Source of the DNA: an uncultured virus (IMG/VR IMGVR_UViG_3300048029_000465)
Taxonomy: Duplodnaviria; Heunggongvirae; Uroviricota; Caudoviricetes; Demerecviridae
DNA length: 20,000 nucleotides
Virus record (IMG/VR): IMGVR_UViG_3300048029_000465
Direction: 5' to 3' (one strand)
Positions within the stretch are counted from its first letter, which is position 1, and every line of letters starts with the position of its first letter. A program made the position numbers and the translations under genes. Under the pieces are notes generated by a model. It ran no database searches, was not told where the DNA came from, and worked only from the letters and a program-made list of their open reading frames with translations. This document shows positions 1-20,000 of the stretch, piece after piece.

Positions 1-1
1 T

Positions 2-3000
2 TGTTGCATTTACTGGAGTACCCTGTTGGACCTCATCGTTTGGAACAATACGTCCGGGCTTTTCTGGTACGAATAACTCAGGACCTTGCTCTCCTACCAT
101 AAATGCAGTGTTTCCTCCGTTTGCACGATACTTTGCACCTGTAAACGCAGGAGTTGGAGTAAAGTTTTCTGGTCCGCCCGTACCGCGCTCACCCCGCATG
201 TAAGCTAGTTCCCCTGCTCCTCCTTGAGACTTAGCCATATCTACAGAAGATTTTCTTTCCCCTACAGACACGCTTGTAGCGGCACCGTTACCAATGCTGC
301 TTCCGCCTCCTTGGTAGCTCATTCCAGATACAATAGCTAGCTGAGCAGCTCCCAAAGCAGCTATCATTGCTATAAATGGAGGCAAGAAAGGTGTGGGAAC
401 AGTAGCAGCAGCCATTGCTATACCTGCCGCAGTATTCATTACAATCTCTGCCATTTTAAGCTTTTTCGTTATCTCAAAGTCTTTTTTCTTCATTGCTTCT
501 TTTTTCTTTTCTAATTGAGCAATTTTAGATAAAGACTGTTGAGATTTACCATCTCTTTTCTTTTCTGCTTCAATCTCTTTATCTATTGCAGATACTCTTT
601 GATTTGTTTGAGCAGTTAAAAGGGAAGATACGGCTGCAATTCCTTGTGCAGCAGTAGCAAAAGCTGCTCCCATTGCTGCAGCTTTCTCTTCAGGCTTCAT
701 CTTGTTGAAGGCCTCAGATATACTTAAACCTCCCTCAGATATTGCTTTTAGTTTATCAGGGCCTAAAGCTTCTGAAAACACACCAGCCAAATTAAATAAA
801 GCCTGAGAAAGAGAGGCAAGAGACTCTAGTACAGGAGAAAATATTGCTCCCTCAGGTCCTAGACTAGCCATGTCTGCTGCCGCAGAGTTTATGAACTCTT
901 TCATTGCGGATCCCGCAGTTATAAATCCAGCTCTTAAAGCCTCGCCCGTTCTTCTTCCAGCGTCTTCTGCCGCTGTACCTAGCTCGTTGAGTTTTTCAAA
1001 CGCGGCTTCTTCTCCAAAGTTCTCTGCGAACCCTGAAAAATCAAAAGACTCTCGCGCTTTTAGTGCTTTACCGTAGTCCGAGTAAGCGGAGCCTACTTTA
1101 GCTGAGCTTGTTGCAATAGCTCCCTGTAGTCCTGCTTGAGAGGATAAAGTTGAATTAAAAGAAAACCCGTCTTGTAGTTTTTGTGTTTGAGCGTCAATTA
1201 AATCTAGTTGTTTTTGTAGCTCTCTTGTTTTTGCTTTTTGTATCTCTACATCTTTTTCTGAGGTATCTAATCCTGCTTGTATAAGTTTGGCTCTTTCTTC
1301 TTCCAATCTTTTAAGATCTTCTCTTGCAACTTGTAATTCTGTTGTAATTCCTAGCTCTGTAGCCCCTAATAACTTATAATACTCTACTTCTGCTTGAATT
1401 AAAGCTCTTCTTTGCTCAAACCTATAACGATCTGCTTTAATTCCTAACAAAGTAACATTATTATCTATTTCTATTTTTCTTTGTCCTAGAGCCTCGTACT
1501 CAGCAATAATTTCAGCTGCTGTAACACTACCTGCTTGGGCTCTAATTCCTCCAATACCCGCTGCGCTTGCTTCAAGTGCTGAAGCATCATTTTGCAAGGA
1601 TACTGCGTTTCCTAAACCTGGAGGTAGCTTTTTAGCTTCTGCTCTCATTTCTGCTGCTACTCTTTCCATACGTTTTTGTTCGAGTAACAGTTGATTATCA
1701 AGGAGTCTGAATTCTAAAACGAGTCTTTCCGTTGCAAGTCTAGATTTTGTAGCTTCAATATCTTTTTGCTCTTTTGCAGCATTTTTAGCCAGTCTATACT
1801 CATCTATAGGATTCGATGTTTGTCCTCCTCTAGCTCGATCAATATCTAACTGTAACTTTAATAATCTTTGTTGTATTTGGAACTGTCTTTCTACAATAGC
1901 TGCTCGTCTTTTTGCAAAATCTAACTGTCGCTGCGCAGCTTTTATAGATGCGTTTTCAATTCTGAAATTTTCTTCCGCTGTATCTACGAGCTTGTCATTC
2001 AGCTGTCCTATTTCTCTTTTAAGTCTTGCAACTTTCTCCTGTGCATCTGCTCCGCCTTCAAGAATATTTGTATTATCAATTTCTGCTTGCAGTCCTGCAA
2101 TTTTTGCTTTTAAAACTCGTCGTTCAAATTCAATTTGCTGTTGAGTAAGTTCTGCGTTTGCTGCAGATGCTTGACCTATTCTTTTAGATATTTGCTCGTA
2201 CTCTTTTGCATTTAAAACAGTGTTTGCAATAATTGTATTATTTTTATCAAGTAGCTCTCCAACCTGATCTAAGTTTTCTACCCCTGCCCTTTCTATTAAT
2301 TTTACTATGCTTTTACCGGCCTCGTTGTCCTTCAAAAAATCATTTAACTGCTCTTGATCGTCTTTTAATCTATTGACTTCTTTAGCCATAGATTTAACAA
2401 AATCAGTAGCAGTTTGAAATTTTGTAGGTGCTTGCCGTCCAAGCCTTGCAACTTCTGCATTAAACTGGCTTAAAATATCCGTAGCATTGTCTACAGCTTT
2501 TGTAATAGCTAATCTTTGATTACGGGCTGTTCCTAAATCTTTAAGAATCTTATTTACATTTGCTCCAGGCTTCTCCATTTCCTTGAGTGCATCTTTAAGA
2601 AGACTAAGCTCTCCTGCAAAATTTTCTGCCCCGTCCGGAGCAGTCTCTAAACGATTAATAGCTGTTTCTAGTGTTCGTATGCCTTTAGCTGCACTAACTT
2701 CTGCTGCCCCTGCTATTCCTTCCGATACTCTCAGTCCAAAAGTTTCTGCTCTTTTTCCAAACTGTTCCGCTTTTTCAGTGTAGTGCTCTAATTCTCTAGA
2801 AAGCCTTCTGTATGTACCACTAGCTTTTAAAGCTTGAGGATTCCCTTTGTATCGAGCCTCCATGTCATTTAGCTTTTTTTGAGCCTCCGCAGCTTCGTCT
2901 GAGTACTGTTTTTGTAGGCGCCGGAACTTTAAGCGAGCTTTAATACTCGAGTCAAAGTCCTCTTGGGCTTCAGCAAGTTGAGCGTCTGAAAGAGCGCGGA

Positions 3001-4813
3001 AAGCCGCTATTGTTTGATCAATAATGCCTGCACCGGCTTTCATAGTTAAAAAGTTTTTTTCACCCTCTGTACGAGCAAGCGCTAAATTTCGAGAGAGTTC
3101 TAAACTTATTTCAGAAAAAGATTTGAAACCTTTAGTAGCTTCGTCAACCGGATCAGTTTTTCCGAACCCAAGAATATCCGCCAGGTACGGTCCAATAATA
3201 GATATTACAAAGAGAAGTTGCCCAAGTACTGGAATAGCATTAAGAAGAGCTGCCCCAAACACACGCGCCGCCCCTGCTGCTCCTGTAAGTCCTGCACGAA
3301 AAGTAGCTATACGAGCTGCCCCAGCAGAAAGAGTAGTGTTATTTTTTTCTGCGGTTTTTTGGAAGGCTTTGAATTCATTTCCTGCATTTTTAAGAGCTAC
3401 TTTTAACCCTCCGTAGGCACCTTGGTTTTCGATAACACCAATTGCATTTGCCGTACGTCGACCCGTCTGAGAACGTGCACGAGATACTGCACCTCCCATG
3501 TTAACGGTTGCTCTAGTGGATTCTGCAGCAATTAACTTTTCTGTTTCTAGGCGCAATGCTCGAATATCTGCTAGCTCTTTTTGTTTTGCAGCGGAAGCTT
3601 GTGCACCTTGATTTTTAAGAGCCGCGGCTCGAAGTGCTTCTGATTTTTTAAGATTATTAAGTAGTTTAGTGAGCTCTCGAACACTCATTTTACCGGCTTC
3701 GAGTTTTGGGAGTCCTGCGGAAAATGAAGCAGGAAGAGCTTTTCCAGCTACTCCAGCGAGCCTAACTACTTCTGCTTGCTGTTTCACATAAGCCGCACTA
3801 ATTACTTTACCAGAACGCTTTGCAGCAGCTGCAGCAGATATATGAATTGCTGCTGCTTTTTCCGCCATTCCTGTTAATGCTGGAAAAAGCGCTCGAGTAA
3901 TGCTAGCAGTAAATGCTGTTAGTGCTCCGAACAAAGCAAAAGTATTTTGAGATAAAAACTCGGCAAAAGGCCCTAAAAATGTATTTACTCCCGTAAGAAT
4001 ACTTTTAGCTAGATCATTAAATGCGGCAGCTAGTTTTTCATAAGGATTAGTATCTAGTCTATTTGCTAAAGCGCCGTACTTTTTCTCTCCTTGCTCAATG
4101 GTTGCATTTAAAAACGCTTGCTGTCTTTCAAATGTAGTTAAGTCTCCTGCAACTTTACCGACAGAGGCAGCGTACTTTTCAGTAGCATCGTCAAGACGTA
4201 CAATAATACCTAATTCGTCTAGAATTTCTGGTTCAAGCTTTGCAGTACCACGCACTAAACGATCAAGAGCGTCCCCAAGGTCTCTTCCAAGAGCTACTGA
4301 AGCTCCTTTTGCCACTTTTGTTAAAGACTTTAATTGATCTGTAGAAAACCCCGAAGTTGTTGCTACAGCGGTTGCTCTTAGTGCTTGTTCAGCAGAAAGA
4401 GCTCCATTAGTAATGTTTTTTAGCTGATTTGCTACATAAGGAAGATTTTGTCCTGCTTGTGAGCCCACCAACTTAAGACCGTTTGCTAATTGTTCAAAAG
4501 CGGCTGCTCTGCTGAGAGCGTTAAGAGCTGCTGTAAGGGCAAAAGCGTTAGCTGCTAAGGTTGCATAAGCAGCAACCAGACCACTGCTTCCACCCATAGT
4601 CTGGTTCATCTTTGAGAAATTTTTAGTCGCGTTAGCACCTAGACCGGCAGCTCCTTTCTCGGCTTTATTATACCGATTACGAGAGTTGGTAAGATCGTCA
4701 GTAGATTTGCCAAGCTTTTTTGTAGATTTGCTTGCAGCTTCTGCTTCTTTTTGGACCGCTTTTAGAGTTCCGTCTTTCTGTACTCTAAACTTAATAATTA
4801 TGTCGTTGGCCAC
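2..4813 (-). CDS. Tape measure protein (T5 pb2-like), 3'-truncated by the window edge, >1604 aa
   Basis: Both ends translated by hand: GTG at 4813 gives MANDIIIKFRVQKDGTLKAVQKEAEAASK...GLVAAYATLAANAFALTAALNAL, and the window edge reads in the same frame ...GAKYRANGGNTAFMVGEQGPELFVPEKPGRIVPN. It is missing from the ORF track, consistent with no stop inside the window. Ala/Lys/Glu-rich helical composition, hydrophobic segments, and position right after the tail chaperones. Confidence 0.92.
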   Translation of the reverse strand, partial: MANDIIIKFRVQKDGTLKAVQKEAEAASKSTKKLGKSTDDLTNSRNRYNKAEKGAAGLGANATKNFSKMNQTMGGSSGLVAAYATLAANAFALTAALNALSRAAAFEQLANGLKLVGSQAGQNLPYVANQLKNITNGALSAEQALRATAVATTSGFSTDQLKSLTKVAKGASVALGRDLGDALDRLVRGTAKLEPEILDELGIIVRLDDATEKYAASVGKVAGDLTTFERQQAFLNATIEQGEKKYGALANRLDTNPYEKLAAAFNDLAKSILTGVNTFLGPFAEFLSQNTFALFGALTAFTASITRALFPALTGMAEKAAAIHISAAAAAKRSGKVISAAYVKQQAEVVRLAGVAGKALPASFSAGLPKLEAGKMSVRELTKLLNNLKKSEALRAAALKNQGAQASAAKQKELADIRALRLETEKLIAAESTRATVNMGGAVSRARSQTGRRTANAIGVIENQGAYGGLKVALKNAGNEFKAFQKTAEKNNTTLSAGAARIATFRAGLTGAAGAARVFGAALLNAIPVLGQLLFVISIIGPYLADILGFGKTDPVDEATKGFKSFSEISLELSRNLALARTEGEKNFLTMKAGAGIIDQTIAAFRALSDAQLAEAQEDFDSSIKARLKFRRLQKQYSDEAAEAQKKLNDMEARYKGNPQALKASGTYRRLSRELEHYTEKAEQFGKRAETFGLRVSEGIAGAAEVSAAKGIRTLETAINRLETAPDGAENFAGELSLLKDALKEMEKPGANVNKILKDLGTARNQRLAITKAVDNATDILSQFNAEVARLGRQAPTKFQTATDFVKSMAKEVNRLKDDQEQLNDFLKDNEAGKSIVKLIERAGVENLDQVGELLDKNNTIIANTVLNAKEYEQISKRIGQASAANAELTQQQIEFERRVLKAKIAGLQAEIDNTNILEGGADAQEKVARLKREIGQLNDKLVDTAEENFRIENASIKAAQRQLDFAKRRAAIVERQFQIQQRLLKLQLDIDRARGGQTSNPIDEYRLAKNAAKEQKDIEATKSRLATERLVLEFRLLDNQLLLEQKRMERVAAEMRAEAKKLPPGLGNAVSLQNDASALEASAAGIGGIRAQAGSVTAAEIIAEYEALGQRKIEIDNNVTLLGIKADRYRFEQRRALIQAEVEYYKLLGATELGITTELQVAREDLKRLEEERAKLIQAGLDTSEKDVEIQKAKTRELQKQLDLIDAQTQKLQDGFSFNSTLSSQAGLQGAIATSSAKVGSAYSDYGKALKARESFDFSGFAENFGEEAAFEKLNELGTAAEDAGRRTGEALRAGFITAGSAMKEFINSAAADMASLGPEGAIFSPVLESLASLSQALFNLAGVFSEALGPDKLKAISEGGLSISEAFNKMKPEEKAAAMGAAFATAAQGIAAVSSLLTAQTNQRVSAIDKEIEAEKKRDGKSQQSLSKIAQLEKKKEAMKKKDFEITKKLKMAEIVMNTAAGIAMAAATVPTPFLPPFIAMIAALGAAQLAIVSGMSYQGGGSSIGNGAATSVSVGERKSSVDMAKSQGGAGELAYMRGERGTGGPENFTPTPAFTGAKYRANGGNTAFMVGEQGPELFVPEKPGRIVPNDEVQQGTPVNAT

Positions 4814-5132
4814 TAGAGTTTCTCTTAGCTTTATCCATCGCTTGCTTTAATTGCTCCGATGATTTTTTGACAGCTCTTGAGTCTAACCAATTTAAAATTT
4901 GAAGAAAAAAGTCTTTATCTTCAATTTCATAAATTTCTATGTAGTAACGTAGATTTGTATAATCTTTTCCTACATATCCTATGTCAGGGTAGACTCTGTC
5001 GCCTAACATATTGAAAGTAGCTATTGCTACTTGTACTATTTCTGGAAAATCATCTAAATCCGGAGGTATTTCTTCCGGTATGGGGTCTCTACCTAGCTGT
5101 TCCATCATGTCTAAGTAGCGATCCTGCGTCAT
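4791..5132 (-). CDS. Tail assembly chaperone, C-terminal (T-like) ORF; probably expressed as a frameshift fusion with 5140..5592
   Basis: 113-aa ORF between the G-like chaperone and the tape measure gene. Its frame stays open upstream to 5207 and encodes a plausible helix there (VQDQKDQALQRLEKLYQNLDTG). Confidence 0.8.
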   Translation of the reverse strand: MTQDRYLDMMEQLGRDPIPEEIPPDLDDFPEIVQVAIATFNMLGDRVYPDIGYVGKDYTNLRYYIEIYEIEDKDFFLQILNWLDSRAVKKSSEQLKQAMDKAKRNSSGQRHNY

Positions 5133-5139
5133 TCCTGTA

Positions 5140-5592
5140 TCAAGATTCTGGTAAAGCTTCTCCAGCCTCTGAAGGGCTTGGTCCTTCTGATCCTGAACGA
5201 AAGTTGTCTAGATCGAAAACAATTTCATTGAGCCAAGTATCAAACTCTGTAGAGTTTGAGACTAGTACTTCTGCATTTTCATCAGAGTACTCAACTTCTT
5301 TGCTAGGATCTTCTCCTTCTGCGTCGATTAGAATTAAAGTTTCAAGATGCTTAAGAGTTAAGCCCTTCCAGTTTTTCACTGTACCTTTGGTGAATTCTTT
5401 TACAAACTTTTCTTCGTCCAGCTCTTCAAGTAGTTGCCTACTTTTACGATCAAACTTTTGCGTAATGCATTTTTTACGCATCGCTGTAAGTTCTTTTCTT
5501 GATAGGTTGGCCACCTCGACTTCGAATCCGGGGCATCCAGGAAAATCCATCCATACAGATTTACTATCTACCATTAGTTTTTTTAGTTGCAT
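5140..5592 (-). CDS. Tail assembly chaperone (G-like; T5 p139 position)
   Basis: 150-aa acidic protein with SD AAGGAG upstream. VKNWKGLT...Y...NA..L...F..W motif pattern typical of tail chaperones; synteny. Confidence 0.82.
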   Translation of the reverse strand: MQLKKLMVDSKSVWMDFPGCPGFEVEVANLSRKELTAMRKKCITQKFDRKSRQLLEELDEEKFVKEFTKGTVKNWKGLTLKHLETLILIDAEGEDPSKEVEYSDENAEVLVSNSTEFDTWLNEIVFDLDNFRSGSEGPSPSEAGEALPES

Positions 5593-5604
5593 TTAATGCG
5601 CTCC

Positions 5605-7182
5605 TTAAAGTGTGTTATAGTTAATAAGTGTTGATAAAGTGCCATTACTTGTAAGTCTCCAGTCAAAATGCTCCGTAAATACTGTATCAGGAGTCATTCT
5701 TGAGGTAAAAGAACAGGTATCCATATTAAAATTAATGCCATAAAAAGAACCATTAATTGTTTCGCCCATCTTTATTAGCAAGGGTGCACTTGTATCAAAG
5801 TTTAAAAATTTTGTTCGTGAGCCATCTTTTAAATATCTTCCTATGCTTCCTGCAAAAGTTTTCTTAGAAACTGTAAATCCGGAAGGGTACATTGCACTTC
5901 CTCTATCAGAGGCATTTATTCCACCATGAACCGTTTCGTACTTATTCCATGCTACATCATTTTCTAGTTCAGCGGACACAGTAAATACTTCCGTAGAAAT
6001 ATTCTCAGAATCTAAAGTTATAGTATTATCTAGGGGTTGAAGATACCGACGAGAAGAGGCTCTTGTATAATTACCTCCAGGAACGGCAAACTCTTGACTG
6101 CCTATCCTAGTTAGCTTTTCCGCTTGCCCAGAGAGTGATAACCTTAGTTCTGTAGATCGCTCGATTACAAAAGAACCATTAGTAAAAACACAATTATCTA
6201 GGTGAAACGTACTTTCGTCTGATTGTATGTATAAATCAAAAGTTGCACAATCTAGTAATCTAGAGAATGCAATTTTATTATCGTTTTCTTGCAAAAGCGG
6301 CGTTGTAAAAGTAAAATCAGCCGGATTTGCTTTTACAATAGTTGAAGCTTCAAAAAAATCTTCGCTGTGCAAGGTTTTAACCGAAGTTGTTGCCTCAGAA
6401 AAAGTTTGCCCAAAACTTAAGTCTTGTAAAACATCTAATTCGTACCCCGCATCTGCGGTGTTTAAGTATACAGCAGTTATTTCTGCTTGCGTTAGTTCTC
6501 TGTTCCAAAGACGAAGGTCTGATACGTGACCTTTAAATCCATTGTTTCCTTGTAGGCCGTCGTCCTCTACATTACCGCATACAGCCAGTCCTCCGGGAGT
6601 AGGGTTTGCGTCACTTCTAGTATAGTTTTCTGTTCCTTTTGATACTCCATTTACAAAAGCTTCTATACGAGTACCATCAAAAGTAAGTAATAAATGATTC
6701 CATTGATTGGGCGTTGTAATACCTAAATCTTCGTTTCCAGGCTCTCCAAATAGAAGTAGTGGATTATTTGCGTTACTTTGATTTATACGAACACCAAAAC
6801 TTTCACTTAAATCTCTACTAACTATTCTATTTTGGTCTCCTCCTGCAGAAGTTGTTTCGCTTTTAAACCATATAGAAAGAGTCCACTCATCATTTTCATC
6901 TTCCCAAGCATTTGCTTCTTCTCTACTTAAAACTAAAACACTAGCAGTGTTAGTAGTCGTTTGAAAACCTTTTCCGGTAGGACTTAATACTCCTGTAGTT
7001 ATCTGCCCAGAATTTATTGTATCTGTTGTATTTCCCCCGGATACTTTGTCTACTAATCCATCTGTTAAGTTTTCTAGGGTAAAGTGATGCACAAGCCCCG
7101 AAGTTGGATAGTTAGCTATGCTACTAGAACTTGGACCATTCATTACTAAGTAAACTTTACTGTTTCTTTTAAAATTTGTCAT
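5605..7182 (-). CDS. Baseplate tube / minor tail protein (T5 p140-like) with inserted LamG/concanavalin-like domain
   Basis: Start moved from TTG 7206 to ATG 7182, because GGAG lies 5 nt upstream and 7206 falls in the -10 box. N-terminus (NFKRNSKVYLV) and LSFGQTFSE resemble the tail tube paralog (HFSRNTRVY; FSFSQATN). Internal LamG-like motifs WTLSIWFK, NQWNHLLLTFDG, AFVNG, FKGHVSDLRLWNRELT. Confidence 0.78.
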   Translation of the reverse strand: MTNFKRNSKVYLVMNGPSSSSIANYPTSGLVHHFTLENLTDGLVDKVSGGNTTDTINSGQITTGVLSPTGKGFQTTTNTASVLVLSREEANAWEDENDEWTLSIWFKSETTSAGGDQNRIVSRDLSESFGVRINQSNANNPLLLFGEPGNEDLGITTPNQWNHLLLTFDGTRIEAFVNGVSKGTENYTRSDANPTPGGLAVCGNVEDDGLQGNNGFKGHVSDLRLWNRELTQAEITAVYLNTADAGYELDVLQDLSFGQTFSEATTSVKTLHSEDFFEASTIVKANPADFTFTTPLLQENDNKIAFSRLLDCATFDLYIQSDESTFHLDNCVFTNGSFVIERSTELRLSLSGQAEKLTRIGSQEFAVPGGNYTRASSRRYLQPLDNTITLDSENISTEVFTVSAELENDVAWNKYETVHGGINASDRGSAMYPSGFTVSKKTFAGSIGRYLKDGSRTKFLNFDTSAPLLIKMGETINGSFYGINFNMDTCSFTSRMTPDTVFTEHFDWRLTSNGTLSTLINYNTL

Positions 7183-7205
7183 AGTAGCTCCAACATTTAT
7201 AGACA

Positions 7206-7247
7206 AGTATACTGCACCAAGGATGCTTTGTCAAGAATTATTTTTTG
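7206..7247 (-). promoter_or_regulatory. Sigma70-type promoter with A-tract UP element
   Basis: Minus strand CAAAAAATAATTC-TTGACA(7234-7229)-17 nt-TATACT(7211-7206), just downstream of the tail-tube terminator. Confidence 0.88.
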
Positions 7248-7255
7248 AAGGTAAG

Positions 7256-7277
7256 AAAAAAGGGGCCGGAGCCCCTT
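7256..7277 (-). terminator. Intrinsic terminator after tail tube gene
   Basis: Minus strand AAGGGGC-TCCG-GCCCCTT followed by a T-run, about 30 nt after the stop at 7306. Confidence 0.88.
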
Positions 7278-7305
7278 CTGCTGTAAATAGTGCTAAATAT
7301 TACGG

Positions 7306-8706
7306 CTATACTTCGTCTAGTGTGATAGTATCGCTATCAGTAACACTTCCTGATGTAGCAGTAGTTACTGTAGAAGCTACCGTAATAGTTCCATCTTCTG
7401 CGGTATCTGCCGCTAAAGCGATAATGTCTGTTGCGTTGACTGTAACTACTGCACTGTTTGATAGAGCAGTTGTTGCAAAATACCTAGTAACATTTCCATT
7501 ACCACTAGTAAGGTTAACATTAACTGTTTCACCATTTGCATTGGCTGTAGTTACTGTAACTGTAAGATTTCCTGGAGAGGCTGCGTCACTAATTGTTGTA
7601 TAGCTTAACGCATTACTCACAGTTGGAGCATTTCCTGTCTGAACACCTGTGTAAGCAACTGTTGCTTCATCTGTTCCATCAATTGTTGAGGGTAGCGCAT
7701 GGAAATTAATTTCCATAGAAACAACGTCTTCAATTGAGTGAGTGGGAATTTCTAAATGAGCCGTAGGAATATCTACAAGCAGTTTAGGCGCTGAGCCCCC
7801 TCCAATGTTAAATGCTAAATCAAAAGAGTTAGTAATTGTAGTGGTTGCACTAATTAAATCCTCAAATAGTTTTTTGCTTTTATCCCCTGCAGTATCTAAA
7901 TAACAAGTCATACTGCCTGAAATAGAGCGAGTGCCAGTAACATGAGCTAAAGGTTGGTTAACTATTCCAAGAGTCTCTGGAGTTAAGAAAGTAATATTAT
8001 TTGAGAAAGTAATACTTCCGCCAGTTAGTGTAAGCCCATAAGTTGTTTGAGTGGGGGTAGTACCTACTACTCCTACGGTACTAATACGATTACGAATAAA
8101 GTTGCTAGTAGAATTAATTGCGCGATCAAGAGCACCTGCTCCATTAAAACTATTTTCTTCAGTAATAATCTTACCAAAGCCAGACCAGTTAAGAGTTGCA
8201 ATTCCGTCAATTTCAAAGTCAATACCCACTTCGTTAGATACACAACCTTCAATTTTGTAAATAGTTACATCAGTGCCGGTACCATCAAAATTAGCATCAT
8301 TATCTCTTTGTGCTCCAAGAACAAAGAATAAATCAAAAGTACCAAGAGCTGCTTTATTTGAGTCATCAAAATCAAAAGTTGTTGTACCTGAGGAAACAGT
8401 TACGCCATTGCTCCAAGTTCCGCTATATGAGTTAGCGGCTACAAAATTTGCCCAAAGGGCTTCTTCAGCACACGTTCCATAGTTTGGACGTGCATATGTA
8501 GAAAAAGACCATTCTGCAGGTGCGTAAGAGTCGTTAAACATTTGACGAGCTCGTCGGCTTCCTGAAGATGATTCCATTTCATTCAAAGTAATTTCAGAAG
8601 CATTTGTAGCTTGCGAAAAAGAAAACCCATCTAGTATTGGAAGTTCCCACACATTGTTACCTTGCTTGCAATATACTCTAGTATTGCGGCTAAAATGTAA
8701 TGCCAT
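7306..8706 (-). CDS. Major tail tube protein (T5 pb6-like) with C-terminal Ig-like extension
   Basis: 466 aa, SD AGGAG. Motifs ILDGFSFSQ, FNDSYAPAEWSFSTY, FEIDGIATLNWSG, GGSITFSNNITFLTPE, TGTRSISGSMTCYL, AHLEIP; Thr/Val/Ala-rich beta C-terminus; followed by a terminator. Confidence 0.9.
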   Translation of the reverse strand: MALHFSRNTRVYCKQGNNVWELPILDGFSFSQATNASEITLNEMESSSGSRRARQMFNDSYAPAEWSFSTYARPNYGTCAEEALWANFVAANSYSGTWSNGVTVSSGTTTFDFDDSNKAALGTFDLFFVLGAQRDNDANFDGTGTDVTIYKIEGCVSNEVGIDFEIDGIATLNWSGFGKIITEENSFNGAGALDRAINSTSNFIRNRISTVGVVGTTPTQTTYGLTLTGGSITFSNNITFLTPETLGIVNQPLAHVTGTRSISGSMTCYLDTAGDKSKKLFEDLISATTTITNSFDLAFNIGGGSAPKLLVDIPTAHLEIPTHSIEDVVSMEINFHALPSTIDGTDEATVAYTGVQTGNAPTVSNALSYTTISDAASPGNLTVTVTTANANGETVNVNLTSGNGNVTRYFATTALSNSAVVTVNATDIIALAADTAEDGTITVASTVTTATSGSVTDSDTITLDEV

Positions 8707-8768
8707 AGTTTATCTCCTATGTATATTGAAAGGACTAGGACGTGAACGTTTGTTCTTGCCAGTCGTTT

Positions 8769-9230
8769 CTAGTAACGAACTTCTAGTAGTATTTCTCCAA
8801 CTCCTAAAGGCTCGAGTACTCCTTCATCAGTATTTATACTGATTATATTAATTTGGTGTGTATGTTGCGTATTTCCTCGATTGTCGGTAAACTGCAAACG
8901 AGAATTACTTTCAATCACTGTTTCTATATCTTCCATAACAGCATCTAATGCTTCTACAGAATTTTCATCTCGTACGTATATTCGTACTGTTATGGATAAG
9001 AATCTATCCTTGTATCCTCCGCCTTGGTAGTCTCTTGTTTCTGAGCCGAGGTTTAAATGCACGGCAGGAAACTCATCTACTTCATCCCAAAACTGCAATC
9101 GAGGATGTACATTATTAAACAGATTAGTATTAAACTCACCTGTTTGATTTATAGTTTTTAACTTATCTACCAGAGCATTTACAATTCCAAGCCTTTTAGT
9201 TGAGTAAATACGATTTACATCATTTGTCAT
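8769..9230 (-). CDS. Tail terminator protein (T5 p142-like)
   Basis: 153 aa immediately upstream of the tail tube gene; F.DEVDEFPAV, ETR.Y and TDEGVLEPLGVGE motifs. Confidence 0.8.
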   Translation of the reverse strand: MTNDVNRIYSTKRLGIVNALVDKLKTINQTGEFNTNLFNNVHPRLQFWDEVDEFPAVHLNLGSETRDYQGGGYKDRFLSITVRIYVRDENSVEALDAVMEDIETVIESNSRLQFTDNRGNTQHTHQINIISINTDEGVLEPLGVGEILLEVRY

Positions 9231-10630
9231 TATACTCTCCTAGTGTAGAACCTTCCAATTGCCATCTCTGCTGCAATTTCTCTTATTGAACGATTTATCA
9301 ACTTTCGAGGATCTCGTTCAGCGTCTCCTTGCTTATTTCCTGTTTCAAATGTTTGATAAGGACTTTTTCTGTAAGTATACCCTATACTTGGGAATCCTTG
9401 AGCAGTAGGAATTACATCTGTCACTCGTACTGAATTTGCAAATCTACCAGTTACATTAGTAAGCGCCGGAGGCCCCATGTTCTTCTCTACTGTTTCTGGG
9501 AGCTTTTGGTTTATCAAAGCTACTAAAGAAAACATCGAGGGCCCTGTTCTTGATTCGCCGGGACCTAGTCGAAGTTTAGGAACTTTTACCGCTTTTATAT
9601 TTGGCTTGTTCTTTTTTGTAACTTTACCTGTATTTGTAACTGTTAGCTTTTCTTTAGGTCGTTTTTTAGACTTTTTTGGCTTCTTTGTTGTTACTCCAGG
9701 TATACCATCAAACTTGCTTATTACTTCAATTGCAATATCTTTCCGATTTTTTTCTTGAAAACTGTCAGAGCCCTTTAGTCCTGCTATTGGAGTACTATTG
9801 TTTAACCTGACTAGTGCTGCTCTTATTTCTCTTTGCAGTTTTGTTTTAACTTCTCCACTTTCAAAGCCGCTTGTTTGATTTCCTACTCGACTTTCTGCTG
9901 TAAATATCATTGTATCGGTAGCATCGTCTCTCATTATACTGAGATCGATTCCTAAAGCTTTCATATTACTTTCAAAAACTTGCTGGCTTGCTTTTTTACT
10001 ATAGTTTTCGTTTATAGCAATATCTACAGCATCTCTTACTCGACTTTCTAAAATTCCTGCGCCTTTTAAATGCCCGCCTTCTATTAAATCACTTCCAGTA
10101 GTTACCTCGTTGTCTGTATTCACTAACGTAGTCTTATAAGTATTTCTATTAAACTTTTTGTCTACTTTAGTAAGTTTACTTTGTCCATCTGTTTGTTTTT
10201 TTACAAACTCATTTAAATCAAGTACAAAGTTTGTAATATCTTGTTGATACACTTCTTGAAGTTTTTTGAAGTTTACAAAGTTTTTACCTTGTTTTTCATT
10301 AAGTTCTTGCTCTAAAGTTACTGAAATATAGTGCTGATTACCTTTTACTCTGGCTTTTCTGTCGCCTTTTAAATCTTTTGCATTTGTGTTGCATTTACTT
10401 AGTATTTTATACGCTTCAGTTTTTACAAAATTCATTACAGCATCAGTTTCAAATAATTCTAGTAATCCTCTAAACTCAAACTCATTTTGTATTTCTTGTA
10501 CAAAAAGTCTTGGATAAAATACAAAAGTATTTGTCTGTCTGTCTGCTGTCTCCCGTCTATAAGTTGTACTACTTCCTCGTAGTTCTTTATCTAATTTTTC
10601 TAAAAAAGATATAAGGGTTGCACGACTCAT
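9230..10630 (-). CDS. Tail completion / neck protein (T5 p143-like C-terminal domain) with long N-terminal region
   Basis: Likely start ATG 10630 (MSRATL), directly after the upstream TAA; the ORF track start is 10654. C-terminal TGRFANSV...YTYRKSPYQTFE...RDPRKLINRSIREIA; synteny between head completion and tail terminator. Confidence 0.7.
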   Translation of the reverse strand: MSRATLISFLEKLDKELRGSSTTYRRETADRQTNTFVFYPRLFVQEIQNEFEFRGLLELFETDAVMNFVKTEAYKILSKCNTNAKDLKGDRKARVKGNQHYISVTLEQELNEKQGKNFVNFKKLQEVYQQDITNFVLDLNEFVKKQTDGQSKLTKVDKKFNRNTYKTTLVNTDNEVTTGSDLIEGGHLKGAGILESRVRDAVDIAINENYSKKASQQVFESNMKALGIDLSIMRDDATDTMIFTAESRVGNQTSGFESGEVKTKLQREIRAALVRLNNSTPIAGLKGSDSFQEKNRKDIAIEVISKFDGIPGVTTKKPKKSKKRPKEKLTVTNTGKVTKKNKPNIKAVKVPKLRLGPGESRTGPSMFSLVALINQKLPETVEKNMGPPALTNVTGRFANSVRVTDVIPTAQGFPSIGYTYRKSPYQTFETGNKQGDAERDPRKLINRSIREIAAEMAIGRFYTRRV

Positions 10631-10631
10631 A

Positions 10632-11204
10632 TTAAAAGTTTTTATACATATCAAGAATTCTTTTGATATGGCTTGGGAATCCTATGCCTTCAACGCTTCC
10701 AGGGTTATCTAGTGTTGCACCCGATAAAGTTTTTCGCGTTTTGTACTCGTCTTTATGGTAATACTTTACCAAATCAAATACCGCAAGTTTTAAGTCCTCT
10801 GGGCAAGATTCATACCCAGCAGTATACGTAACTTTTACGGCTCCTGCGCCCATAGGCCAGCTTTTATAGGTAGACCCCGTAACGTACAGCACACTATCCG
10901 TCGTCTTGTCAAGATAATAGTCTGTAGTTGGCACGGTGGTGTAACTAGACGTTACGGAGTCTCTTTTCTCTACGGAAACGATTGCATTTACAGGACTTTC
11001 TGTAAGCTGTACCACATGGGTATCCCAATCAATATTAAACTCCTCTATTTTGTTAGAGTAGTAAAAATCTAAAAGGCTGTTTCCACAATAAGTTTTTACT
11101 AATTGACTCACGGAGTCAATGATCTGCGTGAGCTTATAATCATCCTTAGGATTAGTTATTTGCTCCGAATCTTTAAACTCTTGTAATGTAATTAAATTTG
11201 CCAT
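10632..11204 (-). CDS. Head completion / head-tail connector protein (T5 p144-like)
   Basis: 190 aa directly after the capsid gene; LITLQEFK, VKTYCG, VKVTYTAGY..CPEDLKLAV and FPSHIKRILDMY are typical connector motifs. Confidence 0.85.
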   Translation of the reverse strand: MANLITLQEFKDSEQITNPKDDYKLTQIIDSVSQLVKTYCGNSLLDFYYSNKIEEFNIDWDTHVVQLTESPVNAIVSVEKRDSVTSSYTTVPTTDYYLDKTTDSVLYVTGSTYKSWPMGAGAVKVTYTAGYESCPEDLKLAVFDLVKYYHKDEYKTRKTLSGATLDNPGSVEGIGFPSHIKRILDMYKNF

Positions 11205-11216
11205 AAGTCTATTAGT

Positions 11217-11246
11217 AAAAACTTGGGGAGGAGAACCTCCCCAGTT
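11217..11246 (-). terminator. Intrinsic terminator after major capsid gene
   Basis: Minus strand GGGGAGG-TTCT-CCTCCCC-AAG-TTTTT, about 20 nt after the capsid stop. Confidence 0.85.
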
Positions 11247-11260
11247 TATTTAGCTAGCTA

Positions 11261-12709
11261 TTAGTTAGCGTTGTTGTATCCAACGTAGACAGCTGCTGAC
11301 TTACCAGAAGCTGCGTCAAACAACTCGTCGAAGCCAAGGTGCTGTGAAGCAACAAGGACTCGGCGCTGAGCAGCTACTTCGTAGTCTTGCTCAACAGTTA
11401 CGCCGCGAAGACGGGGCATAACAAAGTTGCTTGGGTTGATGACAAATGCGCCACCAAAACCGTCTTCTACGTCTGCAGTAAAGTTATCAGAAACAATTAC
11501 TGGAGAACCGAAGACACTACCTACCTGACCTACACGACGTAGAGCCAAATCTGAACCTACTTCATCCACAGTAGTGAACTCAGCGTCATTCAGAAGATCG
11601 TAGTAGTGAGCCTGGCTTACAACGTAAACCAACTCGCTTGGATTAAGGCCATATACGCCCATCGCGCTACGAGCACGGTTAAGCATAGCTGCTGAGAAGT
11701 CGAGGAAGTGAGCATCGCTTGCAGCTGCACCAGCGCCCCAAGTTACACCGGCTGCTGTTGCTAGACCGTTAGTGCCGTTAGCACCACCGATACCAGTGAC
11801 GTTGCCACCGTTACCCTGGAGGATTGACTTGTCTACTGCGCGAGCGTGTGCACGTGCGATTGACTGAGTAAGCATAGGCATGATGTTGATAAGAACTTTC
11901 TCGTCGATGTAGTTATCGAGGAAAGAAGTTGAGATCAAACGATCCACTTGCAATACTTTCTGGTTTACAGCATAAGTGTTGCTAGAGTAAGAATCGTTAC
12001 CAGTACGGTTAGTTACACCAGTACCAGTACCATCGTCCGCAGCTTCCATGCCACCAGTTGACCACTTAGCAAAGCTAGTGTCTGACTGCAGAGGAATTAC
12101 TGTAGACTGTGACTCAACAGGCATTTCACGGAAGAGGCTAGCGAGACGAAGCTCGAGTTGAATCTCTTCTTCAATACCCTGAGAAACTACGTTGTCGATA
12201 CCAAGAGAAGTACCTGCAGTGTAAGAAACACCTGCCTTCTCAAGTACTGACTGACCGAACTCAGTGTTCCAGCCTTTACCAGTGATAACACCAGCGAGGT
12301 GGCCGTGAACCAACTCTTTCTTATTAGCTTGCAGACGCTCAGACTCTGAACGACCATCAGCGAATACACGCTTTGACTCACGCATTTTAGTGAGCTCTTC
12401 TTCCTTCTCAGCAAGTTGAGCACCAAACTGCTTCATCACTTCATCAATCTTAGCATCTTTCTCAGAAAGCTTAGCTTCCATATCAGACATCAAACGCTCA
12501 GCGCCTGACTCGATACCAGTTTTAATTACAGTTTCAACTTCAGCCTGCTTTGCAGCTTCAGCTTCTGCTGCTTGTTGGGCTGCCTTAGTTTCTGCTTCAA
12601 CAGCAGCTTTTTCTTCGGCCTGACGAATTGCAATCTTAGCAGCAGTCTCTTCCGCTACCTTCTTAGCAAAAGCGTCCAGGTCGATTTCGGGAGTTTTTAC
12701 TTCCGACAT
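11261..12709 (-). CDS. Major capsid protein precursor from internal start (Met204 of fusion ORF), 482 aa
   Basis: In-frame ATG at 12709 preceded by AAGGAG-ATAACA, a strong SD with 6-nt spacing, exactly at the protease/scaffold boundary. Confidence 0.8.
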   Translation of the reverse strand: MSEVKTPEIDLDAFAKKVAEETAAKIAIRQAEEKAAVEAETKAAQQAAEAEAAKQAEVETVIKTGIESGAERLMSDMEAKLSEKDAKIDEVMKQFGAQLAEKEEELTKMRESKRVFADGRSESERLQANKKELVHGHLAGVITGKGWNTEFGQSVLEKAGVSYTAGTSLGIDNVVSQGIEEEIQLELRLASLFREMPVESQSTVIPLQSDTSFAKWSTGGMEAADDGTGTGVTNRTGNDSYSSNTYAVNQKVLQVDRLISTSFLDNYIDEKVLINIMPMLTQSIARAHARAVDKSILQGNGGNVTGIGGANGTNGLATAAGVTWGAGAAASDAHFLDFSAAMLNRARSAMGVYGLNPSELVYVVSQAHYYDLLNDAEFTTVDEVGSDLALRRVGQVGSVFGSPVIVSDNFTADVEDGFGGAFVINPSNFVMPRLRGVTVEQDYEVAAQRRVLVASQHLGFDELFDAASGKSAAVYVGYNNAN

Positions 12710-13318
12710 TGTTATCTCCTTTTGAACTGACTTTTCAGTTCCATCCGGTGTATCACTAGCTACTAATGAATTTTCATCTTGAGCCAGAGACTGACCGGCT
12801 AGATCTACACTATTTTTGAAAGTTTTCTTGAACTCTTCGTACTCATCAACTGAGTCAAAAGACTTCGCCAGAGAGAAAGTTGCTGCTTGATTACAAGGTA
12901 CCGAAACAACCGATACTTCAAACAACTCAGCATCCTTAATCTTTAATCCGTCGGTTTCCGCTAGGTAATCAGCATCCTTGACTCGGAAACCAACAGAAAA
13001 TGCTCCAAGAATGCCTTCTTTTACAAGCTGCGCTACATGATCGGGCGCAGATTTAGAAATTTTAGCCTTTAGTTCGAGACCGTTTTCAGTGACTTTAAGT
13101 CCTGTAGCACGTCCAATAGGCTTGTTATAGTCGTGATTAAAAAGAATAATAGGGTTTTTCTCAAAGTTGCCGAGACCACCCTTAGTCCATGCTTCCGCTG
13201 AAATAGTATCTCCAGCACGATCGAAGTCCGCAGTACTGGCCATTCCACAAATGTGAACGCCTCCATCGTCTTCTTCGAGGGCTTTAAACGTGGACGTTAA
13301 GTTAAAAATCTTTTCCAT
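11261..13318 (-). CDS. Fused HK97-type prohead protease + scaffold (delta) domain + major capsid protein
   Basis: N-terminal ~150 aa carry prohead protease motifs (ASTADFDRAGD, ILFNHD, PIG, AFSVGF, LFEVSVVSVPCN). These are followed by an acidic linker, an Ala/Glu/Lys coiled coil and an HK97-fold capsid region (DKSILQGNG, GSVFGSPVIVSD, LVASQHLGF). Confidence 0.92.
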   Translation of the reverse strand: MEKIFNLTSTFKALEEDDGGVHICGMASTADFDRAGDTISAEAWTKGGLGNFEKNPIILFNHDYNKPIGRATGLKVTENGLELKAKISKSAPDHVAQLVKEGILGAFSVGFRVKDADYLAETDGLKIKDAELFEVSVVSVPCNQAATFSLAKSFDSVDEYEEFKKTFKNSVDLAGQSLAQDENSLVASDTPDGTEKSVQKEITMSEVKTPEIDLDAFAKKVAEETAAKIAIRQAEEKAAVEAETKAAQQAAEAEAAKQAEVETVIKTGIESGAERLMSDMEAKLSEKDAKIDEVMKQFGAQLAEKEEELTKMRESKRVFADGRSESERLQANKKELVHGHLAGVITGKGWNTEFGQSVLEKAGVSYTAGTSLGIDNVVSQGIEEEIQLELRLASLFREMPVESQSTVIPLQSDTSFAKWSTGGMEAADDGTGTGVTNRTGNDSYSSNTYAVNQKVLQVDRLISTSFLDNYIDEKVLINIMPMLTQSIARAHARAVDKSILQGNGGNVTGIGGANGTNGLATAAGVTWGAGAAASDAHFLDFSAAMLNRARSAMGVYGLNPSELVYVVSQAHYYDLLNDAEFTTVDEVGSDLALRRVGQVGSVFGSPVIVSDNFTADVEDGFGGAFVINPSNFVMPRLRGVTVEQDYEVAAQRRVLVASQHLGFDELFDAASGKSAAVYVGYNNAN

Positions 13319-13650
13319 TATGACTCCTTCTTAACAGGGGCTGCTTTAGGCTTAGGGGCCGGAGCAGGCTTTGCAGGGGCTGCTTTAGGCTTAAGGGCCG
13401 GAGCAGGCTTCGGTGCAACTTTGTGTGCTTCTGCTGCTTTTGCAAACGCTTTGGGATGATACTTTAACATCATACTAAGTGCTCGTTCCCAACGATTACA
13501 AAAATCTCTACTCAAGTCTTTTTTAGTAATAGGACTATGTGTAACGATTTTAAGATATTCATCGTGTGTAATTCCTTCACTAAGATTATATTGAAGTACT
13601 TGAGCAGCGAGTTTATTCGCTATTTCTCGTTTAACTCTACGTCTAATCAT
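13318..13650 (-). CDS. Hypothetical protein with Pro/Ala/Lys-rich C-terminal repeat (between portal and protease)
   Basis: 110 aa; overlaps the portal stop and is TAATG-coupled to the protease start; tail PKPAPALKPKAAPAKPAPAPKPKAAP. Confidence 0.75.
   Translation of the reverse strand: MIRRRVKREIANKLAAQVLQYNLSEGITHDEYLKIVTHSPITKKDLSRDFCNRWERALSMMLKYHPKAFAKAAEAHKVAPKPAPALKPKAAPAKPAPAPKPKAAPVKKES
13335..13410. repeat. Tandem duplication, 39-bp period, two copies
   Basis: caggggctgctttaggctta(g/a)gggccggagcaggctt at 13335-13371 and 13374-13410, with one mismatch; encodes a 13-aa KPAPAxKPKAAPx unit. Confidence 0.92.
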
Positions 13651-14842
13651 CTTCTGATTCCTCTACTGGCCTGCCGCCTACGGCTGGATTTGCAGCGCTT
13701 CCTGCGATATTTGAAGGTATTCTTATATCTTCGCATCCGGCTACTTCGTCAAAATTCATTGCTACTCGGGCTTCATTTGCTGTTAAAATTCCTGAGTTTA
13801 CAAGAGTCGAGTAGTACGCTGCTTGGTCTCGCAATTCTGGCTGTAACGCAGGGATGTCAGTAATATCTTCAACAATTGTAAATCCAAAATACCTTTCATA
13901 GGCTTTTGAAATCTTTTCAATAATTGGCATAATCGTCTCAAGATAGTAAAGTCTCATATTTGGACGAATATTTGCATTGTTTCCTGAGTCTAGTAAGATA
14001 GGAGGGACACCCAACGCTTTTAAAATAATTTTTTCGTTTTCTTCAATTGCTGATTGAAAGTCTAATTCTTTAAAGTTTACATTCGAGATTTTGTCAATTT
14101 CAATACCGCCGTCTAAAACTAAGGGTCTACGGCCTCCTGCATCGGGTCTGTATCGAGCACTCCAAGATTGAATCATACGCTCTTTAATTTTTTCAGATAG
14201 AGTGTTTGGGGATTTTAGTACCAACCCCGGTACAGCTCCATTCTTAAAAAAGTTATCTTGAAAATCTCTCATTCGCTTCATAAGAACCATAGTTCGAAGA
14301 GCGGGCTTTAATCGTGAGACTCCTCTGTAAATAGAATAAAATGAATTCTCTTTTACATGAATAATTTCTGAAGGCTTAAAAACAGTTCCGTTATCAAAAG
14401 TATAGCTTTCAATATAAGTAGATCCGCTGGCAGTTATAGTCATTTTGCTTGCAGGCAAATGGTATAAATGAACGCCATCATAGTAAATAAAAATATTTCC
14501 GTCAATAATGTAGTCTGTAATTAAGTTTCTACGAAAGGAGGATATATCTTGAAATGGGTTAGGCTCTGTATTAAGAAGAAGATTTACTCTGCTACCTTTC
14601 ACTCCTTTTACAACAGGGAGACCTTTTGTTTGGTCTAATACTTTAAAATTAACTTCAGAACAATCATCTACAACTATATTTACACCTCGATTTACAATTT
14701 CGAGATCTTCGTAAGCTCGCTCGTAGCTAATAGTTTGCTCACGGCTAGGCTCTGTAGTATTCTGATAGTAGCTTTGAACAGGGTTTAGCTTCTCTTCGTC
14801 CGCTTCAGCCCTTCTACCAATTATTCTATCATACCATGCCAT
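13643..14842 (-). CDS. Portal protein (HK97 family, T5 pb7-like)
   Basis: 399 aa; LLNTEPNPFQ, DGNIFIY, EIIHVK, GVSRL, FFKNGAVPGLVL, ALGVPPILL and GILTANEAR motifs. Confidence 0.95.
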   Translation of the reverse strand: MAWYDRIIGRRAEADEEKLNPVQSYYQNTTEPSREQTISYERAYEDLEIVNRGVNIVVDDCSEVNFKVLDQTKGLPVVKGVKGSRVNLLLNTEPNPFQDISSFRRNLITDYIIDGNIFIYYDGVHLYHLPASKMTITASGSTYIESYTFDNGTVFKPSEIIHVKENSFYSIYRGVSRLKPALRTMVLMKRMRDFQDNFFKNGAVPGLVLKSPNTLSEKIKERMIQSWSARYRPDAGGRRPLVLDGGIEIDKISNVNFKELDFQSAIEENEKIILKALGVPPILLDSGNNANIRPNMRLYYLETIMPIIEKISKAYERYFGFTIVEDITDIPALQPELRDQAAYYSTLVNSGILTANEARVAMNFDEVAGCEDIRIPSNIAGSAANPAVGGRPVEESEDD

Positions 14843-15212
14843 GTTTATCTCTTTGAATCTCTACCCAGCGCATCTGCTTATTCGCAGTCACTAGGGCTGG
14901 ATTTCTGCCGTATAATCTGTGCAGTTCCAAATGATGTTTATGGCAAAGCGTGACTGTGTGCTCGTACAGCTCCGCCCATTTATCTTCTATAAACTCGTCT
15001 CGCCAAATTACTATATATTCGTCCGTATAGTGTGCAGGCCTTTCTTTTTGTTTTTCTTTTAGCCACTCTCTTAGTAGAGGGGCTAGAGTGTAAAAGTGGT
15101 GAAAGTCGAGTTCTGTGTCAGCGCCACAAATGTAGCATTCTGAACCTTTTTCATACTTTGATTTAGCTCGATCTCTTATGTATTTTACTGGATCTCTTTT
15201 TAGCTTTTTCAT
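14829..15212 (-). CDS. HNH-family Zn-binding endonuclease (putative terminase cofactor / nicking endonuclease)
   Basis: CYICG...LDFHHF...TLCHKHHLELH pattern; located between terL and portal, where T5 has a nicking endonuclease. Confidence 0.78.
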   Translation of the reverse strand: MKKLKRDPVKYIRDRAKSKYEKGSECYICGADTELDFHHFYTLAPLLREWLKEKQKERPAHYTDEYIVIWRDEFIEDKWAELYEHTVTLCHKHHLELHRLYGRNPALVTANKQMRWVEIQRDKHGMV

Positions 15213-15217
15213 TTTGA

Positions 15218-15259
15218 ATTATAGCCCTTGTAAGATAAATTGTCAAACACTATTTTTTG
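15218..15259 (-). promoter_or_regulatory. Perfect-consensus sigma70 promoter with UP element (head operon)
   Basis: Minus strand CAAAAAATAGTGT-TTGACA(15246-15241)-17 nt-TATAAT(15223-15218), in the terL-HNH intergenic gap. Confidence 0.92.
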
Positions 15260-15268
15260 TAGGTATCA

Positions 15269-16573
15269 TTAGAAGCCAGTCTGAGTTGTTTCAAATGAAT
15301 ATAGTGCGTATCGTAAAGCATCTGCCATATGCGATGCTCGATTATGTTTCGGCTTCTCTCTTGCTAAATTAGGATTGGGATCCCACTGATACTGATCAAG
15401 ACATCCAAGTACTTCACCGCATCGCTGATCGACCATCATTTTATCATTGTCAACAATTCCTGCCACTTGTGCAATTCCATCTAGTACTGACTTTTTTGCA
15501 TTTACAGTACTAATATCGTAATTCTGTGCGAAGTCAAATCGAGTTTGTTGTGCTGCGGAATCTATGTAAATATAGTCGATGTCCCACTTGTCAGAGAGTT
15601 CTCGAATTACAGCGGCATGTTGTTCTGTTGTCTTTTCGGCATCAAGGTACTCATCTAATACGTAATACGTTTCTTCATCCCAATCATACGCAATTACACA
15701 GAAAGCCGTAGGGTCACGATAGCCAACGTCGAGGCCAGCAAAAACATCCATGTGGCGAGTATCAAGCTCCTCATTATTACTGATACACTTTTCGTGATTA
15801 AAGTTCCATATTTGGCCTTCGTAAGTGTTAAAGTCTGCTTCATATTCTTGACGAAATTCTGCATCGGACATAGATTTTTTAGCTTCTTGTATATCCATCT
15901 CAGACATACGCGGATTATCTTTATAAGTAGCTCGTATCGAGCACCACTCTGGAAACTCATCATTAAATCCTCTATCGAAAAATTCTGCAAACCAGTTGTT
16001 CCTGCCCCGAGGGGTTGAAATAAAGATAGCTTTTGAGTTATCTTTATCCAAAGTAGGACGAAGTGCTACGTTGAACGCATCACGTCCGTCTGCCAAGGCC
16101 GCTTCGTCAAATATAATGAGATCGTAGCTACGACCTACACAGGAATCAACTTGGTTTACGGAACCCATTCGAACTGTTGAGCCATTGCTCAGTTCTATAA
16201 CTTTATCTTTTGCATTGTCTTTTGCTACTTCCAAGTCAAAGTGTTTAATAAGATTTCTTTGTAAATCAAAAGAAATCTGAGACAGCGAGTAGTTGGGGGA
16301 CATGATTAAGATGTTAGATCCGGGAACTAAAGATACAAGTTGCCCGATTATGTTTGCGATATATGTTTTGCCTTGTCGCCTTGAAACTGCTGCGCAGACA
16401 AATCTGTACTTAGGATTATTAATCGCATTTATGATGGCTACCTGGGAGGGTAAGGGTGTAACGCCCAGCAGATCCAGGTAGGGATCTGTGGGCAGCTTTA
16501 AGAAGCGTGTCTCAGATTGTAAATCTAAAATTCCTTCAGACGTAATGTCTGCTCGGCTAATTTGTACTGCCAT
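15269..16573 (-). CDS. terL: Terminase large subunit
   Basis: 434 aa; Walker A VSRRQGKT, Walker B LIIFDEAA, coupling motif ISTP, nuclease motifs GLDVG..D and HMADALRY. Confidence 0.96.
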   Translation of the reverse strand: MAVQISRADITSEGILDLQSETRFLKLPTDPYLDLLGVTPLPSQVAIINAINNPKYRFVCAAVSRRQGKTYIANIIGQLVSLVPGSNILIMSPNYSLSQISFDLQRNLIKHFDLEVAKDNAKDKVIELSNGSTVRMGSVNQVDSCVGRSYDLIIFDEAALADGRDAFNVALRPTLDKDNSKAIFISTPRGRNNWFAEFFDRGFNDEFPEWCSIRATYKDNPRMSEMDIQEAKKSMSDAEFRQEYEADFNTYEGQIWNFNHEKCISNNEELDTRHMDVFAGLDVGYRDPTAFCVIAYDWDEETYYVLDEYLDAEKTTEQHAAVIRELSDKWDIDYIYIDSAAQQTRFDFAQNYDISTVNAKKSVLDGIAQVAGIVDNDKMMVDQRCGEVLGCLDQYQWDPNPNLAREKPKHNRASHMADALRYALYSFETTQTGF

Positions 16574-16578
16574 AATTA

Positions 16579-17010
16579 TTACTCAGATTGTTGATCTTCT
16601 AAAGTTTCTTCGTTTCGTTCTATCCAATCTTCTGCGTCAGTGTTCTCATCTTCTTGAGTAGCTTGGCGGTAGTAGATTATAATTTCTTTTTGTTGGCGAA
16701 TATATCTACGTAGCTCTTGTAGATTGTACGCCATGTTTTCGTAATCTTGTGGAGTAAGTCCAAAGAGTACATAAGTTCCATCTTGCATCTTTTCGAGCTT
16801 TTTAATTTGCTCATCAAGATTCTTTTCTGTAACTACGAAAAACTCTACATCTTGCATATCAATTGCTTTTGGGAGCGGAGGTTGATATATCTCTAAAGTT
16901 TTAAACTCTGTTACCGTTTTAATAATAGGTTCGGGCACTGGAAGGGGCTGAGGTTGCAGCATAGAACACCCTCCGAGTGTGAGTAAAAGTACACTACTGA
17001 GAATCCGCAT
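16579..17010 (-). CDS. Putative o-spanin (outer-membrane lipoprotein)
   Basis: Signal peptide with lipobox LGGC, Pro-rich segment (PQPLPVPEP, QPPLP) and C-terminal helix; overlaps the end of the i-spanin candidate. Confidence 0.72.
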   Translation of the reverse strand: MRILSSVLLLTLGGCSMLQPQPLPVPEPIIKTVTEFKTLEIYQPPLPKAIDMQDVEFFVVTEKNLDEQIKKLEKMQDGTYVLFGLTPQDYENMAYNLQELRRYIRQQKEIIIYYRQATQEDENTDAEDWIERNEETLEDQQSE

Positions 17011-17416
17011 TCTCTACCTCCTGGCTTGCCTCTTCTATGGCACGAAATACGTCTTTCGTACCGTTGTTTATTCGTGGTTCAATCAACCCTGGTTTTGCGC
17101 GAGCAAGTTTAGTAAGATTATGGCGCTTGAAAATAGATAAGTAGTCGTCCATCTCTGCTTGCATTGCATTTGCTTTTTCTGTCAGTGCTCCAACCATCTC
17201 AAGTTGTTTAGTTAAGTTTTTTTCTACTCGTTCTCGTGCAGCTACTTCCGTTTCATAAGCCGTTTCTAGTTTTACTACGTTATTACGAAGTGTAACTATA
17301 TTTGCTTCGAGCTGTGCTATTGAAGTATCCTTTTGAGCCACAGTAGTGGTATGATAAGCGTACGCGCCTCCAGCAACTACGACTAACAAGGGTAAAAGTT
17401 TAATCATTCCAAGCAT
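16994..17416 (-). CDS. Putative i-spanin
   Basis: Single N-terminal TM (LLPLLVVVAGGAYAY) followed by a long predicted coiled coil; directly upstream of the lipoprotein gene. Confidence 0.72.
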   Translation of the reverse strand: MLGMIKLLPLLVVVAGGAYAYHTTTVAQKDTSIAQLEANIVTLRNNVVKLETAYETEVAARERVEKNLTKQLEMVGALTEKANAMQAEMDDYLSIFKRHNLTKLARAKPGLIEPRINNGTKDVFRAIEEASQEVENADSQ

Positions 17417-17685
17417 TACTTTACCTTTTTAATCTGGAAATTAAACGCATCTTGCGTTTTTAACTCAAAGGGCTCTCCAGATGTGAGTTTTCCTTTTAAG
17501 TGTTTTGGCTCGCATTTATCAAGCCATTTAAAGTGATACTGAGTTTTCTTTTGAGGGTCTATCCAAATAGTTACTTCCCACTCATTAATAAAGAAACTAA
17601 CAATCCAGTGTACCGGCCAGGAGACAATTTTCAATAAAATTTTCCCAGCGCTTTTCAATTTCTTCCCGCTCTTTGTAAGTAGCAT
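17416..17685 (-). CDS. Hypothetical protein (start uncertain)
   Basis: 89-aa ORF, TAATG-coupled to the i-spanin. The annotated start overlaps the upstream gene by 89 nt, so the true start may be later. Confidence 0.6.
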   Translation of the reverse strand: MLLTKSGKKLKSAGKILLKIVSWPVHWIVSFFINEWEVTIWIDPQKKTQYHFKWLDKCEPKHLKGKLTSGEPFELKTQDAFNFQIKKVK

Positions 17686-17884
17686 ATAATGCTTCCTTTT
17701 GGCTATCCGGAGATTGGTGGTACTCTACCCACTCTTCCGGAGTCATAAACTTCTTTTTCGGGTACGACACTCCAAGTTCAAAAGTGTAGTACATTTGTCC
17801 TGTTACTAAGTCTTCGGTGGACTCTAAATTTGGTGCCATAGCTACGCAGCCACTCAAAAATAAGAGTGGCAGTAATCGAATCAC
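17597..17884 (-). CDS. Small lipoprotein, unknown function
   Basis: MIRLLPLLFLSGC: basic residue, hydrophobic core, LSGC lipobox; GTGA overlap with the upstream stop. Confidence 0.7.
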   Translation of the reverse strand: MIRLLPLLFLSGCVAMAPNLESTEDLVTGQMYYTFELGVSYPKKKFMTPEEWVEYHQSPDSQKEALYATYKEREEIEKRWENFIENCLLAGTLDC

Positions 17885-18213
17885 TTCTTACTCGAGTACG
17901 CCTGCGTTCCAAAGAAGGCTGCTACTACTGCTGCTACAGACACAAAATAAGTGGCCGCCATATCTCCAAGTATTTTTGAAGCTTGATCGAGTCCAATCCA
18001 ATCTGCTAGCACAACTGCAAAGGGGTATAAAAGAAGTCCTGCAAGTGCAAACCATGTCATGTTTCGTTGGGCATCTCGCATTGCATCTAAATCTTCTAGC
18101 TCTTTACGCTTAAACTCAAGATACATTGCGTGCTCTTCTGCGGAGACATGACCGTCTCCATTAGTATCTGCAGGATGGTGCTTAGTTACTTCTTCGCTCA
18201 CTTCTTTCCCCAT
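17881..18213 (-). CDS. EF-hand-loop, two-TM membrane protein (holin candidate)
   Basis: DTNGDGHVSAEE loop; two hydrophobic helices (WFALAGLLLYPFAVVLA; YFVSVAAVVAAFFG); basic C-terminus SSKK. Alternative start GTG 18201 (GTGA overlap). Confidence 0.68.
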   Translation of the reverse strand: MGKEVSEEVTKHHPADTNGDGHVSAEEHAMYLEFKRKELEDLDAMRDAQRNMTWFALAGLLLYPFAVVLADWIGLDQASKILGDMAATYFVSVAAVVAAFFGTQAYSSKK

Positions 18214-18605
18214 TTAGCCATAGCAAACTTTAATGCTACGTCTCCTGGAAGGTAGAACCACTTGTCTTTTTTGTGCCCAAGTTTTTCCATCTCTTCCCAC
18301 TCAACAAACTTTTTAGTCCAGTTGTCTGCCCAGTGCTTTTCAAAACGAAGAACAGCGTGCCCTCCTCCGTTTTTTGTAATAACTCTACGAATTTGCGCTT
18401 TGCCTATACATAAGTACCACCAAAACTTCCACATAGACTTATCACTAATTAAGTATAACAATGTAAGCGCGTAGTCTTCACAGTCACCTATGTAAGGGTG
18501 CTCCTTCATGATTTGCCAGTGCTCTCGTTTTGCGTACTGGTCAATGTCGTACTTATATGCCCAAGTTGAATTTAGTTCTTCGACTTCACGCTCAAACATT
18601 ACCAC
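18198..18605 (-). CDS. Transglutaminase-like cysteine peptidase (BTLCP / peptidase C93 / LapG-like), minimal domain
   Basis: LN...Y.YD...Y...EHW, GDCEDYA (catalytic Cys), GHAVL (His), WADN (Asp) in the order characteristic of the BTLCP family; no signal peptide. Confidence 0.8.
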   Translation of the reverse strand: MVMFEREVEELNSTWAYKYDIDQYAKREHWQIMKEHPYIGDCEDYALTLLYLISDKSMWKFWWYLCIGKAQIRRVITKNGGGHAVLRFEKHWADNWTKKFVEWEEMEKLGHKKDKWFYLPGDVALKFAMAKWGKK

Positions 18606-18904
18606 TTCACCTTATCAGCCCAGTAAGCAGCGCTCATCTTACCCTTTGCAATATTCTTTGCGTGACGAGCTTTAAAGCTTCGTCGCTTTGCTTTCATTGC
18701 TGCACTTTCACCAGCTTTTGGTTTTCCTGCAGTCTTTGCGCCTTTTTGCCCAAATCGAATCGTTTTGATTTTGTCACCTACCTTTGCTACGACGATGTGG
18801 GACTTCTTTGGGTGGCCGGGAGTACGACGAGGTTTGTTGTACCCTTTTACCCTTGCACGCGCTAATCGTGGATCTTTCTTTCTACCTTTTCTTTTTGCCG
18901 CCAC
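18599..18904 (-). CDS. Highly basic small protein
   Basis: 101 aa, K/R-rich; structured core KKSHIVV...KTIRFGQKG...RRSFKARH...SAAYWADKVKW; GTG start. Confidence 0.8.
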   Translation of the reverse strand: MAAKRKGRKKDPRLARARVKGYNKPRRTPGHPKKSHIVVAKVGDKIKTIRFGQKGAKTAGKPKAGESAAMKAKRRSFKARHAKNIAKGKMSAAYWADKVKW

Positions 18905-19163
18905 GTTTCTTTCTCCTTACAAAAGTTTTCACCATTGTAGGCTTGCCTCCAGGGTTACCAGCTTTACGCTTTCTACGAATTGCTGAACGCCTTTCTGCGG
19001 CTGTCATACGTGCTGCTTTTGATGCAGGCACGCACTTTGGATATTTTCCTTTCTTGGAAGTCTTTCGACCACAAGGTTTATACCCCCCGCCTTTTTTCGG
19101 GCGGGAGATATCTACCCACTTTTCTTTAAACCATTTGCTGAGTCCGCCTTTGGGTTTAGCCAT
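18882..19163 (-). CDS. Highly basic small protein
   Basis: 93 aa; GLSKWFKEKWVDI...CGR...YPKCVP core; TAATG-coupled to the upstream 42-aa ORF. Confidence 0.8.
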   Translation of the reverse strand: MAKPKGGLSKWFKEKWVDISRPKKGGGYKPCGRKTSKKGKYPKCVPASKAARMTAAERRSAIRRKRKAGNPGGKPTMVKTFVRRKKRGGKKKR

Positions 19164-19291
19164 TACTTAAGGTCGCTGCCGCCAGAACCACCAGCTTTAG
19201 GGCCCTTGCCTTTAGGGCCCCCAGGACCTTTTCGCTTATTCCACCACCACCAGGCACCGCCTGCGACAACTGCTAGTACAATCCATTCCAT
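19163..19291 (-). CDS. 42-aa single-TM microprotein (not in ORF track)
   Basis: Manual translation MEWIVLAVVAGGAWWWWNKRKGPGGPKGKGPKAGGSGGSDLK*; fills the gap exactly (ATG 1 nt after the upstream TAA; TAATG overlap downstream). Confidence 0.78.
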   Translation of the reverse strand: MEWIVLAVVAGGAWWWWNKRKGPGGPKGKGPKAGGSGGSDLK

Positions 19292-19292
19292 T

Positions 19293-19481
19293 TTATTTAC
19301 CCATGCGGTATTTTCCGCCTTGTGCCTTGTAAGTTTTTACAAGCCATCCGTTTGCATAAGCTGAAGGGTATACTTTAAATTTACGCTTCGCTTGTGCTTT
19401 AATACGTGCGTACAACTTTTTATTTGTAGGCACTGGTCGTTTCTTGGCAACTTTGCGCTTACTTCTTTTTCTTACCGCCAC
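19293..19481 (-). CDS. Highly basic small protein
   Basis: 62 aa with no Asp/Glu; PTNKKLYARIK...YPSAYANGWLVKTYKAQGGKY core. Confidence 0.8.
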   Translation of the reverse strand: MAVRKRSKRKVAKKRPVPTNKKLYARIKAQAKRKFKVYPSAYANGWLVKTYKAQGGKYRMGK

Positions 19482-19521
19482 GACGCTTTCTCTTTTTAGT
19501 ATGACTCATACCGCAGGCCAT
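19459..19521 (-). CDS. 20-aa protamine-like micropeptide (not in ORF track)
   Basis: MACGMSHTKKRKRRGGKKKK*; ATG overlaps the upstream TAA (TAATG), and it bridges the gap to the next gene. Confidence 0.55.
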   Translation of the reverse strand: MACGMSHTKKRKRRGGKKKK

Positions 19522-19682
19522 TACTTCTTGCCTCGCTTCTTTTTACGAAGCATAGCTTTTCGCAATGCTGGGGGAAGCTTCTTCTGTGCTGCTGTTAAAC
19601 CTCCCATAGACTTCTTTTTCTTGCCGCCCTTTTTAGCTGGACGTCCGCGCTTTTTACCGTAAGTACCTTTACCTGCTGGCAT
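19521..19682 (-). CDS. 53-aa basic protein with AT-hook-like motif (not in ORF track)
   Basis: MPAGKGTYGKKRGRPAKKGGKKKKSMGGLTAAQKKLPPALRKAMLRKKKRGKK*; TAATG-coupled at both ends; 22 K/R and no D/E. Confidence 0.8.
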   Translation of the reverse strand: MPAGKGTYGKKRGRPAKKGGKKKKSMGGLTAAQKKLPPALRKAMLRKKKRGKK

Positions 19683-19870
19683 TAGTCTTCCTCTGCGATA
19701 GCCTCTTCCATGCTATCGTATTCCCGAACTTCGGGTATCGGTAGTTCAGGAGGAGTCCAGGGTTTCCAAGTAGACTCTCCCTTTGTATATGCTTCGGCAG
19801 CTTCTTTGCTGTCAAAGCTTTTTCCTTTACCTTTAACGCACCACCTGCCTTTTCGTTGATATACTTCCAT
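19682..19870 (-). CDS. Hypothetical protein, basic N-terminus and acidic C-terminus
   Basis: 62 aa; TAATG-coupled at both ends. Confidence 0.72.
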   Translation of the reverse strand: MEVYQRKGRWCVKGKGKSFDSKEAAEAYTKGESTWKPWTPPELPIPEVREYDSMEEAIAEED

Positions 19871-19998
19871 TAATGATCCACTAGTAATTTTACAATTACG
19901 CCTGCAAGAAACACAATAAGGCTTCCTGCTCCCAACATAATACGAGTCTCAATTCTTTTTAAATGATCCTCTATATCCTGTAAACGATTAAAAGTAGT
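19870..19998 (-). CDS. Partial (5'-truncated) coiled-coil + C-terminal TM protein, XhlA-like architecture
   Basis: ...TTFNRLQDIEDHLKRIETRIMLGAGSLIVFLAGVIVKLLVDH*; TAATG overlap with the next gene. Confidence 0.65.
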   Translation of the reverse strand, partial: TTFNRLQDIEDHLKRIETRIMLGAGSLIVFLAGVIVKLLVDH

Positions 19999-20000
19999 TT

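Follow-up and report, generated by a model that had tools for sequence, protein, structure and literature searches.

A candidate split lysis system with an accessory LapG-like cysteine peptidase in an uncultured marine T5-like siphophage

Introduction

Whether a tailed phage might dispense with a canonical endolysin and lyse its host with a cysteine peptidase instead is the question raised by a locus next to the large terminase gene (TerL) of an uncultured virus. The locus lies in a 20,000-nucleotide stretch of DNA (hereafter the window) whose terminase, portal and tail genes are of T5 type. An initial annotation proposed that the C93-like peptidase encoded there, in a cassette without a canonical endolysin, is released by a calcium-sensing EF-hand holin and serves either as a new class of endolysin or as a cutter of envelope tethers or adhesins. 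The evidence assembled here points to a different arrangement, to which we assign a probability of roughly 0.6: a split lysis system in which a holin with an EF-type loop and a pair of spanins are encoded near TerL, the endolysin is encoded in the early region, and the peptidase is accessory cargo.

Organization of the locus

Six overlapping, translationally coupled open reading frames occupy positions 16579..18605 of the minus strand, just as the initial annotation had placed them, and their coordinates give successive overlaps of 16, 4, 89, 1 and 17 nt. The first, the peptidase gene, shares 7 nt with an upstream gene (18599..18904, minus strand) for a highly basic 101-aa protein (phrog_7595) that ends a series of small basic proteins; the last, the o-spanin gene, is followed after 5 nt by the T5-type TerL (16573-15269, minus strand; Pfam and PHROG matches). 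These two neighbors are the conserved left and right borders of a variable region, and the cassette is housed in this slot between the TerS/basic-protein genes and TerL. In Vibrio phage D252, the nearest cultured relative, TerS stands immediately before TerL. Promoter-like sites between positions 15000 and 20000 occur at chance level (11, against 9.2 +/- 3.1 in shuffled sequence), and no terminator-like site was found on the minus strand within the cassette. A Pfam scan of 28 window ORFs recovered no lysozyme, amidase, M15 or other peptidoglycan-hydrolase family, in agreement with what had been noted for the window.

Spanin genes and their companions

The 140-aa and 143-aa products of the last two genes of the cassette are, as judged from sequence features, the i-spanin and the o-spanin. 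The Rz-like i-spanin (16994..17416, minus strand) matches phrog_739 over residues 7-132 (E 1.6e-13) and has a transmembrane segment at residues 1-19 followed by a coiled-coil-like periplasmic part with weak matches to coiled-coil Pfam families. The Rz1-like o-spanin (16579..17010, minus strand) matches phrog_812 (E 4.1e-15), carries the lipobox LGGC and ends in an acidic C-terminus. As in the two-component spanins of the lambda Rz/Rz1 type, a coiled-coil protein with an N-terminal transmembrane segment is paired with an outer-membrane lipoprotein encoded by the adjacent gene. The window pair departs from that model in several respects: its o-spanin is long and acidic with a single cysteine, at the lipobox; the two genes overlap by 17 nt with neither embedded in the other; and the pair is accompanied by an extra lipoprotein gene and an overlapped small-protein gene.

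The first of these companions (17597..17884, minus strand) encodes a predicted outer-membrane lipoprotein of 95 aa, whose lipobox LSGC can be read directly from the sequence. The second (17416..17685, minus strand) encodes a basic 89-aa protein with a weakly hydrophobic N-terminal segment and no match in Pfam or PHROG. Its gene shares 89 nt with the lipoprotein gene, read in a different frame, and relatives preserve both reading frames. The lipoprotein is co-inherited with the 89-aa gene and the spanins, and one related locus (L108) has these four genes as a module without an EF-loop gene within the stretch examined.

The EF-loop protein

Upstream of the lipoprotein lies the gene for a 110-aa protein (17881..18213, minus strand) with two hydrophobic spans, at residues 52-70 and 85-103; no other protein in the window has two clear transmembrane spans. 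The initial annotation described it as an EF-hand, holin-like protein, a description that holds for the two spans and for a conserved loop but finds less backing in Pfam, where the matches are sub-threshold (EF-hand_5, 16.7 vs 25.9 bits; EF-hand_1, 13.3 vs 25.4). The loop itself, D16-T-N-G-D-G-H-V-S-A-E-E27, has the canonical 12-residue pattern, with ligands at positions 1, 3, 5 and 12, glycine at 6 and a hydrophobic residue at 8. Of 13 diverse homologues, all keep D16, G21 and E27 and at least 90 per cent keep G19, and in a set of 31 sequences D16, G19, D20, G21, V23 and E27 are all invariant. A low-confidence AF2 model (pLDDT 64.8) has a single loop and no helix before residue 25.

This family is very abundant and unannotated, comprising 7478 clusters at 90 per cent identity. 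Searches of Pfam and PHROG gave it no annotation and matched no holin family, and in the ESM Atlas only viral clusters labelled 'hypothetical protein' were retrieved. Its carriers are marine phages of Pelagibacter, OM43 and Roseobacter hosts together with the T5-like group considered here. The gene adjoins lysis genes in several unrelated phages, with annotated endolysin, holin or spanin genes beside it in Roseobacter phages CRP-207, CRP-701, CRP-810 and CRP-345.

For the T5-like group, 22 relatives that span the interval from the 101-aa basic protein to TerL were retrieved with queries other than the peptidase. The EF-loop protein was found in 19 of them, and it is therefore read as a probable holin. 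It is also small, has transmembrane spans and is encoded two genes upstream of the spanin pair. Taken together, these features suggest that the 110-aa protein is probably a holin or a holin partner. With the two-component spanin (PHROG matches, transmembrane segment, lipobox and overlapping genes), such a holin-like protein bears out the earlier description of the locus as a lysis-type cassette, and positions 16579-18213 may be viewed as one half of a split lysis system of this marine T5-like siphophage, the half that disrupts membranes. In nine loci of a second type (type B) the EF-loop protein is replaced by a 157-159-aa phrog_1544 membrane protein with TM-like hydrophobic segments. The 158-aa representative was considered as a GTA-type holin with three transmembrane segments, a candidacy that was set aside: it had no Pfam match at E <= 0.01 and matched only phrog_1544, a family without an assigned function.

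The LapG-like peptidase

The first gene of the cassette (18198..18605, minus strand) encodes a cysteine peptidase of 135 aa related to BTLCP/C93 enzymes, the true start of which may be the ATG at residue 3. Its predicted catalytic residues C42, H83 and D94 follow the Cys-His-Asp order of LapG, and D41-C42-E43-D44 corresponds to the calcium-site motif (D-C-E) of LapG and DvhG. D41, C42 and H83 occur in all 75 family members examined, as does an acidic residue (E or D) at position 43; D44 is kept in 71 of them and D94 in 73. The window protein alone matches PF06035 at 24.7 bits (E 2.3e-5), under the gathering cut-off of 27, and 39 of the 75 members match this Pfam family at E <= 0.01 (best, 1.5e-8). 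Searched singly against the PDB, the peptidase sequence retrieved nothing below E 0.2; the family profile did match LapG there, with the catalytic Cys and His aligned. LapG profile and fold matches thus place the protein with the LapG-type transglutaminase-like fold, consistent with the BTLCP-like assignment made initially.

In LapG and DvhG calcium is bound by the acidic residues that flank the cysteine (excerpts of PMC13090378 and PMC4359373), and an acidic D/E beside the catalytic cysteine is required for calcium-dependent activity in both enzymes (the same part of PMC13090378). By its sequence, then, the phage peptidase keeps the calcium-site residues of LapG. It lacks a signal peptide and a transmembrane span, and no hydrophobic N-terminus was detected in it or in any of the 75 family members, so its earlier description as signal-less extends to the family.

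Endolysins of related phages

Given that the window itself encodes no recognizable muralytic enzyme, the relatives offer a way of asking whether one is to be expected elsewhere, and this check found muralytic genes in three of them. An upstream walk in IMG/VR with an exonuclease gene, the Hydrolase_2 gene and a 98-aa protein as queries reached relatives and, in the window's own sub-lineage, extended to ~10 kb. A complete relative (G002; 101,258 bp, CheckV 100 per cent, TerL 83 per cent identical) encodes a T4-type lysozyme (PF00959, 43.4 bits) adjoined by a homologue of the T5-type M15C L-Ala-D-Glu peptidase. The latter matches the endolysin family phrog_465 (9.3e-18) and the PDB entries 23ri_A (2.2e-9), 8q2g_A (1.9e-8) and 2mxz_A (1.9e-5). 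On the assumption that the two ends of the linear contig join, which is suggested by synteny with a second relative (L132) continuing past the end of the contig and resuming at its beginning, this pair lies ~16.8 kb from the EF-loop/spanin cassette. The EF-loop protein and the spanins are retained in G002, and a 75-sequence peptidase profile found no family member in it. A T4-type lysozyme (30.1 bits) is likewise encoded in L132. In a third relative (L126) the peptidase occurs together with a SleB-like Hydrolase_2 protein (80.5 bits; phrog_938 endolysin) that has a signal-peptide-like N-terminus and is encoded ~15 kb from the peptidase gene. No lysozyme or Hydrolase_2 was found in the nearest virus record, a 12-kb fragment (G001), and a scan of genome contigs gave one irrelevant match (32 per cent).

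The muralytic enzymes of the relatives are thus encoded in an early region ~15-17 kb away, outside any 20-kb stretch that is centered on the cassette. With canonical enzymes of this kind present in relatives, the initial view of the cassette as lacking an endolysin is not supported. By comparison with relatives whose TerL is 82-92 per cent identical, the endolysin of the window phage most likely lies outside the window in its early region, and the apparent lack of a canonical endolysin most likely reflects where the window ends.

Distribution and neighbors of the peptidase gene

The two upstream genes of the cassette differ in how widely they are kept: the EF-loop protein occurs in 19 of the 22 independently fetched relatives, the peptidase in only 6. 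The peptidase is missing from a close relative (L131, TerL 92 per cent) in which the EF-loop, lipoprotein, 89-aa and spanin genes are all present; another (L128) resembles the L126-type arrangement minus the peptidase; and a third (L066) has a peptidase 88 per cent identical to that of the window.

Viewed from the peptidase outward, the neighborhood is constant in kind. At 48 IMG/VR peptidase loci the gene directly downstream is the EF-loop gene in 31 and a phrog_1544 membrane-protein gene in nine; at four loci a DUF1353 TM protein and a 2-TM peptide are encoded in between, and at a further four the peptidase gene overlaps the start of a T4-type lysozyme gene, such that all 48 place the peptidase beside a holin-like or lysozyme gene. 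In a quick tree, with support given by SH-aLRT only, the lysozyme-adjacent peptidases nest within the clade of the window peptidase (SH-aLRT 97-98). In the same tree the peptidases of this slot fall into three or more separate clades, and a second, distant clade (that of L126, 40 per cent identity) also adjoins the EF-loop gene, in reversed order. More distant homologues occupy contexts other than lysis cassettes: near tRNAs and an RNAP in an N4-like Vibrio phage, near a phosphoesterase and an RNA ligase in DSS3 phages, and between tail-spike/depolymerase-like genes in Aeromonas phage PS1 and in L118. In view of these contexts, the placement seen here could mark an insertion hot spot. From its sequence and distribution, the peptidase is read as an optional, horizontally mobile accessory gene and not as a new class of endolysin.

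Discussion

Several known systems bear on this locus. T5's own lysis genes are grouped together in its early region. The T5 system comprises a holin, the calcium-activated M15C enzyme EndoT5 and spanins, and it has a counterpart in the EndoT5-like M15C of G002, also encoded in the early region; unlike in T5, the holin-like gene and the spanins here adjoin TerL, apart from the endolysin. EndoT5 is described as 'calcium-activated' in the part of PMC10487532 consulted, and there is therefore a precedent in T5-type phages for an enzyme that is switched on by periplasmic calcium. The peptidase for its part resembles LapG and DvhG (BTLCP, MEROPS C93, PF06035; PDB 4FGO, 4U65) in its Cys-His-Asp triad and in the acidic residues flanking the cysteine. 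It is smaller, at ~135 aa against ~180-200 aa for the crystallised LapG chains, and it is phage-encoded without LapD, LapA or T1SS neighbors. LapG-type enzymes cut LapA-type adhesins at a [T/A/P]AAG site. PeiW and PeiP act as virus lysis enzymes, this fold being able to cut a wall polymer. These pseudomurein endoisopeptidases of methanogen proviruses (PDB 8JX4, 8Z4F) share with the peptidase a broad transglutaminase fold class and a Cys-based mechanism. The literature search retrieved no paper on Peptidase_C93 in phage. Similar in kind are the BTLCP auxiliary genes of river viruses, which are also small, sporadic and discordant in their tree with the viruses that carry them (ISME J 2024, PMC11283719, in part); the sections of that report consulted place none of them in a lysis cassette and assign no mechanism. 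The recurrent position of the peptidase beside holin-like or lysozyme genes is a finding of the present analysis.

There is some reason to entertain the peptidase as the endolysin itself, since the window holds no muralytic Pfam domain and the peptidase is translationally coupled to a holin-like gene. That proposal would also predict a lysozyme in the equivalent slot of other phages, as occurs in CRP-207, where an annotated lysozyme lies upstream of the EF-loop homologue in the position that the peptidase holds here; the label of this protein (gp73, putative lysozyme) is the depositor's alone, and no PDB sequence matched it at E <= 0.001. Yet the peptidase is missing from 16 of the 22 relatives and from G002, which has a lysozyme and an M15C enzyme and keeps the EF-loop protein and spanins, and in L126 the peptidase coexists with Hydrolase_2. 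At the four loci where it stands beside a T4-type lysozyme it can therefore be at most a partner. An endolysin role for the peptidase in a genome devoid of a canonical one is accordingly considered very improbable. A more serious competitor, if still an unlikely one, would have the peptidase unrelated to lysis, a mobile BTLCP gene lodged in a hot spot and directed at LapA-type adhesins, at capsule control in the manner of LapG or HvyA, or at virion or extracellular targets. Its sporadic distribution, the multiple clades sharing one slot and the varied contexts in other phages, including that between tail-spike/depolymerase-like genes, all favor such a role, as do reports that BTLCP is the top auxiliary gene in river single-virus genomes, with a tree that departs from viral clusters (from the portion of PMC11283719 seen), and that the BTLCP homologue HvyA governs capsulation and phage susceptibility in Caulobacter (PMC4241560, in excerpt). 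However, LapG acts in the periplasm (PMC13090378, in the part consulted), where its substrates also lie, and none of the 75 family members has an export signal, so that they would still depend on some passage through the membrane. A role outside lysis also sits poorly with the holin-like or lysozyme neighbor at all 48 loci of this phage group, a type of neighbor that was retained after the peptidase had moved between the halves of the split lysis system.

The EF-loop protein invites a similar reservation, in that it could be an antiholin or timing regulator, a superinfection-immunity protein or an ion channel, with the true holin being another small gene or one located elsewhere. It is 65-76 per cent identical to homologues of pelagiphage HTVC008M and OM43 phage Melnitz (76 per cent in the T4-like OM43 phage), a conservation across morphotypes and hosts that is unlike that of typical holins. 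In T4-like pelagiphages the homologue is placed among baseplate genes, its neighbor in CRP-701 and CRP-810 is annotated as a holin in its own right (phrog_3427), and phages of the L108 type have the lipoprotein, 89-aa protein and spanins without it in the stretch examined. Against these observations stand the absence from the window of any other gene product with two clear TM spans, the relatives, L213 for example, that encode no other membrane protein than this one in the interval from the basic proteins to TerL, and the exchange in type-B relatives for another TM-like protein, as is often seen with holins. On balance a function other than that of a holin seems rather unlikely.

Under the preferred reading of a split lysis system, the EF-loop protein would open the inner membrane as a holin, and the lipoprotein and 89-aa protein would travel with the spanins. 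The peptidase would presumably be inactive in the cytoplasm, where calcium is scarce, and probably acts only once the holin has opened the membrane; it might then be admitted to the calcium-rich periplasm or to seawater, become active and assist lysis by cutting a substrate in the envelope or associated with peptidoglycan. It is tempting to go further and envisage a calcium-keyed fourth layer of lysis, in which the EF-loop holin senses calcium and the same calcium activates the LapG-like peptidase in the periplasm, although this extension is speculative and its truth doubtful. The cytoplasmic EF-type loop would in that case sense the first inflow of seawater calcium and trigger all-or-none holes, and the latent peptidase (a mini-LapG) would cut an adhesin anchor, an outer-membrane tether or peptidoglycan stem peptides. 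Were this so, a single ion would control the opening of the membrane as well as an accessory enzyme, lysis might be faster or progeny freed from debris and aggregates, and a gene now catalogued among viral 'AMGs' would in fact serve lysis.

The more striking claim with which this locus was introduced, a lysis cassette without an endolysin and a new endolysin class in its place, most likely dissolves. The papers listed by a literature search on holin, EF-hand and phage dealt only with endolysins and other topics, and we know of no earlier lysis protein with a calcium-type loop. Should the EF-loop protein prove to be a holin or to time lysis, it would rank among the commonest lysis proteins in the surface ocean. 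The phage mini-LapG peptidases have so far been counted as frequent viral auxiliary genes without a mechanism; their lack of an export signal, their calcium site and their holin or lysozyme neighbors together provide a testable idea of when and where these enzymes may act.

Cassette layout and genomic setting

The six-gene cassette proposed in the initial annotation was borne out, with all six ORFs found on the minus strand where it had placed them: a peptidase (18198–18605, 135 aa), a protein with an EF-type loop (17881–18213, 110 aa), a lipoprotein (17597–17884, 95 aa), an 89-aa protein (17416–17685), an i-spanin (16994–17416, 140 aa) and an o-spanin (16579–17010, 143 aa). Consecutive overlaps are 16, 4, 89, 1 and 17 nt; the gene for a 101-aa basic protein (18599–18904) overlaps the peptidase ORF by 7 nt, and 5 nt separate the last cassette ORF from the start of the large terminase gene TerL (15269–16573, minus). 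Promoter-like sites between 15000 and 20000 occur at chance level (11 versus 9.2 ± 3.1), and the cassette contains no terminator-like site on the minus strand, which is consistent with a single transcription unit continuing into TerL. The only full sigma-70 consensus in that interval (12/12; TTGACA, 17 nt, TATAAT) is at 15246–15218 (minus), within the TerL 3′ end and shortly before the HNH gene start (15212).

Every long ORF of the window is on the minus strand, and PHROG and Pfam matches reveal a T5-type structural and packaging module of tape measure, tail chaperones, baseplate tube, major tail protein, tail terminator, head–tail adaptor, prohead-protease/capsid fusion, portal, HNH protein and large terminase, the last ∼50 per cent identical to that of 114-kb T5-like Vibrio phages. 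One 685-aa ORF (11261–13318, minus) matches both the Peptidase_S78 prohead serine protease (residues 34–155) and Phage_capsid (377–543), and appears to be a protease/major-capsid fusion. Small, very basic proteins (phrog_7595, phrog_23735 and DUF5872-like; 18599–19870, minus) are encoded in a row upstream of the cassette, separating its lysis genes from TerS. The 101-aa member shares 76 per cent identity with a protein that adjoins the EF-loop homologue in Roseobacter phage CRP-207 (L003:3380–4000), and weakly matches part of phrog_220, ‘minor head protein and DNA pilot’ (E 4.9e-5).

The 140-aa protein matches phrog_739 (Rz-like spanin, E 1.6e-13) and has a TM span at its N-terminus, while the 143-aa protein matches phrog_812 (E 4.1e-15) and carries the lipobox LGGC; the 95-aa protein has a lipobox, LSGC, and the 89-aa protein matched no Pfam or PHROG family. 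The lipoprotein and 89-aa genes (17416–17884, minus) share their 89 nt in different frames, both conserved in relatives. Encoding an outer-membrane lipoprotein and a small protein that is hydrophobic near its N-terminus, these overlapping genes recall another spanin-like pair whose order is inverted. Together with the i-spanin and o-spanin genes they form a four-gene module, which is found in L108-type contigs too, there lacking the EF-loop gene (L108:1324–2671).

Endolysins outside the equivalent window in relatives

No wall-hydrolase domain (lysozyme, amidase, M15 or any other) was found in the 28 window ORFs scanned, and the cassette had accordingly been regarded as lacking a canonical endolysin and perhaps encoding a new class. 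This argument is undercut by comparison with three relatives, L126, L132 and G002, which encode endolysins outside the equivalent window. L126 has a Hydrolase_2 protein (PF07486, 80.5 bits; phrog_938 endolysin), with an N-terminus that reads as signal-peptide-like, ∼15 kb from its peptidase. L132, 90 per cent identical in DNA to L131 where the two overlap, lacks Hydrolase_2 at the syntenic spot and has a T4-type lysozyme (30.1 bits) ∼600 bp beyond. G002, an IMG/VR record of 101,258 bp with a completeness rating of 100 per cent, carries an EF-loop protein, a DUF1353 protein, an 88-aa protein, i-spanin, o-spanin and TerL at 83–86 kb and no member of the peptidase family; at 1.9–2.9 kb it encodes a T4-type lysozyme (43.4 bits), followed by a protein homologous to M15C L-alanyl-D-glutamate peptidases, among them chain 2mxz_A, the T5 endolysin. 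The two genes are adjacent and overlapping (L239:1426–2410 = G002:C1:1891–2875). Synteny with L132 leaves the G002 contig at its end and resumes at its start; if these ends are joined, ∼16.8 kb would separate the two parts of the lysis system. In L126, L132 and G002 alike, the endolysin would fall outside a 20-kb window placed around the terminase-side half, and its apparent absence here is most likely an artefact of the window edge. The lysozyme is preceded by a LapG-like peptidase in loci L049–L051 and paired with the M15C homologue in G002, so that the partner peptidase differs between two lineages.

A variable slot around a constant EF-loop protein

Four arrangements were seen at 48 IMG/VR loci collected with the peptidase as query, all peptidase-positive by construction. 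The order basic protein, peptidase, EF-loop protein is found at 31; at nine all downstream genes are replaced by a 157–159-aa phrog_1544 protein with hydrophobic, TM-like segments, sometimes with an added 102-aa TM protein; at four a DUF1353 TM protein and a small 2-TM peptide separate peptidase and EF-loop gene; and at four the peptidase overlaps the start of a T4-type lysozyme gene (PF00959, 32.5 bits). Because this sample is biased by its construction, relatives were also collected with other genes as queries. Among 22 that span basic protein to TerL, some of them near-duplicates (L222/L223, L224/L225, L228–230/232), the EF-loop protein is present in 19, the spanin pair in nine and the peptidase in six. 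L131 (TerL 92 per cent identical) lacks the peptidase but retains the other five cassette members, from EF-loop protein and lipoprotein to the 89-aa protein and the two spanins; in L126 a 40 per cent identical copy is located after the EF-loop gene, and at that position L128 has a 56-aa ORF in which the peptidase's first residues run on into the end of the small ORF that follows, which looks like the product of a deletion.

Other genes recur in this slot. A ∼190-aa DUF1353 protein with a hydrophobic N-terminus adjoins the EF-loop gene in 6/22 relatives, complete G002 included (examples are L043:1793–2377, L130:1381–1959 and L222:4852–5427); its family, phrog_1158, is labelled ‘tail assembly chaperone’ in PHROGs, a poor fit to its position, and it may be an additional lysis-cassette component. 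Across this phage group, proteins of ∼140–160 aa with a C-terminal TM span recur adjacent to the EF-loop gene or close by (L126:3630–4103, L128:2614–3084, L234:3272–3721, L004:4095–4520); the L004 and L234 copies weakly match phrog_32327, which also covers CRP-701 gp24 (L053:1743–2219), annotated ‘peptidase’ and two genes upstream of its EF-loop homologue. A 226–261-aa phrog_8198 protein (L013:3867–4586, L047:3722–4402, L222:5763–6548) lies, depending on the relative, before the peptidase, TerL or the EF-loop gene, which shows free gene shuffling within the basic protein–TerL interval.

The 110-aa EF-loop protein is the constant, lysis-linked element of the cassette. It has hydrophobic spans at 52–70 and 85–103, a sub-threshold EF-hand match and 7478 relatives at E ≤ 0.001 (clusters at 90 per cent identity); it belongs to no family in Pfam or PHROG, and the Atlas clusters that contain it are viral and unnamed. 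Ten cultured-phage records contain it. Among Roseobacter phages it neighbours annotated lysis genes: CRP-207 has a putative lysozyme directly upstream, CRP-701 and CRP-810 have a phrog_3427 holin followed by a glycoside hydrolase directly downstream, and CRP-345 has a spanin-like gene followed by a putative endolysin downstream. In T4-like HTVC008M and Melnitz, baseplate genes flank it. The liganding positions of the EF-type loop (D16 to E27) are kept in 13/13 diverse homologues aligned, and a cytoplasmic location of both termini, hence of the loop, is suggested by basic residues ahead of TM1 and at the C-terminus. The low-confidence AF2 model (pLDDT 64.8) shows no helix leading into the loop and so falls short of establishing a canonical EF-hand. 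The protein (17881–18213) is 76 per cent identical to that of OM43 phage Melnitz and 65 per cent to that of Pelagibacter phage HTVC008M, both T4-like (L002, L052), and 64–74 per cent to many relatives in its own siphophage group, lower than to T4-like proteins; these identities suggest recent exchange of the gene across phage morphotypes and hosts.

A LapG-like peptidase and its possible link to lysis

The peptidase is a cut-down LapG. It scores marginally below threshold against Pfam C93 (24.7 bits, cut-off 27). An exhaustive HMMER search returned 281 family representatives at E ≤ 0.001, of ∼120–145 aa among the 150 matches listed, and 39 of 75 aligned members match PF06035 at E ≤ 0.01. The family profile matches LapG structures 4u65_E (E 2.5e-5) and 4fgo_A (1.3e-4), anchored on GDCEDYA and H-x-V-L motifs, and with the confident AF2 model (pLDDT 93.5) LapG chains were the only significant Foldseek matches. 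D41, C42 and H83 are invariant in the 75-member alignment, and D94, N95, G40, D44, Y17, D20 and W30 are each at least 90 per cent conserved. Passages of one report state that LapG-type activity needs a C-H-D triad with a neighbouring calcium site, and that DvhG is inactivated by D316A/E318A, either side of C317 (PMC13090378). The acidic flanks of C42 are kept in the phage family (D41 in 75/75, E or D at position 43 in 75/75, D44 in 71/75). Unlike LapG, none of the 75 members has a hydrophobic N-terminus.

Whether this enzyme belongs to lysis has evidence on both sides. In a quick tree the lysozyme-adjacent copies of L049–L051 nest inside the window's peptidase clade (SH-aLRT 97–98), and longer versions of these contigs carry the lipoprotein, 89-aa, i-spanin and o-spanin module, 52–79 per cent identical, ∼7 kb upstream; the peptidase thus adjoins a holin-like gene or a lysozyme in close relatives. 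Copies in L126/L234 and L221 fall in other, distant clades of that tree, yet occupy the same 1–2-kb slot. Against a tie to lysis, distant homologues are found near tRNAs in an N4-like Vibrio phage, beside a phosphoesterase in DSS3 phages, between tail-spike or tail-fibre genes in Aeromonas jumbo phage PS1 (L121:2603–5632) and, in L118, flanked on both sides by tail-spike or tail-fibre genes with pectate-lyase-like domains (L118:7634–12098), the last two hinting at action at the cell surface or in the virion. A published survey describes viral BTLCP as a frequent auxiliary gene that moves horizontally (PMC11283719). A lysis-accessory role is the likeliest single reading, and far from certain.

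The 110-aa protein would open the inner membrane, through which an early-region endolysin and the signal-less peptidase could enter the periplasm; the peptidase may be idle at cytoplasmic calcium and switched on there, and after wall cutting the spanins would fuse the membranes. The T5 endolysin is described as ‘calcium-activated’ in the abstract of PMC10487532, a precedent in this phage type for calcium-dependent activation of a lysis enzyme. Of the calcium-gated module first envisaged, the lysis cassette, the LapG-like calcium-type peptidase and the conserved EF-type loop stand; the missing endolysin, and with it the new endolysin class, most likely reflects the window edge. The novelty lies in a variation on something known, a split lysis system: its terminase-side half includes an EF-loop holin candidate that is abundant and unannotated, joined in some lineages by a signal-less mini-LapG.

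Follow-up and report, generated by a model that had tools for sequence, protein, structure and literature searches.

The T-even internal proteins IPI, IPII and IPIII are small basic proteins that are made late, ride in the head with the DNA and are injected, and they are encoded at polymorphic, exchangeable loci. In T4, these proteins carry an N-terminal capsid-targeting sequence, and the prohead protease cuts after Glu. A different described system is that of the phage polyvalent proteins, which hold two to fifteen domains and which, in the part of the source covered here, are argued to be packaged and injected, with solo cassettes noted beside them (Iyer, Burroughs, Anand, de Souza, Aravind 2017, PMC5512222).

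Here we describe an array of small, basic genes in a 20,000-nucleotide stretch of DNA from an uncultured virus (IMG/VR IMGVR_UViG_3300048029_000465), called the window below (Table 1). The array resembles the T-even internal proteins in that its products are small, basic, encoded late and drawn from exchangeable loci, with carriage in the head predicted for the array; we saw no sequence relation between the two sets of proteins. Like protamines, HU/IHF, H1-like proteins and adenovirus protein VII, the array proteins are strongly positively charged and presumed to act on condensed DNA. Unlike protamines, they are rich in lysine rather than arginine (K:R of 17:5, 15:7, 23:12 and 23:11 in the basic 53-, 62-, 93- and 101-aa proteins). 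The likeness to polyvalent proteins, as these are defined in the covered part of PMC5512222, is that the 101-, 93- and 62-aa modules share long multi-domain proteins with hallmark domains of that group; those met here are ART-PolyVal, PBECR5, PcfJ and a Zeta-toxin-like kinase, together with the hydrolases SLT and CHAP. The window proteins, in contrast, are single-module proteins of 53-101 aa, and an array of poly-cationic modules alone is not seen in that part of PMC5512222. The 101-, 93- and 62-aa modules gave no match to Pfam 'LPD' or other polyvalent-associated families. Our preferred reading, to which we give about an even chance, is that the array is a set of virion-internal protein modules standing free, which bind DNA and are packaged along with it.

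An earlier note on this DNA had described five hyper-basic ORFs (53, 20, 62, 93 and 101 aa) chained by TAATG or short overlaps beside the packaging genes. All five are present on the minus strand at the coordinates in Table 1, and the chaining was confirmed in the sequence. TAATG joins the acidic 62-aa and 53-aa ORFs, the 53- and 20-aa ORFs, and the 42- and 93-aa ORFs; the 20/62 and 93/101 pairs overlap by 23 nt with GTG starts; and the 101-aa ORF leads to ORF135 by another TAATG, so the chain extends into the next gene. The claimed K/R counts and the absence of D/E from three of the ORFs also proved correct (K+R / D+E of 22/0, 10/0, 22/0, 35/3 and 34/4 for the 53-, 20-, 62-, 93- and 101-aa ORFs), as did the AT-hook-like KKRGRPAKK in the 53-aa ORF. 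The pI of all five is 11.5-12.0, versus 4.2-5.7 in most neighbouring structural proteins. A T4-type capsid-targeting signal was rejected, since the 53-, 20- and 62-aa ORFs have no Glu or Asp. The position by the packaging genes was upheld, with the array lying between TerS (seen ~650 nt upstream in the near-identical locus L004) and TerL (in the window). As a five-member array the proposal stood in part: the 53-, 62-, 93- and 101-aa ORFs are conserved genes, but the 20-aa ORF is unconserved and the 42-aa ORF had been overlooked. Within the chain, neither a sigma-70-like promoter nor an intrinsic terminator was predicted on the minus strand, and the Lys/Arg codons of each upstream tail provide an A/G-rich stretch for ribosome binding at the next gene. 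A 309-nt contig is identical to positions 18764-19062; its run is only guessed to be RNA, and it does not count as evidence of transcription.

Table 1. Features of the array and adjoining genes in the window (positions count from the first letter of the window).
Feature	Coordinates	Strand	Remarks
Acidic-tailed 62-aa ORF	19682..19870	-	pI 4.8; head of chain; TAATG to 53-aa ORF
Basic 53-aa ORF	19521..19682	-	Two micro-modules
20-aa ORF	19459..19521	-	Probable relic of cassette joint
Joint motif, second copy	19466..19481	-	GTG start of 62-aa ORF inside RGGKKKK tail of 20-aa ORF
Basic 62-aa ORF	19293..19481	-	Front half of DUF5872 architecture
42-aa ORF	19163..19291	-	Strain-specific insert between the two DUF5872 halves
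93-aa ORF	18882..19163	-	Later half of DUF5872 architecture
Joint motif GTGGCGGYAARAARAA	18889..18904	-	GTG start of 101-aa gene inside RGGKKKR tail of 93-aa gene
101-aa ORF	18599..18904	-	Poly-basic head, then ~80-aa conserved module
ORF135	18198..18605	-	Transglutaminase-core / BTLCP-like cysteine peptidase-like; likely true start ATG 18599 (TAATG)
ORF110	17881..18213	-	EF-hand-like loop and hydrophobic segments; frequent neighbour of 101-aa gene

On comparative evidence, the 53-, 62-, 93- and 101-aa ORFs are genuine genes, and the purifying selection on them is strong. Among 83 fetched loci, tblastn identified homologues of the 53-aa protein in 19, of the 62-aa protein in 32, of the 93-aa protein in 33 and of the 101-aa protein in 82. 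Wherever dS was measurable, dN/dS fell within 0.03-0.23 across the four genes (0.03-0.11, 0.04-0.05, 0.07-0.23 and 0.09-0.10 for the 53-, 62-, 93- and 101-aa genes, respectively). An artefact, in which chance ORFs arose in an A/G-rich stretch or the wrong strand was read, could be suspected because the 20- and 42-aa ORFs lack relatives beyond an identical contig and because long plus-strand ORFs overlie the same DNA. However, the four main ORFs have thousands of homologues, low dN/dS and curated family matches, and they share their strand with every other gene in the window; for these four the artefact reading is refuted, and overall we consider it scarcely credible. The four are co-oriented, translationally coupled late genes. 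The earlier note had proposed looking for a conserved cluster order in IMG/VR: the members do recur, in 19-82 of the 83 loci, but gene order varies among relatives. As compared across these loci, the array is plastic, its order differing between relatives and its members coming and going; three close relatives (L006, L009 and L011) have kept the 101-aa gene and lost the other members.

The 20- and 42-aa ORFs were each found in one of the 83 loci, namely L004, whose contig is 99-100% identical. In L005 and L007 the 53- and 62-aa genes are joined directly with no 20-aa ORF between them, and metagenome contigs carry other letters in place of 19462-19555. At its 3' end, the 20-aa ORF carries a joint-repeat copy (D1, D5). 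We rejected this ORF as a member of the system because it is not conserved; it is most likely the leftover of a recombination joint and not a gene. The 42-aa ORF encodes one hydrophobic, Trp-rich membrane segment followed by a Gly/Lys tail, and contigs of two runs skip its region (19166-19285). It had no match in Pfam or PHROG, and NF041023 (E 0.038) was below cut-off.

The joint motif, which is part of the 36-nt direct repeat D1, has two matches in the window versus 0.01 expected. It also lies at the starts of 101-aa homologues in L005, L021 and L023, and in L007 it occurs where the 62-aa homologue starts within the 53-aa homologue's tail. Genes are probably shuffled, fused and split by way of such a repeated joint sequence at their boundaries. 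We also considered a programmed frameshift between the 93- and 101-aa ORFs (+1 frame across AAA-AGG-TAG, with fused forms elsewhere), which is left as speculation because nothing supports it.

The first protein of the chain, the acidic-tailed 62-aa protein, had a weak, below-cut-off Pfam match to DUF2188 (E 0.062) and tblastn relatives in L004, L005 and L007; by eye, similar N-termini precede basic genes in four further loci (L010, L020, L021 and L047). The 53-aa protein that follows combines the modules MPxGKGTYGxxxGRPxKK, with an AT-hook-like GRP core, and LTAxQKKLPxALxKAI. Whole-length relatives (63-93% identity) were found in six loci (L005, L007, L008, L010, L021 and L023), while the first module stands alone in seven (L014, L020, L026, L039, L045, L049 and L071) and the second alone in L047. 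Of the 19 ORFs that the 53-aa protein retrieved, 17 keep GRP; those in L005 and L047 (second module only) do not. The protein shares with the eukaryotic, HMGA-type AT-hook a GRP core with basic flanks (R-G-R-P within KKRGRPAKK), but many of its relatives have V or K, not R, before the G. The 53-aa protein had no match in Pfam, PHROG or NCBIfam, including none at E<=1 to Pfam AT_hook, which is a very short model.

The basic 62-aa and 93-aa proteins correspond to two parts of one known architecture. The 62-aa protein (motif VYPSAYANGWLVKxYK..GGxY) matched profile positions 1-39 of 116 of PF19197 (DUF5872) with 43.6 bits (E 5.2e-11; gathering cut-off 27.5 bits), and positions 2-25 of 50 of phrog_27331 (E 4.7e-9). 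The later DUF5872 part is absent from this protein and is matched by a separate gene, the 93-aa ORF (motif LxKWFKEKWVDI...CGR...YPKC...RRKR), which aligned to PF19197 positions 51-90 with 22.6 bits, below cut-off. The same ORF matched phrog_23735 over positions 2-81 of 81 (E 2.6e-25), and its relatives comprise 1213 clusters in a large protein search and 56 phage records. In many loci a 62-like and a 93-like module are adjacent or fused, and in L015, L054, L063 and L069 both DUF5872 parts are fused in one protein. The array differs from DUF5872 proteins and from T4-GC119 (see below) in that the halves are separate genes with the 42-aa ORF between them, and the order of the 62- and 93-like modules in GC119, and in the long protein P0193, is reversed relative to the array. 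In the literature on DUF5872 we found a mere mention of the term, in one paper. For the AF2 model of the 93-aa protein (pLDDT 68.2), Foldseek gave no match and the best VIA-wide Z was 2.0; a complex prediction for the basic 62-aa and 93-aa proteins reached no verdict, at a score of 0.00 (mark 0.32).

The conserved module of the 101-aa protein spans residues ~22-101 and ends in ...SAAYWADKVKW. The ORF matched phrog_7595 over positions 3-96 of 96 (E 5.1e-41); this family is labelled 'unknown function', as are phrog_23735 and phrog_27331. A weak match of the solo protein, at E 4.9e-5, was to phrog_220 ('minor head protein and DNA pilot'). The module forms at least 8000 clusters at 90% identity and has 1067 representatives at 50%; few unannotated families of phage proteins are as abundant in ocean metagenomes. 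It has 1386 longer fused forms and occurs in 45 phage records, and it crosses phage families and host phyla without having a Pfam family or a solved relative. Eight residues (H31, S35, H36, R50, Q54, R80, H81 and N84) are invariant or nearly so, and these conserved polar residues suggest a specific binding or catalytic site, not a plain polycation.

The AF2 model of the 101-aa protein consists of a beta-hairpin plus helices (pLDDT 81.8). Its best Foldseek match in the PDB had E 1.3 and its best VIA-wide Z was 2.8; a BFVD search with it returned only uncharacterised viral proteins at E<=0.001, and the BFVD rows XkdF, ChaB and ICP1 ORF125 (E 0.09-0.8) were set aside. Neither this model nor that of the 93-aa protein had a fold match to a known DNA binder. 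PDB sequence searches returned nothing below E 0.4, and NCBIfam searches with 10 proteins gave none above cut-off. The module is ~80% identical across phages of alpha- and gamma-proteobacteria and cyanobacteria; in L049 and L082 its identity is 82%, against 29-32% for TerL. Because such identity is kept where terminases share ~30%, the binding partner would have to be universal, and DNA is the best candidate.

Fused forms of the modules link the array to proteins of virion type. Among the best 150 representatives of the 101-aa module, 50 are solo and 100 fused, with the module C-terminal in 55, N-terminal in 30 and internal in 15. We scanned 45 long relatives, of which 24 had a Pfam partner and 21 did not; the partners were LysM (9), ART-PolyVal (8), SLT (6), PcfJ (2), PBECR5 (1), CHAP (1) and DUF6973 (1). 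Among 20 others, two have a cytidylyltransferase-like domain, a Zeta-toxin-like domain and DUF5872. The PHROG partners included phrog_342 ('internal virion protein with endolysin domain') and phrog_22602 ('virion structural protein'), and a ParB-C domain and the giant 'endolysin' phrog_7348 were further partners. The protein P0178 is a fusion of 93-like and 101-like modules, and P0193 (1081 aa) holds 93-like, 62-like and 101-like modules in one chain. As these fusions indicate, the array modules travel together, and the domains to which they are joined are, by family assignment, the repertoire of polyvalent or ejection proteins.

One fused protein with 62- and 93-like modules has been found in virions. 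Table S8 of PMC3037559 lists T4-GC119 in purified virions of the cyanophage S-SM1 ('Structural protein Y 13'), where the 13 counts are for the whole 495-aa protein and no region is given. In this protein, SSM1_115, one stretch resembles the 93-aa module (33% identity over 86 columns, E 5e-4) and another the 62-aa module (39% identity over 46, E 2e-5). The similarity is modest, and the 495-aa protein also carries DUF6321. In the literature we found no virion proteomics or DNA-binding work on the solo members or on the 101-aa module in any form. The covered part of the cobavirus paper (PMC6775973) holds no proteomics of ICBM2, the literature on SIO1 and HMO-2011 gave nothing relevant on virion proteomics, and none of the 13 phages studied in PMC12014285, as far as its covered part goes, is among the phage records carrying 101- or 93-aa homologues.

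Since the modules are fused into large particle-borne proteins in other ocean phages, the free-standing proteins probably ride with the DNA in the head. According to our preferred reading of the array as packaged, virion-internal modules, the proteins would be made late and bind phage DNA without sequence preference, be packaged with it while partly neutralising its charge, and enter the host with it. DNA may be contacted by the poly-Lys/Arg tails, in the 53-aa protein also by the GRP motif and in the 101-aa protein by the module of beta-hairpin plus helix, and the 20-aa ORF would be a remnant of joint-driven shuffling. Points against this reading are the conserved polar residues of the 101-aa module, the modest S-SM1 similarity, the lysis-type neighbours, the many fusion partners that hydrolyse or bind peptidoglycan, and fold searches that link neither model to a known DNA binder. 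The earlier interpretation of the cluster as DNA-condensing 'protamines' survives in so far as there are four conserved late genes with virion-type fusions, but not for the 20-aa ORF and not as homology: no relation to HU/IHF, H1 or protamines was seen by Pfam (E<=1), PDB sequence (E<0.4) or fold. The missing match to protamine or histone families is compatible with a remote relation.

If the proteins are head-borne, marine phage capsids would hold a sizeable and variable protein cargo that standard trypsin-based proteomics would largely miss, estimates of the charge and pressure of packaged DNA would need revision, and the 101-aa module could account for the loading and delivery of large anti-host effector proteins. 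In so common a family, a role in lysis or at the ribosome would, if true, be just as informative.

The genomic neighbourhood bears on the alternatives. Among 80 IMG/VR loci, which are the best-scoring of at least 598 matches and are therefore biased to relatives of the query, 54 have a head or packaging gene and 19 a lysis gene (holin/endolysin cluster) no more than 3 kb from the 101-aa homologue, with TerS nearby in 25 and TerL in 27. The modules could be directed at the envelope, binding or perturbing peptidoglycan, lipopolysaccharide or membranes and so aiding entry alongside virion lysins or lysis alongside endolysin, holin and spanins. This would suit the fusions to SLT, CHAP, LysM and the giant 'endolysin' and the lysis neighbours just counted. 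It would also suit three cultured phages, Roseobacter phage CRP-207 (with 101-, 62- and 93-like genes in a row), Lentibacter phage ICBM2 and Pelagibacter phage HTVC023P, in which a gene for a lysozyme, an amidase or an M15 peptidase adjoins the homologues or is only a few genes away, and the window itself, where the chain is directly followed by genes for a cysteine-peptidase-like protein, a membrane protein and two Rz-like spanins. In coliphage phiKT, moreover, a cationic lysis peptide takes over the spanin role. We nevertheless regard an envelope role as improbable, because other fusion partners of the module, namely ART-PolyVal, PBECR5, PcfJ, Zeta-toxin-like kinase and ParB-C domains, have cytoplasmic targets, because head and packaging neighbours are nearly three times as frequent as lysis neighbours, and because lysis and terminase genes share the end of the late operon in many phages. 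A disruptin-type spanin substitute was rejected, as the two spanin genes at 16579-17416 (phrog_812, E 4.1e-15; phrog_739, E 1.6e-13) leave no need for replacement by a cationic peptide.

It is similarly doubtful that the proteins act in the cell unpackaged, coating replicating DNA, binding RNA or ribosomes, or countering host defence. Their composition is like that of ribosomal and RNA-binding proteins, the predicted beta-hairpin and helices of the 101-aa protein may fold only on a partner, and the conserved polar residues and ~80% identity across host groups would fit a highly conserved host target. Against such effectors, the genes lie in late structural and packaging operons rather than early regions, the modules are fused to virion-type proteins, one fused relative being found in virions, and no similarity to ribosomal or RNA-binding families appeared in Pfam, PDB sequence or NCBIfam searches. 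A role limited to packaging, in which the proteins condense DNA or present it to the terminase and are not retained in the head, would agree with the chain lying between TerS and TerL, the terminase neighbours in other loci and the poly-cationic charge. However, many carriers have the genes beside capsid, portal or lysis genes and away from the terminase, the fusions to ejection-type proteins speak for the modules staying in the particle, and the free loss of members in L006, L009 and L011 would be odd for a packaging co-factor; we find this quite unlikely.

A more far-reaching extension of the packaged-module reading, which we offer tentatively and think unlikely as a whole, is that the mini-genes are recombination-driven capsid-cargo cassettes with GTGGCGGYAARAARAA joints and the 101-aa module as a universal DNA anchor. 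In such cassettes, GTGGCGGYAARAARAA would at once encode a poly-Lys tail, serve for ribosome binding, and supply the next module with its GTG start and basic head. The joint would let modules shuffle, be lost, or fuse in frame into giant ejection or polyvalent proteins, and the 80-aa module would load whatever cargo it carries onto the genome, to be packaged and injected together. As a bolder corollary, the adjoining transglutaminase-like enzyme might process or cross-link the lysine-rich proteins.

This enzyme, ORF135, matched PF06035 with E 2.3e-5 and 24.7 bits, not reaching the cut-off of 27, and its Atlas neighbours carry PF06035 or PF01841. Homologues occur in L004, L005, L014 and L020, in the last of these between the 62- and 93-aa homologues. 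The next gene, ORF110, had weak EF-hand matches below cut-off and tblastn matches in 16 of the 83 loci, and it is 70% identical in nucleotide sequence to Methylophilales phage Melnitz records.

All genes in the window lie on the minus strand, and family searches identified the window as late-region DNA of a marine siphovirus whose tail genes are of the T5 type. The large terminase (TerL) was at most 50% identical to those of cultured phages, with Vibrio phages of ~114 kb as the top matches. The prohead protease and the major capsid protein are fused in a single ORF.

Features of the window and hyper-basic genes in the array slot of related loci
Feature	Position	Strand	Basis or remark
Tape measure protein	window	-	family search
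T5 p140-named Pfam family	window	-	match; weak match to T5 p143-named family
Tail terminator and major tail protein	window	-	family search
Prohead protease-capsid fusion, 685 aa	11261-13318	-	Peptidase_S78 (residues 34-155) and Phage_capsid, phrog_267/617
127-aa ORF	14829-15212	-	between TerL and portal
Portal	window	-	family search
TerL	window	-	family search
Two small ORFs, then two Rz-like spanin genes, then TerL	downstream of ORF110	-	gene order
ORF110, 110-aa membrane ORF	17881-18213	-	after ORF135
ORF135, 135-aa cysteine-peptidase-like ORF	18198-18605	-	after 101-aa ORF
101-aa ORF	18904-18599	-	chain member
Last ~100 nt of 101-aa gene	18599-18700	-	similar to podovirus DNA
93-aa ORF	19163-18882	-	chain member
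42-aa ORF	19291-19163	-	chain member, between 62- and 93-aa ORFs
62-aa ORF	19481-19293	-	chain member
20-aa ORF	19521-19459	-	chain member
53-aa ORF	19682-19521	-	chain member
Acidic 62-aa ORF	19870-19682	-	first of chain, upstream of terminase (5' to 3')
36-nt direct repeat	18883-18918; 19460-19495		two gene joints
47-aa hyper-basic gene	L007 3880-4023		array slot
46-aa hyper-basic gene	L005 536-676		array slot
76-aa hyper-basic gene	L047 3771-4001		array slot
87-aa hyper-basic gene	L045 3735-3998; L052 2144-2407		array slot

The chain of small genes is joined by TAATG or by 23-nt overlaps with GTG starts. An earlier note had described five extremely basic ORFs coupled by TAATG or short overlaps; all five are present, the junctions are as claimed and recomputed compositions reproduced its residue counts exactly, but it overlooked the 42-aa ORF within the chain. 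Within the chain, minus-strand predictions gave neither a promoter-like nor a terminator-like site. In L004, a contig near-identical to the window, TerS (phrog_3802, E = 2e-37) lies ~650 nt upstream of the chain, so that the chain and the lysis-type genes occupy the gap between TerS and TerL in this phage.

The window proteins were searched by tblastn against 83 loci, comprising 80 IMG/VR loci that carry the 101-aa protein (the best-scoring of at least 598 matches) and three cultured-phage loci. The 101-aa ORF was matched in 82 loci, the 93-aa ORF in 33, the basic 62-aa ORF in 32 and the 53-aa ORF in 19, one of which (L037, inside a 431-aa terminase-like ORF) is probably spurious. The 20- and 42-aa ORFs were each matched in one locus, L004, which is 99-100% identical to the window. 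Pairwise dN/dS against relatives was 0.03-0.23 wherever dS was unsaturated. The chain genes are real, with the exception of these two smallest.

The 101-aa protein has at least 8000 clusters in large protein collections, all listed matches being significant, and 1067 representatives at 50% identity; the 93-aa protein has 1213 clusters. No name beyond 'hypothetical' was found for these proteins across the collections. The 101-aa family occurs in 45 cultured-phage records, among them Roseobacter, Lentibacter, Celeribacter, Puniceispirillum, Synechococcus, Prochlorococcus and Vibrio phages, and the 93-aa family in 56, chiefly cyanomyoviruses and pelagiphages; none of the organism names listed was an Escherichia or Salmonella phage. 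That gene callers overlook such genes, as had been proposed, fits the SIO1 records, where no feature is annotated under the 101-aa match.

The 62-aa ORF matched Pfam DUF5872 above cut-off over profile positions 1-39 only and the 93-aa ORF matched positions 51-90 below cut-off, indicating that the two ORFs correspond to the halves of the DUF5872 architecture. Both halves are fused in four loci (L015, L054, L063 and L069), and the sister pair phrog_17747 and phrog_14910 takes the equivalent positions in other phages. The 101-aa ORF is phrog_7595, and no Pfam family was found for it. Searches of Pfam, PHROG and NCBIfam retrieved no family for the 53-aa ORF, which consists of two micro-modules that are each also found alone: MPxGKGTYGxxxGRPxKK in L014, L020, L026, L039, L045, L049 and L071, and LTAxQKKLPxALxKAI in L047. 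The families are catalogued (DUF5872 and three PHROGs) yet unstudied, and literature searches returned no paper on their function.

An AlphaFold2 model of the 101-aa protein, built from a 41-sequence alignment, is a confident small fold (pLDDT 81.8) in which a long beta-hairpin (31-52) precedes a long helix (68-86) and a shorter one (92-98). H31, S35, H36, R50, F51, G52, Q54, G55, R80, H81, N84 and W95 are invariant or nearly so, and the conserved polar residues leave room for a possible enzymatic or specific-ligand function. The 93-aa model was weaker (pLDDT 68.2). Foldseek and exhaustive structure alignment found no solved relative of the 101-aa model and no structural match for the 93-aa model. 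No relationship to protamines or histones, to which the earlier note had likened the proteins, emerged from any family or fold search run.

The array itself is plastic. Of the loci with related terminases, L005 and L007 are arranged 53-62-93-101, and L008, L010, L021 and L023 are arranged 62-53-93-101; the 101-aa gene alone is retained in L006, L009 and L011. The families cluster even in phages with unrelated terminases, e.g. as 101-62-93 or 62-53-93-101, and order and membership vary. Relatives also carry, in the same slot, hyper-basic mini-genes that are absent from the window (46-87 aa, 0-2 acidic residues), revealing a larger pool of interchangeable cassettes.

The 16-nt motif GTGGCGGYAARAARAA is placed exactly at the start of both the 101-aa and the 62-aa gene (two matches observed in the window vs 0.01 expected) and at the equivalent starts in L005, L007, L021 and L023. 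The motif translates as ...RGGKKK(K/R)-stop in one frame and as V-A-(A/V)-(K/R)-R-K in the other. It forms part of the 36-nt direct repeat (75% identity), one frame of which specifies a poly-Lys tail and another the GTG start plus the basic head of the gene that follows. Because the 20-aa ORF is scarcely more than this joint plus an ATG, and metagenome contigs either replace its stretch or skip the 42-aa ORF, we read the former as a joint relic and the latter as a strain-specific insert. Across AAA-AGG-TAG the 101-aa ORF is read in the +1 frame relative to the 93-aa ORF, so a 93-101 read-through fusion is conceivable; fused forms occur elsewhere, as in P0178, a fusion of 93-like and 101-like modules. 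The end of the 101-aa gene has 84-87% DNA identity to Celeribacter phage P12053L and Roseobacter phage CRP-5, unusually high for such distant podoviruses of other families, which suggests that the module was exchanged recently.

Fusion is common for the 101-aa module: among its 150 best representatives, 100 carry it in fused form, at the C-terminus in 55, at the N-terminus in 30 and internally in 15, and it is present in 1386 longer proteins. A Pfam scan of 45 long representatives found partner domains in 24 and none in 21; the partners were LysM (9), SLT (6), ART-PolyVal (8), PcfJ (2), PBECR5, CHAP and DUF6973 (1 each). In two of 20 others the module is accompanied by a cytidylyltransferase-like domain, a Zeta-toxin-like kinase and DUF5872, and in P0193 (1081 aa) enzyme domains are followed by 93-like, 62-like and 101-like modules. 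PHROG labels of partners included 'internal virion protein with endolysin domain', 'virion structural protein', 'lytic tail protein' and ParB C-terminal domain. This repertoire matches that of the polyvalent proteins described in Iyer et al. (2017, PMC5512222), where phage-encoded members are argued to be capsid-packaged and injected and small solo cassettes adjoin large polyvalent-protein genes.

The 93-aa protein also matches inside S-SSM7 gene 236, annotated as GC119 (cyanomyovirus gene cluster T4-GC119). In the 495-aa S-SM1 orthologue, one stretch resembles the 93-aa protein (33% identity, E = 5e-4) and another the basic 62-aa protein (39% identity, E = 2e-5); DUF6321 is present too. For purified S-SM1 particles, Table S8 of Sullivan et al. 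(2010, PMC3037559) gives the GC119 entry as 'Structural protein, Y, 13'. Given this modest similarity, and with peptides unassigned to particular modules, the link is supportive rather than decisive.

The most economical reading, to which we give about an even chance, is that the chain proteins are free-standing modules of virion-internal proteins: the solo basic modules would be synthesized late, bind phage DNA and be packaged with it, and they may also be injected. DNA as the partner is suggested, indirectly, by the extreme positive charge and the AT-hook-like GRP motif. A further indirect argument is that in L049 and L082 the 101-aa module is 82% identical while the terminases are 29-32% identical, which rules out a lineage-specific structural partner. 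The closest known counterparts are the polyvalent or ejection proteins and, functionally, the T-even internal proteins. However, polyvalent proteins are defined by their many domains, whereas the window proteins have a single module. The targeting and cleavage signal of T4-type internal proteins involves Glu; this defining feature is absent from the 53-, 20- and 62-aa proteins, which have no Glu. The modules are very abundant and experimentally tractable, with a predicted function.

The main rival to packaged DNA-binding modules is a role at the envelope or in lysis, favored by the peptidoglycan-directed fusion partners and by the lysis-gene neighborhood of homologues. Within 3 kb of the 101-aa homologue, and counting only annotated gene clusters present in at least two loci, 19 of the 80 IMG/VR loci have a lysis gene and 54 a head or packaging gene (TerL 27, TerS 25, portal 17, capsid 14); five have both and 12 neither. 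In CRP-207, ICBM2 and HTVC023P, a lysozyme, amidase or M15 peptidase gene is adjacent or a few genes away at the end of the late operon. We consider such a role unlikely. A nucleic-acid or ribosome effector that stays outside the virion likewise seems improbable, and a packaging co-factor more doubtful still.

Several neighboring genes have features of their own. ORF135, which a TAATG junction joins to the last gene of the basic chain, resembles transglutaminase-core/BTLCP cysteine peptidases (PF06035, E = 2.3e-5, below cut-off; motif GDCEDYA), and its homologues lie between the 62- and 93-aa homologues in L020 and between the 53-like and 101-aa homologues in L014. Its possible roles are those of the endolysin, of a processing protease or of an enzyme with the lysine-rich proteins as substrates. 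ORF110, which neighbors the 101-aa gene in 16 of the 83 loci, carries an EF-hand-like loop, DTNGDGHVSAEE, ahead of hydrophobic segments, and shares 70% DNA identity with a gene of the Methylophilales myophage Melnitz; it may be a calcium-sensing holin-like protein. The DUF2188-like, acidic-tailed 62-aa protein (pI 4.8) also comes first in L005 and L007, and proteins like it lie ahead of the basic genes in L010, L020, L021 and L047; it may act as a partner of the polycations or as their chaperone. The 127-aa ORF matched phrog_3497 and, weakly, HNH endonuclease PHROGs, and its family lies beside the terminase in nine related loci.
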